The notes under the pieces were generated by a model that saw nothing but the letters and a program-made list of their open reading frames with translations, had not been told where the DNA came from and searched no databases. A stretch of 64,000 bases of DNA from Dehalococcoidia bacterium (lineage in GTDB: Bacteria > Chloroflexota > Dehalococcoidia > UBA2979): contig OZ253555.1 of the NCBI GenBank assembly GCA_965262725.1, forward strand, positions 3,136,001 through 3,200,000, in the 5' to 3' direction. Positions 1-64,000 of this stretch are shown one piece after another; the stretch's first letter is position 1, and each line of letters starts with the position of its first letter. The position numbers and the translations under genes were made by a program.

Positions 1-1
1 T

Positions 2-235
2 CGCTCGCACCGGCTCGCGGCTGGCCCCCTCGACGGAGTCGTGCTCGGCGATCGTGAGGCGGAGCTCCCCCCACTCGAAATTGACGAAGCCCGGCCGCTC
101 GGAGCGCGGCCTCAGGCCGAGCACATCCCGGTAGAAGCGCAGCATCGGCGGAAAGTCGCCGGTCCACAGCATCACGCCGGCAACGCCGACGATCTCCCCG
201 TGCGCGCCCCGCGCGCCGTGGGGACGATCTGCCAC
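2..235 (-). CDS. VOC/glyoxalase family protein (runs off window start)
   Basis: Manual translation VADRPHG...IVGVAGVMLWTGDFPPMLRFYRDVLGL...FVNFEWGELRLTI. The FYRDVLGL motif is typical of VOC proteins. Not in the ORF track. Confidence 0.7.
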   Translation of the reverse strand, partial: MADRPHGARGAHGEIVGVAGVMLWTGDFPPMLRFYRDVLGLRPRSERPGFVNFEWGELRLTIAEHDSVEGASREPVRA

Positions 236-250
236 CGCCCGGCGCCCCGG

Positions 251-778
251 CTAGTCGAAGCTGGTGAGGATCACAGGGCGCGCATGCTCCGCGAAGCCCT
301 CCGCGCGCAGATAGGTCGGCGTCGTGCGAAAGAGGAGCCGCGTATAGCTCGGGTCATGCGGATGCGCGTCGCCCTGTCCGGTGGCCGCCTCGCGGCGGCG
401 GAAGAAGTCGGCGACCTCCTCCGGATCCTCGATCAGCTCGGCGGTGCCAGCGACCCAGACGTTCTTCGTGTACCCGAGTGACATATACGGGGGCCCCTCG
501 GCGTCGATGAAGAGATAGCCCACGGTCGGATTGTTGCGGACGTGCTGCACCTTGACCTGGTGGTGCTGGCTGATGGTCCCGATCGTCCAGCCCTCGACGA
601 AGGTGGAGACGGGGCGCATCACCGGCGTGCCGTTTCGGCGCAGCGTCATCAGGAACGAGAGCGTCCCCGCATGGTACCTCGAGATGAAGGCGCGAATCTC
701 CTCGCGGAGCGACTCCCCCGTCTCGGCGCCGACCGCCTTCTCCCCATCCCACACGCGGCCCAATCGCTGCGATGTCAT
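251..778 (-). CDS. Pyridoxamine 5'-phosphate oxidase-like split beta-barrel (PPOX/FDOR-like) protein, paralog 3
   Basis: Start re-called at MTSQRLG, after an AGGAA-like RBS. Motifs LMTLRRNGTP..RPV and KVQHVRNNPTV. Confidence 0.75.
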   Translation of the reverse strand: MTSQRLGRVWDGEKAVGAETGESLREEIRAFISRYHAGTLSFLMTLRRNGTPVMRPVSTFVEGWTIGTISQHHQVKVQHVRNNPTVGYLFIDAEGPPYMSLGYTKNVWVAGTAELIEDPEEVADFFRRREAATGQGDAHPHDPSYTRLLFRTTPTYLRAEGFAEHARPVILTSFD

Positions 779-825
779 GCTCGGTTCCTCTCCCTGCCCG
801 CCAGGCGGGCCCACCTCGGACTCCG

Positions 826-1359
826 CTACGCCGCCGGGACCGGCTCCGGGAACTCGCGCAGGATCACGGCCCGCATCGGCTCGCCCGGGGAGAAGCCCTC
901 GGCGCGGACGTACTGCGGCCGCGTACGGATCAGGATGCGCCGGTAGCTCTGGTCGGTCGGGTGCGCGTCGCTGCGGCCGGTCGCCGCCGCGCGGCGCTCG
1001 AAGAAGGCCGCCACTTCGTCCGGATCCTCGACCAGCTCCGCCACGCCCTGCATCCAGACGTTGCGCGGGAACTCGAGCCGGCCGTAGCGCTCGCCGTCGA
1101 CCTCCACCCAGAGGTAGCCGACGATGGGGTCGCGGCGCACGTGCGTGGTCTTCAGGTGCAGGTCCTGCGTGATGGTGTTGGCCGTCCACCCCTCGAGGAA
1201 GCTCCCCACCGGCCGCATGATCTCGCGACCGTCCCGGCGCCTAGTCATCAGGAATGCCCGGTTCTGGCTCCAGTTCGCGATGAAGGCGCGGATCTCCTCG
1301 CGGAGGGCGTCGGCATCGGCGGCCGGCACCTCGCGTTCGCTGTCGTAGGTCTCGCCCAC
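826..1359 (-). CDS. PPOX/FDOR-like protein, paralog 2
   Basis: LMTRRRDGR..RPV, KTTHVRRDPIV. GGAGG upstream of the GTG start. Confidence 0.75.
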   Translation of the reverse strand: MGETYDSEREVPAADADALREEIRAFIANWSQNRAFLMTRRRDGREIMRPVGSFLEGWTANTITQDLHLKTTHVRRDPIVGYLWVEVDGERYGRLEFPRNVWMQGVAELVEDPDEVAAFFERRAAATGRSDAHPTDQSYRRILIRTRPQYVRAEGFSPGEPMRAVILREFPEPVPAA

Positions 1360-1427
1360 GGCGGTCCCTCCTACACATCGCGCCGGGATGGTCCCGGCCC
1401 CCCGCCCCGGCCCCGAACCGGAAACTC

Positions 1428-1964
1428 TCAGCGCGCCGGGACGAATGCCCCCTCGCGCAGCACGACCGGGTGCAGTCCCTCGGCGAAGCCCTCCGCGCGC
1501 AGATAGCGCGGCGTGACTCGGATCAGGAGCGGCTTCCAGCCCTCGTCGTCCGCGTGCGGGTCGCCGCGGCCGGTCAGCTGGCGCCGATGCTCGTAGAAGT
1601 CGTCGATCTCCCCGCGATCCTCGACGAGCTCGGCGCGTCCCTCCACCCAGACGTTCTTGAGGTGCGGCGCCGGCGAGGTGGTCGTGTACGGCTCAAGTCC
1701 CACGAAGAGATAGCCGACGGTGGGGTCGTGCCGGACGTGCGAGGTCTTGACGTGCACGGCCTGCGTGATGGTGTGGATGCGCCAGCCGTCGACGAAGGCC
1801 GCCACCGGGCGGCTCACCGGCCGCCCGTCGCGGCGGAAGGTGACGAGGTAGGCACAGCGGGCCGATGCGTCTGAGATGAAGCTCTGGATGACGGCGGCGC
1901 GTTCTGAGGCCACCTCGGGCGAGACCTCCCGCTCGCGCTCGTAGACCTCGGCCGCGCTCAGCAT
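1428..1964 (-). CDS. PPOX/FDOR-like protein, paralog 1
   Basis: Start re-called at MLSAAEV, after AGGAGG. Motifs LVTFRRDGRP..RPV and KTSHVRHDPTV. Confidence 0.75.
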   Translation of the reverse strand: MLSAAEVYEREREVSPEVASERAAVIQSFISDASARCAYLVTFRRDGRPVSRPVAAFVDGWRIHTITQAVHVKTSHVRHDPTVGYLFVGLEPYTTTSPAPHLKNVWVEGRAELVEDRGEIDDFYEHRRQLTGRGDPHADDEGWKPLLIRVTPRYLRAEGFAEGLHPVVLREGAFVPAR

Positions 1965-2014
1965 GCCGCCTCCTCGCCGTCCGCGGACCATAGCAGGGCC
2001 GGGCGGCTCCGGGC

Positions 2015-2962
2015 TCACCCCGCCCCGTCGGCCCAGAAGGCCTCGGGCGGCGGGCCCCGGCCCCACCACTCGATCTCCGGGACGAGCCGCACGCCGGCGT
2101 GTGCGAGCACGCCGCGCTGCACGTCCGCCATCAGCGCCGCGATGTCCGCGGCGCTCGCCGTCCCGTCGTGCACGATGAAGTTCGCGTGGAGCTCGGAGAC
2201 ACGCGCCCCACCGACGGCGAGCCCCTTGAGCCCCGCCGCCTCGATCAGGCGACCGGCCGCGTCGCCGGGCGGATTGCGGAAGATCGATCCGGCGTTGCGC
2301 TCGGCGGTCGGCTGCGTGGCCTGCCGCGCCTGGAGCAGACGCCGCATCTCGGCCTCGATCTCGGGACGCGGGCGCGCCGTCAGGCGAAGGGTGGCGCCGA
2401 GCACGAGCACCCCCGATCCCTGCAGGCTCGTCGTGCGGTAGCCGAAGTCGAGGGAGGTCGTCGTGACGGCGCCGCCTTGCCACACCTCGACTTCGTCGAT
2501 GAGCGGCCCGATCGAGCGCCCGTCCCCGATGCCGGCGTTGCTCTGGAGCGCGCCGCCAAGCGAGCCGGGGATCCCGATCGTGAACTCGAGGTCGCCGAGC
2601 TCGCGGGCCGCGGCGGCGCGAGCGAGGGCCGGGAGCATCACGGCCGCGCCGGCGCGCACGCCGGTCGATCCGAGTTCGCCCCCCCACCGAACCTCGCCGC
2701 AGCAACGCCTGAGCGAGAGCACGAGCCCCGGCCACCCCTCGTCGGCGACGAGCAGGTTGGAGCCGCCGCCGAGCACGCGCACCGCCACTCCGGCCTGCGA
2801 CGCCCACGAGAGCACGCGCCGCAGCGACTCACGGTCCGGCGGCTCGGCATAGAGGTCGGCCGGGCCGCCGAGGCGCAGGTAGGTGTGCCGTGCGAGCGGC
2901 TCTGCCGGGCGCAGCCCGAGCTCCACGGGAGGCGAGGGCACGCCCCCGGCCGCCGCCGCCAC
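2015..2962 (-). CDS. murB: UDP-N-acetylenolpyruvoylglucosamine reductase
   Basis: HTYLRLGGPA, VLGGGSNLLV, GIPGSLGGA..NAG, GSIFRNP, VSELHANFIV. Start is GTG 2962 or 2941. Confidence 0.93.
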   Translation of the reverse strand: MAAAAGGVPSPPVELGLRPAEPLARHTYLRLGGPADLYAEPPDRESLRRVLSWASQAGVAVRVLGGGSNLLVADEGWPGLVLSLRRCCGEVRWGGELGSTGVRAGAAVMLPALARAAAARELGDLEFTIGIPGSLGGALQSNAGIGDGRSIGPLIDEVEVWQGGAVTTTSLDFGYRTTSLQGSGVLVLGATLRLTARPRPEIEAEMRRLLQARQATQPTAERNAGSIFRNPPGDAAGRLIEAAGLKGLAVGGARVSELHANFIVHDGTASAADIAALMADVQRGVLAHAGVRLVPEIEWWGRGPPPEAFWADGAG

Positions 2963-3098
2963 TACCCGCCGCCCCGTCGCCGCGCCGCCTCCATGGCGCG
3001 ATGGTACGCCGGTGGCGGGTCCCGGGCCCCTCCTCGCAGCGGCGGCGGGGAGCCTGTAGGCTCGGCGCCGACACGCCGGGAACGGGAGCAAGGCGGCG

Positions 3099-3644
3099 AT
3101 GATCGACTTCGGGCTCGTCGATGCCGTCGACGCCGATGCGGTCGGGCCGCCCGGCGAGCGGCGGTTCCGGCTCATCGCGCGCTCGTCCGGGCGCCACGCG
3201 ACCCTGTGGATGGAGAAGGAGCAGATCACAGCGCTGGGGCGCAGCTTCTCGCAGCTGCTCGCCGAGCGCTCGCGCCACCGCGGCACCCCCGACTCGGACG
3301 TGCCGCCCTTCGGCGCCCAGCCGGAGACGCCCGACATCGAGGTGCACGTCGCCAGGCTCGGTATCGACTTCCTCCCCGAGCAGGAGCACATCGTGCTGCT
3401 CGCCGACGACCGCGAGGCGCTGGAACGCGGCGAGAGCCCGCGTCTGCGCCTCGAGCTCGCCCGCAACCAGACGCTCGCCGTGATCCGCCACATCCGCGCG
3501 GTGGTCGCCGGCGGGCGGCCGCGCTGCCCGCTCTGCGGCCAGTCGCTGGAGGAGGCGGGCGCCGAGCACTTCTGCCCGCGCACGAACGGGCACTCGGAGG
3601 AGCTGAGCGTCCCCGAGGCCGGGGAGGAGCCCGGGAGGGGCTAG
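3099..3644 (+). CDS. DUF3090 family protein
   Basis: DAVGPPGERRF, WMEKEQ, C-terminal GRPRCPLCG...HFCPRTNGH. Confidence 0.85.
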   Translation: MIDFGLVDAVDADAVGPPGERRFRLIARSSGRHATLWMEKEQITALGRSFSQLLAERSRHRGTPDSDVPPFGAQPETPDIEVHVARLGIDFLPEQEHIVLLADDREALERGESPRLRLELARNQTLAVIRHIRAVVAGGRPRCPLCGQSLEEAGAEHFCPRTNGHSEELSVPEAGEEPGRG

Positions 3645-3678
3645 CCGCGGGGGGGCTCCCGCACCGCGCATCGGGGGG

Positions 3679-3915
3679 GACATCTACACGGTCGCGCACG
3701 CCACAATCCCCTACCCCGCCGGGACGACCCGCGGGCGCATCGACCGGCGCGGCCTCGACTACAGCGCCGCCTTCGCCGCGACGATGGAGCAGGGGCAGTG
3801 GGTCGACTACATGTTCCCCAATCCCACCACGGGCGAGGACGACCTCAAGCACACCTGGGTCGTCCTCAACGACGGCCGGACCTTCGGCTCCGGCTGGTAC
3901 AAGGCCGCCGGCTAG
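3679..3915 (+). pseudogene. Orphan Cache-like sensory domain fragment
   Basis: Frame reads [11 protein letters not shown]...[40 protein letters not shown]. No start codon ahead of the domain. Confidence 0.55.
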
Positions 3916-4079
3916 GAACCGCCGCGGCGCGGGGACCGCCCCCGCCTCTCCCACAGCCTGTGCCGCCCGCGCCTGCTACGATCCGCCGCCGGCACAGGCG
4001 CGCCCGCGGACCGACCTGCCCTGAACGACGAGGGTCGCGGGCGGCCCGGCGCGGCCGCGAGCAGCAGGAGAGGCAGCCG

Positions 4080-5756
4080 ATGTCGTTCGATCCCAGGCAC
4101 CGCAGCCGCACGCTGGTGGACGGCCCCGACCGTGCTCCGGCGCGCTCCTACTTCAAGTCGGTCGGCCTCACCAGCGAGGACCTGCGCCGGCCGCTGGTGA
4201 TGGTGGCGCACAGCTGGATCGGGACGATGCCTTGCAACTTCAGCCAGCGCGAGCTGGCGCAGCAGGTCATGGAGGGCGTGCGCGCGGCGGGCGGCACGCC
4301 GATGGAGGTCAACACCGTCGCGATCTCCGATGGCATCTCGATGGGCACGGAGGGGATGAAAGCATCCCTCATCAGCCGGGAGCTGATCGCCGACTCGATC
4401 GAGCTCTGCGGGGTCGGCTACTCCTTCGACGCAGCGGTGATCATCGTCGGGTGCGACAAGACGATCCCCGCGGGGCCGATGGCGCTCGCCCGTCTCAACC
4501 TCCCGGGCCTCGTCCTCTACTCCGGGTCCATAGCCCCCGGGCGCTATGAGGACGCAGATGTCACGATCCAGGACGTGTTCGAAGCCGTCGGTCGCCACGC
4601 CGCCGGCACGCTCTCCGCTCGCGAGCTCACGGCGCTCGAGGACGTCGCCTGCCCCGGCGCCGGCGCCTGCGGGGCCCAGTACACCGCGAACACCATGGCG
4701 ACGGTCCTGGAGTTCCTCGGGATCTCGCCACTGGGGAGCGCCACCGTCGGCGCCACCGACCCGCGCAAGGACGAGGTGGGCCGGCGCGCCGGCGAGCTGG
4801 TCATGGATCTGCTCCGGCGCGGCGTGCGGCCGCTCGACCTGCTGACGAGGCCCGCGCTTGAGAACGGCATCGCCTGCGCGGCCGCGACCGGCGGCTCCAC
4901 GAACGTGGTGCTGCATCTGCTCGCGATCGCACGCGAGGCCGGTGTCGGCCTCGGGATCGACGACTTCGACCGCATCAGCGAGCAGACGCCGCTGATCGGC
5001 GACCTGCGGCCGGGCGGTCGCTTCGTGGCCCTGGACTGGGACCGCGCCGGCGGGACACCCCTGCTCGCTCAGCGACTGCTCGCCGGAGACAAGCTCCACG
5101 GCGACGTCATGACGGTGACGGGGCGCACACTCGCCGAGGAGGCAGCGGCCGCGCCCGGGGAGACGCCCGGGCAGCAGGTCATCCGCAGTCTGGACGAGCC
5201 GCTCAAGGCGACCGGCGGCCTCGTGATCCTGCGGGGCAACCTCGCCCCCGAGGGCTGCGTCATCAAGGTCGCAGGCCACGAGCGCGTGACGCACCAGGGC
5301 CCCGCGCGCGTCTTCGAGCGCGAGGAGGACGCGATGCAGGCGGTGCTTGAGCGCCGGATCACCCCCGGCGACGTGGTCGTGATCCGGAACGAGGGGCCCC
5401 GGGGCGGGCCCGGCATGCGCGAGATGCTCGGCGTCACCGCGGCGCTCGTCGGCGCGGGACTCGACGACTCTGTCGCGCTCCTCACCGATGGCCGCTTCTC
5501 GGGGGCGACGCGCGGGCTGATGGCAGGCCACGTCGCGCCCGAGGCCGCGGCCGGCGGCCCGATCGCGCTCCTCCGGGAGGGCGATCCGATCCGCTTCGAC
5601 ATCCCGGGCCGCCGCCTCGACGTCGAGGTCGCGGCGGCCGAGATCGAGAGCCGGCGGGCATCGTGGGAGCCGCCTGAGCCGCGTTACGTGAGAGGGGTCT
5701 TCGCGAAGTACGCGCGCTCGGTCTCAGGCGCCGAGGAGGGAGCCGTCACCCGCTAG
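4080..5756 (+). CDS. ilvD: Dihydroxy-acid dehydratase
   Basis: [43 protein letters not shown]. Confidence 0.96.
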
Positions 5757-6585
5757 GGGCCGCCGGGGAACCGGGAGACTCCCCGCGGCCGCCCGCGGGC
5801 GCAATCGGGTCGAGCACGGCGCGCCACGCCGCCGGGCCGAAGCCGCCGTCGAGGTGCAGGGTGTGGCCGACCAGCATCACCGACTCCTCCGAGCACACCC
5901 AGGCGACGGCCGCCGCCACGTCGTCGGGTGCCACGTTCCGCCCGGCCGGCACGTAGGGGCGCACCCGTCCGGAGACCTCGGCGCGCACGCTGCGCTCCCC
6001 CTCCGAGCCCTCGACCCAGCCCGCCGAGACCCCGTTCACGCGGATCCCGCGCGGCGCCAGCTCGACCGCGAGGTAGAGCGTGAGCGACTCCAGCGCCGCC
6101 TTGCTCACCCCCACCGCCGCGTAGCCAGCCATGTAGTGGTGCGAACCTGGAGAGAGCAGGTTCACGATCGAGCCGCCGCCGGCCTCCTGGAGCAGGGGTG
6201 CCGCGAGCTGCGCGGCACGCCAGGGCCCGAAGAGGTTCACCTCCATCGCCCGGTGCAGGTGGGCCGGACGCTGATCGATGGCCGCGCGGGGGCGCTCTAG
6301 CCCGCGCGCGGCGTTGTTGACGAGGATGTCGAGGCCGCCCGCGAGCCGCGCACGCTCGATGAGCGACCGGAGGTCCTCGGGCACGCCCGCGTCGGAGCGC
6401 AGCGCCTCCGCCTTCACCCCCCGCGCCCGGCACTCCGCGACGGTCTCGTCGGCGTCCTCCTGCGAGCGGGCGTAGGTGAGGAGCACGTGCGCTCCCTCAT
6501 CCGCGAGCCGGAGGGCGATCGCACGGCCGATCCCACGCGACCCACCGAGCACGAGAGCGCGCCGCCCCGCCAAGGAGTCGTACAT
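5746..6585 (-). CDS. SDR family oxidoreductase (FabL/enoyl-ACP reductase-like)
   Basis: [23 protein letters not shown]. Confidence 0.85.
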
Positions 6586-6652
6586 GCGGGGCAGTATGCC
6601 GTAGGCGGCGGCCGGGCGGCCGACGGGACGGGGCCGGGGCCCGCGGTCCGGG

Positions 6653-6973
6653 TCAGGAGTCCCCGGGCGCGGGGGGTTCCGGATCGTCCTCGACGAGCCG
6701 CAGCAGCAGCTTCCGCAGCCGCGGCGAGCGCTGGATCTCGCGCCGCAGCCGGCGGATCTCGCGCTCGTTCACGATCAGGGGCTGTCGCTCGAAACGTCCG
6801 TCGGGGCTGTAGGAGGAGAAGCGGATCGCGTACTGCCCCTTCTTCTCGCCGAGCTCGTAGCGCAGCAGCTGGAGGGCCGGCTGGTGGAGCCCGCCCTCGA
6901 TCGCGGCCTCCTCCAGGATCAGCCCGGTCCCCCAAGGGAGCGAGAACTGGCGCGGCACGCGGCGCTGCGGCAT
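6653..6973 (-). CDS. Hypothetical protein (106 aa)
   Basis: GGAGG RBS; protein-like composition; no family recognised. Confidence 0.65.
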   Translation of the reverse strand: MPQRRVPRQFSLPWGTGLILEEAAIEGGLHQPALQLLRYELGEKKGQYAIRFSSYSPDGRFERQPLIVNEREIRRLRREIQRSPRLRKLLLRLVEDDPEPPAPGDS

Positions 6974-7099
6974 CGGCCACCTCCCGACGTCCGGCGCGGG
7001 CTCCCGCCCCGAATCACGGAGCCGCCCGCGGCGGAGTCCGTCCCCCCGCGCGCAGCCGGAGGGCGATACTACCGCACGGGCCGCGGCGCGTGGGGTCGG

Positions 7100-8365
7100 C
7101 TACGGCGCCCCGGCCGCGACCTGGGAGAGTGCGATCGCGAAGCGCCCGATCGCCTCGCGCAGGAGCTCCGGCGGATGCGCCGAGTAGACGAGGCGCAGCT
7201 GGCTCTCCCCCCGCTCCTCCGGCGGAGGCGCGCCGACGGGGAGCGCCCCGGGGTCCGGGTAGTAGCCCTCGCCGGGCGTCACCGCGACGCCCTTGCGCGC
7301 GGCGGCGGCGACCACGGCGGAGGCACGCAGCCCCCCGGCGAGGCGGAGCCAGTGGAAGAAGCCGCCGGCCGGGCTACGGAAGCGCACGTGCGCGCCGCAG
7401 AGTTCGGCGAGGGCACGGGCCGAGGCGTCGCGCCGCTCCCGGTAGAGCGCGCAGAGATCGGCCACGTGCGCGTCGTAGTGGCCGCCGGCCAGGTACTCAT
7501 GCACCGTCCTCTGCACGAAGGGCGAGGCGCCGTTGTCGAAGCGCATGAACGCGAGGCGCTCGACGATCGGCGGGTCGGCCGTGATCCAGCCGACCCGCAG
7601 CCCCGTCCCGATCGTCTTCGAGAAGGTGCCGACGCGCAGGATCCCGCGCCCCTCGGCCGCGGCGAAGAGGGGCGCGGGGGGAGGCCCGTCGAGGTCGATG
7701 CCGGTGTAGGCGTCGTCCTCGACGATCAGCGCGCCGTGCTCGCGGGCGAGCCGGACCAACTCTGTGCGCCGCTCCCACGGGAGCGTCGAGCCGCTCGGGT
7801 TGTCGTAGTTGGCGACCACGTAGAGGAGCTTGGCCGGCGTCCCGCCGGCCTCAAGGCGGCGCAGCGCGACGGCGAGCGCCGACGGCTCGATGCCGTCGGC
7901 GTCCTGCGGCACCGACGCGATCCGGGCGCCGCGCGCGCGGAAGGCGCGGACCGCTCCTGGGTAGGTGGGTGCCGGCGTGACCACAACGTCGTTCGGGCCC
8001 AGGAAGGTCGCCGCGATGTTGTCGATGGCGTGGGCCGAGCCCGAGGTCAGAGTGATGTGCCCGGACGTGAGCTCAACGCCCGTCTCAGCGGTCTGCCGCT
8101 CCGCGATCCACGCCCGCAGCGGCTCGTACCCGAGCGCGCCGCCGTAGGTAAGCGCCCCGGCCGGGTCGCGGTCGAGCGCGCGCAGCACGGCCTCGGCGAG
8201 CTCGCGGGCGGGAAGGCTCGCCGCGTCCGGGAGCCCGGCGTTGAGATCGAAGGGAAGCTCAGAGAGCGACGTCGGCGGGCGCAGCTCGCGCACGGCGGGG
8301 GCGAGCAGCCGCTCGATGAAGTCGGCTTCCCCCGCGCCCGGCCCGTCGTCGCTGCTGCTCGCCAT
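7100..8365 (-). CDS. PLP-dependent aminotransferase class I (MocR/LysN-like)
   Basis: NYDNPSG, IVEDDAY, GTFSKTIGTGLRVGW. Confidence 0.9.
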   Translation of the reverse strand: MASSSDDGPGAGEADFIERLLAPAVRELRPPTSLSELPFDLNAGLPDAASLPARELAEAVLRALDRDPAGALTYGGALGYEPLRAWIAERQTAETGVELTSGHITLTSGSAHAIDNIAATFLGPNDVVVTPAPTYPGAVRAFRARGARIASVPQDADGIEPSALAVALRRLEAGGTPAKLLYVVANYDNPSGSTLPWERRTELVRLAREHGALIVEDDAYTGIDLDGPPPAPLFAAAEGRGILRVGTFSKTIGTGLRVGWITADPPIVERLAFMRFDNGASPFVQRTVHEYLAGGHYDAHVADLCALYRERRDASARALAELCGAHVRFRSPAGGFFHWLRLAGGLRASAVVAAAARKGVAVTPGEGYYPDPGALPVGAPPPEERGESQLRLVYSAHPPELLREAIGRFAIALSQVAAGAP

Positions 8366-8459
8366 CGGGGCGGCAGCGTATCAGCCGCTCCCGCTGGCGG
8401 CATCGTCGGCAGCCGGTGCGCCTGCTATCGTCACGCCGCGTGCGGGGACGGGACGGTCG

Positions 8460-9266
8460 ATGACAGGCGCGGTGCCGCGAGCGGGCGAGACCGGGGGCGA
8501 CGTGCAACTCGTGCTCGAGAGCATCGCCGCGGGTGCCGCCACCATCCGCCTGAACCGGCCGGGCAAGCGCAACGCCGTCAACCGGGCGCTCGCGCTCGCG
8601 CTCCAGCAGGCGGTCGCGCGCGCCGACGCCGACGCCTCGATCGCAGCGATCGTGATCGCGGGCGCCCCGGGGATCTTCTCCGCCGGCGCGGACATGACCG
8701 AGGCGCTTGCGACCTACTCCGAGCACGGAGGGCAGCCGGGCGAGGCGATCGCGAACCCGCTCGGCGACGCCGCCCGGCGCATCCAGTACTCCCCGAAACC
8801 GACGATCGCGGCCATCGACGGCCCCGCCTACGGCGGCGGCGCCGTGCTCGCCCTCGCCTGCGACCTGAGACTCATCACCGGGCGCGGCCGCTTCCGCTTC
8901 CCCGGTGCCGAGAACGGCCTAATCGTCGCACCAGTCGCGCTGACGCGGCTGGTCGGGGCAGCCGTCGCCAAGGAGTTGCTCTTCAGTTCGCGCGTCGTCG
9001 AGGCGGAGGAGGCGGTACGGATCGGACTCGCGAACCGCCTCGTCGCCGAGGATGCCCTCGACGTCGAGGTCGCCGCGCTCACCGACGCGATCGCGCGCTC
9101 CTCTCCGCAGGCGATGGGCTGGCTCAAGCGCATCGTCGACGCCACCGCGAGCGGGGGGGACGCGCGAGCTCTCGAGGAGCAAGCCGACCGCATGACGCGC
9201 GGCTCCGCCGACAACCTGGAGCGCTTCCGGGCGGCCACGGAGCGCGTGACCGGCCGCGGCGGGTAG
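8460..9266 (+). CDS. Enoyl-CoA hydratase/isomerase family protein
   Basis: LNRPGKRNAV, FSAGADM, KPTIAAIDGPAYGGG. Confidence 0.88.
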   Translation: MTGAVPRAGETGGDVQLVLESIAAGAATIRLNRPGKRNAVNRALALALQQAVARADADASIAAIVIAGAPGIFSAGADMTEALATYSEHGGQPGEAIANPLGDAARRIQYSPKPTIAAIDGPAYGGGAVLALACDLRLITGRGRFRFPGAENGLIVAPVALTRLVGAAVAKELLFSSRVVEAEEAVRIGLANRLVAEDALDVEVAALTDAIARSSPQAMGWLKRIVDATASGGDARALEEQADRMTRGSADNLERFRAATERVTGRGG

Positions 9267-9269
9267 AGC

Positions 9270-9797
9270 GTGGCGGCGCTCGGCCGAGGCGTGGAGGCCG
9301 AGGTCGTCGCGCGCGCGCGCGAAGCGGGCCTGCGACTCGCGACGGCGGAGTCGAGCACCGGCGGTCTGATCGGCCACCGCCTCGCCGCCGTGCCAGGCGC
9401 CTCGGCCGTGCTCGCTGGCGGGATCACCGCCTACGCCGATGGGGCGAAAGAGGCGCTGCTCGGCGTACCGGCGCGGCTGCTCGCCGAGCGGGGGGCCGTC
9501 TCCTCCGAGGTCGCCTCGGCGATGGCACGCGGGGCGCGGGATGCCTTCGGAGCGGCCATCGCGCTGGCGGAGACCGGGGTGGCGGGACCCGCCGCCAGCG
9601 AGGCGAAACCGGCCGGCCTCTACTACCTTGCCGCCCTCGGCCCGGGCTGCGAGCTCACCGAGCGCGCCCTCTTTGGTGGCGGGCGGCAGGAGAGGCAGTG
9701 GGCCGCCTCGGAGGCCGCGCTCCGACTCGCCCTCGTCTGCCTCGACGGGGCGGCATCCGCGGGCCCGGCGGCATCAGACCCGGCGACAGCGTCGTGA
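9270..9797 (+). CDS. CinA C-terminal / NMN amidohydrolase (PncC) family protein
   Basis: ATAESSTGGLI, PGAS, GAVSSEVA..MARG, ETGVAGP. Confidence 0.88.
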   Translation: MAALGRGVEAEVVARAREAGLRLATAESSTGGLIGHRLAAVPGASAVLAGGITAYADGAKEALLGVPARLLAERGAVSSEVASAMARGARDAFGAAIALAETGVAGPAASEAKPAGLYYLAALGPGCELTERALFGGGRQERQWAASEAALRLALVCLDGAASAGPAASDPATAS

Positions 9798-9811
9798 CGG
9801 AGGGGGGAGGC

Positions 9812-12478
9812 GTGACCGAACGCGAGGGGGGTCTGCTCCCGGAGGTCTCCTGCGGCGGCCTGCTCGGGGTCGTGCGCGGCGGCGGGGCGGCCACAGACGG
9901 CCGGCACGCCTTCGCCCTCCCCGGCGACCGTCCGGTGTGGGGACGCGACCGGCCCTTCGCCGTCGAGCACATCGCGCTGGAGTTCTCCTTCGATCTCGCG
10001 CGCCGCGAACTGCACGGCGTCGCGACCACCACCTTCCGCCCGCGGGCCGCCGGGCTGCGCGAGGCCGTCTTCGACGCCCGGGAGCTCGACGTCGAGTCGG
10101 TGACCGACGGCACGGGTCGTGCCCTCCCGTTCCGCCTCGGCGAGCGCTCGCTCCACGTCGACCTCGGGCGTCCGCGATCTCCCCGTCGCCGCATCACGAC
10201 GGTGGTGCGCTACAGGGCGCGCCCGCGCCGCGGGCTCTACTTCAACGCCCCGGACCCCGACTATCCCGACAGGCCGCGGCAGATCTGGACCCAGGGACAG
10301 GCAGAGGACTCCGCCTACTACTTCCCCTGCTTCGACTACCCCGGTGAGAAGGCGACCTCCGAGCTCACGGCGACGGTGCCGGCCGGGTGGTTCGTGCTCT
10401 CCAACGGCCGCCTCGCCTCCCGCCGAGAGGATCGGCGCCGTCGCCGCGCCATCTACCACTGGCGCCAGGAGCGCCCGCACCCCGCCTACCTGGTGACGCT
10501 CGTCGCAGGTGAGCTGGTCTCCGTCGAGGAGAGCGCCCCTGGTGCCGGCCCCGGCGGCTCGGAGGTCCCGGTCTCCTACCACGGCCCCGCGGGGAGCCGG
10601 CCGGCGCTGAGGCGCGCCTTCGGCCGTACGCCAGCGATGGTGCGCTTCTTCGCCGAGAGGATCGGCACGCCCTACCCGTGGCCGAAATACGACACGGTGG
10701 CCGTCTCGGACTTCATTTTCGGCGGGATGGAGAACACCTCGGCGACGACGATGACCGACGTGCTGCTCCACGACGCGCGGGCACACGAGGATCTCGCGGA
10801 GCTCTGCGACTCGATCACGGCACACGAACTCGCCCACCAGTGGTTCGGCGACCTCCTGACCTGCCGCGAGTGGTCGCACGGCTGGCTCAACGAGAGCTTC
10901 GCGACCTACTTTGACTCGCTGTGGGTGGAGCACGCACGGGGGTGGGACGCCTTCCGCCACGATCTTCGGGAGAAGGCGAAGGCGTACTTCAGCGAGGACG
11001 CTCAGAGCTACCGCCGCCCGCTGGTCCAGAACGTCTTCACCGAGCCCATCGACATCTTCGACCGACACCTCTACGAGCGGGGCGCCCAGGTGCTCGACAT
11101 GCTCCGCTACGTGCTGGGGGACGATCTCTGGTGGCGCGCGATCGCCCACTACGTCTCGAGCCACCGCGAGCGGAACGTGCTCACACACGACCTCCAGAGG
11201 GCCGTGGAGGAGGCGACGGGGCGCAACCTCGACTGGTTCTTCGACCAGTGGGTCTGGAAGGGCGGACACCCCGAGCTGCGGGCGACCTACTCTTGGGACG
11301 CTGAGCATCAGCTCGCGACGGTGCGGGTCGCGCAAGAGCAGAGGGTCGACGGCGACCCGCTCACCTCGATCTACCGCATGCCCCTCGAGATCGCCTTCCG
11401 CACGGAGCAGGGGCTCCGCACCATCCGCGTCGAGGTCTCCGAACTCTCGCACTCCTTTGTCTTCCCGCTCGACGGCGAGCCGCGCTGGGTCGCGATCGAC
11501 CCGGCGAACCGCGTGCTGAAGAAGCTCGTGTTCGAGCCGGGGGAGGCGCAGCTTCGCGCGAGGCTCGCCGAGGACCGCGAGGCGGTGGGGCGCATCGAGG
11601 CGGCAGAGGGGCTGGCGGCGGTCGGCTCCCCGCGAGCCGTCGAGGCGCTCGCCTCGGCGCTCGCGTCGGAGAGCGAGAACGATCTCGTCCGCGCCTCCGT
11701 CGCGACCGCGCTCGGCACGGTGCGCGCGGAGGCCGCGCGCAATGCGCTCATCGCCGCGCTCGACTCCCCGTCGGCGCGTGTACGCCGTGCGGCGGCGCGC
11801 GCGCTCGGCGAGAACCGGGACGAGGCGACGGCGCGGGCGCTCGCCGGGCGGCTGCGCGGGCGCGGCGACCGCTCGTACTACGTGCAGGCGGCGGCCGCCG
11901 CCGCGCTGGGCGCGACCAGGCAGCCCTCCTGCTTCCAAGCACTCCGCCGCGTGCTGGAGCGTCCGGCCCACAACGACGTCATCACCGCGGGCGCGCTGAC
12001 CGGCCTCGGTGCGCTGCGCGATCCGCGCGCCCTCGAGACGTTGATGGCCTACACCGCCCGGGGCCGCCACCCGAACGCGCGGCGGGCGGCCGCGGCGGCG
12101 CTCGGGCGGCTGGCACCGTTCACCGACGAGGGTCCGCGCGCCCGGGCGCGCGAGCGGCTGATCGAGCTTCTCGACGACGGGGAGCTGCGTGTTCAGCTTC
12201 AGGCGGCCGCTGCCCTGACCGATCTCGGCGATGCGCGCGCCGTGCCGGCGCTCCACCGGGTGTCCGGGCGCGCGCTCGACGGCCGGTTCCGCCGCGCCTG
12301 CCGCGTCGCCGCCCGCGACCTCGCCGAACGCTCCGACAAGGGCGATCAGGTGCGCGCGCTCACCGACGAGGTGGAGAAGCTCAGACAGCGCAACGACGCG
12401 CTGCGCGACCGCCTGGATGCGATGGAGGCCCGCCTCGGCGTCGAGGGCGCAGCAACCACTGCGCCCTCGACGCCATAG
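9812..12478 (+). CDS. M1 family aminopeptidase with HEAT repeats and C-terminal coiled coil
   Basis: GGMENTS, HELAHQWFGD...WLNESFATY, HEAT-like VRRAAARALG repeats. Start is GTG 9812 or 9794. Confidence 0.92.
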   Translation: MTEREGGLLPEVSCGGLLGVVRGGGAATDGRHAFALPGDRPVWGRDRPFAVEHIALEFSFDLARRELHGVATTTFRPRAAGLREAVFDARELDVESVTDGTGRALPFRLGERSLHVDLGRPRSPRRRITTVVRYRARPRRGLYFNAPDPDYPDRPRQIWTQGQAEDSAYYFPCFDYPGEKATSELTATVPAGWFVLSNGRLASRREDRRRRRAIYHWRQERPHPAYLVTLVAGELVSVEESAPGAGPGGSEVPVSYHGPAGSRPALRRAFGRTPAMVRFFAERIGTPYPWPKYDTVAVSDFIFGGMENTSATTMTDVLLHDARAHEDLAELCDSITAHELAHQWFGDLLTCREWSHGWLNESFATYFDSLWVEHARGWDAFRHDLREKAKAYFSEDAQSYRRPLVQNVFTEPIDIFDRHLYERGAQVLDMLRYVLGDDLWWRAIAHYVSSHRERNVLTHDLQRAVEEATGRNLDWFFDQWVWKGGHPELRATYSWDAEHQLATVRVAQEQRVDGDPLTSIYRMPLEIAFRTEQGLRTIRVEVSELSHSFVFPLDGEPRWVAIDPANRVLKKLVFEPGEAQLRARLAEDREAVGRIEAAEGLAAVGSPRAVEALASALASESENDLVRASVATALGTVRAEAARNALIAALDSPSARVRRAAARALGENRDEATARALAGRLRGRGDRSYYVQAAAAAALGATRQPSCFQALRRVLERPAHNDVITAGALTGLGALRDPRALETLMAYTARGRHPNARRAAAAALGRLAPFTDEGPRARARERLIELLDDGELRVQLQAAAALTDLGDARAVPALHRVSGRALDGRFRRACRVAARDLAERSDKGDQVRALTDEVEKLRQRNDALRDRLDAMEARLGVEGAATTAPSTP

Positions 12479-12607
12479 GACGGCCTCCGTAGAGTAGGGG
12501 TGGCGCCCGCTGCGCGGGCGCCACCCACGGCCCGGTCACGGAGGCGAACGGCCCCGGGGCGCAGCACGGGCGGCGCGGCGACCTGCAACGCGAGTGGAAG
12601 GCACGGC

Positions 12608-13057
12608 GTGCGAAAGCTGAACATCTTCTTCGATGTCGACAACACGCTGCTGATGTGGGACGGCTCGCTGCGCAACCACACGCGCGAGGTCTTCCAGCGG
12701 ATCCTCGACCAGGAGCACCGAATCTACATCTGGTCGGGGGTCGGCATCCGGCGCTGGGAGATGGAGGTGAACAAGCTCGATCACTTCGTGAGCGACTACT
12801 TCATCAAGCCGCTCTACGATCACCGCGCGCGTCTGCCGAAGCTCGGCGTGACCGTGGAGCCCGACTTCGTGATTGACGACCACCGCTCGGTCGTCGAGGT
12901 CTTCGGCGGCTACCACATCCCCGATGTCGCGACTCCGGACGACGAGGAGCTGCTGCGCGTCGCCGAGGCTATCGAGGCGCGGGCGCGCGGGGACGCCGAC
13001 GGGGAATCACCCCGGCTGCTCACCTCCGACGGTCAGCCCTCCACCGTCCGGGGCTGA
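12608..13057 (+). CDS. Capless HAD-superfamily hydrolase
   Basis: IFFDVDNTL, IWS, K, VIDD motifs. Confidence 0.75.
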   Translation: MRKLNIFFDVDNTLLMWDGSLRNHTREVFQRILDQEHRIYIWSGVGIRRWEMEVNKLDHFVSDYFIKPLYDHRARLPKLGVTVEPDFVIDDHRSVVEVFGGYHIPDVATPDDEELLRVAEAIEARARGDADGESPRLLTSDGQPSTVRG

Positions 13058-13121
13058 TCTGCGGGCTCCCCCCACAGACGCGTGTGGCGTGTGGATGTCT
13101 GGGCCGGGCCGGATGCGCGCC

Positions 13122-13886
13122 TCAGCCCGCGTCCTGCGCCACGGCGCCCCAGAGCAGGAGCGCGACGCGGTTCCGCTCTAGCATCGAAGCGGCGGAAGCC
13201 GCTGGCGCGCCCACGTCTCCGGCATCGTCGAGCTGCGCGAGCGCGAGGCGCGAGCGACTGTCGTCCCGCAGACGCAGCAAGGGCTCCACGATCGTCCAAA
13301 TCGAGACGCCGCCGCGGCGGGTGGGATCGACGCTCACGTAGGTCGTCCAGTCCAGGGCGCGTTCGCGCATGTCGTAGTGCGAGAAGAGCCGGTACTCGGG
13401 ATCCCAGCGGTTCGCGTCGCGGTAGCACTCGGCGTCCCACTCGATGGGGAGCGGTCGGTCGGTGATCGAGAGCGGATCGAGCGCAACGAGCCAGAGCGAG
13501 ACGGCAAGCGCGAGCGGAGTCTGCCCGTAGTGGCCCCCCGTCGAGGCCGTCCACGAGAGCCCGTACGCGTCGCACATCGCGCGCATGACGCGCTCGTCGA
13601 TGGAGAGGCCCGCCGCCAGCATGAGCCGCGTCGCCAGCAAGTGGCCCACGAAACGCGCCTCCTCGTCCGACGAGGTGCGCTCCCCGGTCGGCAACGTGAA
13701 GGACGCCACCCGATCGGGACCGAAGCAGGCGAACGTGTGGCGCAGCCCGCAGTCGCGACCGGGCGCTCCGGGAGCACCTTGCGTGGCGAGTAGCAGGTCT
13801 AGATCCGAGGGGTCGGCGACCACCCCCTCGTCGCGCGCTCGCGGCCAGAGCCGCAAGATGAGGTCGATGATCGGCGCGCCAGCCAC
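13122..13886 (-). CDS. Hypothetical protein (254 aa)
   Basis: Protein-like ORF; -10-like TAGCGT 7 nt before the GTG. Confidence 0.65.
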   Translation of the reverse strand: MAGAPIIDLILRLWPRARDEGVVADPSDLDLLLATQGAPGAPGRDCGLRHTFACFGPDRVASFTLPTGERTSSDEEARFVGHLLATRLMLAAGLSIDERVMRAMCDAYGLSWTASTGGHYGQTPLALAVSLWLVALDPLSITDRPLPIEWDAECYRDANRWDPEYRLFSHYDMRERALDWTTYVSVDPTRRGGVSIWTIVEPLLRLRDDSRSRLALAQLDDAGDVGAPAASAASMLERNRVALLLWGAVAQDAG

Positions 13887-14025
13887 GTCACGGACGCTAC
13901 CGAGCGGCTCATCCCGTTGTCAACGCGAGCGGGAGGCCCGTGCGGTCGGACGGGTATCCCCCCCGGATCCCCGCACCAGAGCGCCCTCTGCCCGTCGCCG
14001 GTCGGCCCGCCTAGGCGCCGTTTCC

Positions 14026-14823
14026 GTGGGGGCGCGACTCGCCGGCGCCTCTCTCCTCGTCCTCCTGATCACCGCCTGCGGAGGCGGCGCGCCAGTGGCC
14101 GACCCCACCGCTCGGTCGACTGCCGCCGTCGGTGACCCGGCCGCCGCGGCGGCGACTCGCCCGCCCACCGTCGTGCCGTCTCCCACCGACACGCCCACCG
14201 CCGTGCCCGCGCCCACCGTCACACCCACGCCCACGCCCACCGCCGTGCCCGCGCCCACCGTCACGCCCACGCCCACGCCCACCGCCGTGCCCGCGCCCAC
14301 CGTCACGCCCACGCCCACGCCCACCGCGGCGCCCACGCCCACCGCGGCACCCGCTCCCCCGGCCAGCCCGATCGCGACGGCGACGGAGGAGCCAAAGCCA
14401 GCGGAGCGGGTCGCCTCCACGGCGTCGATTCCGACGGCCGAGCTCCCTCGCCTCGAGTTCGTGCGAGCGGACGGCCATGCTGTCTCGCTCGCGGTCGAGA
14501 TCCCGCCGCGCAGCGAATACGGCATCGGGCTCTCCGGCCGCTACGAGCTGGACGAACGCGGGATGCTGTTCCACTACCCGGAGGGGACGAGCATGACCGG
14601 CTTCTACATGCGGAACACGCACATCGATCTCTCGATCGCCTTCGTCGGCCTCAGCGATCGCGTCATCGCCGTCCGCGAGATGGAGGCGGAGAGCCTCGAG
14701 ATCGTGCGGCCGGGCGATGCCTACCGCTTTGCGATCGAGGCGCCGTCGGGCTGGTACGCCGAGCATGGGATCAGCGAGGGGGCACTCCTGCGGCTCCCGT
14801 CGGACATCGTCCTGCCGGAGTAG
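14026..14823 (+). CDS. DUF192 domain lipoprotein with Pro/Thr linker
   Basis: Lipobox LITAC; GLSGR..L...GMLF, FYMRNTHIDLSIAF, AIEAPSGW. Confidence 0.82.
   Translation: MGARLAGASLLVLLITACGGGAPVADPTARSTAAVGDPAAAAATRPPTVVPSPTDTPTAVPAPTVTPTPTPTAVPAPTVTPTPTPTAVPAPTVTPTPTPTAAPTPTAAPAPPASPIATATEEPKPAERVASTASIPTAELPRLEFVRADGHAVSLAVEIPPRSEYGIGLSGRYELDERGMLFHYPEGTSMTGFYMRNTHIDLSIAFVGLSDRVIAVREMEAESLEIVRPGDAYRFAIEAPSGWYAEHGISEGALLRLPSDIVLPE
14195..14350 (+). repeat. Intragenic ~42-bp tandem repeat (PTAVPAPTVTPTPT) x3
   Basis: cccaccgccgtgcccgcgcccaccgtcac(a/g)cccacgcccacg repeated. Confidence 0.85.
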
Positions 14824-14888
14824 TGCCGGCGGCACCGCGCCACCGGCGCGCATGGCGCGGCCCTGGACGTGTCAGCCGCTGAAGCGAC

Positions 14889-15419
14889 CTAGTACCAGTC
14901 GCGCTCGATCACGCGGCCAGCGTGATGGGCGAGAGGCCACAGTAGCCGCTCGTCGTCGTCATCGAAGGGCCGTCCGTCCTCGCGATCCGTGACGTAGAGC
15001 GCGCCGCGCACGGAACTCCCGGCCCACAGCGGGAGCCCGAGCAGCGAGCGCATCGCGGGGTGGCCGGGCGGGAAGCCGAAGGATCGCGCGTGCTCCGAGA
15101 CGTCGTCGAATCGCACGGCCCGGCCGTCCGCGCGCAGCGAGTTGAGAGAGCCGTGGCCCTGCGGCGGCGCCCTGAGCCGCCGCAGCACGTCCGGCGAGAG
15201 TCCGGAGGCGAAGAAGCCGATGGTGCGCTCGCCCGCGTCGGTGACAGCGAGTGCTCCGTAGCGGGCGCGAGCAAGCTCGCGGGCGAGCCCGGCGACGAGA
15301 TCGAGCGAGGCATCGGGGGGCGGGCGCGGCGGGAGGCGGCGCAGCTCGCGGGCAAGCGCTCGGAGCGCCCGGGCCTCGGGATCCTGGCCGGGCGCCGCCG
15401 CCGGCAGTCGGGGCCTCAC
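14889..15419 (-). CDS. Stand-alone GAF domain protein (DosS/DosT-like GAF)
   Basis: ARYGALAV...GFPPGHPAMRSLLGLPL...GALYVTDREDGRPF. GTG start overlaps the ABC ATPase stop (GTGA). Confidence 0.78.
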   Translation of the reverse strand: MRPRLPAAAPGQDPEARALRALARELRRLPPRPPPDASLDLVAGLARELARARYGALAVTDAGERTIGFFASGLSPDVLRRLRAPPQGHGSLNSLRADGRAVRFDDVSEHARSFGFPPGHPAMRSLLGLPLWAGSSVRGALYVTDREDGRPFDDDDERLLWPLAHHAGRVIERDWY

Positions 15420-16606
15420 GACGGTCCCCCAGGCGGCGCGATGGCCGCGCCCGTCGGCCCCACCAGCCGCAACGACTCCGGGCGGACGGCGATCGCCAGG
15501 CGGCCCCCGGGGGACGGGGGTCGCGGCTCCCCCTCCCAGCGCACGCGGATGCTGCGCGGCGGGCCCGGGGCGGCCCCGTCCCGGCCGGCGAGCCCGAGCG
15601 CGAGTTCGACGCGGACGAGAGGGCCCTCCGGGAGCACGCGGCGCACCTCCCCCACGACCCCGCAACCGCGGGAGGAGTCCACGGGGACGCCGAGCAGGCT
15701 CGCGGGGTGCGCCAGCATGCGCAGCGGGCGGGCGGACGGCGCAGGGCCGGCAGCGGCCGCGGCGGCGTCCCGGAGCGCCGGTGGGATCTCGACCTCGCCG
15801 GCGCCCTCCTCGACGATCGCGAGCCCTCCATCCGGACGGGCCACCGCTACGCCCGCGACGAGCGTCACGTAGCCGAGCATCTCCGCCGCGCGCAGCGTGG
15901 TCGGCCCGGCCAGGACCGCGGCCAGGGGCCCCGCCTGCAGGAGCCGCCCCGCCTCCATCACCAGCAGGTCGTCCGCGATCTCGACGGCGTCGCGCAGGTC
16001 GTGCGAGACCAGAAGCGAGGTCGTCCCCAGCCGGCCGAGCAGCTCGCGGACCGTCGGACGCAGCTGCGTCTTGAGTGGCTCGTCGAGCGAACCCAGGGGC
16101 TCGTCGAGGAGGAGCACCGCGGGCTCGGGAGCAACGGCGCGCGCGAGTGCCACCCGCTGGCGCTCGCCGCCGGAGAGCTCGTGCACTCGGCGCCCGCCGA
16201 GACCGTCGAGCTCGAAGAGCCGCAGCAGCTCGGCGACGCGCCCACGGCGGCGCGCCCCGGGCCAGCGCGCCATGCGCAGCCCGAAGTCGACGTTCGCCGC
16301 CGCGTCGAGGTGAGGGAAGAGCGCGAGATCCTGGAAGACGAGCCCGACCCCCCGCCGATGGGGCGGCGACGCCAGTACCGACTCGCCACCCAGCAGGATG
16401 TCGCCCCCGTCCGGCGCGTCGAGTCCCGCGACCAACCGCAGGAGCGTCGTCTTGCCGCAACCGGAGGGACCCAGTAGAGCGGCAATGCGGCCATCCCCCA
16501 CCTCGAAGTCGATGCTCCCGAGGGCGAAGGGCCTGCCCGGGCCGTCCCCGTCGCCTCCGCCCCGACCGTACGAGCGCGTGAGCGAGCGGACCGTCAGCGT
16601 CGCCAT
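15416..16606 (-). CDS. ABC transporter ATP-binding protein (thiamine, ThiQ/FbpC-like)
   Basis: GPSGCGKTT, LSGGERQRVALARA, LLLDEP. Confidence 0.9.
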   Translation of the reverse strand: MATLTVRSLTRSYGRGGGDGDGPGRPFALGSIDFEVGDGRIAALLGPSGCGKTTLLRLVAGLDAPDGGDILLGGESVLASPPHRRGVGLVFQDLALFPHLDAAANVDFGLRMARWPGARRRGRVAELLRLFELDGLGGRRVHELSGGERQRVALARAVAPEPAVLLLDEPLGSLDEPLKTQLRPTVRELLGRLGTTSLLVSHDLRDAVEIADDLLVMEAGRLLQAGPLAAVLAGPTTLRAAEMLGYVTLVAGVAVARPDGGLAIVEEGAGEVEIPPALRDAAAAAAGPAPSARPLRMLAHPASLLGVPVDSSRGCGVVGEVRRVLPEGPLVRVELALGLAGRDGAAPGPPRSIRVRWEGEPRPPSPGGRLAIAVRPESLRLVGPTGAAIAPPGGPS

Positions 16607-18273
16607 CAGAACTCGCCGATCTCGCGGTAGCGCAGCCGGGAGATCAGGAGCGCGCTCGCCACCGCTACGAGCATCAGGATGGTCGAGAGCGCCAGCGCCC
16701 GGCCGAGCCCGCCGGGGCGCCCGAGCGCATCGAAGACGGCGATCGGGAGAGTGGCAAACTCGCGCCGGCGCAGGACCGAGGTCGCGCCGAACTCGCCAAG
16801 CGAGACGGCGAACGCGAAGACAGAGCCGGCAAGCACGCCGCGTGCCATCAGCGGCAGCTCGACGTGCCGCCACGCGCGCGCCGGACCGGCGCCGAGCAGC
16901 CGCGCCGCCTCCACGAGGCGCGGGTCCAGCGCGCGGCGCACGGCGAGCGTCGCGCGCAGCACGAAGGGATAGGCGATGAGCGTGTGGGCGAAGAGGACGA
17001 GCCATGCGGATCCGCGCAGATCGTACCAGCCGCGATCGAAGGTGGTGAGGTAGCCGAAGCCGAGCACTACGGCGGGAACCGCGAGCGGCAGCATGAGCAC
17101 TGCGTCCAAGAGCACGCCCCGCCGGCCCGGCGCCTTCGCAACCGCGGTCGCGGCCGTCACGCCCAGCGCGATGGCCAGCGCCGTCGCGCCGGCGGCGAAG
17201 GAGAGGCTCCAGCGCACCGCGTCAAGTGGCGCGATGAAAGAGACGCGGCTCGTCTCCTCAAAGAGCCGCCCGAAGTGCGCAAGCGACGGACCGCCCACGT
17301 CGACGGTGAGCGCGCCCCACGCGAGCGCCGCGAGCGGCGCCCCGAGGAAGAGCGCCAGCAGCAGCCCCTCTGCGACCGCGAGCGAGCGCGTGCGCCATGA
17401 GAGGGCGGAGAGCGCGAGCGCCCGGTCGGGACGCTGCACGTGGCGAGCGGCGACGCGGCGCTGCAACCAGGCGTAGGCGCTGAGCGTGCCGAGGGTCGCG
17501 CCGATCTGCACGAGCGAGAGGATCGCCGCCGCGGGGAGATCCACAAGACGCACGGCGAGGCGGAAGATCGTGACCTCGAGTGTGTCGAGCCCGGGGCCTC
17601 CGAGCACCAGGACCACGCCGAACGAGGTGAACGTGAAGAGAAAGACCAAGGTCGCCGCGGCCGCGATCGCCGGCCCGAGCGCCGGGAGCGTGACGTGGCG
17701 CAGCGCGCCGAGCGGCCCGGCGCCGAGCAGCCGCGCCGCCTCCTCGGGGCCGGGGTCGAGGTTCGCCCAGACGCCGCTCACCAGCCGGATCACGATCGCC
17801 ACGTTGAAGAAGGCGTGCGCCGCCAGGATCGCCCACAGCGTTCCGCGCGGGTCGAGCCGGGGGAGGCCAGCGAGGGCGAGCCCATCGGAGAGCCAGCCCT
17901 CCGGCCCGGCCAGCTGCAGGAATGCCACCGCGACGACAAGCGTCGGCAGCACGAACGGGACGGTGACGAGGGCGAGCGCCAGGGCGCGACCGGGAAAGCG
18001 GACGAGGGCGACGAGCGCTGCCCCGGGGAGGCCGACGGCGAGAGCGAGCATGGTCGAGGCCGCCGCCTGCCCGGTAGTGAAGCCGAGCCGCTCCCAGTAA
18101 TAGCGATCGCCGGCAACGGAGAGGATCGCCTCCCATGAGGGCGCGCCGTCGGGCGCGATGCCCCGCCACAGCACGGCCGCGAGCGGCCACGCGATCAGCA
18201 TCGAAAGCACGACCGCGGCGGGTAGCCCCGCGCGCCATGCACCGCCCCCGAGGCGGGTGGGGCCGGCCCTCAC
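16606..18273 (-). CDS. thiP: Thiamine ABC transporter permease
   Basis: Two EEAARLLGA/VEAARLLGA EAA loops; PFVLPTLVV; operon context. Confidence 0.85.
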   Translation of the reverse strand: MRAGPTRLGGGAWRAGLPAAVVLSMLIAWPLAAVLWRGIAPDGAPSWEAILSVAGDRYYWERLGFTTGQAAASTMLALAVGLPGAALVALVRFPGRALALALVTVPFVLPTLVVAVAFLQLAGPEGWLSDGLALAGLPRLDPRGTLWAILAAHAFFNVAIVIRLVSGVWANLDPGPEEAARLLGAGPLGALRHVTLPALGPAIAAAATLVFLFTFTSFGVVLVLGGPGLDTLEVTIFRLAVRLVDLPAAAILSLVQIGATLGTLSAYAWLQRRVAARHVQRPDRALALSALSWRTRSLAVAEGLLLALFLGAPLAALAWGALTVDVGGPSLAHFGRLFEETSRVSFIAPLDAVRWSLSFAAGATALAIALGVTAATAVAKAPGRRGVLLDAVLMLPLAVPAVVLGFGYLTTFDRGWYDLRGSAWLVLFAHTLIAYPFVLRATLAVRRALDPRLVEAARLLGAGPARAWRHVELPLMARGVLAGSVFAFAVSLGEFGATSVLRRREFATLPIAVFDALGRPGGLGRALALSTILMLVAVASALLISRLRYREIGEF

Positions 18274-19301
18274 CGGAGCATGATCTCCGTCCACTCGCTG
18301 ACCCAGCGGTCGATCTCCTCGGCGGAGGCGTTCAGCACGACGCTCTCCGCGTCCACCTCCGCCCAGCGCCACCACTCGGGGGTGGAGACGCCGGGGATCG
18401 CGGGGTAGACGAACATCGTGCCCGGGATCTGCGCCTGGAAGGCGTCGGAGAGCATGAAGTCGATGAAGGCGCCGGCCAGCTCGCGCTCCTCCGCGCCCGC
18501 GAGCACGCCGGCCGCCTCCACCTGCCGCAGGAGCGGCCACGCCGCGAGCGTCTGGGTCGGCGGCTCGTCGAGCTCGCCAAAGAAGACCTCAGCGGCCGGG
18601 CTCGACGTGTAGGAGACGACGAGCGGGCTCTGGCCGCCGTTGCGGGTGAACTCCGTGTAGTAGGCGGCCGTCCAGCCGTCGGTGACCCGCACGTCGTTCT
18701 CACGGAGCGCCCCCCAGAACTCCTGCCAGTCCCCTTCGCCCAGAAGGGCGACCGTCAGCGCCAGGAACTGCAGGCCCGGAGACGAGGTCGCCGGATCCTG
18801 GACGACGAGGGCGCCGCGCCAGCGCGGGTCGGCGAGATCCTCGAGGCTCGCCGGTAGCTCCTCGAGCCCGGCTTCGCGGTCGACGTTGATGTCGACGAAG
18901 CCGTAGTCGATGGGCGTCAGCTCGAGCGTGCCTCCCACCGCCTCCAAGAACTCGGCCGGCAGGTCACCGCGCCGCTCGGCCTCGTACGGCTCGAACACGC
19001 CGACCGCGAGCGCGCGGTGGTAGGAGAGGTTGTCGACGCCGAAGAGGAGGTCCGCCTCCGGGTTCCCCGCGTTGAGGATGGCGCGCGAGACGATTTCGTT
19101 CGCGTCGCCGCCGCCGATCAGCGTGACCCTGGCGTTGTGCTCCTCCTCGAAGCGCGCGAGCAGCTCCTCCTCCATGTCGAAGGAGTCGTGCGTGAGGACC
19201 GTGAGTTCCCTGGGCTCGTCGTCGCCGCAGGCCGCGGCGCCCAGCAGCAGCACGCCGGCGAGCATCGCGATCGCCGGCACCATCCGGTTTAGGCCAAACA
19301 T
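18270..19301 (-). CDS. thiB: Thiamine ABC transporter substrate-binding lipoprotein
   Basis: LTHDSF, PIDYG, DPATSSPGLQFL, VVSYTSSPAAE; lipobox; downstream of a TPP riboswitch. Confidence 0.9.
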   Translation of the reverse strand: MFGLNRMVPAIAMLAGVLLLGAAACGDDEPRELTVLTHDSFDMEEELLARFEEEHNARVTLIGGGDANEIVSRAILNAGNPEADLLFGVDNLSYHRALAVGVFEPYEAERRGDLPAEFLEAVGGTLELTPIDYGFVDINVDREAGLEELPASLEDLADPRWRGALVVQDPATSSPGLQFLALTVALLGEGDWQEFWGALRENDVRVTDGWTAAYYTEFTRNGGQSPLVVSYTSSPAAEVFFGELDEPPTQTLAAWPLLRQVEAAGVLAGAEERELAGAFIDFMLSDAFQAQIPGTMFVYPAIPGVSTPEWWRWAEVDAESVVLNASAEEIDRWVSEWTEIMLR

Positions 19302-19432
19302 CGGCGCCCCCCGTCCGCGCGACCGCCGGGGTAGGGGCTCTTGAAGCAAGGGGCCGACGCGAGACGCATCGCCACCCGCGACGCCAGCGCTCGACGCTCC
19401 GCTCTGCCGTGAGAGAGGGGGCCGGGGCCGAC

Positions 19433-19523
19433 GACCGCATCCCTACGCACGTATCAACGTGATCAGGTTCAAGGGGTTGACGGCTCCTGGCCGCCTCTCA
19501 GCCCGCAGGCACCCCCAGCGGTC
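19433..19523 (-). ncRNA. TPP riboswitch
   Basis: Minus strand reads GACCGC-TGGGGGTGC..GCTGAGA..ACCCCTTGAACCTGATCACGTTGATACGTGCGTAGGGAT-GCGGTC. Confidence 0.95.
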
Positions 19524-19612
19524 ATCCTGATTCACCGGGATCGTGACAGACAGGGCCGCGGGCGGTCAAGGCTGGGCGGCGCCTCGGTCGGACACGTGGT
19601 GGGGCCGATGCC

Positions 19613-20929
19613 TCAGTCCAGCTCCCTCATCCGCGGCACGAACGCGATCACCACCGCTGAGGTCACCACCAGCGCCAGTGACACCCCGGCCATCACCCTC
19701 TGCACCCCGAACCACTCCGCGAGGACGCCGATGAAGAACGCGCCGATGAAGAGCAGGGAGAACTGCGTCATGTAGATGGAGAGGACGCGACCCCGGTAAC
19801 GCTCCTCCACGTACGCCTGCACCAGCACATTCGAGAGCGAGAGCCGCACGGCCGTGCCGACGCCGACCACGATCAGGATCAGGGAGGAGAGCCAGAAGAC
19901 GCTCGAGACGGCGAAGAAGAAGAGCGAGACGCCGGTGAGGAGCGAACTCGCCATCAGCAGGAGGCCGCGGTGGCGGTCGGGGAGGGAGGCGACGGCGAGC
20001 GAGCCACCCAGCGACCCGATGCCCGTGATCGAGAGGAGGAACCCGAGGGAGCCGGCGCCGCCCCCGAACACGGTCTCCACGAAGCCGGGCAGGATGATGA
20101 TGTAGGGCATCGCCAGCACGACGGTCACGAGGTTCACCGCGAGCAGCGTGCGGATCGTCGGTTCGCCGGCGATATAGCGCAACGCGTCGAGCGCGTCCCC
20201 CGTGGCGGAGCGGGCGCGGCCGGCGCCCCCGTGCCCCGCAGGGTGGGTCAGGCGGGTCGGGATAGGCATGATCCCGAGAATCGCGACGAGGTAGAGAGCG
20301 GCTGTCACGCCATAGCCCCAGTCGGCTCCGGCCCACGCCGTCAGCGCCCCGCCGGCGGCGGGCGCGAAGAGCCGCATCGACTGCATGCCGGCGCTGTTCA
20401 GCGCGATCGCGTTGGTGAGTCGGCCCGCCGGGATGATATCGGGGATCATCGACTGCCGGGCCGGCATCATCAGGGACATCACCACGCCCTGCACGGCGGC
20501 GCTCGCGATCAGATGCTCGACGCGCAGCCAGCCGCCGGCCACGATCGCGGCGAGCACGACCGCGTTCGCGACGTTTACCACCTGCCCCGCCTGCACGATG
20601 TGCTTGCGCGGCAGCCGGTCGGCGAGGATCCCGCCGGGGAGCGAGAGCGCGAGCATCGGCACGGCCTGCGCGAGCGACATCAACCCCAGCGCGGCGAAGG
20701 AGCCGGTGAGCTGGAAGATCAGGTAGCCGCGCAGCAGCTGCTGGAGTTGCATCGCGCCGGACTGGCCCATCTGCCCGAGGAAGAACCAGCGGAAGGCCGG
20801 CTCGCTAAGCGAGGCGAACGTCGTGCGAGCGAGCCGCCCCCCTCCGCCAGCAGCCGCGGGCCGCCCGAGGGCGAGGGGCGCCCCGGCGGCTTCGATGGCC
20901 GGCACCGCGCCCGGCCCGCCGACGGTCAC
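19613..20929 (-). CDS. MFS transporter
   Basis: About 12 hydrophobic segments; GGILADRLPRK; YRGRVLS. Confidence 0.88.
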   Translation of the reverse strand: MTVGGPGAVPAIEAAGAPLALGRPAAAGGGGRLARTTFASLSEPAFRWFFLGQMGQSGAMQLQQLLRGYLIFQLTGSFAALGLMSLAQAVPMLALSLPGGILADRLPRKHIVQAGQVVNVANAVVLAAIVAGGWLRVEHLIASAAVQGVVMSLMMPARQSMIPDIIPAGRLTNAIALNSAGMQSMRLFAPAAGGALTAWAGADWGYGVTAALYLVAILGIMPIPTRLTHPAGHGGAGRARSATGDALDALRYIAGEPTIRTLLAVNLVTVVLAMPYIIILPGFVETVFGGGAGSLGFLLSITGIGSLGGSLAVASLPDRHRGLLLMASSLLTGVSLFFFAVSSVFWLSSLILIVVGVGTAVRLSLSNVLVQAYVEERYRGRVLSIYMTQFSLLFIGAFFIGVLAEWFGVQRVMAGVSLALVVTSAVVIAFVPRMRELD

Positions 20930-21063
20930 GGGCGTCGGAGCACGAGGCGGCGGCGGGACGGACGACGGGAGCCGGGACGGTCGAGCGCGATGTCGGGGAG
21001 GATCGTGTCCACGATGCGGCTATCGTGCCACGGACGGGCCCGCCGCGCGCGCGGGCGGCACGC

Positions 21064-22695
21064 TCATCCCCCGACGGCCGGCAGCGCCTCCGCCACGAGC
21101 GATGCGAGCGCGCCCGGCGCGCCGGTGCCGTCGAGTACGAGCCGCGGCCCCTCGTCCGCGCCGAAGGGCTCGAAGCGCTCGCGTTGGAGCCGGTAGACCA
21201 CCTCGTCGGCATCGGAGACGCGCAGCGGATCCGAACGCCGTGCTGCGATGCGACCGAGCGCCGCCTCCTCCGGCAGGCGCAGCTCCACGGTGAGAGTGGG
21301 CACATCCGCCTCCTTCGCCACGCGCCGGGCCGCGGCGCGGTGCCGAGCGGAGGCATGCGTCGCGTCGATCACCACCGCGCGGCCCGAGCGCAGGTGTGCC
21401 GCTGCGCCGCGGCGCAGCTCCCCGTAGGTCCGCTCGGTCATCTCCCGGCCGTAGAGCCCGGAGCCTGCGCGAACCCGCCGGCGCGCATCGAGGGCGGCCA
21501 GCTCCTTGCGGGTCGCATCCGAGGAGAGGTAGGCGCAGCCGAGGCGACCGGCGACGGTGCCCGCGAGCACCGACTTGCCGCTCCCCGGCAGGCCGCAGAC
21601 GAGCACGAGCGCCGGCTTCGCGCGGCGGCGGGCGTACTCCGCCGCGAGCGCGAAGTAGCGCGCGGCCGAGGCCCGGAGGCGCGCGCGGGCGACGGGGGGG
21701 ATCTCCTCCGCGCGCGCTCCCAGCGACTCCACCTTCCCCCGGACGAACGCTCGTTGGCAGCGATGGAGCGGCTGCAGCACGCCGAGCGCCTCGTCTCGGG
21801 AGCCGACGATGTAGTGCCCCACCAGCTCGTCCCCGAGCGCGCCGTGGCCGAGCGATTCAAGATCCATCGCGGGGAAAGCCAGATCGTATCCGACGTCGAG
21901 ATAGCGGAATCGATAGTTCTCGCTGAACTCGATGCCGTCGACGGCGAGCACACGCGTGTTCCCGTCGTCCCCGGCAGGGAGGAGGTAGATATGCCGCGCC
22001 TGGAGGTCGCCGTGCCCCTCGACCACCCGCCCGGAGTCGGCCCGCTCGTCGAAGAGAGCCGCCTCCCGCTGAAGCGCCTCGGCAATGAAGTCCATCGTCT
22101 CCGACGCGTCGGCCGGATCCCATGTCCCCCCGATGTTTGCGCGCGCCTCGTCCCGTTCGCGCTCCCACCAGTTCCGCTCGGCGCGGGCGCCGGCGAAGTC
22201 CGCGCCCCCCGGCGCGCGCGCGGCGGCCTCGTGGAAGCGGAGGAGCGTCCCAGCCAGGAGCTTCGCGACACCGGGGTCGGCGGCAGGCGCACCCAAGAGC
22301 TGGTCCAGCGTGCGCTCGGCCGGGAGTCGCCGCATCTTCACCGCCCACTCGACGACAGGGACGGCCCCTGGCCGGACGGTGAGACCGTGCGCCCCCGGGT
22401 CGACGACGTGCCGACCCCCCGCGAGCCGCACGATCGGGACGACGCCCAGGTAGACCCCGGGGGCGAGCCGCTCGTTGATGCGCACCTCCTCGTGGCAAAA
22501 ATGTTCGCGGCGCTCGAGCGAGAGCTGCTCGATGAAGCTGAAGTCGACCGGCTTCTTCGCCTTGTAGACGAACTCCCCGGCGAGGAAGACGTAGGAGATG
22601 TGCGTCTGGACGAGTTCGACCGCGGTGGGGCGGGCGGCGTAGGCGCGGGGCTCTGTGAGGTCGCGCACCCACGCCGGGAGGGGAGTCTCGCTCAT
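21064..22695 (-). CDS. APH-like kinase fused to AAA_33 P-loop domain (Rv2004c-like)
   Basis: QTHISYVFL, YKAKKPV, HGDL, DGIEF, GLPGSGKS. Confidence 0.88.
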   Translation of the reverse strand: MSETPLPAWVRDLTEPRAYAARPTAVELVQTHISYVFLAGEFVYKAKKPVDFSFIEQLSLERREHFCHEEVRINERLAPGVYLGVVPIVRLAGGRHVVDPGAHGLTVRPGAVPVVEWAVKMRRLPAERTLDQLLGAPAADPGVAKLLAGTLLRFHEAAARAPGGADFAGARAERNWWERERDEARANIGGTWDPADASETMDFIAEALQREAALFDERADSGRVVEGHGDLQARHIYLLPAGDDGNTRVLAVDGIEFSENYRFRYLDVGYDLAFPAMDLESLGHGALGDELVGHYIVGSRDEALGVLQPLHRCQRAFVRGKVESLGARAEEIPPVARARLRASAARYFALAAEYARRRAKPALVLVCGLPGSGKSVLAGTVAGRLGCAYLSSDATRKELAALDARRRVRAGSGLYGREMTERTYGELRRGAAAHLRSGRAVVIDATHASARHRAAARRVAKEADVPTLTVELRLPEEAALGRIAARRSDPLRVSDADEVVYRLQRERFEPFGADEGPRLVLDGTGAPGALASLVAEALPAVGG

Positions 22696-22888
22696 GCCGG
22701 GACCGTAGGGAGAGCGCTCACCGGCCGTCAATCGGGGATGGAGGGGTCGACGCCCACCCGGCGCCCGAACGCGCCCGGCAGCGCCGTCGCCGCACCGCCT
22801 GAGAGGGGCTAGAGTGGCCGCCGGCCCGGCGGCTGAAGTCGACCCGGCCTCATCCGGCCCCGAGGGGGCGCGGGCATCAGGGACCGCG

Positions 22889-23824
22889 ATGCAGCCGACA
22901 CAGCACTTCTTCCAGTCGCAGCGGCTCCGTCTCTCCTACTGGTCGTGGGGAGCGGTCGCCGACCCCGGAGACGAGTCGCAGCCTCCGCTCGTGCTGGTGC
23001 ACGGCGGGCGCGACCACGCGCGCTCGTGGGACGGGGTGGCTGAGGCCTTCCGGGCGGACTACCACGTCGCGGGCTACGACCTCCGCGGCCACGGCGACTC
23101 GCAGTGGGCCACAGGGAGCCACTACAGCGTCAGCGACCACCTGCTCGACCTCATCGCCTTCGTCGACGTGCTCGGCGGACGCGCCTCGGTCATCGGCCAC
23201 TCCTTCGGCGGCCTCCTCGTTACGCTCGCCGCCGGCCTCTTCCCCGAGCGCTTCGAGCGCGTCGTCGCGATCGAGGGTAGCGGGGCGCGCATCCACCGCC
23301 GGCGCGACGCGACGCCGGACGCGCTCCGCGAGTGGGTCGAGCGCACCCGCGGCTACGAGCGCCGGATGCCGCGCGTCTACACCTCGGTGGAGGCCGCGGC
23401 GGAGCGGATGCGCCAGGTCAACCCCCGCCTCCTGCGCGAGCTCTCGCTGCATCTTGCGCGTCACGCCACGCGCTCCGCGGGGGATCCCGGCGACGCCGGG
23501 CACCCCTCGGGGAGCGGCTACGTCTGGAAGTTCGACAACTGGGTCGACGCGCGGCCCCCGGTCGAGCTGAGGCCGGAGGAGGCGGAAGCGATCTGGGCGG
23601 AGGTACGCGTCCCCGTGCTGCTCCTGATCGGCGCCGAGTCCCATCAGCGCGGGCACCAGGACCCCGAGGACGCCGCCTTCTTCGCCGACGGGCGAGCCCT
23701 CGAGATCGAGCGAGCGGGGCACTGGCCGCACCACGACCGGCCCGCGCTCGTCGTCGACCTGGTGCGACGCTTCCTTAGAGGAGAGGAGCCGACGCTCCCC
23801 CCGGAGTCCGGCCCCGCCCCCTGA
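22889..23824 (+). CDS. Alpha/beta fold hydrolase
   Basis: HGGRDH, DLRGHGDS, GHSFGG, AGHWPHHD. Confidence 0.9.
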   Translation: MQPTQHFFQSQRLRLSYWSWGAVADPGDESQPPLVLVHGGRDHARSWDGVAEAFRADYHVAGYDLRGHGDSQWATGSHYSVSDHLLDLIAFVDVLGGRASVIGHSFGGLLVTLAAGLFPERFERVVAIEGSGARIHRRRDATPDALREWVERTRGYERRMPRVYTSVEAAAERMRQVNPRLLRELSLHLARHATRSAGDPGDAGHPSGSGYVWKFDNWVDARPPVELRPEEAEAIWAEVRVPVLLLIGAESHQRGHQDPEDAAFFADGRALEIERAGHWPHHDRPALVVDLVRRFLRGEEPTLPPESGPAP

Positions 23825-23855
23825 GCGAGGCTCCGTCGGGCGCCGGGGACCCGCG

Positions 23856-23864
23856 TGCTACACT
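23856..23864 (+). promoter_or_regulatory. Extended -10 element (TGcTACACT) ahead of the cobalamin riboswitch
   Basis: Sequence match a few nt before the aptamer. Confidence 0.5.
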
Positions 23865-23869
23865 CGCAT

Positions 23870-23980
23870 CCGTCACGGCGCAGAGCCCGGGGAAGCCGGT
23901 GGGAGTCCGGCGCTGTCCCGCAACTGTGAGCCGCAATCTCCGTCGGAGATCGCGGCGAGCCAGAGCACCGGCCTGTGATC
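23870..23980 (+). ncRNA. Cobalamin riboswitch
   Basis: GGGAAGCCGGTGGGAGTCCGGCGCTGTCCCGCAACTGT...GAGCCAGA; upstream of a btuCD-like pair. Confidence 0.93.
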
Positions 23981-24142
23981 GTTATGTCGGCCTGCGAGGA
24001 CAGGCGACGGCTGGCTGTGAGCGTAGCTGCACCCTCGTCCTCGTCGCAATTTGCTGCGTGCCGCGGAGGAGCGCCCCCGCTGGCGAGCGAGGCGTGGGAG
24101 ATGCGGCGTGTCCCACAGCACCCCGACCGGAGGTCGTCGCCC

Positions 24143-25231
24143 GTGACGGTGCGCGGCCGCCTCCACAGGTTCGGACCGGCCGGGAATCCGGGGGCGCGGC
24201 GGTACGGCTCGATCCCTCCGCTGGCGCTCGCCACGGTGCTGCTCGTCCTCGCAGCCGCGGCCGCCCTCACACGCGGCGCCGCCTCGATCCCGCCCGCCAC
24301 CGCCCTCGGCGTGATCATCGAGCGGCTCCCGCTCCTCCCCGTCGAGGTCGACGCGCCGGCGAACTGGGAGCGAATCGTCCTCGACGTGCGCCTGCCGCGC
24401 GTCGCTGCCGCCGGGATCGTCGGCGCAGCGCTCGGCTACGCGGGCGCCTCCTATCAGGGCGTCTTCCGCAACCCTCTGGCGGAGCCGTTCCTGCTCGGCG
24501 TCTCCTCGGGCGCGGCGCTGGGCGCGGCGATCGCGATCCTCTCGCCGCTGCCCGCCGGCTCCTACGGCTTCGGCTGGGTGCCGCTGTTCGCGTTCACCGG
24601 GGCGGCTCTGACGGTGCTCCTGGTGTACCTGCTTGCGCGCGCTGGCGCCGCCGCGAACGACGCCACGCTGATCCTGGCCGGCGTCGCGATCTCGGCGGTC
24701 CTCTCCGCAGCCACGTCGTTCCTGCTTCTGACCGGGGGGGAGCAGGCGCGTCCGATCTTCTCGTTCCTCTTCGGGGGCTTTAACACCGCGAGCTGGGAGC
24801 GAATCGTGATCGCGACGCCCTACATCCTCGCCGGGGCAGCCGTCGTCGCCCTGCACGCAAGGGCGCTGGACGTGCTGCAGCTCGATGACGAGCAGGCGGA
24901 GCAGCTGGGCGTCCACGTCGATCGCGCGCGGCTGACCGTCCTAGGCGCGGGCTCGCTGATGGCGGCGACCGCGGTAGCGATGGCCGGAATCATCGGATTC
25001 GTCGGCCTGATCGTGCCGCACGCGGTGCGGATGCTCGTCGGCACGAGCCATGCGAGCCTTCTGCCGCTGTCGGCCCTCGGGGGTGCGAGCCTCCTCATCG
25101 CGGCCGACCTCGTCGCGCGCACGGCTCTCGCCCCGCAGGAGGTGCCGGTGGGAATCGTGACCGCGGTTGTCGGCGGTCCGTTCTTCCTCTACCTGCTGCG
25201 AGCGCACCGCTCCGGGCTCGGGCCGCGATGA
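24143..25231 (+). CDS. FecCD/BtuC family ABC permease (probable cobalamin)
   Basis: VRLPRV, FRNPLAEP.LLGVSSGA, IGFVGLIVPH; GGAGG RBS. Confidence 0.9.
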   Translation: MTVRGRLHRFGPAGNPGARRYGSIPPLALATVLLVLAAAAALTRGAASIPPATALGVIIERLPLLPVEVDAPANWERIVLDVRLPRVAAAGIVGAALGYAGASYQGVFRNPLAEPFLLGVSSGAALGAAIAILSPLPAGSYGFGWVPLFAFTGAALTVLLVYLLARAGAAANDATLILAGVAISAVLSAATSFLLLTGGEQARPIFSFLFGGFNTASWERIVIATPYILAGAAVVALHARALDVLQLDDEQAEQLGVHVDRARLTVLGAGSLMAATAVAMAGIIGFVGLIVPHAVRMLVGTSHASLLPLSALGGASLLIAADLVARTALAPQEVPVGIVTAVVGGPFFLYLLRAHRSGLGPR

Positions 25232-26073
25232 GCGCCGGAGTCGCCCTGGCGGCGCCTCCGACAGCTACGGCTGGCCTGGCGCCGGCGGCGGTGCTTGAGG
25301 CGCGCGACGTCGTCGTCGAGACCGGCGGAGCGCGGCTGCTCAGCGGTGTCGACGTCGCGCTCGCGTCCGGCGAGCTCGTCGGACTCATCGGCCCCAACGG
25401 CGCCGGCAAGAGCACGCTTGTTCGCGCGCTCACCGGGATCACGCCGCTCGCCGGGGGATGCGTGACGCTCAGAGGACGCCCGCTCGCGACGATCGCCAGG
25501 CGCGAGCGCGCCCGGCAGATCGCGGTTGTAGGGCAGATGCCGGACGCTCCGGCCTCCCTCACCGTCGCCGACCTCGTGCTGCTCGGTCGCTTTCCGCATC
25601 TCGGGTTGCTCGGCCGCGCCGGCGTGCACGACCGCGAGCGGGCGGCCGACGCGATGCGACGCGCCGGCACCCTCCGACTCGCCTCTCGCAAGCTGGGGAC
25701 GCTCTCGGGAGGCGAGCGCCGCCGCGCCTTCATCGCGAGGGCGCTCGCGCAGGAGCCCGAGCTCTTGCTCCTCGACGAGCCGACGGCCCACCTCGACATC
25801 GTCGCGCAGGCAGATCTCTTCGCCGTGTTGCATGAGCTCGTCTCCGGCGGCGCGGGCGTTCTGGTCGTCGTGCACGACCTCACGCTCGCCGCCGCGCACT
25901 GCGAACAGCTGCTACTCCTCGCGCGCGGTCGCGTGGTCGCGCACGGCGCCCCGTGGGAGGTCGTCACCACCGAGAACATCGATCGCGCCTACGGCGCCGG
26001 CGTCGAGGTGATCGCGGACCCGCGCAGCGGGGGCCCGCTCGTCGTTCCGGCCGCCCGCCAGCCCGGGGCGTGA
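25228..26073 (+). CDS. BtuD/FepC-like ABC ATPase
   Basis: GPNGAGKST, LSGGERRR, DEPTAHLD. Confidence 0.9.
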   Translation: MSAGVALAAPPTATAGLAPAAVLEARDVVVETGGARLLSGVDVALASGELVGLIGPNGAGKSTLVRALTGITPLAGGCVTLRGRPLATIARRERARQIAVVGQMPDAPASLTVADLVLLGRFPHLGLLGRAGVHDRERAADAMRRAGTLRLASRKLGTLSGGERRRAFIARALAQEPELLLLDEPTAHLDIVAQADLFAVLHELVSGGAGVLVVVHDLTLAAAHCEQLLLLARGRVVAHGAPWEVVTTENIDRAYGAGVEVIADPRSGGPLVVPAARQPGA

Positions 26074-26240
26074 TTGGCACCTCAACCGACCGCCGCTGCG
26101 GCCGCACGCCGAACGCGCTCCCGGAGAACGCCATCGCCCGATCCCATCGGACGCGGCTGCCACGTTTCCGCACATCGCGCGACCGGCGCATGGTATGGCG
26201 GTAACGCGGAGGCCGAGGGACGCGGGGGAGGGACGACGGG

Positions 26241-27296
26241 ATGCGCTACGGGATTCAGCTCGCCTCGCCCGGCGCGTACGACTCGCCGGCCCTGGCTCGT
26301 GCCGCCGAGGAGGCGGGGCTCGACGACGCCTTCGTCGCGGCGACCGGGTTCTACGTCGCGGTCCCGGGGTTGATAGCCGCCACAGCGCGCATCCGCGTCG
26401 GGACGGGGATCATCCCCCTCTTCCACGGCACGCCGTTCCTGCACGCCGCGACCGCCCTGCAGCTGCAAAAGATGGCGCGTGGCCGTTTCGTGCTGGGCGT
26501 CGGGTCGCAGACCAAGGGGCAGGTCCGCCGCATGGCCGGGACCGAGATCGACCGCCCGGCGATGCGCTCGCGCGACATGATCCGCGCGATCCGCGCGCTG
26601 ATGGCGGGCGAGGTCTACGCGGGCGAGTACTATAGCTCCGACCCGCCCGGCGGCTTCGGCCTCGAGCCAGGCGACGAGCCTCCGCCGCCGATCTACCACT
26701 CCGGCGTCAATCCCCTGAACCTGCGGGTGGCGGGAGAGGTCGCGGACGGGCTGGTCGGCCACCCAATCTTCACGCCCCGCTACCTCGACGAGATCGTGGA
26801 GCCGCAGGTCGCCCTCGGGCTCTCGCGCGCCGGACGCGAGCGCTCTTCCTTCGATCTCTGCGTCGCACCGATGGTGTGGGTGACGGATGCGCGGCACCCG
26901 CGCGAGCAGGGCGAGCGGATCGCGCGCCGCGCCCTCTCCTTCTATTTCTCCACGCGAGCCTACGGGAGCTTCATGACCCTCCACGGCTGGGACCGCGAGC
27001 GGGAGGCGATCCGCGCCATCTGGGAGCGGGCGCAGGCACGCGGCGTGCGTGTCGACCCCACCGAGATGGAGGCGGTGATTCCCGACGCGATGGTCGAGGA
27101 CGGGTGCCTCGTGGGGAGCGCCGCGGAGGTGCGCGACATGCTCCGCGACCGCTTTCAGGGCCGCGCCGACACCGTGCTCCTCTACTCGCTGCACGACTCC
27201 TACCTGCGAGGGCGGGAGGAGGGAGGGGTGAGCGGCGCGAACTTCCGGCGGGCCATCGAGGCCGTCGCGCCGCTCGCAGCGGAGGCGCGGGCCTAG
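26241..27296 (+). CDS. LLM class (probably F420-dependent) oxidoreductase
   Basis: TARIRVGTGI, GRFVLGVGSQ, AGEVADGLVGHP. Confidence 0.85.
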   Translation: MRYGIQLASPGAYDSPALARAAEEAGLDDAFVAATGFYVAVPGLIAATARIRVGTGIIPLFHGTPFLHAATALQLQKMARGRFVLGVGSQTKGQVRRMAGTEIDRPAMRSRDMIRAIRALMAGEVYAGEYYSSDPPGGFGLEPGDEPPPPIYHSGVNPLNLRVAGEVADGLVGHPIFTPRYLDEIVEPQVALGLSRAGRERSSFDLCVAPMVWVTDARHPREQGERIARRALSFYFSTRAYGSFMTLHGWDREREAIRAIWERAQARGVRVDPTEMEAVIPDAMVEDGCLVGSAAEVRDMLRDRFQGRADTVLLYSLHDSYLRGREEGGVSGANFRRAIEAVAPLAAEARA

Positions 27297-27357
27297 CCTC
27301 GCGCCGCCCGCACCGGAGCGTTCCCCGTACTATTCGCGGGCAGGGGAGGGAGTCGAG

Positions 27358-28116
27358 GTGAGCAAGGCGACCGGCACCGACCAGTTGGGGAGGCGCGCGA
27401 AGATCGGCGTCCTCGTGCCCGCGACGAACACCGTCGCCGGGCCGGAGTGCGAGGCGCTGCGCCCGCCGGGCGTGACCAACCACCCCTCGCGCATGGCGCC
27501 GGCGCGCCGGCCGACCGACGACATGGAGGGCTACCGGAAGAGCATCGGAGCGGGCGAGGAGGCGTCCTGCGACGCCATCGACCTCGTCACCCCGTGCGAG
27601 CCGGGAGCGATCCTGCTCGCGCACTCCATCGACTCCTTCTTGGGCGGCGTCGCCGCCGCCGAGCAGCTCGCCCAGAGGCTGACCGATCACGCCGGCGTGC
27701 CGGTGATCGTCCCCTCGCTCGCGGCGGCCGCGGCGCTTCAGGCGCTCGGTGGCATCCGTCGCATCGCGCTGCTCACCCCCTACATGCCGCCCGGCGACGA
27801 GGTGTGCGAGGCCTTCTTCTCCGACGCCGGCTACGACGTGCGCCGCGTGCTCGGGCTCCGGTGCCAGGGGGCGCTCGCCATCGCGGAGGTGCCCGCCCCC
27901 CGCATCGAGGAGTCGCTCGATGAGCTCGACGGCGACGACATCGACGCCATCGTGCAGGCGGGTACCAATCTGCCCATGGCTCACCTCGTCGCGGGCGCCG
28001 AGCGCCGGCTGGGGAAGCCCGTGCTCTCGATCAACGTCGCGAGCTACTGGCAGACGCTGCGCGGGCTCGACATCCGGGACCGCGTCTCCGGCTTCGGAGC
28101 GCTCCTCGAGCGCTGA
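27358..28116 (+). CDS. Maleate isomerase/AMDase (Asp/Glu racemase superfamily) protein
   Basis: GVLVPATNT, IALLTPY, GTNL, LGKPVLSIN. Confidence 0.85.
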   Translation: MSKATGTDQLGRRAKIGVLVPATNTVAGPECEALRPPGVTNHPSRMAPARRPTDDMEGYRKSIGAGEEASCDAIDLVTPCEPGAILLAHSIDSFLGGVAAAEQLAQRLTDHAGVPVIVPSLAAAAALQALGGIRRIALLTPYMPPGDEVCEAFFSDAGYDVRRVLGLRCQGALAIAEVPAPRIEESLDELDGDDIDAIVQAGTNLPMAHLVAGAERRLGKPVLSINVASYWQTLRGLDIRDRVSGFGALLER

Positions 28117-28230
28117 GCCGCTCCGTCCGGCGCCCTGCGGCACGCCGCCGAATCGCGGGAACGGAGGACGAGCGTGCGGACGCGGGGCGATGCCGGCGAC
28201 CGCGGCGTCGGCCGTGCGGCCGGCGAGCGG

Positions 28231-29388
28231 ATGAGGCGGGCGACGCCCGCCGCGCTGGGGCGTCCCCGCATTCCGGGAACGCGCGCGCGAGGCGGAGACG
28301 CTCGCGCCGCCCTGCTCGCCGCCCTGCTCGCGATCTCCCTCCTCTCGTGCGATGCACCGGCGCCGGCTCGGGACGCCACCGCTCCCCCCAACCCCCCAGC
28401 CACGGCCACCGTAGCTCCCACGGCCACAGCGGCCGCGACCGCGGCGCCGACCCCGGTCACTCCCGCTTCGGCGGCCTCCCCGGCCTCACCCGGCCCCACC
28501 GGTACCGCGGCAACCGCTTCCACGCCCGCCGCCACGGCGCTACCGCCCGTCCCCACGACGCCAGCAGCGACGCCGACCTCGACTCCCCCCGAGTCCCCTC
28601 CGCCCATCCAACTGGAGGTCGTGGTCACACCGATCGCGTCGGGGATTCCGGCCTACGACCGCGACGAGTGGAGCCATTGGCGCGACGCCGACGGCGATTG
28701 CCAGGACACGCGCCAGGAGGTGCTGATCGACGAATCACGCCTCAGGGTCAGCTACGAGAGTGGGCCGAACTGCCGCGTGGGGTCGGGGCTCTGGGTCGGT
28801 CCCTACACCGGGCTCGACTTCACTCATCCGGGCGACCTCGATATCGATCACATGGTGCCCCTGCACAACGCGCACCGCTCCGGGGGATGGGCGTGGAGCC
28901 GGGAACGCAAGGCCGCCTACGCAAACGACCTGAGCTACGACAACCACCTCATCGCGGCGCAGAGCTCGGCCAACCGGCGCAAGGGCGCGAGCGGCCCCGA
29001 GCAGTGGAAGCCGCCGCTACGCAGCTACTGGTGCCACTACGCCATCGACTGGATCGTGATCAAGCAGACCTGGGATCTGACCTCCACTGAGAGCGAGCTC
29101 GCGGCCCTGCGGTCGATGCTGGAGGAGTGCACCGACCCGCCGGCGCTCACGGTCCGGCGGGAGGACGCGGCGGCCCCGGGCCGGACGGGCGAGAGTACGG
29201 CCACGCCGGCGCCGCCCTCGGTACTCCTCTACGATCCCGCCGGCCCCGATCGCGATTGCGGAGACTTCCCCAGCTGGGCCGAGGCACAGGCCTTCTATAC
29301 GGCGGCCGGGGGGCCGGGCAGCGATCGACACCGGCTGGACGGTGACGGCGACGGCATCGTCTGCGAGTCCCTGCCGGGCGCGCCGTAG
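28231..29388 (+). CDS. Lipoprotein with DUF1524/HNH nuclease and Excalibur Ca-binding domain
   Basis: LLSC lipobox, Pro/Thr/Ala linker, DIDHMVPL, ANRRKG, DRDCGDF...LDGDGDGIVCE. Confidence 0.82.
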   Translation: MRRATPAALGRPRIPGTRARGGDARAALLAALLAISLLSCDAPAPARDATAPPNPPATATVAPTATAAATAAPTPVTPASAASPASPGPTGTAATASTPAATALPPVPTTPAATPTSTPPESPPPIQLEVVVTPIASGIPAYDRDEWSHWRDADGDCQDTRQEVLIDESRLRVSYESGPNCRVGSGLWVGPYTGLDFTHPGDLDIDHMVPLHNAHRSGGWAWSRERKAAYANDLSYDNHLIAAQSSANRRKGASGPEQWKPPLRSYWCHYAIDWIVIKQTWDLTSTESELAALRSMLEECTDPPALTVRREDAAAPGRTGESTATPAPPSVLLYDPAGPDRDCGDFPSWAEAQAFYTAAGGPGSDRHRLDGDGDGIVCESLPGAP

Positions 29389-29465
29389 CGCGCGCACCGG
29401 TCGGCCACCAGAGTCCATCCATCGTGGCGAGCGCGTAGACTCCCCCGCCGTGGGAAGGGACGGGT

Positions 29466-30455
29466 GTGAAGCTCGCGACGTTCGAGGCGAGAGACGAGGG
29501 GGTCGGGACCCCGAACGGTGCGACGGCCGACGGCGGTCGCGAGCGCATCGGTGCCGTCGTCGACTCCGACAGCGCCGTCGTCGACCTGCAGGCCGCCCAC
29601 GAGCTCCAACATGGCGAGCCCGCGCCCCATCTCGCGAGCATGCTCGCGCTCCTGGACGGCGGCGAGCCCGCCCTCGAGAACGCGAGGCGGCTCGCCGAGG
29701 CGGGACCCACCGCCTCCGTGCGGGCGCTCGACGACGTCCACCTCCTCGCGCCACTCCCGCGGCCGCGGCAGATCCGCGACTTCCTCTGCTTCGAGGAGCA
29801 CCTCCAGAACGTCGTGGACCAGATGAGGCGGCGCGGGGCCTCGGGCGCGCTGGGCATCGCGCCGGTGTGGTACGAGCAGCCGGTGTTCTACACGGCGAAC
29901 GCGCTTGCCGTGGTCGGTCCCGACGCCGAGGTCACCTGGCCTCCCTACTCCACGTCGATGGACTACGAGCTCGAACTCGCCCTGGTGATCGGGCGCGCAG
30001 GAAAGAACATCCCCCGGGAGGAGGCGCTCTCACACGCCTTCGGGCTCACCATCCTCAACGACCTCTCCGCGCGCGACGCGCAGATGCAGGTGATGCCCGC
30101 CGGCCTGGGCCCCGGCACCGGCAAGGACTTCGACGGCGGCAACGTGCTCGGGCCCTGGATCACGACGCTCGACGAGATAGGCGACGTGCAGGGGCTCGCG
30201 ATGGAGGTGCGCGTGAACGGGGAGCGCTGGGGCGGTGGGAACTCGGCGTCGATGCACCACGACTTCGCGGCGATGATCGCGCACGTCTCGCGCGGGAGCA
30301 CGCTCCACCCCGGCGAGGTGCTCGCCTCCGGAACGGTCGGGACCGGCTGCGCCTTCGAGATCGGGCGCGATCTCTCGGATGGCGACCTCGTCGAGCTCGA
30401 GGTCGAGCGCATCGGCGTGCTGCGGACACGCGTGCGGCGCGCCCCGGCCGGCTGA
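29466..30455 (+). CDS. Fumarylacetoacetate hydrolase family protein
   Basis: RDFLCFEEH, DYELEL, NDLSARD, GKDF, SGTVGTG. Confidence 0.9.
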   Translation: MKLATFEARDEGVGTPNGATADGGRERIGAVVDSDSAVVDLQAAHELQHGEPAPHLASMLALLDGGEPALENARRLAEAGPTASVRALDDVHLLAPLPRPRQIRDFLCFEEHLQNVVDQMRRRGASGALGIAPVWYEQPVFYTANALAVVGPDAEVTWPPYSTSMDYELELALVIGRAGKNIPREEALSHAFGLTILNDLSARDAQMQVMPAGLGPGTGKDFDGGNVLGPWITTLDEIGDVQGLAMEVRVNGERWGGGNSASMHHDFAAMIAHVSRGSTLHPGEVLASGTVGTGCAFEIGRDLSDGDLVELEVERIGVLRTRVRRAPAG

Positions 30456-30596
30456 GTCCGGCGGCACGCCAGCCCGCGCGCAGCGATTGACAGTGAACCG
30501 TCAGGGCTATTCTCTAGTAGGTGGCCAGATCGACGTGAGCCGCCGACCGCCCCTCCGGGGTTGCGCGCGGGCGCGCAGGGGGAATCGGGGTAGACG

Positions 30597-32318
30597 ATGG
30601 CAGGCAGCGGCAAGGTACTGCATTTCGGGGATACCGCCCGGCGGGATCTGCAGACAGGCGTCGCGGCGCTGGCGCGGGCCGTCCAGGTCACGCTCGGTCC
30701 GCGTGGGCGCAACGTGGTCCTCAACCGTGGCGGCGGCGGCGGGACCTTCACGAAGGACGGCGTCACCGTCGCACGTGAGATTGAGCTCCGCGACCAGTTC
30801 CCGAACATGGGCACGCAGCTCCTGAAGCAGGCCGCCGAGAAGACCAACGACACGGCCGGCGACGGCACGACCACCGCGGTCGTTCTGGGGCAGGCCATCT
30901 ACGACGAGGGCGTCCGCAACATCGCGGCCGGCGCCGACCCGATGTCGCTCCGCCGAGGACTCGACCGTGCCCTCGGCGTCGTGAGCGAGGAGCTCACGCG
31001 CCTCGCGGTCCCGGTCGAGCAGGCGGAGATGGTCAGGCAGGTGGCGACCGTCGCGGCCAACGGCGACGCGGAGATCGGCGGACTGCTCGCCGACGTCCTC
31101 GACAAGGTCGGGCGCGACGGCGTGATCACGATCGAGGAGGGGAAGAGCACCGAGTTCGAGACCGAGGTCGTCGAGGGCTTGGTGATCGAGAATGGCTGGC
31201 TCTCCCCCCACTTCAACACCGATACGGATCGGCTGGAGTGTGTGATCGAGAAGCCCTACATCCTCATCACCGACATGAAGCTCAGCACGCTGCAGCAGAC
31301 CATCCCCTTCCTCGAGCGCTTCCTGCAGCACTCGAAGGACCTCGTGATCATCTGCGAGACGATGGACAACGAGGTCCTCTCGACGCTCGTCCTGAACAAG
31401 ATGCGCGGCAACCTCCATCCGCTGGTGGTGCGCGCGCCGAACTTCGGCGACCGCCGCAAGCAGGTTCTGGAGGACATCGCGACGCTGACCGGGGGCTCGG
31501 TCGTCTCCGTCGAGCAGGGGCACAGCATCGAGAAGGTCGCGTTCGAGGCGCTGGGCCGCGCCGACCGCGTGGTCAGCGGGCCCCGCCGCACGACGATCGT
31601 CGGCGGCCAGGGCTCGGAGGAGAGCATCCGCGAGCGCATCGACTCGCTGCGCGGGCAGATGGATCTCACCACGGACAGCTACGAGCGCGAGGCGATCCAG
31701 AAGCGCCTCGCCGCCGTGGCGGGCGGCGTCGGCATCGTCCGCACCGGAGGCACTAGCGAGGCCGACGTCAAGGAGAAGAAGTACCGGGTCGAGGACGCGC
31801 TGAACGCGGTGCGCGCGGCGCTCGAGGAGGGCGTGGTGCCGGGTGGCGGCGTCGCCTTCATTCGGGCGCGCAGCGCGCTTGAGCCGCTGATCGCCGAGCT
31901 CGGCTCATCGGACGAGGGAACGGCCGTCCGCATGCTGTACAGCGCGCTCGCCTCGCCGCTGCGCGAGATCGTGCGGAACGCCGGGGGTCTGGGCGACGTT
32001 GTCGTGCGCGACGTAGAGAACGCGACCGGCAACACGGGCTACGACGCGGCGGGCGAGCGCTTCGGCGACATGATGGAGTTCGGGATCATCGACCCGGTCA
32101 AGGTGGCGCGCGTGGCGCTCGAGAACGCGGTCTCGGCGGCAGCGATGATGCTCACCACCGAGTCGCTCGTCTCCGACCCGCCTGTGGACCAAGCGGAGGA
32201 GGAGGCCGCGGAAGCGGCGATGGCCGCAGCCGCCGCGTCGGGCGGCATGGGCGGCGGCATGCCGGGCATGGGCGGCATGGGCGGCATGGGCGGCGGCATG
32301 CCGGGGTTCGGGATGTAG
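30597..32318 (+). CDS. groEL: Chaperonin GroEL (divergent paralog, no adjacent groES)
   Basis: TLGPRGRNV, KDGVTVA, AGDGTTTA, EEGVVPGGG, GIIDP.KV, GGM tail. Confidence 0.95.
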   Translation: MAGSGKVLHFGDTARRDLQTGVAALARAVQVTLGPRGRNVVLNRGGGGGTFTKDGVTVAREIELRDQFPNMGTQLLKQAAEKTNDTAGDGTTTAVVLGQAIYDEGVRNIAAGADPMSLRRGLDRALGVVSEELTRLAVPVEQAEMVRQVATVAANGDAEIGGLLADVLDKVGRDGVITIEEGKSTEFETEVVEGLVIENGWLSPHFNTDTDRLECVIEKPYILITDMKLSTLQQTIPFLERFLQHSKDLVIICETMDNEVLSTLVLNKMRGNLHPLVVRAPNFGDRRKQVLEDIATLTGGSVVSVEQGHSIEKVAFEALGRADRVVSGPRRTTIVGGQGSEESIRERIDSLRGQMDLTTDSYEREAIQKRLAAVAGGVGIVRTGGTSEADVKEKKYRVEDALNAVRAALEEGVVPGGGVAFIRARSALEPLIAELGSSDEGTAVRMLYSALASPLREIVRNAGGLGDVVVRDVENATGNTGYDAAGERFGDMMEFGIIDPVKVARVALENAVSAAAMMLTTESLVSDPPVDQAEEEAAEAAMAAAAASGGMGGGMPGMGGMGGMGGGMPGFGM

Positions 32319-32400
32319 CCGGCCCGCTGGGAGGCCCCGGCCTCCCGTCCGGCGCGCGGAGAGCGCGACCCCGCGAACCCCGCCCGCCTCGAGAGGCCTC

Positions 32401-33627
32401 CTAGCCCCGCGGGAGGCCGAGCCCTCTCGTCGCGATCACGTTGCGCTGGATCTCGAGCGTGCCGCCGCCGATCGAGGCCGCCCGCTCCACGTATCCGTGC
32501 GTGAAGCCGGCCTCCATCGCCGCGGTCGGATCCTCGGGGTCCCAGAGATTCGCGTAGAGCCCGAACGCCTTGTTCGCGGTGATGTTCAACCCCTGCTCAG
32601 CCTCGTAGCCGACGATCTTCGACACGGAGGCCTCGTAGTTCGGCACGATGCCCCGGCGCTGCATCGTGATGATGCGGAGCGAGAGGTTGAAGAGCACCGC
32701 CGCCGCCACGGCCCGCTGCGCCACCTGCTGGCGGAGCGCATCGTAGCGCGACAGCCGCGAGCGGCCCGCGCCCTGCTCGGTGCCGAGGTAGGCGAGGAGC
32801 CGGTCGATCTTACGCTGCACCGACATTGCGCCGGTGATGTTGGAGCGCTCGTTGTCCAGGAGCGTCATCGCGACGTACCAGCCGCGGTTCTCCTCGCCCA
32901 CCATCTGGTCGGCGGGCACGCGCACGTCCTCGAAGAACTCCTCGTTGAACTCGTGGCCCCAGGCCATGTTGACGAGGGGGTTAATGGTGACCCCCGGCGA
33001 CCGGAGGTCGACCAGGAGGAACGTGATCCCGCGGTGTTTCGGCGCATCCGGGCTCGTGCGCGAGAGCAGCATGATCCAGTCGGCGTAGTGGGCGTGGCTG
33101 GTCCACACCTTCTGGCCGTTGACCACGTACTCGTCGCCATCGCGGACCGCCCGCGTCTGGAGCGAGGCGAGATCCGACCCGGCCCCGGGCTCCGAGAAGC
33201 CCTGCGCCCACACGATGTCCCCGCTCAGGATCGGCGGGAGGAAGCGTGCCTTCTGCTCGCCGGTGCCGTGCACGATGAGAGTCGGCCCCAGCATGTTGAG
33301 CCCGACGTTGCTTGCGGGGGGCGCCACGTTCGCCCGCGCCAGCTCAGCGTTGAGGATGAACTGCTCCATCCACGAGAGCCCGCCGCCGCCGTACTCCGCC
33401 GGCCAGTGCGGCGCCACCCAGCGCTCGGCAGCCACCGCCTCAAGCCACTCCCGGGAGGCACGCTCGCGCTCCGGGTCACCGGACGCCCGGTCCACGGCCC
33501 ACGGGTAGTTGCTCTCCCGGTAGTCGCTCTCCGCGAGATCGCGGTAGCGGACGGGCAGCTTCGACTGCACCAGCTCGCGGACCCGCTGGCGGAACGCCGC
33601 CTCCTCGGTCGTGTCGGACCAGTCCAC
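32401..33627 (-). CDS. Acyl-CoA dehydrogenase family protein
   Basis: QGFSEPGAGSDLA, NGQKVWTS, IGGGTLEIQRN; AGGAGG RBS before GTG. Confidence 0.92.
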   Translation of the reverse strand: MDWSDTTEEAAFRQRVRELVQSKLPVRYRDLAESDYRESNYPWAVDRASGDPERERASREWLEAVAAERWVAPHWPAEYGGGGLSWMEQFILNAELARANVAPPASNVGLNMLGPTLIVHGTGEQKARFLPPILSGDIVWAQGFSEPGAGSDLASLQTRAVRDGDEYVVNGQKVWTSHAHYADWIMLLSRTSPDAPKHRGITFLLVDLRSPGVTINPLVNMAWGHEFNEEFFEDVRVPADQMVGEENRGWYVAMTLLDNERSNITGAMSVQRKIDRLLAYLGTEQGAGRSRLSRYDALRQQVAQRAVAAAVLFNLSLRIITMQRRGIVPNYEASVSKIVGYEAEQGLNITANKAFGLYANLWDPEDPTAAMEAGFTHGYVERAASIGGGTLEIQRNVIATRGLGLPRG

Positions 33628-33911
33628 GTCGCCCCTCCTTGCGCGAGCACCCACGCCCGCTCGGGCGCCGCAGATGGTCGCAAGCGGCGCCGCCTGTGTG
33701 GGATGTTACGCTTGCTGATGCCGATCTTGTCGATCGGGGCGGGGTGCCGAAAGCGGGCGGGGATCGCGATCCTGGCGGAGCGAGCGCTCCACTAGGCCGC
33801 TGGCGGCGTTCTAGCTACAATAGCGGTGTCGTGCCAAACACTCCGGCACGCTGGATGAAGGCCGCCAACCGGCCCGCGTCGGCTCGGGAGGCACCAGGGG
33901 GGAGTCCCAGC

Positions 33912-35645
33912 TTGTCAGGTATTGAGTTGATTGCACGGCGCGTGACGCGCCGCGGGTTCTTGCGGGCGTCAGCGCTCGGGGGGGTCGGGCTTGCCACGGC
34001 CGCCGTCATCGGCTGCGGCGACGACGATGACGACGAGCCCGCGCCGGCAGCGCAAGCAACCGCAGCTCCGGCAGCGACGGCAGCTCCGGCAGCGACCGCC
34101 GCTCCGGCAGCGACCGCCGCTCCGGCGGCGACGACCGCTCCGGCAGCGACGGTGGCTCCGACACCCACGGAGGTCGTCAGGAAGTCCGGGAAGATGATCC
34201 CCGCGGTCGTGAACCCCGGCAACACGCTCGACCCGAACTCGACGGCGGGGAGCGTCCAGGAGTTCCACGCGATCTACGACACGCTGACGAGGCTCGATCC
34301 CGTCAGCAACTCGATCATCCCGGCCTTCGCGACCGGGTGGGAGACGGCCCCGGGCGACCCGACCACTTGGATCTTCACGATCCGCGAGGCGGAGTTCTCC
34401 GACGGCGTGAAGATCACGGCGGAGGACGTCAAGTTCTCGTTCGACTACTACGGCAACGCCGACAACAAGTCGAGCCTGAGGTCCCGCGTCAACACCATCG
34501 GCAGCGTCGAGGTGATCGACCCCGTTACGATCGCGCTCAAGACCGCGATCGGGGGCGAGTCTTTGCCGGACCCGATCATCCCGCGCCGCCAGCACCTGGT
34601 CTTCATGCTGCCCAAGCACATCTTCGAGGACCCCTCGAAGGGGAAGGAGTTCCAGGCGGAGCAGGCGGTGGGCAGTGGTGCCTACGTCCCCGGCAACTAC
34701 GTCCCCGGGGCCGAGATCCCGCTCCTCGCGAGTCCCTCGTCGTGGCGCGGCACCAAGGGTCTGGACGACGTTGATCTCAAGGTGATCAAGGAGCAGACGA
34801 CCCGCATCGCTGCGCTCGAGACCGGCGCGATCGACATGACGACCGGGCTCCCGGCACGGGATCTCAACCGCATCGACGGCTTCGACAACATCGTGCTGGG
34901 TCGTAACCCGAGCACGCAGTGGCGCGGCTGGTCGATGGAGTACTTCCAGGACCCGACAAAGGACGTGCGTGTCCGCCGCGCGCTCTCGCACTCGCTCGAG
35001 CTCGACAGCGTCATCGATGAGATCTACTTCGGCCGGGCCGTGAAGATGGACGGACAGCCGCTCACGACCCACACGTTCGGGTACAACCCGGACCTCGAGC
35101 CGTTCGCGTACGACCCGGACCTCTCGCGGCAGCTGCTCGCCGATGCCGGCTACCCGAACGGCTTCGAGACCACGCTCACCTCGCGCGTGGAAGGCAACCC
35201 GGAGTTCGCCTCGCAGGCGCTGGCGGCGGCCGACAACTTCGAGGGCATCGGCGTCAAGACCAAGATCAACAACATCGAGACCGCCACCTGGCGGGACGGC
35301 ATCTACGGCCGGCAGCCGCGAACGCCGCACGTCTACCACATGCCGTTCTCGGCCTTCGTGCTCGCGGACGCCTCGTTCGCCTACTCGTGGCTGCGCAAGG
35401 ATGCCGCGTCGGCGTACTACGACAACCCGAAGTTCGAGTCGAAGTTCGTCGAGGGTCTCACCACGATCGACAATGAAGCCCGCGAGCAGCTCTACCGAGA
35501 GGCGACGGCGGAGCTCAACGCCGACCCGGTCGCGCTGTGGACGATCCATGCGGAGGAGTACCACGCCTGGCGCGAGGACAAGTTCGCCGAGGTGCACCCG
35601 GCCGGTCAGCCGATGGTGTTCTTCGATCAGGTCGTCGTGCTGTAG
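33912..35645 (+). CDS. Tat-exported family 5 ABC substrate-binding lipoprotein
   Basis: TRRGFL, IGC lipobox, AATAAP linker, FSDG..ITAEDVKFS, DVRVRRALS. Start is TTG 33912 or 33927. Confidence 0.88.
   Translation: MSGIELIARRVTRRGFLRASALGGVGLATAAVIGCGDDDDDEPAPAAQATAAPAATAAPAATAAPAATAAPAATTAPAATVAPTPTEVVRKSGKMIPAVVNPGNTLDPNSTAGSVQEFHAIYDTLTRLDPVSNSIIPAFATGWETAPGDPTTWIFTIREAEFSDGVKITAEDVKFSFDYYGNADNKSSLRSRVNTIGSVEVIDPVTIALKTAIGGESLPDPIIPRRQHLVFMLPKHIFEDPSKGKEFQAEQAVGSGAYVPGNYVPGAEIPLLASPSSWRGTKGLDDVDLKVIKEQTTRIAALETGAIDMTTGLPARDLNRIDGFDNIVLGRNPSTQWRGWSMEYFQDPTKDVRVRRALSHSLELDSVIDEIYFGRAVKMDGQPLTTHTFGYNPDLEPFAYDPDLSRQLLADAGYPNGFETTLTSRVEGNPEFASQALAAADNFEGIGVKTKINNIETATWRDGIYGRQPRTPHVYHMPFSAFVLADASFAYSWLRKDAASAYYDNPKFESKFVEGLTTIDNEAREQLYREATAELNADPVALWTIHAEEYHAWREDKFAEVHPAGQPMVFFDQVVVL
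34059..34160 (+). repeat. Intragenic 18-bp tandem repeat (AAPAAT)
   Basis: gctccggcagcgac repeated about 5 times. Confidence 0.8.
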
Positions 35646-35680
35646 TCCGTCGGCAAGCGCCGACCTACCGGCGAGATGAA

Positions 35681-35710
35681 GAGGGGCCGGCCCCGCGGGG
35701 CCGGCCCCTC
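35681..35710. terminator. Perfect 30-bp palindrome between convergent genes (probable bidirectional terminator)
   Basis: GAGGGGCCGGCCCCG|CGGGGCCGGCCCCTC. Confidence 0.7.
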
Positions 35711-35737
35711 GGTCGTCCAAGGCTCAAGACACCTCCG

Positions 35738-36541
35738 CTAGCGTCCCACGAATGTCGGCGCGCGCCGCTCCGCCACGGCGGCGCTGCCCTCGCGGATGTC
35801 ATCCGTGCGACCGGAGATGCCCACGTTTGTCCAGGCGTAGCGCAGGTGGTCGCGGATCTCCGGCCGCTCCTCCGCATGGTAGAGCGAGCGCCGAACCAGC
35901 CGGACGGTGAGGGGCGGCCCCGCCGCGATGTTCGAGGCGAGCTCCATCGTCGCCTCCATCAGCTGGTCGTCCGGGACGACCTGGAACACCGCTCCCCACT
36001 CGAGAGCCTGGGCGGCGGACAACTCGCGGTCGGTGTAGTACCACGCCAGCGCACGCTGCAGCCCGACCGCGCGGACAGCGGTCCAGCTCACGCCCACCTC
36101 CGGCGCCACGCCGCGCTTGGTGAACATCGGAATCAACCGCGCCGACTCCGCCGCGATGCGAATGTCCTGCATCAGCGCGAAACCGAGGCCGCCGCCGGCG
36201 GCGACGCCGTTGATCGCCGCGATCGTCGGCTTGTCGATCTCGTACCAGGCCAGGGTGAAGCGGCCGCTGATGCCGATCTCGTCCATCGGGGCGTGGCCGA
36301 ACATCGTCCGGCCCGCGTCGGCGACATCCTTGATATCGAGTCCCGAGCAGAAGCCGCGACCGGTGCCCGTCAGCACGACGCAGCGCACGTCGGGATCCTC
36401 GCGAAGCTCGCCGGGGACGCGCATCAACTCCAGCGCCATGGTGACGTTGAAGGCGTTCAGACGCTCCGGTCGGTTCATGCGGACGACGGCGACGCCGTCG
36501 GTGACGTCGATGGCCAGGTGCTCGTAGTCCTGATAGCTCAC
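35738..36541 (-). CDS. Enoyl-CoA hydratase/isomerase family protein (PaaG-like)
   Basis: MNRPERLNAF, FCSGLDI, KPTIAAINGVAAGGG. Confidence 0.9.
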   Translation of the reverse strand: MSYQDYEHLAIDVTDGVAVVRMNRPERLNAFNVTMALELMRVPGELREDPDVRCVVLTGTGRGFCSGLDIKDVADAGRTMFGHAPMDEIGISGRFTLAWYEIDKPTIAAINGVAAGGGLGFALMQDIRIAAESARLIPMFTKRGVAPEVGVSWTAVRAVGLQRALAWYYTDRELSAAQALEWGAVFQVVPDDQLMEATMELASNIAAGPPLTVRLVRRSLYHAEERPEIRDHLRYAWTNVGISGRTDDIREGSAAVAERRAPTFVGR

Positions 36542-36632
36542 GCTTCCCCCTCTGTGCGCGCTCCCGTCGAGCGCGGGGGGATTCTAGCGCGCCCTCCGCC
36601 GCGCGCCCGGCCGCCGGTAGCGGCGCCGCCGG

Positions 36633-37193
36633 TCAGCTTGGCGGGGCGGGGAGGCGGGGTGAGCCCTCCGGCGGCTCCAGCTCAAAGGCGTTGAGCGCGT
36701 AGCAGACGAGCGCGTAGTAGCCGAGGAGACCCGTGAGCTCCACGAGACCGCGGTCCCCGAGGCGCATCTTCAGCGCCGCGAAGGTCGGTCCGGAGACGCG
36801 CGTCGTGCCCACGAGCTCGCGCACGTAGCGGACGATCTCCGCCTCCTCATCCTCGAGCCCGTCGAGCGGTGCGCGGCGGCCCACCGCCTCGATCACCTGC
36901 TCGCGGACCGCGGCCTCCCGCGCCAGGCGGACGTGGGAGGCCCAGGCGAAGTCCGCGTTGTGCTCGCGCGCCAGGGCGAGGATGGCCGTCTCGCGCTGGG
37001 CGGGGGTGAGCTCCGAGCCGAAGCGCACGTAGTTCCCGAGCCGCGCGCCGCGCACGGCGAGCGGCGGGCTCGCGAGGAGCACCCCCCACGGGCCCGAGAC
37101 CGAGCCGTCCCGCTCCGCGGCCACGGCGTCCCACGCGCCCTGCAGCTCGGGCGGAGTGCTCTCCCGCTCCGTGTAGTTCGGCAACCGCGGCAC
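36633..37193 (-). CDS. Carboxymuconolactone decarboxylase/AhpD-like protein
   Basis: GPWGVLL.SP, RETAILALARE....FAWASH, GLVELTGLLGYY. Confidence 0.82.
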   Translation of the reverse strand: MPRLPNYTERESTPPELQGAWDAVAAERDGSVSGPWGVLLASPPLAVRGARLGNYVRFGSELTPAQRETAILALAREHNADFAWASHVRLAREAAVREQVIEAVGRRAPLDGLEDEEAEIVRYVRELVGTTRVSGPTFAALKMRLGDRGLVELTGLLGYYALVCYALNAFELEPPEGSPRLPAPPS

Positions 37194-37224
37194 GTCTCCC
37201 CCTCCCGATCGGCGGTGCGTGGAG

Positions 37225-37620
37225 TCAGTCGAGCACTGCGACCGCGTCGACCTCCAGGAGGTACTCGCGGCGGGCAAGCGCCTCCACGCCGAGCAGGGTG
37301 TTCGCCGGCGGGTGGTCGCCAAACATCGCCTGAAGCTCCGGCACCAGCAGGTCGCGCGACTCGGGACGGAAGCCGACCACGTAGATGGTGAGCTTCGCAA
37401 CGTCGGCGGGGGCAGCACCGGCGGCATCGAGGGCCGCTGCAAGGTTCGCGAAGACCTGCCTCGCCTGCGCCCCGAGATCGCCGGGTCCGACGAGCCTGCC
37501 CGCCTGATCCGTCGCCACCTGGCCGGCGACGTAGACCGTGGTCGTTCCCGTCGTCGTGACCACCTGGCTGTAGGCTCCGGTCGGTTGCCGCAGAGCCGGG
37601 GGATTCTGATGTATAAGCAC
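37225..37620 (-). CDS. RidA/YjgF family protein (lacks catalytic Arg; Rid4-7 type)
   Basis: AYSQVV, VYVAGQV, PPANTLLGV, LLEVDAVAV. Confidence 0.85.
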   Translation of the reverse strand: MLIHQNPPALRQPTGAYSQVVTTTGTTTVYVAGQVATDQAGRLVGPGDLGAQARQVFANLAAALDAAGAAPADVAKLTIYVVGFRPESRDLLVPELQAMFGDHPPANTLLGVEALARREYLLEVDAVAVLD

Positions 37621-37787
37621 TCTGCGCCGCGCCCTCCCAGCCGCGCCACGATAGCGCCGCCGTACACTGGCGTCGCGGTCGCGCCCGCAGCGTGCGGGGG
37701 AAGCCCACGCTCGGGTGGCCGGCGAAGAGGGCGCAACGGGATCCGTCTCGGACGCAGTGTGGGGCATCCCCCGACGGGCGAACGCCG

Positions 37788-38558
37788 ATGAGCGCGCTGC
37801 TCGAGGTCTCCGGGCTCGTCAAGCGCTTCGGGGGCCACCACGCCGTGGACGGGGCGACATTCGCCATCGCCGAGGGATCGATCACCGGCCTCATCGGTCC
37901 GAACGGCGCCGGCAAGACCACCTGCTTCAACTGCGTCGCCGGATCGCTCGACGCCGACGATGGCCGCGTCTCCTTCGCGGGCGAGGAGATCACGAGGCTT
38001 CCGCCGCACGCGATCTTCCGCCGCGGTCTCACCCGCACCTTCCAGATCCCCCAGGAGCTCGGCGCGATGAGCGTGCTCGAGAACCTCATGCTCGTTCCGA
38101 TGGGACAGACCGGCGAGAGCGTGTGGGAGAGCTGGCTGCGTCCCGGCCGGGTCGCCGCCCAGGAGCGAGAGCTCGTCGAGCGCGCGCACGAGACGCTGGC
38201 ACTGGTGCACCTCGACGGTCAGGCGGAGCAGTACGCCCGCAACCTCTCCGGCGGCCAGCGCAAGCTGCTCGAGCTCGCCCGCGTGCTCATGTCCGAGCCG
38301 AAGATGATCCTCGTCGACGAGCCGAGCGCGGGCGTCAACCCGACGCTGACGCTGCGCCTGCTGGAGTTGGTCCGTTCGCTGCGCGACTCCCGCGCCATCA
38401 CCTTCCTCGTCATCGCACACGACATGGACCTCATCGCGCGCCTCTGCGAGACGCTCGTCGTGATGACCAACGGCCGCGTCCTGACCGAGGGCGACCCTCG
38501 GAGCGTGCTCGAGGATCCCCGCGTGCAGGACGCCTACCTCGGGAGCCAGTACCGGTGA
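37788..38558 (+). CDS. Branched-chain amino acid ABC ATPase (LivG-like)
   Basis: GPNGAGKTT, RTFQ, LSGGQRKLLE. Confidence 0.9.
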   Translation: MSALLEVSGLVKRFGGHHAVDGATFAIAEGSITGLIGPNGAGKTTCFNCVAGSLDADDGRVSFAGEEITRLPPHAIFRRGLTRTFQIPQELGAMSVLENLMLVPMGQTGESVWESWLRPGRVAAQERELVERAHETLALVHLDGQAEQYARNLSGGQRKLLELARVLMSEPKMILVDEPSAGVNPTLTLRLLELVRSLRDSRAITFLVIAHDMDLIARLCETLVVMTNGRVLTEGDPRSVLEDPRVQDAYLGSQYR

Positions 38559-39310
38559 GCGCTCTGCTCGAGGTCGAGGGCGTGAGCGCCGGTTACGGGA
38601 GCGTCACGATCGTCAGCGACGTCTCGCTCGCGCTCGATCGCGGCGAGCTCGCGACGATCATCGGCCCCAACGGGGCGGGGAAATCGACGCTGCTCAAGGC
38701 GATCTTCGGACTGTTGCCCATCACAGCCGGTGTGGTCCGGCTGACCGGCGCCGAGGTGACGCATGCCTCTCCGTCACGCATGGTCGGACTCGGCGTGTCG
38801 TTCGTCCCGCAGACCGACAACGTCTTCCCGTCCCTCACCATCCGCGAGAATCTGGAGATGGGCGGGTACCAGCGGCGCGGGGACCTCGATGAGCGCATCG
38901 ACGAGGTGCTGGCGCTCTTCCCCGAACTCCAGCAGCGGCCCGGGGACGCCGCCTCCAAGCTCTCCGGGGGGCAGCGACAGGCGCTGGCGATCGGGAGAGC
39001 GCTCATGCTCGACCCGGCGGTGCTACTGCTCGACGAGCCCACGGCCGCCCTCTCACCCGCCCGGCGGGGGAAGATCTTCGAGCGACTGCTCGAGGTGCGC
39101 GCGGCGGGCGTCGCGCTCCTGCTGGTGGAGCAGAACGCGCGCGAGGCGCTCGCCATCTCCGATCGCGGCTATCTCATCGTCGACGGCCGAAACGCCCACG
39201 AGCAGCCGGGCCCGGCGATGCTCGACAACGCCGAGGTCGGGCGCATGTTCCTGGGCCTCGAGGAGGTGTCGGGTGGCGACGGGGCCGTCTCCCCGGCGGG
39301 CGGCTCATGA
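38555..39310 (+). CDS. Branched-chain amino acid ABC ATPase (LivF-like)
   Basis: GPNGAGKST, LSGGQRQ, LVEQNA; GTG start overlaps the upstream stop. Confidence 0.9.
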   Translation: MSALLEVEGVSAGYGSVTIVSDVSLALDRGELATIIGPNGAGKSTLLKAIFGLLPITAGVVRLTGAEVTHASPSRMVGLGVSFVPQTDNVFPSLTIRENLEMGGYQRRGDLDERIDEVLALFPELQQRPGDAASKLSGGQRQALAIGRALMLDPAVLLLDEPTAALSPARRGKIFERLLEVRAAGVALLLVEQNAREALAISDRGYLIVDGRNAHEQPGPAMLDNAEVGRMFLGLEEVSGGDGAVSPAGGS

Positions 39311-40215
39311 CCGAGATCGTCCATCTCGCCGTCATCGGCCTGATCGTCGGCTCCATCATCGGGCTCGGAGCGATGGGCCTCACGCTGACCTACGGGATCC
39401 TCCGCTTCGCCAACTTCGCGCACGCCGACCTGATGACTCTCGGCATGTACCTGGCCTTCTTCGTCGTCGTCGACCTGGGGCTCGCGGGCGCGGAGATCGG
39501 CCCGCTCTCCTTCGGCTGGGGGATGATCCCGGCGGCGCTCTTCGCGATCGCGGGCGTCGCGCTCTTCGCGGTTGCCTCGGATCGCATCGTCTTCCGGCGG
39601 CTGCGCGACCGCGGGAGCGGATTCCTGACGCTCGCGATCGCCTCGCTCGGAATCGGGATCATGCTGCGGGCCGCGATTCAGATCATCTGGGGACCCTCCC
39701 AGCGGCGCTACACGACTGGGATCCACGAGGCCTGGACGATCCTCGGGGACGTCAGGATCAAGCCCGATCAGCTGCTGATCTTCGCCCTCACGGCCGCCAG
39801 CGCCGCTCTTCTCTACCTGCTGCTCTACCGGACGCGCCTGGGGACGGCGATGCGTGCGACATCCGACAATCCGCAGCTCGCCGAGGCCTCGGGGATCGAC
39901 ACCGAGCGCATCCGCCAAGCGACGTGGGCGATAGCGGGCGCGCTGATCGCGGTCGCCGGCATCATGCTCGCCCTTCAGTCACAGCTCCGCTTCAACGCCG
40001 GCTTCGAGTTCATGCTGCTGCCGATGTTCGCGGCCGTCATCGTCGGCGGTATCGGAAACCCATGGGGAGCCCTCGCGGGCGGGCTGCTCGTCGGCATCTC
40101 GCAGGAGGTCTCCACAGAGTGGATCGATACGGGGTTTAAGCCGGCGATCCCCTTCGCGATCCTGATCGCGACGCTGATCGTGCGTCCGCGCGGCCTCTTC
40201 GGCTCGTCGATCTAG
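39307..40215 (+). CDS. Branched-chain amino acid ABC permease (LivH-like)
   Basis: GLTLTYGIL.FANFAH, MRATSDN, RPRGLFG. Confidence 0.9.
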   Translation: MTEIVHLAVIGLIVGSIIGLGAMGLTLTYGILRFANFAHADLMTLGMYLAFFVVVDLGLAGAEIGPLSFGWGMIPAALFAIAGVALFAVASDRIVFRRLRDRGSGFLTLAIASLGIGIMLRAAIQIIWGPSQRRYTTGIHEAWTILGDVRIKPDQLLIFALTAASAALLYLLLYRTRLGTAMRATSDNPQLAEASGIDTERIRQATWAIAGALIAVAGIMLALQSQLRFNAGFEFMLLPMFAAVIVGGIGNPWGALAGGLLVGISQEVSTEWIDTGFKPAIPFAILIATLIVRPRGLFGSSI

Positions 40216-40223
40216 GCGGCGCC

Positions 40224-41273
40224 ATGGAGATGTACGCCGGAGAGCTCCCCGCGCTGATCGCCTTTACGGGCGGACTGAACTGGACGGTCGGCTTCCTGAC
40301 GACGGTGGCGATCTTCGGCATCCTCGCGCTCGGGCTGAACATCCAGTGGGGCTACACGGGGACCATCAATTTCGGGGTGGTCGCCTTCTTCATGGTCGGC
40401 GCCTACACGAGCGCGGTGCTGACGCTCGACCCGCCGCGCGAGTTCGAGAGCTACGTCGGGGGCCTCGAGCTACCCGTCCCCGTCGGCTGGCTCGGCGCGA
40501 TGCTGGCCGGGGCGCTTCTGGCGCTCGCGGTCGGCCTCCCCACCCTGAGGCTGCGGGACGACTTCCTCGCGATCGCGACGATCGGCATCGCGACCATTCT
40601 CCGCAGCATCGCCAACACGCAGGAGGGCCTCGTCAACCGGGCGCGGGGCCTGAACGGGATCCCGCGCCCGCTCCAGGATCAGGCGACCGACGCGGGCCTC
40701 GACTACGACTGGGTGCTGCTCGCGATCGCCGTGCTGGCACTGCTCGCCGTCTATTCCGTCGTCCACCGTGCAACCGCGTCGCCCTGGGGGCGGGTACTCC
40801 GCGCCATCCGCGAGAACGAGGAGACGGCGCGGTCGGTCGGCAAGCCGACGGCGAACTACCGCGTGCAGAGCTTCGTGCTCGGGGGCGTGGTGATGGCGCT
40901 CGCCGGCGCGATCTGGGCGCACCGCACGGGCACTGTCGCCCCGGACGCGTTCGACAACTTCTTCACGTTCCTAGTCTGGACGATGCTCATCGTCGGCGGG
41001 AGCGGCAACAACCGGGGTGCGGTTTTGGGCGCCCTCGCGGTGGGACTCGTCTGGTTCGGCATCCCGCTCGTCCAGGAGGACCTGCCCGACGTGCTCGGGA
41101 CGCGGGTCTTCCAGCTGCGGCAGATGCTGATCGGGCTTGTGATCGTGGTCTTCCTGCTGCTCCGCCCGCAGGGTCTGCTTCCCGAGGAGAAGACGGTGAG
41201 CCGCCACCTGCGCGCGGGCGGCGGGCGGTCATCCCTGAGGCGGCTGCTCAGGCGGAAAACGCCGGGCGGCTAG
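40224..41273 (+). CDS. Branched-chain amino acid ABC permease (LivM-like)
   Basis: GLNIQWGYTG, LRLRDDFLAIAT, RAIRENE. Confidence 0.9.
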   Translation: MEMYAGELPALIAFTGGLNWTVGFLTTVAIFGILALGLNIQWGYTGTINFGVVAFFMVGAYTSAVLTLDPPREFESYVGGLELPVPVGWLGAMLAGALLALAVGLPTLRLRDDFLAIATIGIATILRSIANTQEGLVNRARGLNGIPRPLQDQATDAGLDYDWVLLAIAVLALLAVYSVVHRATASPWGRVLRAIRENEETARSVGKPTANYRVQSFVLGGVVMALAGAIWAHRTGTVAPDAFDNFFTFLVWTMLIVGGSGNNRGAVLGALAVGLVWFGIPLVQEDLPDVLGTRVFQLRQMLIGLVIVVFLLLRPQGLLPEEKTVSRHLRAGGGRSSLRRLLRRKTPGG

Positions 41274-41317
41274 CCACCCGGCGCGATCCCCCCGCCGCGG
41301 AACCCAGGCCCGCGATT

Positions 41318-42565
41318 CTACTCGAGGCTGAAGGGCACGACCTCCTGCTCGACGATCGCGCCGCCGACATACGCCCAGATGCCCACGTAGCCGGTCGTCA
41401 CGTCCCCGTCGGCGTTCCAGTCGAGGGTCGTCGCCGCGCCCTCGTAGTTGACGTCGTTCCCGTCGCGCACGGCCTCGAGGCCCGCCGCGACGCCCGCGGC
41501 GCCGGGGAGCACGGTGAGGCCGGGAGGCGAGGCCACGCTCACCAGCGCATCGCGGAGGGCGGCGCCCTCGAGGGAGCCGGCGGCCTCCGCGGCGAGCGCG
41601 ATCGCGATCGTGGCGTCGTACGCCTCCCGCACGAACGGGAGGGACGGCAGGGCGCCGAAGGCGGCGATGTAGCCCTGATTCCACGCCTCCGAGGCCTCTG
41701 TGTCGGGAGAAACGGGAGCGGTGCCGCGCGAGCCGTCGAGGAACTCCGCTCCGATCTCCTCGATGAGCTCCTCGCTCTTCGTGCCGTCGACGAAGACGAA
41801 CTTCTCGAAGAGACCGCTCTCGAGCGCCTCGCGGATGTAGACCTTCGCCTGCGCGGGGAAGCTGATCGCGACCAGGTGCTGGGCCCCTCCGCGGGCCGCC
41901 TGCTGCAGCTCGGCGAGGTAGGAAGGCTGTCCGTCCTCGTGCGACACCAACGTCGCCGTACCGGTGAAGCTCGCCGCGAATCCGTCAGCGAGGCCCTGCC
42001 CGTAGGCGTCGTTGAGGTAGAGCACGGCGACGTTGTCGACGCCGATCGTGCTCACGAGCTCGGCGAGCACGGGCGCCTGTGCCGCGTCGGAAATCGTGCT
42101 CCGGAAGAGGAAGCCGTCGTCCTCGACCACCGTCACGGAGGGCGAGGTGGCCGACGGCGAGATCGTGGGCACGCCGGCCCCGCCCGTCACGCTCTCCGCG
42201 ACGGCGATCGTCACCGAACTCGAGAGCGGCCCGACGATCGCGTGCACCCCCTCGACCTCCACGAGGCGCCGCGCCTCTTCGACGCCGATGTTCGGATCGA
42301 CCTGCGTGTCGCCGGTGACGAGGACGACGTCCCGGCCGTTCACGCCGCCGGCGTCGTTGACGTGCTGGATCGCGAGCTCGACGCCCGTCTGGATCTCGGG
42401 CCCGAACTCGGCGAGCGGACCGGAGAAATCGGCGAGGAAGCCGATCTTCAGCTCGTCGCTTTCCTCGCCGCAGGCCGGGGCTAGCACCATGGCCATCGCG
42501 GCCGCAGCAACAAGAAGGACGGCGGCGATCCGCACGAGTCGGCGCCGGTCATGAATGTCGACCAT
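41318..42565 (-). CDS. LivJ/K-like ABC substrate-binding lipoprotein
   Basis: APAC lipobox, VNDAGGVNG, ISPSATSP, NDAYGQG. Confidence 0.88.
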   Translation of the reverse strand: MVDIHDRRRLVRIAAVLLVAAAAMAMVLAPACGEESDELKIGFLADFSGPLAEFGPEIQTGVELAIQHVNDAGGVNGRDVVLVTGDTQVDPNIGVEEARRLVEVEGVHAIVGPLSSSVTIAVAESVTGGAGVPTISPSATSPSVTVVEDDGFLFRSTISDAAQAPVLAELVSTIGVDNVAVLYLNDAYGQGLADGFAASFTGTATLVSHEDGQPSYLAELQQAARGGAQHLVAISFPAQAKVYIREALESGLFEKFVFVDGTKSEELIEEIGAEFLDGSRGTAPVSPDTEASEAWNQGYIAAFGALPSLPFVREAYDATIAIALAAEAAGSLEGAALRDALVSVASPPGLTVLPGAAGVAAGLEAVRDGNDVNYEGAATTLDWNADGDVTTGYVGIWAYVGGAIVEQEVVPFSLE

Positions 42566-42766
42566 CGAGCACGCTCCCCTGATAGATCGGGAAGCGGCTC
42601 GGGCGCGCTCCCGACTCGCCGTGTCACGCATGCCGGAGTGTAGGGAGGCGCCGATCGCGGCGCAATCGCGACGGCGTCCCGGCGGGCGGCGACCGGGATC
42701 GCCGACGTCGCGCGGAACTTCGGTGCCTGTCATGCTGTGTCGCGGAGGCGGGGGGACGGGAGCACC

Positions 42767-44209
42767 GTGTCCGGCCGCTGCCTGCTCCACGCCGTCCTCA
42801 CCGTCGCGCTGCTGGCCCTCGCCGCACCCTCCGCCTCCGCGGTGCACGCCGCGGCAGAGAGCGGCTCCGCCGGGCCGCTCGAGCGCCCCGCGCCCGCGCT
42901 CGGAGCCGGCGACCTGGTCGTGATCCACGCCGACGGCGATTGCCTGAACCTCCGCCAGGCCCCCGGCCTCACCGCGCAGATCCTCGAATGCCTGCCCGAA
43001 CAGACCACGCTGACCGCGCTATACGGAACGGAGACGGTCGGCGGCGAGCTCTGGCGGGAGGTCGCGGGCGCCGGACTGCACGGGTGGGTCTCGGAGCGCT
43101 ATCTCACGCCGGCGCCTCCCTCGCTCGGTTGCGGCGGCTCGGCCTCGATCCCGGTCGGCATCAGCGGACCCGACTCGTTCCGCACCGGCCTCGCCCTCTT
43201 CGTCTGGGGCGGCGGGACCGTCGAGGGGATTCACGACGCAGCGATGGCGCGCGGATGCAGCCCCCAGTCCATCTGGGCCACCGCGCCGGACGGAGCGATG
43301 GTCGGCTACGTCTTCGGGGCGCCCGCGTTCGTCAACCGCGGCTGGTTCGAACTCTTCCCCGGCGGGCGGATCCCCGCGCCGCGCGCGCTGATCATGCGCT
43401 GCGACGATGCCCCGGAGAGCGCCCCAGGCGCCTCGCGCGCCGCCTCCACCCGGGCGCCGGTCCTCGGCGCAGACCCCGCTCCGGAGATCGGCGCCGAGGC
43501 CGCGATCGTCGTCGACGGGGAGTCGGGCGACGTGCTCTTCGAGGAGGACGCCCGCCGGCCGCTCCCGCCTGCGAGCCTCACCAAGATCGCGACCGCGATC
43601 GTCGCGCTCGAGGGAGCCGCCCTCGACGCCTGGGCGGTGAGCGACGTCGACGCTTCGGAGATGCCCGACTCCAGCCTAATGGAGCTGCGCCGCGGCGACT
43701 GCTTCACCGTGTCGGACCTGCTCTACGGCTTGCTGGTCCCCTCGGGGAACGACGCGGCGCTCGCGCTCGGGCGCTACATCGCCGGCGATGATGAGGCCTT
43801 CGTGGACCGCATGCATACGATGCTCGACCGGCTCGGCCTCGGGGAGACGACGTTCATCGACCCGCACGGGCTCGGCGGCGATGGGCACGAGAGCTCCGCG
43901 TACGACATCGCGATGCTCGCGAGGTACGCGATGCAGATCCCGGAGTTCCGCGAGATCGTCTCGACGCGCTCGCACACCGCCCTCGGCACGCGCACCCTCT
44001 CGCTGAGCACCGTCAACTACTTCCTCGACCTCTACGACGGAGCCGATGGAGTGAAGACCGGATTCACGGAGGAGGCCGGTTACACCTTCGCCGGCTCCGC
44101 CACAAGGGAGGGGCGGCGCCTCTACGCCGTTGTGCTCAACTCGCCCGACCGGTTCACCGACGCCGAGCGGTTGCTCGACTGGGCCTTCGCGTCGTTCGAC
44201 TTCCCGTAG
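42767..44209 (+). CDS. D-alanyl-D-alanine carboxypeptidase (S11) with N-terminal SH3-like and unknown domain
   Basis: PASLTK (SxxK), SGNDAA (SxN), KTG; CLNLRQAPG...GWVSERYL. Confidence 0.88.
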   Translation: MSGRCLLHAVLTVALLALAAPSASAVHAAAESGSAGPLERPAPALGAGDLVVIHADGDCLNLRQAPGLTAQILECLPEQTTLTALYGTETVGGELWREVAGAGLHGWVSERYLTPAPPSLGCGGSASIPVGISGPDSFRTGLALFVWGGGTVEGIHDAAMARGCSPQSIWATAPDGAMVGYVFGAPAFVNRGWFELFPGGRIPAPRALIMRCDDAPESAPGASRAASTRAPVLGADPAPEIGAEAAIVVDGESGDVLFEEDARRPLPPASLTKIATAIVALEGAALDAWAVSDVDASEMPDSSLMELRRGDCFTVSDLLYGLLVPSGNDAALALGRYIAGDDEAFVDRMHTMLDRLGLGETTFIDPHGLGGDGHESSAYDIAMLARYAMQIPEFREIVSTRSHTALGTRTLSLSTVNYFLDLYDGADGVKTGFTEEAGYTFAGSATREGRRLYAVVLNSPDRFTDAERLLDWAFASFDFP

Positions 44210-44322
44210 CCGCTGGCCCTGCGCCCGGGCCGGGCGCAGGGAGGTGGTCCAGGGATCCCGCGGGGGCGCACCGGGGGTGACGTACACTCCGGCGGCGGAG
44301 GCGGAGACGGCGGAGGGCCCCG

Positions 44323-45300
44323 GTGGAGATCTCGCTCGGGCTCGCGCCCCGCGCCGAGGCAGTCGCCCACGCCGCCCGCGCCGAGCAACTCGGCTTCGCA
44401 CGCGTCTGGCTCTTTGACTCGCCCGCGCTCTTCGCCGACGTGTGGATGACGCTCGCCCTCGTCGCCGGGCGCACGTGCCGCATCGGCATCGGACCGGCCG
44501 TGCTCGGCCCGCACCTGAGGCACCCGGTCCCGCAGGCCTCGGCGATCGCCACGCTGGAATCGATGGCGCCGGGGCGGGTTGCCGCCGCCTTCGGCACCGG
44601 GCTCACCAGCCGCCTCGCGCTCGGCCAGCGCCCGCTACGCTGGTCCGAGGTCGCGCGCCATCTCTCCCAGGTTCGCGCTCTCCTGTGCGGGGGGACCGTC
44701 GATGTCGACGGCGCCGCCGCGCGGCTGATCCACCTCCCGGGCTACCTGCCCCGGCGGCCGATCCAGGTGCCGCTCCTGCTCGCGGCCGACGGACCCCGCG
44801 GACGCGCCGTGGCCGGAGAACTCGCCGACGGCATCGTCTGCACGCGGCCCCGGCCCGGCTTCCCGCGGTGTGCCGTGCTCGCAGTCGGGACGGTGCTCGG
44901 CGAGGGGGAGGCCCCCGACTCGGAGAGGGCGCTCATCCCGGCCCGCATCTGGTCGGCGCTCCGCTACCACGCGGCGTTCGAGCGTGACCCGGAATCGGTC
45001 GACGAGCTTCCGGGTGGAGCCGCGTGGCGGCGCGACCTGGAAAGCCGCCCGGCGGGAGAGCGGCACCTCGACCTCCACGTCGGCCACCTCGCCGCGCTCA
45101 ACGAGCGGGACGCGAGGTACGTCCAGCCGCTGCGCAGTCGCTCCGTGCTGACCGGCACTGCGCCGGAGCTGCGCGCCCGGCTACGCGAGCTGGAGGCGGC
45201 CGGGGCGACCGAGTTGATCTGGGTCCCCCTCGGGGACGCGATCGAGCGCGAGATTGAGACGTTCGCCACGGCGACCGGCCTCTCGGCGAGGACTCCGTGA
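44323..45300 (+). CDS. LLM class flavin/F420-dependent oxidoreductase
   Basis: WLFDSP, GIGPAVL.P.LRHP, AGELADG. Confidence 0.85.
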   Translation: MEISLGLAPRAEAVAHAARAEQLGFARVWLFDSPALFADVWMTLALVAGRTCRIGIGPAVLGPHLRHPVPQASAIATLESMAPGRVAAAFGTGLTSRLALGQRPLRWSEVARHLSQVRALLCGGTVDVDGAAARLIHLPGYLPRRPIQVPLLLAADGPRGRAVAGELADGIVCTRPRPGFPRCAVLAVGTVLGEGEAPDSERALIPARIWSALRYHAAFERDPESVDELPGGAAWRRDLESRPAGERHLDLHVGHLAALNERDARYVQPLRSRSVLTGTAPELRARLRELEAAGATELIWVPLGDAIEREIETFATATGLSARTP

Positions 45301-47894
45301 CGCGCCGCCCGCTGCGGGACATGCCCCTCGCAGAGCGGGATGACCCCGCCTCCACGGAGGGACGGGAGGGGGCGCTCGCGGGGCTCCGCGTCGTGGAACT
45401 CGGCGAGGGCGTCGCGGTGCCCTACGCTGGCAAGCTCCTCTCCGATCTCGGCGCCGATGTCGCCAAGATCGAGCCGCCGGGGGGCGATCGCGCGCGGCGG
45501 GCGGGACCCTTTCCGGCCGACCACCCCGATCCGGAGGCGAGCGCGCTCTTCCTCTACGAGAACACGAACAAGCGCGGCCTGGTGCTCGACGTGAGCCATC
45601 CGACCGGCCACCGCGTCCTCGACTCCCTGCTCGGCCGGGCGGACCTCCTTCTCACCGACCGCCCGCCCGAGCAGCTCGACGCACTCCGCCTCACGGCTCA
45701 GGAGCTCACCGACCGGCATCCCCACCTCATCACGGTCGCGATCACGCCCTACGGGATCGACGGCCCGCGGGCGGGCTGGCGCGGGGGCGAGCTTGTGGCG
45801 TGGGCGGCGAGCGGGCTCGCCCACGGGACGCCCGGTCTCCCGGACAGCGCCGCAGACGCGGAGGCCGAACCTCCTCTCCACCCGGGCGCTCCCATCGCGG
45901 AGACGATCACCGGGGTGACGGCGGCGTTCGCCGCGCTGGTCGCGCTCTTCGGGCGAGACGGCTACGGCGAAGCGGGGGGGACGGGCCGCGGCAGCTTCCT
46001 CGATCTGTCGATGCAGGCGGCCGTCGCCTCGCTCGAGCAGCGAGACCACATCGCGTGGTCGTACGCCCGCTTCCGGGCGAACCGCCTCGCCACGAGCATC
46101 GGGCGGATGCCGAACTGCTACGTGCCCTGCGCCGACGGCTACGTCGCGGTCGCCGCGCCCTGGGACCACCAGTGGAGGCGGCTCGTCACCCTGCTCGGCG
46201 ACCCGGACTGGGCGAGCTCGCCGCTCTTCTCGACGGCCGAGGCGCGGGGCGAGAACTGGGACGCGCTGAAGCTGCTGCTGAGCGAGTGGGCGGGTCGGCT
46301 GCAGGGCGTTGAGATCACCAGGCGGGCCGGCGAGCACGGGCTGCCGTTCTTCCACTTCCACGCGGTCTCAGATCTCGTATCGTCCCCGCAGGTCGCCGCG
46401 CGCTCGAGCCTCGTCGAGGCGCCGTGCGGAAGCGCCACGATGCGCATCCCCGGTGCGCCGATCCAGCTCGACGGCACGCCGTGGCGCCTTCGCCGTCCGG
46501 CCCCCTCTCTCGGCGAGCACACCGGCGAGGTGCTCGCCGACTGGCTGGGATGGGAGGAGGGCGTGCCCGCGCGGCGCGGCGAGGAGACCCCACCCGGGCG
46601 CGTGGAGGAGGATCCTCTCGACCGGGGCCCGACGCGGGACGGGGGACTGGGGAGTACCGGTGCCGGCCGGCGAACCGGGACACTCCCCCTCGCCGGGATG
46701 CGCGTCCTCGATCTGGGGCAGGTGGTGGCGATCCCGTTCGCCACGCAATGGCTGGCGCGAATGGGCGCCGACGTGCTGCTGGTCGAATCCTCGAAGCACA
46801 TGACCACGCGCGAGCTGCCGCCCTACGGGGACGGCCGACCGCGCCACCACGACAACGCGGGCCACTTCAACCTGCTCAACGGCGCGAAGAGAAGCATCCG
46901 GCTCGACCTCGAGACGGAGCAGGGCCGCGACCTCGTTCGCCGGCTGCTCCCCCACTGCGACGTGCTCGTCGACAACTTCAAGACCGGTGTGCTGGAGCGG
47001 ATGGGGCTCGGCCCCGAGGTCGTGCGCGAGCTCCACCCCTCGGTCGTGCAGCTCTCCCTTGGCGCGTTCGGGCGCACGGGGCCGATGCGCTTCCATCCCG
47101 GGCTTCACAGCGCGGTCAACCTCTTCTCGGGGATGGCGGACGTGACGGGATACGCGGGCGGTGCCCCGCGGCTGCTCGGCGGCTTGCTGCCGGACGCGAT
47201 CGCGGGCGCCCACGTCGCGTGGGTCCTGCTCGCCGCGCTCAGACACCGGGACGCCACGGGCGAGGGACAGTACATCGACGGCGCGATGTACGAGACGCTG
47301 CTTCCGCTGATCGCGGGGCCGATAGCCGACTACGCGATGAACGGCCGAGCGCCCGTCCGCCGCGGCAACCGCGATCCGGTGCTCGTCCCGCACGGCGTCT
47401 ATCCCGCGCTCGGCGAGGACGACTGGGTCGCTGTGGCGGCAGCGGACGAGGGGGAGTGGCGTGCGCTCTGCGGCGTGATCGGCCGGGAGGAGTGGACGCG
47501 CGACCCGGCGCTTCAGACGGCCGCGGGCCGCCGGGGGCGCGAGGATGCGATCGACGAGGCGATCGCATCCTGGACGCGGGAGCGCTCGCCGCTCGCCGCG
47601 GCGGAGGCGCTGCAGCACGCGGGTGTGACGGCGGCGCCGGTGCTCCTCTCCGCCGAGGCCCTGGCCGATCCGCAGCTCATCCACCGGGGCTTCGTGGTGG
47701 AGACGGAGCACCCGGTCTCGGGTCGGCGACGGCACTACGGCGTGCCGTGGCGCCCGGTCGACACGGGGGCGCCCACTCCCGACCTCGCACCGGCGCCGCT
47801 CCTCGGCGAGCACACGCGCGAGGTGCTCGGCGGGCTGCTGGGCCTCGACGCCGGAACGCTCGACGAACTCGAAGCCGCGGGCGTCTTCACGTAG
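45297..47894 (+). CDS. CaiB/BaiF family III CoA-transferase, two fused domains
   Basis: Two L.G.RV.EL/DL...GADV units; two APSLGEH/APLLGEH ends. Confidence 0.9.
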   Translation: MTRRPLRDMPLAERDDPASTEGREGALAGLRVVELGEGVAVPYAGKLLSDLGADVAKIEPPGGDRARRAGPFPADHPDPEASALFLYENTNKRGLVLDVSHPTGHRVLDSLLGRADLLLTDRPPEQLDALRLTAQELTDRHPHLITVAITPYGIDGPRAGWRGGELVAWAASGLAHGTPGLPDSAADAEAEPPLHPGAPIAETITGVTAAFAALVALFGRDGYGEAGGTGRGSFLDLSMQAAVASLEQRDHIAWSYARFRANRLATSIGRMPNCYVPCADGYVAVAAPWDHQWRRLVTLLGDPDWASSPLFSTAEARGENWDALKLLLSEWAGRLQGVEITRRAGEHGLPFFHFHAVSDLVSSPQVAARSSLVEAPCGSATMRIPGAPIQLDGTPWRLRRPAPSLGEHTGEVLADWLGWEEGVPARRGEETPPGRVEEDPLDRGPTRDGGLGSTGAGRRTGTLPLAGMRVLDLGQVVAIPFATQWLARMGADVLLVESSKHMTTRELPPYGDGRPRHHDNAGHFNLLNGAKRSIRLDLETEQGRDLVRRLLPHCDVLVDNFKTGVLERMGLGPEVVRELHPSVVQLSLGAFGRTGPMRFHPGLHSAVNLFSGMADVTGYAGGAPRLLGGLLPDAIAGAHVAWVLLAALRHRDATGEGQYIDGAMYETLLPLIAGPIADYAMNGRAPVRRGNRDPVLVPHGVYPALGEDDWVAVAAADEGEWRALCGVIGREEWTRDPALQTAAGRRGREDAIDEAIASWTRERSPLAAAEALQHAGVTAAPVLLSAEALADPQLIHRGFVVETEHPVSGRRRHYGVPWRPVDTGAPTPDLAPAPLLGEHTREVLGGLLGLDAGTLDELEAAGVFT

Positions 47895-47973
47895 GAGCGG
47901 ACGGCGGCGCCGAAGCGCGCCTCCTACCGCCGCCGGTCGATGGGGCCCGCGCGCACCGGCCGCAGCGGCCCGC

Positions 47974-48690
47974 TCACGGCGCTCTGCCGAGCTCTCCTAC
48001 GCGCCACCCGCCGGTCGCGCCCTCGTCTATCAGCCGCAACGTGCGCGAGAGGATCGCCGGCACCGCATCGGCGATTCGCTCTGCCGCGCGGCGGCCGCTC
48101 TCCACGAGCTCTTCGTCGGGGACCACCATGCTCGCGATCCCGGCCTCGACCGCCTCGCGGCCCGAGAGCGGGATGCCGAGGAGCAGGTAGCTCTTCGCGC
48201 GCATCGGGCCCATCACGTGGCCGATGCGGCGCAGCCACGCATCGTCTGCGAAGCCTCCCATGCGCGGCTCCGGCTCCGAGATCCGTGCTCCTTCGGCGGC
48301 GATCACGATGTCGGCCGCGGCCGCGATCTGGGTGCCGGCGCCGATGCAGTGGCCGTGCACGAGGCTCACCACCGGCTTCGGGAACAGGTCGATGCGCTTC
48401 GCGATCCGGTACATCTCGGCGACGTTCCCGGCGGGCCTCACGCCCTGCTGCGCGTAGCGATCCATCTCGGCCCGATCGAGGCCGGCGCAGAAGCCGCGCG
48501 GTCCCGTCCCGCGCAGCAGGACGACGCGGACCGCATCGTCGAGCTCCGCGTCGTCGAGCGCCGCGTCCATCGCGGCCAGCATCGGTTCGGTCATCGCGTT
48601 CACCTTCTCGGGCCGGTTGAGCGCAATGGTGAGCGCCTCGCCGCCGGCCGCCATCGGCTCCCGCTCCGCGATCAGTTGCGATTCCATCAT
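47974..48690 (-). CDS. Enoyl-CoA hydratase/isomerase family protein
   Basis: LNRPEKVNAM, FCAGLD, PKPVVSLVHGHCIGAG. Confidence 0.88.
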   Translation of the reverse strand: MMESQLIAEREPMAAGGEALTIALNRPEKVNAMTEPMLAAMDAALDDAELDDAVRVVLLRGTGPRGFCAGLDRAEMDRYAQQGVRPAGNVAEMYRIAKRIDLFPKPVVSLVHGHCIGAGTQIAAAADIVIAAEGARISEPEPRMGGFADDAWLRRIGHVMGPMRAKSYLLLGIPLSGREAVEAGIASMVVPDEELVESGRRAAERIADAVPAILSRTLRLIDEGATGGWRVGELGRAP

Positions 48691-48868
48691 GACCCCACCC
48701 CCGTTCCGCTCGCCCGGCCGCCCGATTCTAGGACCCGGCCGCGACGTGCTCCGCGTGACGGCGAGCCGGCCGCTTCCGTGAGGCACGGACCGCCGTGCGG
48801 CTCGCCCGGAGAGCGTAGTATTCCAGGAGAGGCCGGATGCAGCTGAGCCGTCACCGGAGGATAGAACG

Positions 48869-49714
48869 ATGCAGGGAACAGCGACGTCACGACTAAAGCG
48901 GGGATTCGTTCTCAGCCCCCACGGCAACATCGAGTACTTCGAGGTCGGGAACGGCGAGCCGCTCGTCATGCTCCACTCGACGCCGAACTCCTGCATGGCC
49001 TACCGCGACATCGCCCCGCTCCTCGCCGCCGACTGCCGCGTGATCGCGATGAGCACCATGGGATACGGGCAGTCCGACCGTCCCCCCGAGCCCTACACGA
49101 CGCTGACCGAATTCGCACGAGCCGTGACCTGGCTGCTCGACGGCCTCGGGCTCGAGAAGGCGAGCGTCTACGGGAACAGCACGGGTTCGCAGATCGCACT
49201 GGTGCTCGCCGCCGAGTTCCCGGAGCGCGTCGACAAGCTGATCCTGGAGGAGGTCTTCAACTGGGGGACCCCCTCGCGGCGTGCCGTCCACGAGCGCCTG
49301 CACCGTTACTACGAGCAGAGCCCGGACGGGAGCCACCTCCTCGACCTGTGGAAGAAGGTGGGTGGCGACCGGCCCGGCGCCGACCTGAAGCTCACGAGCG
49401 AGCGCTTCCTCAACAACCTGATCGTGAACTCCACGGAGGGTGCCGAGGCTTACGGCCAGATGGGGTGGGAGGGCGCGGGCCCCTACGCGATGACGCACCT
49501 CGACATCTGGGAGTCGGCCAGCCGGATCCAGGCGCCGACGCTCGTGCTCCACGGCACCACGAGCCAGCTCGGACGCTCGCACGAGAAGTTCCTCGCCACG
49601 ATCCCGCACGCCCGGGGCCTGCGCCTTCCGAGCTCGGGGAACTTCAAGCCCGGACAGGCGCCCGAGCTGTGGCTGGAGGAGGTTCGCTCCTTCCTCCGCG
49701 ACCACGAGCGCTAG
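48869..49714 (+). CDS. Alpha/beta fold hydrolase-like protein (atypical catalytic His position)
   Basis: GYGQSD, GNSTG, IQAPTLVLHG. Confidence 0.85.
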   Translation: MQGTATSRLKRGFVLSPHGNIEYFEVGNGEPLVMLHSTPNSCMAYRDIAPLLAADCRVIAMSTMGYGQSDRPPEPYTTLTEFARAVTWLLDGLGLEKASVYGNSTGSQIALVLAAEFPERVDKLILEEVFNWGTPSRRAVHERLHRYYEQSPDGSHLLDLWKKVGGDRPGADLKLTSERFLNNLIVNSTEGAEAYGQMGWEGAGPYAMTHLDIWESASRIQAPTLVLHGTTSQLGRSHEKFLATIPHARGLRLPSSGNFKPGQAPELWLEEVRSFLRDHER

Positions 49715-49718
49715 GGGC

Positions 49719-50684
49719 GTGTCCGCAGCGAAGGGGGGGAAGGCGGCGTCCCTGGCCGCGATCCGGGAGGAGTTCGCGGAGGAGGTGGTGCCCCAGAGAC
49801 GGCGCGTCCGCGCGGGCGAGCTCTCGCAGCGAGACTTCGGGCCGCTGCTCGAGGAGGCGCTCGGGCGCGCCGAGGAGCGCGCGGCGTCCAGCGGCATCGA
49901 GCCATGGGAGCTCTACGGATCCATCCTCGATGATCGCTCCATGCACTGGGTTGACCGCCGCCTCGCGGTCAACAGACTCCACGATCCGGCCGTCGTGCCG
50001 AAGTCCGAGGCTGCGGGGATCGCAGCGATGATCGAGGCCGTGCTCCTCGACCCGGCCACCCGCTACAACCTGATGCTGCACACCGTGATGGCGGCAGCCA
50101 TCCTGCGCGCCCACGACCCCGTCACGGCACTCTACGCAGTCTCGCGCGAGACGATAGACGCGGCCGTCGTCCCGTACGTGGAGCGAGGACTACCGGGAGA
50201 TGCCGGCTACGAGGAGCAGATGCGGAACCTGCGCCACTCGATGCACCTGCTCGCAACCGTGGCGCGGCTTGCGATGATCCATCCCGACGGCAAGAGACGG
50301 GCCGTCTCCGGCTCCTCCTACGCTTCGCTCCTCGCCGATCAGCTCGACCGCGTCATCGCGCTCTACGAGTCGAACCGCGAGACGATGGTCTCGCCGGAGT
50401 TGCTCGACGCGGAGCCCATCGGCCCCGGCGCCCGCGAGATCGACTTCGAGCCGGTACACATCATGGAGCACCTCGCGGAGGCGATGGAGGAGGTGGGACG
50501 TTCTGGTGACGACCGCCTCGTTGGCCTCTTCGCCAGGCGGGGCGTGCCGGCGATCTTCGAACGCCTCGACGCCGTGAGCGAGTCGCTCGGGCGCACGCCC
50601 CCGCGGGTCGAAGAGTACCGCGCGCAGGTGGCGGGCTTCCGCGCCGCTGTCAGAGACGCGGGAGAGGCGCGCCGCGCCGACTAG
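49719..50684 (+). CDS. Hypothetical, probably all-alpha protein (321 aa)
   Basis: Long protein-like ORF 4 nt after the hydrolase stop; no family recognised. Confidence 0.7.
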   Translation: MSAAKGGKAASLAAIREEFAEEVVPQRRRVRAGELSQRDFGPLLEEALGRAEERAASSGIEPWELYGSILDDRSMHWVDRRLAVNRLHDPAVVPKSEAAGIAAMIEAVLLDPATRYNLMLHTVMAAAILRAHDPVTALYAVSRETIDAAVVPYVERGLPGDAGYEEQMRNLRHSMHLLATVARLAMIHPDGKRRAVSGSSYASLLADQLDRVIALYESNRETMVSPELLDAEPIGPGAREIDFEPVHIMEHLAEAMEEVGRSGDDRLVGLFARRGVPAIFERLDAVSESLGRTPPRVEEYRAQVAGFRAAVRDAGEARRAD

Positions 50685-50807
50685 AGCCCGCAGAGCGACG
50701 CCGTCCACCCCTACCGGTGGTGACGACGCCGGCTCCTCGTCCGAAGCGTCCTCGTCACACTCGCTCGACGGGCCCTTCCCGCCGACCCGCTCCCCCATGC
50801 TCCCGCG

Positions 50808-51662
50808 TCACGACTCGCCCGGCGCAAGGCACGCCGCCGTCATCGGGCCCGCCTCGTCCGCGAACGCGGCGTACTGGCTCACGAGGCGCTCGACCTCGGG
50901 GGGGTAGGGGACAGCGGGCCATCCCTCGAAGAGAGCGGCCAGCTGCTCGGCCACGATGCGCAGCGTCTCGGCCGAGCCGACGAGCACGAGGGCGGTTCCG
51001 CCGCACGCCTCGCTGAAGGCGGCGACCGGCGCCGACGCCGCCGACGCCAGCTGGCCCGCGTCGCGAGCGATGGCACGAAGGAAGTCCGCCTCGTACTGCA
51101 TGCTGTTGCCGATGGCGGACCGTGCGATCAGGGCAATCCGGTCCGACGCCTCGTCCAGCGCGCCGATCCATGCGCGCACGGCTGCCGCGTCCGCGCTCTC
51201 GCCGCTCGCGTTCTCTGACTCCTCATCGACTCTGGCCTCAGCCGCGTCGTCGAGCCCGGGCAGGTACTCGTTGCTCACCCAGGAGTTGACGCCGGCCGCC
51301 TCGACGCGCGTCCAGCCGTCGCACTCGCCGACGCCGACCTCGACGACCACGAGCTCCGTGCCGTCGGTCCAGCCCCCGGCGACACGGGCATCGACCCGGC
51401 AGGCGGAGCGCAGGCTCACGCCGTCGCCCCCGGTTGCGCCGATCGTCACCACGGCGCCCACGAGCGACGCGGGCGCGGCGTCTGGGACCTCGGCCGAGCC
51501 AGGCTGCGCGGTGGCCTCGGGCACGCCCGCTCCGAACCTGGAGTCATCCAAACGAACCGCGAGTTCAGCGAGCTCGGGGGGCGGCGCCGTGCTTCCGTCT
51601 CCGCACGCAGCGAGGACGACGACGCCCAGCACAAGAGGCAGGAGACGGCTCAGGCGACCCAT
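50808..51662 (-). CDS. Lipoprotein with SH3-like domain
   Basis: LAAC lipobox; GDGVSLRSAC...GWTRV...WVSNEYL. Confidence 0.7.
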   Translation of the reverse strand: MGRLSRLLPLVLGVVVLAACGDGSTAPPPELAELAVRLDDSRFGAGVPEATAQPGSAEVPDAAPASLVGAVVTIGATGGDGVSLRSACRVDARVAGGWTDGTELVVVEVGVGECDGWTRVEAAGVNSWVSNEYLPGLDDAAEARVDEESENASGESADAAAVRAWIGALDEASDRIALIARSAIGNSMQYEADFLRAIARDAGQLASAASAPVAAFSEACGGTALVLVGSAETLRIVAEQLAALFEGWPAVPYPPEVERLVSQYAAFADEAGPMTAACLAPGES

Positions 51663-51799
51663 CGTGCTCACTCCCGATCCGCCCCCTCCACCAGTTGTCG
51701 CCGCTCCGCGCGCTCGGAATTGACGCCGGCCGGGCGACCGCGCCACCGCCGGCTGCCGGGGAGACGACTGCGTTCCGATCGGCTCCGCGATCGGAGCAG

Positions 51800-51857
51800 T
51801 GGCGGAGGGGGTGGGATTCGAACCCACGGTGCGTCGAAACACACGACGGATTTCAAG
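51800..51857 (-). repeat. Displaced tRNA-Ser 3' half (distal att site)
   Basis: Identical to 58004-58061 except G51833 vs A58037. Confidence 0.95.
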
Positions 51858-51973
51858 TTCGCAGGCAGTCGTCCCAGCATGTGCCCCCACGTCGCCTTGG
51901 CGCCCTCTCTGAACTGACATTGGTTCACCCGCATGACGCCGAATCCCAGCTCATCCCCCCTCTTGCGTCACGT

Positions 51974-51992
51974 ATGCCTACGGGATGCCTAC
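51974..51992 (+). repeat. ATGCCTAC x2 (11-bp period), putative integrase arm sites
   Basis: ATGCCTACgggATGCCTAC; same pair at 57914-57932. Confidence 0.75.
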
Positions 51993-52466
51993 GCGGTTCG
52001 CGGTCTGAGCGAGAGTCGTTCACCTCCCGCATCGTCCACTACACACGCTCCGGCGGGCTGGTTGGCCGCATCGATGATAAGCCGATCCTGACCGCGCTCG
52101 GCGTCGTGCAGGTCAGGTTCTCCGATCGTGAGCAAGTCCGCTGGTGGATCCGTGCGATCTACTACATGTTCGTCGGGTGATAAGCCGTGTCGCTGTGGTT
52201 GCTAGTGGCGTGGGTGGCCAGCATCACAAGCCCTTCTGCTGCAACTGGCGTTCTGGATGCACGGGGCGACCGGTAAGGTGCAGACACTTCGCCGCTAGGA
52301 GGTAGAGGCTGAGGCAACTGATCGTAGACGGCGGGGCGCGCCCGATCTGCGCGACCAGCGCGAATATCGCGATCGGGATCACCTGCAACGTCGGTGCCGG
52401 GATCTCCGTCTCGACCTTCTGGCTGGCAGAGTCTGCTCCGGGGAGCGACTCGAAGAGGCGGCGGCG

Positions 52467-52788
52467 CACTTCTGGGCAAGCTCGCTTCTGGTTGGGGACG
52501 ACTACGGGCGGGCCCGCGTGCCAGTGCTCCCCGTGGTGCGGGAGAGCGGGAGGCAAAGCGGCAGATACTCCTCTTGCACGCTGCCGCTCGTGCCGCTGAT
52601 GCCCGTCGCCGGCGCCGTCGCCGAACTGCGCTGGATCTGCTTCGCGGCGGCGGGCGCCACCGGCTTCCTCTGGTACGCGCCGCGCTGGGGCGGCGGCCGG
52701 GCATCGAGGGCGCGCGCTGTTCCGCTTCTCCGTGATCTACCTGGCGCTTGCTCTTCGCCGCACGGCGGACCAGCTGCTGCTCGGCTAG
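52467..52788 (+). pseudogene. Heme o synthase (CtaB/CyoE) C-terminal remnant, several frameshifts
   Basis: Across frames: HFWASSLLVGDDYGRARVPVLPVVR / GEREAKRQILL / FLWYA / ARALFRFSVIYLAL..ADQLLLG*. Confidence 0.7.
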
Positions 52789-53023
52789 ACACAGCATGCG
52801 TGCGGAGACCCTGATGGCGGCGCTCGCTGGACATTCGGCCGGTCGCGTCCGGATCCTCCACGAACAGGACACACGTGCGGTATGGTCACCGGGCAGGAAG
52901 GCGCCGCGGGAATGTGGCGAATGCATGCGGGCGGCCAGGGCCGGCGGCCGCATCCGCCAGCTGACACTGGGCGTGCGCAGACACTGTGCTCGCCAACATC
53001 CATGACCCGGAGACGCGGATCTC

Positions 53024-54838
53024 GTGAACAGCCACGGCGCGCAACCAGCCATCGGGGACTACGGGCTGATCAGCGACCTGCACTCCGGTGCGCTCGTCTC
53101 GAGTGCGGGGTCCATCGACTGGTGTTGCTTCCCCAGGTTCGATAGCGCGGCGGTCTTCAGCCGCATTCTCGATTGGCAGCGCGGCGGGTATTTTCAACTC
53201 GCCCCGCAGGGCGTCCACACGACCGAGCGCCGTTATCTCCCCAACACGAAGATCATCGAAACCACTTTCCATGCGGACGGGGGGTCGGCACAGTTGACCG
53301 ACTGGATGCCGGTGCGCAGCGACAACCCGGAGGACCCGCGAGCCGTGGAGGCCAGCCAGCAGATCGTGCGGACACTCGAATGCACGAGCGGCGAGGTGCG
53401 GTTCAGCATGCGTTGCCGCCCCCGATTCGACTACGGAACGATCATCCCCCATGTGACGCTGAACGGGGAGCACGACGGCGTGGCTCATGGGGGTGCCGAT
53501 GCGCTGGCCGTCTACTGCAGCGCACCGATGCGCGACGTCGCCGATGACGGGTTCCTCGCGGATGGACGGCTCCGCAGCGGCGAGCGTGTGAGCGCCGTCG
53601 TCACGTACCAATCGCGCTCGTCGGCAGTCGCCGACGGCGATCTCGACAGACTGCTGGCGGAGACCCGCACGTTCTGGGAGGGGTGGGCCGCCGGATGCCG
53701 GTACGACGGTGCCTACCACGACGAGGTGATGCGATCCGCGCTCACGCTGAAGGCACTGACCTACGCGCCCTCCGGCGGGCTCGTTGCGGCCGTCACGACC
53801 TCCCTGCCGGAGGCGGTAGGGGGCCCGCGCAACTGGGACTACCGCTTCACCTGGATTCGTGACGCATCGTTCGCGCTCTACGCGCTCTCCATCCTCGGGT
53901 ACCGGGAGGAGGCCCGGCACTTCAAGAACTGGCTTGAGTGGAGCACCTCCGGGCGCGCGCGCGACCTCCAGATCATGTACGGCCTCGGCGGCGAGCGTCG
54001 GCTGACGGAAATCGAACTGCCGGAACTCGACGGCTACCGGGGCTCGAAACCGGTCCGTATCGGCAACGGCGCATACTCGCAGTTCCAGCTGGACATCTAC
54101 GGGGAAGTGATGGACTCGGCGCATCTCTACCGCATATTCGGCGGCGAGATGGACCCCGAGTACTGGGACTTCCTGCGGCACGTCGCCGCCTTCGTGATCG
54201 ACCACTGGCGAGAACCGGACGAAGGCCTGTGGGAGACGCGCGGTGGCCGCCAACACTTCGTCTTCTCCAAGGTGATGTGCTGGGTGGCACTGGACCGTGC
54301 GATCAAGGCCGCGCGCGCGCTCGACATGCCGGGCGACGTCGATCTGTGGGCGCGCGTGCGCGCCGAAATTCGCGACGAGGTGCTGACCCGCGGCTACGAC
54401 GGCGATCGTGGCGCGTTCGTGCAGGCGTACGGCAGCAAGAACCTAGATGCTAGCAACCTGCTGCTACCGCTCTTCGGGTTCATCGAGGCGACCGAACCGC
54501 GGATGGAGTCGACGATCCGGGCGATCAGCCGTGAACTGACGTCGCCAGAGGGCCTGGTGTACCGCTACCGCGGATACGAGGACGGGCTAGCCGGCGGTGA
54601 GGGGACGTTCACTGTCTGCACGTTCTGGCTGGCGGACAACCTGATCCTCCTCGGCGAGGTCGACCGGGCGCGAGAGATCTTCCAGACGTTGCTCAGTCAC
54701 GGGAACGACCTGGGGTTGTTCAGCGAGGAGATCGAGCCGGGAAGCGGCGAGATGCTCGGCAATTTCCCGCAGGCGTTCAGCCACATGGGACTGATCAATA
54801 CCGCCCGCAACCTCGACCGCGCGGAGTCCCCCGAGTGA
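53024..54838 (+). CDS. Glycoside hydrolase family 15 (trehalase/glucoamylase-like)
   Basis: IDWCCFPRFDS, TTSLPE..GG.RNWDYRFTWIRD, DEGLWE, LGNFPQAFSH. Confidence 0.93.
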   Translation: MNSHGAQPAIGDYGLISDLHSGALVSSAGSIDWCCFPRFDSAAVFSRILDWQRGGYFQLAPQGVHTTERRYLPNTKIIETTFHADGGSAQLTDWMPVRSDNPEDPRAVEASQQIVRTLECTSGEVRFSMRCRPRFDYGTIIPHVTLNGEHDGVAHGGADALAVYCSAPMRDVADDGFLADGRLRSGERVSAVVTYQSRSSAVADGDLDRLLAETRTFWEGWAAGCRYDGAYHDEVMRSALTLKALTYAPSGGLVAAVTTSLPEAVGGPRNWDYRFTWIRDASFALYALSILGYREEARHFKNWLEWSTSGRARDLQIMYGLGGERRLTEIELPELDGYRGSKPVRIGNGAYSQFQLDIYGEVMDSAHLYRIFGGEMDPEYWDFLRHVAAFVIDHWREPDEGLWETRGGRQHFVFSKVMCWVALDRAIKAARALDMPGDVDLWARVRAEIRDEVLTRGYDGDRGAFVQAYGSKNLDASNLLLPLFGFIEATEPRMESTIRAISRELTSPEGLVYRYRGYEDGLAGGEGTFTVCTFWLADNLILLGEVDRAREIFQTLLSHGNDLGLFSEEIEPGSGEMLGNFPQAFSHMGLINTARNLDRAESPE

Positions 54839-55020
54839 TGACTGCATCAACCCTTGCCTGAGGATTCAGCAGATGACCCGGCCAATCGGGAAGGCCACAC
54901 GGGAGTCTCACGCATCGAGTTTGCCCGTCCGTTGGGCTGCATTCGTCGGGCGAATGGCCCCAGAATGGCTCGCGCGGCACCGGCCGCAGGGCCCGCGGTC
55001 CCGATCGCAGGTTTGAATGG

Positions 55021-55068
55021 TGGCGACCCCGATCGGATTCGAACCGACGATCTCCACCGTGACAGGGT
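55021..55068 (-). repeat. tRNA-Asp(GTC) 3' half (att core)
   Basis: ACC-CT-GTC-AC-GGTGG AGATC GTCGG TTCGAAT CCGAT CGGGGTC G CCA; no D-arm or 5' acceptor strand. Confidence 0.85.
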
Positions 55069-55368
55069 ACTCAGGCCGATCCCGGCCCGTCGCTTCTGGT
55101 CCCTTCGCGAGCCATTTCGTACCTAACGATAAGGGCTTATGACAAGTCATGTCACCGCTCGTGCCCCCCCGTCCCAGGCCGTACCACCGAACACGGCCCC
55201 AAGATGGCCCCAAGATGACGGACGCGGGCGGCGGTGAGATCGTGATGATCACCCGCTCTGTCCCAGTGCGCGATGCCGAGGGCGTTTTGGTCATCATCAC
55301 CACCGACCTGCCCGTGGATGCCCCCACCCGGTAACGCCTAGCGCGCGGGCCTGCCGGCTCGCGGCATC

Positions 55369-55557
55369 ATGCTCGGACACTCCGACGTGCGGATCACCCT
55401 GAACACTTACACGCACGCCTTCGATGAGAACCGTCGTCGCGACGCGGAACGGATGGACGCTGCCCTCGGCGCCGAACGCCAATGTGACCGCGGGCGACAG
55501 GTCCAAGCCGCCACAGTCGATTCCAGGTCCAAGAAACGGTGGGGAGACGGGATTTGA
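55369..55557 (+). pseudogene. Tyrosine integrase extreme C-terminal remnant
   Basis: MLGHSDVRITLNTYTH (box II His and catalytic Tyr). Confidence 0.8.
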
Positions 55558-55576
55558 ACCGGCGACCTCCTGACCC
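55538..55576 (-). repeat. Degenerate tRNA 3' half, probably tRNA-Pro (att core)
   Basis: GGGTCAGGAGGTCGCCGGTTCAAATCCCGTCTCCCCACC; TTCAAAT T-loop and CTCCCC(G)ACC acceptor strand. Confidence 0.65.
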
Positions 55577-55636
55577 GCTGGCCGAATCCACCGACGGCTT
55601 GGGCCGAGATGCTCGTCCCATCTCGGGCGCTGGTCC

Positions 55637-55800
55637 TCATGTGAGGTCCGTGATGAAAGCGACTGCATCTGCCGCCCCGAGGATGTGATTGGCCGCGCAC
55701 TGTCCCTGCGCGGCGACGACTACGACCAAGCGTCCCTCGTCGTCGAGCACGCGCAGCCACGAGGCGATGTAGGCCGAGGACTGCTCGCCCGCGCTGCTCA
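55637..55800 (-). pseudogene. ArdC/DUF1738 zincin-like antirestriction C-terminal remnant
   Basis: EQSSAYIASWLRVLDDEGRLVVVVAAQGQCAANHILG. Confidence 0.7.
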
Positions 55801-55883
55801 ATCCGACCGGGAAGCGCGCCCTCGCCCTGCTCGGCGACTGACCCCGGATCGCCCCCGCCAACCTCAACGCCTGCTTCCCGCCG

Positions 55884-56034
55884 ATCCTCAGGGGAATCGC
55901 GGCGCTGCAGGGTTCGGCGGTGCACTACCGGATCAGGATCGGCGACTACCGGCTCGGGATAGAGATCGGGGACGGCGCCGGCCATCCTTGCCAGATTCGG
56001 GCATCGCCGCGACTTCTACCGAAGCTTCCGCTGA
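55884..56034 (+). pseudogene. RelE/ParE family toxin remnant (frameshift near 55980)
   Basis: LQGSAVHYRIRIGDYRLGIEI, then in the shifted frame AILARFGHRRDFYRSFR*. Confidence 0.75.
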
Positions 56035-56113
56035 TGCTCGCCTCGAGGTGATCGCGGCTCTCTGCGGCCGCGGCGTAGTATGAAGACAGGATGCTCGCCG
56101 GGGAGGATCACTC

Positions 56114-56371
56114 ATGATCGCAAGCGTGAAGGCCAGATATGCCAACGGCGTCCTCACGCCACTGGAACCGCTCGAGTTGGAAGAGGGCGAGGAGGTCACG
56201 GTGTCGATCGAAGGCGCGCCGGCGGAGCGTGGAGGTCTGGGCGCCATCGTGGAGGCGGTCAAGGAACTCCACAGGTCCATCCCTCCGGACGCGTGGGACG
56301 TTCTGCCGACCGACCTCGCGAAGAACAAAAAGCACTACCTCTACGGCCATCCCAAGGAGGAGGATGATTGA
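56114..56371 (+). CDS. DUF104/AF2212-like antitoxin
   Basis: VKARYANGVLTPLEPLELEEGEEVTVSI; GGAGG RBS; overlaps the PIN gene start. Confidence 0.85.
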   Translation: MIASVKARYANGVLTPLEPLELEEGEEVTVSIEGAPAERGGLGAIVEAVKELHRSIPPDAWDVLPTDLAKNKKHYLYGHPKEEDD

Positions 56372-56782
56372 GGTTGGTCTTCGCAGATGCGGGCTACTGG
56401 ATCGCGCTCTGGCATCCCAGGGACACGCTGCACCAAAGGGCGATGGCTGTAACGAAAAACCCTGGGAGCGGCTGCGGTCGTGACAACGCAGCTCGTCCTG
56501 GTCGAGGCGCTCGACGCCATGGCGGGCATGGGCGAATTCCGCCGGCGATTCGCAGCCCAGATGGTCCAGAGACTCGAAGATAGCCCGGACGTGGAGATCG
56601 TCCCGCAGACCGACGCCCAGTTCCGGGCTGCCGTCGAGCGCTACGTCGGCCGACCTGACCAGCGATGGAGCCTGACGGACTGCGCCAGCTTCCTGGTGAT
56701 GGAGGAGCGGAACATCACCGAGGCGCTGGCGCACGACCGGGACTTCGAGCAGGCTGGCTTCACCGCCCTGCTCAGGGGATGA
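56368..56782 (+). pseudogene. PIN/VapC toxin split by a 1-nt insertion in an A5 run (56455-56459)
   Basis: VFADAGYWIAL...LHQRA / VVTTQLVLVE...WSLTDCASF..M...ALAHDRDFEQAGF. Confidence 0.85.
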
Positions 56783-56815
56783 CCCGACCCGCGACCGGCC
56801 TTCCGGTATGAGCCC

Positions 56816-57496
56816 TTGAACATCCTCCACGCCTCCACCGACCCGGACCTGCTGACCCGACTGCGGGAGATGCTGGACAGCTCCGCCCGCGCCGACATCG
56901 CCGTCGGCTACTTCTTCATCTCCGGCTTCGGGCCCGTCAGCGAGGAACTGTCGACACTCGAGAAGGTGCGCATCCTCGTCGGGCGGGCCGACCGGCCCGT
57001 GCTGGAGGCGGTGGCCGCGGGGCTCCAGCAGCCGGACGCGCTGCGCGCGCGGCTCGCCACAGATGGGCTCGTGCAGCGGCGCGAACGCCCGGCGATCGCC
57101 CGGGATGCGGTGGAGCGCATCGCCGACGGCGTGGCCCTGCTGCCGCAGACCGCCGACTCCCAGCGCTCCGTCGCCTTGCTGCGCGACATGGTCGCCTCGG
57201 GGCGCGCCGAAGTGCGCGCCTACCGGCGCAGCCCGCTGCACGCGAAAGCCTACCTCTGCTGGTACGACGACCACACCGAGCCGGGCGCGGCAGTCGTCGG
57301 CTCCTCGAACCTCACGCTGGCCGGGTTCAGCGGGAACACCGAGCTCAACGTGCGCGTCACCGGCGACGCGGGGATGAGCGCCCTGCGCGAGTGGTTCGAC
57401 GCCCTGTGGGAGGACTCGGAGGATATCGGCGAGGAGCTTCGGCTTACCCCGAATCCACCGATCGACGCTCGAGGGCTCGCCGGAGACGGTGAATAA
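56816..57496 (+). pseudogene. PLD-like nuclease domain, probably the truncated N-terminus of a PLD-SNF2 helicase
   Basis: DIAVGYF..SGF, LHAKAYL, VGSSNLT.AG...NTELNV, WFDALW, then abrupt loss of similarity. Confidence 0.75.
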
Positions 57497-57752
57497 CCTC
57501 GCCAAACGGTGGGGTGCGCTGCGTGATCGGCTGGGGCTCACGGGCCTCAGGTTCCACGATCTGCGGCACACCAGCGCGACGTTGGCCCTTGAAGCCGGCG
57601 TACACCCAAAGGTTGTGCAGGAACGTCTCGGACACGCCAATATCGGAGTCACGCTCGACACGTATAGCCACGTGCTCCCCAACATGCAGCGCGAGGCGGC
57701 CGAGAAACTGGATGCGCTGGTGCCGCGTCCACGAGCGCGTGGCGCTTCGTAG
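57489..57752 (+). pseudogene. Tyrosine integrase C-terminal remnant (probable cognate of the tRNA-Ser island)
   Basis: RFHDLRHTSAT...GVHPKVVQERLGHANIGVTLDTYSH; N-terminal part missing. Confidence 0.9.
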
Positions 57753-57913
57753 GCACGCCGCATCCCCCTATCCGCACTCGGCAGGGAAAGCGCGCGGCTT
57801 CGGAATCTGCGGGTTGAAGCCCCGACGAGTGTGTCCGGGCGGCGGCCGCTGCCCCGGGACGTGCGCTCACGGTAGCCCGCCGCCGATCTGCGTCGGTGCC
57901 GCATTGGCCGCGA

Positions 57914-57932
57914 ATGCCTACGAAATGCCTAC
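57914..57932 (+). repeat. ATGCCTAC x2 (11-bp period), putative integrase arm sites
   Basis: ATGCCTACgaaATGCCTAC, 72 bp from the tRNA 3' end. Confidence 0.75.
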
Positions 57933-58003
57933 AACTGATCAGTCTCGTGATCACCGGAAGGGTGACGACGAACGCCCCGCAGAGGCCGTCGTAGATTCAG
58001 AAT

Positions 58004-58093
58004 TGGCGGAGGGGGTGGGATTCGAACCCACGGTGCATCGAAACACACGACGGATTTCAAGGCCGCTCCCTTAAACCACTCGGGCACCCCTCC
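58004..58093 (-). tRNA. tRNA-Ser(TGA), 90 nt, encoded CCA
   Basis: GGAGGGG/CCCCTCC acceptor stem, G73, anticodon loop CT-TGA-AA, long variable arm, GTTCGAATC. Confidence 0.95.
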
Positions 58094-58186
58094 GCGGGAG
58101 ATCCTATCGCGGTCCCGGGTCCCGGCGAGCCGGGACCCCCTCCGCGGCGCCGCCGACGCCCGGCGACGGCATAGACTGAAGGGGCA

Positions 58187-58618
58187 ATGTCGGGGAGGGC
58201 GATGACTCTGAGCGACGCCGACCGCCACGCGATCGTGGAGCTCACTGCCCGCTACAGCTGGGAGCTCGACGTGAAGCGCGACGCCGCCGCCGTGGCGGCG
58301 ACGTTCACCGACGACGGCCTCTTCGTTGGCGACACCGGCACGGCGTCGCGCGGTCGCGCGCAGCTGATGCGCCACTTCGAGCGAACCTGGGAGCGATGGG
58401 CGCAGCGCGCCCCGCTGCGCCACTGGACATCGAACCACGTCATCGAGGGCGACGGCGATGAGGCGACCCACACGTGCTACATCCTCCTCATAGCGCTGGA
58501 GGGTGAGGGACCGCGGGTCGACAGGACCGGGATCTACCGCGATCGACTGAGGCGGGTCGAGGGGCGCTGGCTCTTCGCCGAGCGCCAGGTATCCATCGAC
58601 CAATACCCCCGCTTCTAG
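58187..58618 (+). CDS. SnoaL-like/NTF2 family protein
   Basis: DRHAIVELTARYSWELD, FTDDG, RHWTSN, GIYRDRLRR..GRWLFAER. Confidence 0.85.
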   Translation: MSGRAMTLSDADRHAIVELTARYSWELDVKRDAAAVAATFTDDGLFVGDTGTASRGRAQLMRHFERTWERWAQRAPLRHWTSNHVIEGDGDEATHTCYILLIALEGEGPRVDRTGIYRDRLRRVEGRWLFAERQVSIDQYPRF

Positions 58619-58728
58619 GACTGCGGGCGGCGGGCGGCGGTGCGGTATGGTGCCCGCGGGCGGCGCGTGCGCGCCGCCGGGCAGGGCGTGGCCGCCCACG
58701 ACGCGCGGCCCGGGAGCGAGGTGACGAA

Positions 58729-59289
58729 GTGACCGGGAGAACGCCGGGCGCCCTCCAGAGGCTCTCCATCGACGGAGGCGACGTCGAACTTCGCTACATG
58801 GAGCCGGCGGACGCCGACACGCTGCTCGCGTTCGCGCGGTCGGTCCCCAAGCACGATCTCATGTTCCTCCCGACGGACATCACAACCGTCGAGGGCGTGA
58901 ACGGTTGGGTCGACGATGTCCTGCTCGGTCTAGCCTCGGTGATCCTCGCGACCCGCGAGGACGAGATCATCGGCTTCGGCGGGGTGGCCCGGCACGAAGC
59001 GACCTGGATGCGACACATCGCCGATCTCCACGTCGTCGTCGGCGCCGCGTGGCGCGGCCACGGCCTCGGCCACCGGCTTGCCTCCGAGGGGCTGTCGCTC
59101 GCCGGCGGCCTCGGCGTCCGTCGTGTCATGACGCAGATGACGCTCGATCAGATCGCCGCGATGCGGACCTTCCGCGCGCTCGCCTTCGTCCCGGTCGCCG
59201 TGCTGCACGACCAGGTCAGCGATACCAACGGCGAGACCTACGACCTGCTGCTGATGCACCGGGACATCGCCTCGGGGGAGGAGATCTAG
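58729..59289 (+). CDS. GNAT family N-acetyltransferase
   Basis: VGAAWRGHGLG acetyl-CoA binding motif. Confidence 0.82.
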   Translation: MTGRTPGALQRLSIDGGDVELRYMEPADADTLLAFARSVPKHDLMFLPTDITTVEGVNGWVDDVLLGLASVILATREDEIIGFGGVARHEATWMRHIADLHVVVGAAWRGHGLGHRLASEGLSLAGGLGVRRVMTQMTLDQIAAMRTFRALAFVPVAVLHDQVSDTNGETYDLLLMHRDIASGEEI

Positions 59290-59422
59290 CGCGCCGTCCC
59301 CCCGCGGGCGCGCCCGCGCCCGCGCCCGCGCACACATCCTCGCGCGCTCCGGGCGGTCGGGCCCCGGACCCTGTACCGTCTCCGCGACGCCGTGATCACG
59401 CGGCGAGCGCCGGGGGCCCACC

Positions 59423-59749
59423 GTGATCTACGAACTCCGCGTCTACAGCGCGCTTCCGGGGCGCCGGGAGGCGATGCTCACCCGCTTCCGCGACCACACC
59501 ACGCGCCTCTTCGAGAAGCACGGGATGCGCAACATCGGCTACTGGACGAACTACGCGGGCGGGCGCTACGGGGAGCTCGTCTACCTGCTCGCGTTCGAGG
59601 ACGTCGCGCAGCGCGAACGCGCCTGGGCGGCTTTCAGCGCGGACCCCGAGTGGCGCGCCGCGTACGAGGACTCCGAGCGCGACGGGCCCATAGTGAGCCA
59701 CAGCGAGAACCGTCTGCTCGAGCCGACAGACTTCTCGCCGCTTCGCTGA
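59423..59749 (+). CDS. NIPSNAP family protein
   Basis: MIYELRVY...RFRDHT..LFEKHG...F.ADPEW...PTDFSPL. Confidence 0.9.
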   Translation: MIYELRVYSALPGRREAMLTRFRDHTTRLFEKHGMRNIGYWTNYAGGRYGELVYLLAFEDVAQRERAWAAFSADPEWRAAYEDSERDGPIVSHSENRLLEPTDFSPLR

Positions 59750-59836
59750 CGCAGCTCGACCCCAATCACCCGCCCGGTACCTTGAGGGGGGCATGGGCGC
59801 GTGCTACGATCGCTGTCGGCGTCGCCTCTCGAGGAT

Positions 59837-59865
59837 GACGTGGGCACGGGCCCACGTCTTTTTTT
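59837..59865 (+). terminator. rimP-leader-type intrinsic terminator/attenuator ahead of nusA
   Basis: GACGTGGGC-ACGG-GCCCACGTC-T7; extended -10 TGcTACGAT at 59802-59810. Confidence 0.8.
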
Positions 59866-59921
59866 AGCCCGGCACGCGGCCACCATCTGTTCGCGGCCCG
59901 TTGAGCGACGCTGGGGAGATC

Positions 59922-61520
59922 ATGAAGAACGAGTTCGTCGTCGCGATCACACAGCTCTCGGCCGAGAAGAGCCTGGACACCGACACCGTCTTCGACGCCG
60001 TCGAGTCGGCGATGGCGTCGGCGTTCAAGAACGACGACCTCCTCTACGCCGACGTCGTGGTGAAGATCGACCGCGACTCCGGGGACATCGACGCGTGGCG
60101 CCGCTACGAGGTGGTCGCCGACGACGAGATCGAAGACGACGAGTTGCAGCTATCACCGGAGCGCGCCGCCGCGATGGGCCACCCGGGCCTCGCGCCCGGC
60201 GACGAGGTGCTCGAGCCCATCCCCCAGAGTCCGAGCACAGGCCGAATCGCAGCCCAGACCGCAAAACAGGTCGTGCTGCAGCGGCTGCGCGAGGCGGAGC
60301 GCGAGGCGGTCTACAGCGAGTTCACCAGCAAGGAAGGCGAGCTGGTCTCCGGCACGGTGCTGCGCGTCGAGCAGGGCCGGCACGTGATCATCGACCTCGG
60401 CCGCACCGAGGCCGTGCTCCCCGTCTCCGAGCAGGTCCGACCGGAGCACTACCGGGTCGGCCAGCGCCTGCGGGTCTACGTGAAGGAGGTCTACCGCGCC
60501 TCGAAGGGGCCCCAGGTGGTGATCTCGCGCTCGCACCCCGAGCTCGTCCGACGGCTGCTCGAGCTCGAGGTGCCCGAGATCGCGCGCGGCACCGTGGAGG
60601 TGATGAGGATCGCGCGCGATCCCGGCTATCGCTCGAAGGTCGCGCTCATCTCGCGCCAGCACGGCATCGATCCGATCGGAGCCACGATCGGGATCCGCGG
60701 CTCGCGCATCCAGAACATCGTGAACGAGCTCAACGGCGAGCGGATCGATCTGATCCGCTGGGATCCGAACGACGCCGTCTTCGTGAGCAGTGCCCTCCGT
60801 CCCGCCGAGGTGGTCTCAGTGAGGGTGGATGCGCAGACGAACACTGCCTTCGTGGCCGTGCCGGACAAGCAGATGACGCTCGCGATCGGCAAAGAGGGTC
60901 AGAACGCGCGCCTCGCCGCGAAGCTCGCGGGGCGCCGCATCGAGATCCAGACGGAGGGCTCCCTCATCAGCGCCGGGGAGGATCTCTACCCACCGCCCGA
61001 GCCGAACATGGAGGCGATCCCGCGCTCGGACGTGCCACTGGAGCCCGCGCTGCCCCCGCTGCCCGAGGCCGTCGCCACCGGCGCCGACTACCAGCGCCCG
61101 GGCCTCCCCGGATCGTCGCCGCCGCCGGCCGCGCCGGCGACCGCTCCTCCCGAGCCCGCGCTCACGCCGGAGCAGGAGGTCTTGGCAGGGTTCGTGGAAG
61201 AGGAGCCGACTGCGCCTCTCGAGGAGACGCATCCCGCTCCGACGCGGCCCCAGCCGGCGGCGCCGGCCACCGGCCTCCGCTTCGCCGAGGAGATCTCCGG
61301 CCTGGCGCGCGAGGAGGAGCCGGAGGAGCGCCGGCCGCCGCGGCGCCCGCGACGGGCGAGCGGGCGCGGCGGCCGCGCTGCCGGTGCCGAGCGCGCTCCG
61401 GTCGCGCCGCGCGAGGGACGACGCTTCGAGGTCGACGAGGAGGATATCGAGGAGGGACTCGCCGAGCTCCACGACGACTACAGCGAGTACGCCGACATGT
61501 TCACGGACGAGGAGGAGTAG
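59922..61520 (+). CDS. nusA: Transcription termination factor NusA
   Basis: GRIAAQTAKQV, ELEVPEI, IARDPG.RSK, AIGKEGQNARLAAKL. Confidence 0.96.
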   Translation: MKNEFVVAITQLSAEKSLDTDTVFDAVESAMASAFKNDDLLYADVVVKIDRDSGDIDAWRRYEVVADDEIEDDELQLSPERAAAMGHPGLAPGDEVLEPIPQSPSTGRIAAQTAKQVVLQRLREAEREAVYSEFTSKEGELVSGTVLRVEQGRHVIIDLGRTEAVLPVSEQVRPEHYRVGQRLRVYVKEVYRASKGPQVVISRSHPELVRRLLELEVPEIARGTVEVMRIARDPGYRSKVALISRQHGIDPIGATIGIRGSRIQNIVNELNGERIDLIRWDPNDAVFVSSALRPAEVVSVRVDAQTNTAFVAVPDKQMTLAIGKEGQNARLAAKLAGRRIEIQTEGSLISAGEDLYPPPEPNMEAIPRSDVPLEPALPPLPEAVATGADYQRPGLPGSSPPPAAPATAPPEPALTPEQEVLAGFVEEEPTAPLEETHPAPTRPQPAAPATGLRFAEEISGLAREEEPEERRPPRRPRRASGRGGRAAGAERAPVAPREGRRFEVDEEDIEEGLAELHDDYSEYADMFTDEEE

Positions 61521-61563
61521 CGGCACGCCACTGGAGGCCACGACGAAACGCCGCCGGCCACAC

Positions 61564-61875
61564 GTGCCGGACCCGGTCCGGCAGCGGCCCCAGCGCAGCT
61601 GCGTCGCCTGCCGCTCGAAGCGGGAGAAGCGCCAGCTGACGCGGCTCGTGCGCGACACCGACGGATCCATCCACACGGACCCCGAGGGGCGGGCCGAAGG
61701 GCGCGGCGCTTACCTCTGTGACGACCCGGCCTGCTGGCGGCGCGTGGTCACGAAGCCCATGCTGCTGGCCCGCGCGCTGCGCGCGCCGGCCGGGACCATC
61801 GCAGCCTCGGCGCTGGAGAATCTTGCGGGAGCGCCCGCAGCGCCGGTCGTGCCGGCGGAGGGAGCGAGCAGATGA
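61564..61875 (+). CDS. ylxR: YlxR/RnpM (DUF448) family protein
   Basis: PQRSCVACR...L.RLVR...GRGAYLC; start uncertain. Confidence 0.88.
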   Translation: MPDPVRQRPQRSCVACRSKREKRQLTRLVRDTDGSIHTDPEGRAEGRGAYLCDDPACWRRVVTKPMLLARALRAPAGTIAASALENLAGAPAAPVVPAEGASR

Positions 61876-63689
61876 CGCAGGCAGGATCCCCGGTCCGCCT
61901 CCCCGACGCGATCACGGTCAAGGACCTCGCCGACCTGCTCGGCGTGACCTCCATCGACGTGATCAAGGAGCTGATGAAGAACGGGGTCATGGCCACCATC
62001 AACCAGGTGGTGGACTTCGACACGGCCGCCATCGTCGCGAGCGACTTCGGATTCGTGCCGGAGGAGGCGAACGCCCCGCCGACACTCGCTGTCGCCGACC
62101 CGGCCGATGCCCCCGACGAGGCGCGCGAGGAGGAGGGCGACCGCGCGAGCACCTCGCGCCGGATCGTGGAGGAGGCGGGCCCGGATCTGAGGCCGCGCCC
62201 CCCGATCATCACCGTCCTGGGTCACGTTGACCACGGGAAGACCACCGTGCTCGATCGCATCCGCGAGGCGAAGGTGGCGGAGAGCGAGGCGGGCGGGATC
62301 ACGCAGCACATCGGCGCCTACCGCGCGACCGCGCCCGACGGTCGGGAGATCACCTTTATCGACACCCCGGGGCACGAGGCCTTCACGCAGATGCGCGCGC
62401 GCGGCGCGCAGGTGACCGACGTCGCCATTGTGGTGGTTGCTGCCGACGACGGCGTCATGCCGCAGACGCGCGAGGCGCTCGACCACGTGCGCGCCGCCGG
62501 CGTCCCGCTCGTCGTCGCCATCAACAAGATCGACACCGGGAACGCCGACCCGGACCGGGTCAAGCGGCAGCTGATGGAGGTCGGTCTCGTCCCGGAGGAG
62601 TTCGGAGGCGAGCAGGTGGTCGTGCCGATCTCCGCGCTGCAAGGCGAGGGGATCGAGGAGTTGATCGAGAGCGTCCAGCTCGTCGCCGATCTGCAGGAGC
62701 TCGCCGCCAGCCCGGACCGCGAGGCGACGGGGATCGTGCTCGAGGCCGCGACCGATCCGCATCGAGGCGTGGTGGCCACCATCCTCGTGCAGAGCGGCAC
62801 TCTCCGCGTGGGCGACGCCATCCTTGCGGGCTTCGCCCACGGGCGCATCAAGGCGATGACCGACGAGCGGGGAGCCCGGCTGCGCAACGCCGGGCCCTCG
62901 GTACCGACGGTGGTGCTCGGCCTCTCGGAGGTGCCGCCCGCCGGGGAACGCGTCGTGGTGGTGGGAAGCGACCGCGAGGCGCGCCGCCTCGCCGAGGAGC
63001 GGCGGCGGGCCTCCGAGGCCGGCGGCGAGAGCGCGGGCGCCGTGTCGCTCGACACGCTCTTCGGCGAGATTCACAGCGGCAACGTGCGCGACTTCAACGT
63101 CGTCTTGAAGACCGACGTGCAGGGCTCGGTGGAGCCGCTCGTCCGCTCGTTGGAGGAGCTTGCCGTTGACGAGGTCAACGTCAAGGTGATCCACGCCGCC
63201 GCCGGATCCATCAACGAGTCCGACGTGAACCTCGCCGTCGCCTCGCAGGGCGTCATCCTCGGCTTCAACACGCGCCCGGAGCTGGGCGCGCGCCGCTTGG
63301 CCACCCAGGAGAGCGTGGAGATCCGACTGTACGACGTGATCTACCAGATGCTCGACGACGTCCGGCTCGCGGTCTCGGGGCTGCTCGAGCCGATCTTCGA
63401 GGAGCGCCAGGACGCGAGCATCGAGGTGCGCGCCGTCTTCCGCCGGGGAAGGCGCAACGCCATCGCCGGGTGCTACGTCCGCGCCGGAACGGCCCGTCGC
63501 GGCGCGAAAGCCCGCGTGCTGCGCAGCGGCAAGCAGCTGCACGAGGGCGAGATCGGATCGCTGCGCCGCATCGACGAGGACGCGCGCGAGGTTGCCGCCG
63601 GGCTCGAGTGCGGGATCATGATCGGCGGGTTCACCGCGTTCGAAGAGGGCGACGAGGTCGTCACGTACCATCTGGAGCAGACGCGCTGA
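61872..63689 (+). CDS. infB: Translation initiation factor IF-2
   Basis: GHVDHGKT, GGITQHIGAY, DTPGHEAF, NKID. Confidence 0.97.
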   Translation: MTQAGSPVRLPDAITVKDLADLLGVTSIDVIKELMKNGVMATINQVVDFDTAAIVASDFGFVPEEANAPPTLAVADPADAPDEAREEEGDRASTSRRIVEEAGPDLRPRPPIITVLGHVDHGKTTVLDRIREAKVAESEAGGITQHIGAYRATAPDGREITFIDTPGHEAFTQMRARGAQVTDVAIVVVAADDGVMPQTREALDHVRAAGVPLVVAINKIDTGNADPDRVKRQLMEVGLVPEEFGGEQVVVPISALQGEGIEELIESVQLVADLQELAASPDREATGIVLEAATDPHRGVVATILVQSGTLRVGDAILAGFAHGRIKAMTDERGARLRNAGPSVPTVVLGLSEVPPAGERVVVVGSDREARRLAEERRRASEAGGESAGAVSLDTLFGEIHSGNVRDFNVVLKTDVQGSVEPLVRSLEELAVDEVNVKVIHAAAGSINESDVNLAVASQGVILGFNTRPELGARRLATQESVEIRLYDVIYQMLDDVRLAVSGLLEPIFEERQDASIEVRAVFRRGRRNAIAGCYVRAGTARRGAKARVLRSGKQLHEGEIGSLRRIDEDAREVAAGLECGIMIGGFTAFEEGDEVVTYHLEQTR

Positions 63690-63776
63690 TCCCGGCGCCG
63701 CTGGAGGGTGCTCGCGCCTCGTGGGCCGCTCCCGGATCCGGGTCCCGGCGGCGCCGGGACCTGCGGCGATGACGCA

Positions 63777-64000
63777 ATGAGCCGTCGAACAGAGAAGCTC
63801 GCCGACCTCCTGCAGTCGACGCTCGCCGAACTGATCCAGCGCCGCCTCAAGGACCCCGTCCTAGAGGGAGGCCTGATCTCGCTGACCCGCGTGGAGGTCA
63901 CGCCCGACCTCGCCACTGCGCGCGTCTACGTCTCGGTGCTCAGTCTCGGCGACGGAGGCGAAGTCGACACGAGACTGCTCGAGCAGGGGGTCCTCGCCGC
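63777..64000 (+). CDS. rbfA: Ribosome-binding factor A (runs off window end)
   Basis: MSRRTEKLADLL...LKDP...TRVEVTPDLATARVYVS. Confidence 0.92.
   Translation, partial: MSRRTEKLADLLQSTLAELIQRRLKDPVLEGGLISLTRVEVTPDLATARVYVSVLSLGDGGEVDTRLLEQGVLA

Follow-up and report, generated by a model that had tools for sequence, protein, structure and literature searches.

A 6.2-kb island at tRNA-Ser(UGA) in a Dehalococcoidia genome as a probable deletion relic of a mosaic tyrosine-integrase element

Sulfolobus genomes keep tRNA fragments and pieces of integrase genes as fossils of past integrations, and in archaeal elements of this type the integrase gene itself contains the attP and is thereby split on integration. 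For bacterial genomic islands, the Islander scheme uses an intact tRNA gene (tDNA) and a co-oriented displaced 3' fragment as marks of the island ends, the attP containing the 3' part of the tDNA and the att site being centred on the anticodon (PMC4383910). CIMEs (cis-mobilizable elements) and the tandem accretion of ICEs and IMEs are the subject of a review (PMC5704250) that refers to Pavlovic 2004 and Bellanger 2011, and a tRNA-gene island that holds a second element integrating elsewhere is represented by CGI48 with GI21 in Shewanella (PMC8978831).

The island analysed here lies in a 64,000-nucleotide window of the genome of a Dehalococcoidia bacterium (G000, 3.67 Mb), which was compared with a genome of the same genus (G002), with a relative (G003) and with G001 and G008. 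It belongs to an already known kind of mobile-element remnant, and positions 51858-58003 are probably a deletion relic, comparable to a CIME, of a mosaic integrative element that targeted tRNA-Ser with a tyrosine integrase of the family here called F1. The end signature, the tDNA-derived attP and the anticodon-centred att site are common to this island and to Islander islands as described in PMC4383910. However, the scheme outlined there leaves fragments of other tRNAs unpaired, and the island holds such fragments internally. Similarly, the classical accretion presented in PMC5704250 stacks one att specificity, whereas the internal att modules of this island belong to other tRNAs: a tandem array at one tDNA would have a fragment of the same tDNA and an integrase for each element, and the internal fragments here are Asp and Pro-like. 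The parts of CGI48/GI21 appear in PMC8978831 as intact and separable, in contrast to this truncated island, in which three specificities are found within 6.2 kb. An integron-like cassette platform does not describe it either, as there is no intact integrase, there are three arm families, and only one gene (GH15, see below) looks like a single-gene unit.

The complete, regenerated tRNA-Ser(UGA) gene (58004..58093, minus strand; ARAGORN, Rfam tRNA 53.1 bits) comprises the attR core and the 5' half, and on its 3' side a displaced fragment of the same strand forms the attL core (51800..51857), extending from the anticodon loop to CCA and matching 58004-58061 at 57 of 58 positions. This 58-nt direct repeat, running from the first anticodon-loop base to the encoded CCA, bounds 51800-58061, as in the earlier sequence-only reading, which had described it as enclosing about 6.2 kb. 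Its sole mismatch (51834 G vs 58038 A) is private to the tRNA copy of G000 in the comparison with relatives, suggesting some age since integration. The unoccupied site by which that reading proposed to check the insertion exists in G002, where the interval is absent and the left flank and an intact tRNA-Ser lie 27 nt apart (contig C170). Therefore, the repeat and the empty site together demonstrate an insertion. The G+C content of the island is mostly 62-67% (overall 0.62 to 0.745), while its flanks have mostly 70-74%.

Directly inside the repeat lie the two arms of the F1 family, the P arm (51858..51993) with the tandem motif ATGCCTAC-N3-ATGCCTAC at 51974-51992, and the P' arm (57753..58003) with the same motif at 57914-57932. 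Only six copies of this motif occur in the 3.67-Mb genome, each beside a tRNA or tRNA-like core; the island analysed here is flanked by two of them and a 41-kb tRNA-Leu(caa) island by another two. The P arm is homologous to the arm beside the Ser fragment of G003 and to arms at Leu(caa) cores (G000:3384876-3385059, 328826-329026 and 2410990-2411128), while the P' arm is conserved at tRNA-Ser in G003 and G001 and at tRNA-Leu(caa) in G000; the arms of both ends are conserved in G003 and G001. At the tRNA-Ser of G003 the same arms lie 139 kb apart, and no homology between G000 and G003 was found in the DNA beyond the P arm. As in a CIME, attL and attR are retained (core repeat; F1 motif at 51974 and 57914), and, judged from their sequences, they look intact.

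All recombinase genes of the island are cut to C-terminal tails, of ~96 and ~45 residues. Tail 2 (57462..57752, plus strand) is the end of a Ser-type (F1) integrase, covering PF00589 positions 109-170 of 172 (E 4e-12), and is 91% identical in amino acids to residues 314-403 of the integrase (409 aa) that the Ser island of G003 has in full, followed there by a Replic_Relax gene. Tail 1 (55342..55485, plus strand; tblastn, E 4e-19) is what remains of a Pro-type tyrosine integrase and is itself shortened by an internal deletion of 23 aa; it is 48% identical over 116 aa, with the 23-aa gap, to residues 318 onward of the integrase at G000:1084546-1086396, and alone matches PF00589 weakly (E 0.07). 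A genome-wide PF00589 search of G000 returned for the island the partial match at 3193471-3193680 only, and none of the ORFs scanned in the island is a complete integrase, relaxase or transfer gene, the loss of own integration and transfer genes being a further feature of CIMEs. With two tails and no integrase gene between its ends, the island would therefore be rejected by the Islander integrase filter. The sequence-only reading was right in seeing two tails, but not in having each of them point toward a tRNA fragment: tail 2 faces the complete tRNA-Ser gene, and no tail points at the Asp fragment. The fossil litter is common to this island and to the Sulfolobus relics, although the integrases there were split by integration, whereas the tails here would come from deletions.

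The same reading had noted 3' fragments of tRNA-Asp and of a Pro-like tRNA, co-oriented with the Ser fragment and all broken at or near the anticodon arm, and the comparison with the host genes, which could be located, agrees on each point. The Asp fragment matches tRNA-Asp(gtc) (G000:1330884-1330960) at 49 of 49 positions and the damaged Pro-like fragment matches tRNA-Pro(ggg) (G000:1085785-1085861) at 34 of 36; the breaks fall at the first base of the loop in Ser, at position 30 in Asp and within the loop in Pro. The tRNA-Asp(GUC) fragment (55020..55068, minus strand), which ends one base beyond CCA, is an attP-form core flanked by the arms of a different family, E2. Its P' arm, of an Asp/Glu-targeting type (54933..55019; ATGGCCCC-type tandem motif at 54954-54975, also present at G000:361919 and at the Glu site of G003), matches the DNA directly 3' of the genuine tRNA-Asp of G003 (80%) and G001 (83%), with no match at the genuine tRNA-Asp of G002. 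The P arm (55069..55317) shares 87% identity with G000:2342949-2343248, a stretch containing a Glu(ctc) core, 81% with G000:1717336-1717534, and 79% both with the attL at tRNA-Asp and with the Glu(ttc) site of G003; its core motif occurs six times in G000. Indeed, E2 arms carry Glu(ttc) in the Ser island of G003 and Glu(ctc) at G000:2342953.

In G003, the tRNA-Asp with P' and the displaced Asp fragment with P lie 83 kb apart, as attR and attL at the two ends of an integrated element, whereas the window has one Asp core with an arm on either side, and this core therefore has the form of an unrecombined attP (or of a tandem junction). As in the attP of a tRNA-targeting tyrosine integrase, the core is identical to the 3' part of tRNA-Asp and both arms are present, but no cognate integrase lies adjacent: the GH15 gene occupies its place in the window, and there is no integrase beside P' in G003 or G001. 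The search for an integrase cognate to the E2 arms found none in any of the genomes examined, so that these arms are assigned by position only. The tRNA-Asp of the host has no adjacent P' arm and thus looks unoccupied. The perfect Asp core and the kept arm motifs are more than old debris predicts, and are compatible with a site in use.

The tRNA-Pro(GGG)-like fragment (55541..55576, minus strand) differs from the Asp core in its damage: identity begins within the anticodon loop, an A-T pair of the T stem has become C-C through the two mismatches, and a base has been lost just ahead of the terminal ACC. Such a core, by its sequence, would not rebuild the tRNA. Tail 1 and the Pro core together show 81% DNA identity to an internal junction at G000:1037536-1037744, at a distance of 48 kb from the 1085k locus with tRNA-Pro(ggg) and the full integrase, and the module therefore appears to resemble the junctions inside a tRNA-Pro tandem array. 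The co-oriented order of the foreign cores, an integrase end and then a core, is likewise similar to that of a tandem array and is not predicted by simple mosaicism.

Several gene remnants had also been proposed, and they can now be named as prenyltransferase, ArdC-like and PLD-SNF2 pieces together with a frameshifted toxin. The UbiA/CtaB-type prenyltransferase pseudogene (52459..52788, plus strand) is 78% identical in DNA to G000:3031667-3032010, within an intact PF01040 UbiA gene, and alone gave no Pfam match. The C-terminal remnant of an ArdC-like zincin gene (55640..55793, minus strand; weak PF18818, E 0.002) is 88-90% identical in DNA to six other loci and goes back to an ArdC/Rad52/primase module that spans at least 3.4 kb and exists in ~5-6 copies. 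An AF2212-like antitoxin gene (56114..56371, plus strand; PF01954 E 1e-10) is followed by a PIN-domain (VapC-type) toxin gene (56368..56782, plus strand; PIN E 0.003 on the second piece), which is split into ORFs 56368-56583 and 56480-56782 by a frameshift within a run of A near 56455; the base at 56455 is absent from sequencing run X1, while runs X3 and X4 agree with the window. The PLD-domain fragment that follows (56816..57444, plus strand; PF13091 E 2e-10) is the N-terminal part of a PLD-SNF2 helicase gene, of which G008 has a full-length homologue after the same toxin-antitoxin pair.

The sole long intact cargo gene encodes a GH15 glycoside hydrolase (52845..54838 with its upstream region, plus strand; ORF 53024-54838, 604 aa; PF00723 E 4e-81, and TREH_N). 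It is 95% identical in DNA and 98% in amino acids to its counterpart in G003, and the dN/dS of 0.06 between the two indicates that it is under selection. Its dS is 0.19, against 0.34-0.62 for five flanking genes. The gene has a different context in each of G000, G002 and G003; in G003 it has a P-arm remnant on one side and, on the other, an Asp core with a P arm behind it.

Each att module is thus assigned to a different arm family with relatives in a proper att context elsewhere. We infer the order of events as follows. From the anatomy of the repeat, the element would have inserted into tRNA-Ser(UGA) with a crossover in the anticodon loop, regenerating the tRNA at 58004-58093 and displacing the old 3' part to 51800-51857. 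It would have been, or have become, a mosaic, with an E2 site in attP form (P', Asp core, P) beside the GH15 cargo and with a junction of a third family, an integrase end with a Pro core, as inside tRNA-Pro tandem arrays. Later deletions may then have fused the E2 P arm to tail 1 and the PLD gene to tail 2, trimmed the ArdC-like gene to its 3' end and stripped every recombinase N-terminus, leaving a non-autonomous, CIME-like islet that is presumably fixed in the lineage, GH15 being its one clearly selected gene. No intermediate form that would order these events was found, which counts against the deletion relic. The earlier suggestion that elements with different targets had accreted and decayed here holds for the decayed remnants, given the relatives of the modules and the reduction of the recombinases to tails, but not for accretion at this site, as site-specific integration at tRNA-Ser adds Ser cores only. 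The homologous Ser island of G003 carries a sister E2 site (P', Glu core, P) at the same place, ~190 nt after the F1 P arm, and this, together with the attP or tandem form of the Asp site, points either to an element that was already mosaic on arrival or to docking of the foreign modules at a site within it.

Docking is the core of the alternative that we regard as unlikely but the strongest of those weighed, in which the Ser element had a resident E2 att site, a GH15-bearing E2(Asp) element docked there by site-specific recombination and an element of the Pro type did likewise at an orphan Pro core, after which deletions removed each second junction. The E2 site of the G003 Ser island shows that the undocked state exists, the GH15 gene of G003 lies inside an E2 array, and the dS of GH15, about half that of the flanking genes, suggests a later arrival. 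Against this, the partner junctions that docking predicts are absent, there being only one Asp core and one Pro core, an E2 integrase was not identified, and G000 and G003 share no homology beyond the F1 P arm. The sequence-only reading had instead considered a cassette moved among tRNA-Ser, tRNA-Asp and tRNA-Pro by integrases located elsewhere, either as the whole islet or as a unit of GH15 and attP(Asp). The intact Ser ends with arm motifs on each, the perfect Asp site facing an apparently unoccupied host tRNA-Asp, an intact integrase adjoining tRNA-Pro(ggg) and the varying contexts of GH15 would suit such a cassette, yet we hold it to be improbable and find nothing that supports it: the Pro core is damaged and cognate integrases are lacking, the best of the other integrases compared in G000 being only 51% identical to the Ser-type enzyme and none being identified for the E2 arms. 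Moreover, the islet is present in runs of three studies at 94-99% of the sampled words, and the excised circle junction that had been proposed as a check did not appear in credible form, nor did an empty-site joint, in the contigs of these runs, in which rare excised forms would be missed.

A chromosomal rearrangement, with homologous or site-specific recombination among the tRNA-Asp, tRNA-Pro and tRNA-Ser islands of this chromosome carrying the Asp and Pro junctions to their present place, would find substrates in the repeated modules of G000 (ArdC module in ~6 copies; several IS families), where orphan fragments distant from their tRNA genes are common. It is nevertheless very improbable, as the empty site of G002 has both Ser flanks as native neighbours whereas a single inversion would replace one of them, and the Asp site carries both element arms and no chromosomal flank. 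Finally, tRNA-derived repeats are classic places for misjoins, and the earlier reading had raised an assembly chimera of unrelated tRNA-adjacent sequences; we give this practically no credence. Short-read unitigs of runs X1, X3 and X4, from three studies (the source sample may be among these runs), each extend as a single piece from 51803/51828 to ~55050, and those of X3 chain further via 55039-55766 up to 58030, so that the Ser fragment, GH15 and the Asp core, and the Asp core, tail 1 and the Pro core, are joined in the unitigs. In agreement with this, G003 independently has GH15 beside an Asp core that carries a P arm, as well as an E2 site beside an F1 arm.

Returning to the deletion relic, the tRNA-Ser island is ordinary genomic debris in a genome unusually rich in it: of the 32 orphan tRNA 3' fragments in G000, 14 match their tRNA at 100% identity, and several of the 32 lie in mixed clusters, such as Ala/Asp/Ile/Ala at 361-375 kb. 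There is only a slim chance that orphan att sites of tRNA origin act as docking sites within islands, with integrase-less single-gene units, such as GH15 with attP(Asp), shuttled by integrases acting in trans. If this were true, it would amount to an economy of tRNA-att cassettes between islands and species, loosely analogous to integrons, and would explain the recurrent att clusters of mixed specificity in G000.

The source genome (G000), a single contig of 3.67 Mb in which the window occupies C1:3136001-3200000, has a G+C content of about 70%, and most of the islet is at 62-67% (range 0.62 to 0.745) compared with mostly 70-74% in its flanks. The complete tRNA-Ser(tga) gene was called by ARAGORN on the minus strand (58004-58093), in agreement with Rfam (53.1 bits). 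A repeat finder and BLAST both recovered the direct repeat at 51800-51857 and 58004-58061, which starts at the first base of the anticodon loop, ends with the encoded CCA and contains one mismatch; as the sequence-only reading had claimed, it is 58 nt long and bounds the island. That reading had also proposed looking for an empty tRNA-Ser site in related genomes. By comparing a 14-kb query with 40 relatives, and then the fetched loci, we found such a site on contig C170 of the same-genus relative G002, where 27 nt separate the left flank (up to window position 51676) from an intact tRNA-Ser, with the right flank beyond it. In the relative G003, the left flank, the Ser fragment and the next 135 nt sit 139 kb from tRNA-Ser, on one contig and in the correct orientation; in the relative G001, island DNA also adjoins tRNA-Ser.

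The internal fragments were compared with the host tRNA genes obtained by running ARAGORN on the whole of G000 (64 calls). The Asp fragment (55020-55068, minus strand) corresponds to the host tRNA-Asp(gtc) gene (G000:1330884-1330960) from tRNA position 30 onward, with 49/49 positions identical. The Pro-like fragment (55541-55576, minus strand) matches tRNA-Pro(ggg) at G000:1085785-1085861 over 34/36 positions, the identity beginning in the anticodon loop; it is damaged, as a T-stem pair has become C-C and one base is gone before the terminal ACC. The Ser fragment is also on the minus strand, and the description of co-oriented Asp and Pro-like pieces inside the Ser repeat is thus confirmed, with a host gene for each. 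Integrase tail 1 (55342-55485) corresponds to residues 318 onward of the integrase next to tRNA-Pro(ggg), with an internal gap of 23 aa (E 4e-19). Tail 2 (57462-57752) covers positions 109-170 of the 172 of PF00589 and shares 91% identity with residues 314-403 of a 409-aa integrase of G003. The two tails had been described as each pointing toward a tRNA fragment: both exist, but tail 2 is directed at the complete tRNA-Ser gene, not at a fragment, and the idea of a tail aimed at the Asp fragment must be abandoned, since nothing integrase-like faces it.

The Ser site carries a family of att arms, F1, marked by the motif ATGCCTAC-N3-ATGCCTAC, found both in the 135 nt that follow the Ser fragment (51858-51993) and in the approximately 250 nt before tRNA-Ser. 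Only six copies of this tandem motif occur in G000: at the islet (window positions 51974 and 57914), at both ends of a 41-kb tRNA-Leu(caa) interval (3344457 and 3384877) and adjoining degenerate Leu-like cores (329007 and 2411109). Their position and rarity suggest that they are putative arm-type binding sites. F1 arms are kept at the attL and attR of the Ser element of G003 and at the attR of G001. The G003 element still encodes a full integrase, with a Replic_Relax gene behind it, and IS110 copies and cas1/cas2 lie in the 22 kb that separate this integrase from the tRNA; the same region of the 139-kb tRNA-Ser interval (G003:C1:1026-1050 kb, loci L013 and L018) also contains an SNF2 helicase. 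The tRNA-Leu(caa) interval with the islet's F1 arms (G000:C1:3344297-3385069) has an IS21 copy at the place expected for an integrase.

The Asp core belongs to a second family of arms, E2, with a P arm of 249 nt on its anticodon side (55069-55317) and a P' arm of about 87 nt (54933-55019), both containing ATGGCCCC-type tandem repeats; the P-arm core motif has only six copies in the genome. The P arm matches G000:2342949-2343248 (87%), where the core is identical over 45/45 positions to tRNA-Glu(ctc), and G000:1717336-1717534, where the core is a degenerate Asp. It also matches, in G003, the arm at a displaced Asp fragment and the arm at a Glu(ttc) fragment within the Ser island (locus L012, about 7100-7400). 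The E2 arms are conserved while the tRNA core varies between Asp, Glu(ttc) and Glu(ctc), tRNAs whose anticodon stems are near-identical. The P' arm matches the sequence that immediately follows the 3' end of the genuine tRNA-Asp in G003 and G001; at the tRNA-Asp of G002, the match is confined to the 49-nt core. In G003, tRNA-Asp with the P' arm and the displaced Asp fragment with the P arm stand 83 kb apart; they are therefore the attR and attL, respectively, of one integrated element or of an array. The Asp site of the window, with both arms on one core, has the attP configuration, which is equally the configuration of an internal junction in a tandem array. A complete P'-Asp core-P site is also present at G001:C138:4351-4674 (locus L125), between DAO oxidoreductase and RCC1-repeat genes, with no integrase nearby and no synteny with G000 around it. 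No cognate E2 integrase was found, the genes by the P' arm in G003 and G001 being restriction-modification-like. The 337/338-aa XerC-like integrases at G000:1717.8k and 327.6k were rejected as E2 enzymes, as they belong to tRNA-Gly-linked units whose shared block starts at tRNA-Gly or a Gly fragment and ends approximately 60 nt past the stop codon.

Regarding the Pro-like piece, tail 1 and its core (55369-55576) share 81% identity with G000:1037536-1037744, a junction at which another integrase tail directly adjoins a perfect Pro fragment; tRNA-Pro(ggg) and the full integrase, at 1085k, are 48 kb away. The two loci have in common the order of integrase end, then core. This 48-kb interval (G000:C1:1037470-1085861) reads as a tandem array with a decayed older member. 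The integrase open frame at 1085k (617 aa) passes antisense through the tRNA-Pro(ggg) gene. Directly after the Pro core of the window sits the 3' end of an ArdC-like gene, from a module (ArdC-like zincin, Rad52/22-like protein and DnaG-type primase) of at least 3.4 kb, present in approximately 5-6 copies with 81-87% identity (G000:C1:2003093-2008211 and about five other loci). The order seen in the window is repeated at G000:2411k, with a Pro core and the ArdC module a few kb on.

The islet contains one intact GH15 glycoside hydrolase gene (53024-54838; PF00723, E 4e-81), which is under purifying selection (dN/dS 0.06 against G003). At synonymous sites, the gene has diverged from its G003 counterpart by 0.19, roughly half the values for five flanking chromosomal genes (0.34-0.62); a sixth flanking ORF (59801-61639) was left out of this comparison as its nonsensical dN > dS indicates a wrong frame. 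In G003, the GH15 gene has the conserved downstream flank of tRNA-Asp on one side and the displaced Asp fragment on the other, and a P-arm remnant is found exactly at the upstream edge of the shared block; therefore, GH15 is within an E2 att context there too. The G002 gene has a third context, without att features. The closest homologues in named genomes are from Chloroflexota MAGs (62-69% amino acid identity), a faint taxonomic indication at most, and among 80 distant GH15 loci, with flanks of up to 3 kb, an Asp core was found in none and any tRNA in four. This pairing of GH15 with an Asp core is therefore confined to G000 and G003. A UbiA/CtaB-like fragment, an AF2212-like antitoxin, a PIN toxin and a PLD fragment make up the remaining pieces; for the PLD fragment, G008 has a full PLD-SNF2 homologue, located behind the same toxin-antitoxin pair. 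The PIN gene is split by a frameshift in an A-run. At window position 56455, the sequencing run X1 is one base short in this run, which by coordinate arithmetic places both PIN pieces in one frame, and X3 and X4 agree with the window; the disagreement stems either from variation between strains or from a homopolymer error in one of the data sets. A RelE/ParE-like identity for 55842-56048, based on a motif, was unsupported, with no Pfam family at E up to 1.

The islet was found in sequencing runs of three studies, which contain 94-99% of its sampled words. Unitigs from these runs cover the region from 51803/51828 to about 55050 as one piece, and in X3 the chain continues via 55039-55766 up to 58030. 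The unusual junctions therefore cannot be attributed to a single assembly, even though the source sample may be among these runs. A run labelled as sponge metagenome (X2) contains pieces of the region at 2-3x depth with few differences. None of the runs listed as containing the region was an RNA run. Concerning mobility, the best G000 integrase shares at most 51% identity with the Ser-type enzyme. Two joints linking 51828/51830 to 58003 were seen in Logan contigs of four runs; they were rejected as excision products because their offset is 6172-6174 instead of the repeat spacing of 6204 and their sides are only 25-28 nt, and we regard them as matches to tRNAs from other organisms. No credible excision joint was found in the contigs of the four runs; as contigs drop rare variants, excision at a low level would be missed. 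Two metagenome pattern scans returned no match for the predicted empty site and a single match for the junction of the Ser core with the F1 P arm, in an unrelated coding sequence without genome match.

Integration of an F1 element at tRNA-Ser would account for the outer repeat, the arms, tail 2 and the empty site. This event cannot make Asp or Pro cores. A single chromosomal inversion as the origin of the islet is excluded, since G002 shows the two Ser flanks to be native neighbours. A live rival is that an E2(Asp)-GH15 unit docked at an E2 site already in place, although the partner junction expected from such an event is absent. We favour a mosaic origin followed by deletion, because the Asp site is unrecombined, the Ser island of G003 has a sister E2 site (with a Glu core) approximately 190 nt past the same F1 arm, and the Pro piece of the window resembles a junction taken out of an array at tRNA-Pro. 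Under this mosaic origin, the element would have been assembled by recombination among co-resident elements sharing modules, and later pared down by deletions, with probable junctions at about 55318-55341 and about 57445-57461.

We then surveyed orphan fragments in G000 by BLAST, with the 3'-terminal 45 nt of each of the 64 ARAGORN calls as queries; matches overlapping called tRNA genes were discarded. This survey gave 32 loci with orphan tRNA 3' fragments, of which 14 match their tRNA at 100% identity; several are remote from the cognate tRNA and several lie in mixed clusters, such as Ala/Asp/Ile/Ala (361-375 kb), Arg(tcg)/Arg(tct)/Arg(tcg) (2600-2616 kb) and Ala/Gly (3405-3415 kb). Therefore, the locus is typical for this genome, not exceptional. 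Among the ARAGORN calls, a tRNA-Arg(cct) in the window (10413-10498) is unusually long (86 nt), and three 82-nt "tRNA-Ser(tga)" calls (G000:C1:342535, 405878 and 736840) may be false or in a repeat. The outer structure of the islet is the classical tDNA island signature (PMC4383910), but the integrase is missing from the islet. Composite islands with nested elements of different specificity are already known (PMC8978831); three specificities in 6.2 kb and a perfectly preserved orphan site of attP form are less usual.

Loci of this kind would be missed or wrongly split by island finders whose rules match each tRNA to its own fragment and demand an integrase. The islet also provides a worked example of conserved arms around varying cores, Ser or Leu for F1 and Asp, Glu(ttc) or Glu(ctc) for E2. 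With its 32 orphan fragments, G000 is a good place for studying the decay and recombination of integrative elements. If the Asp site of attP form were still competent for recombination, it could drive gene capture, and large inversions would be possible with the tRNA-Asp gene, located 1.86 Mb away.
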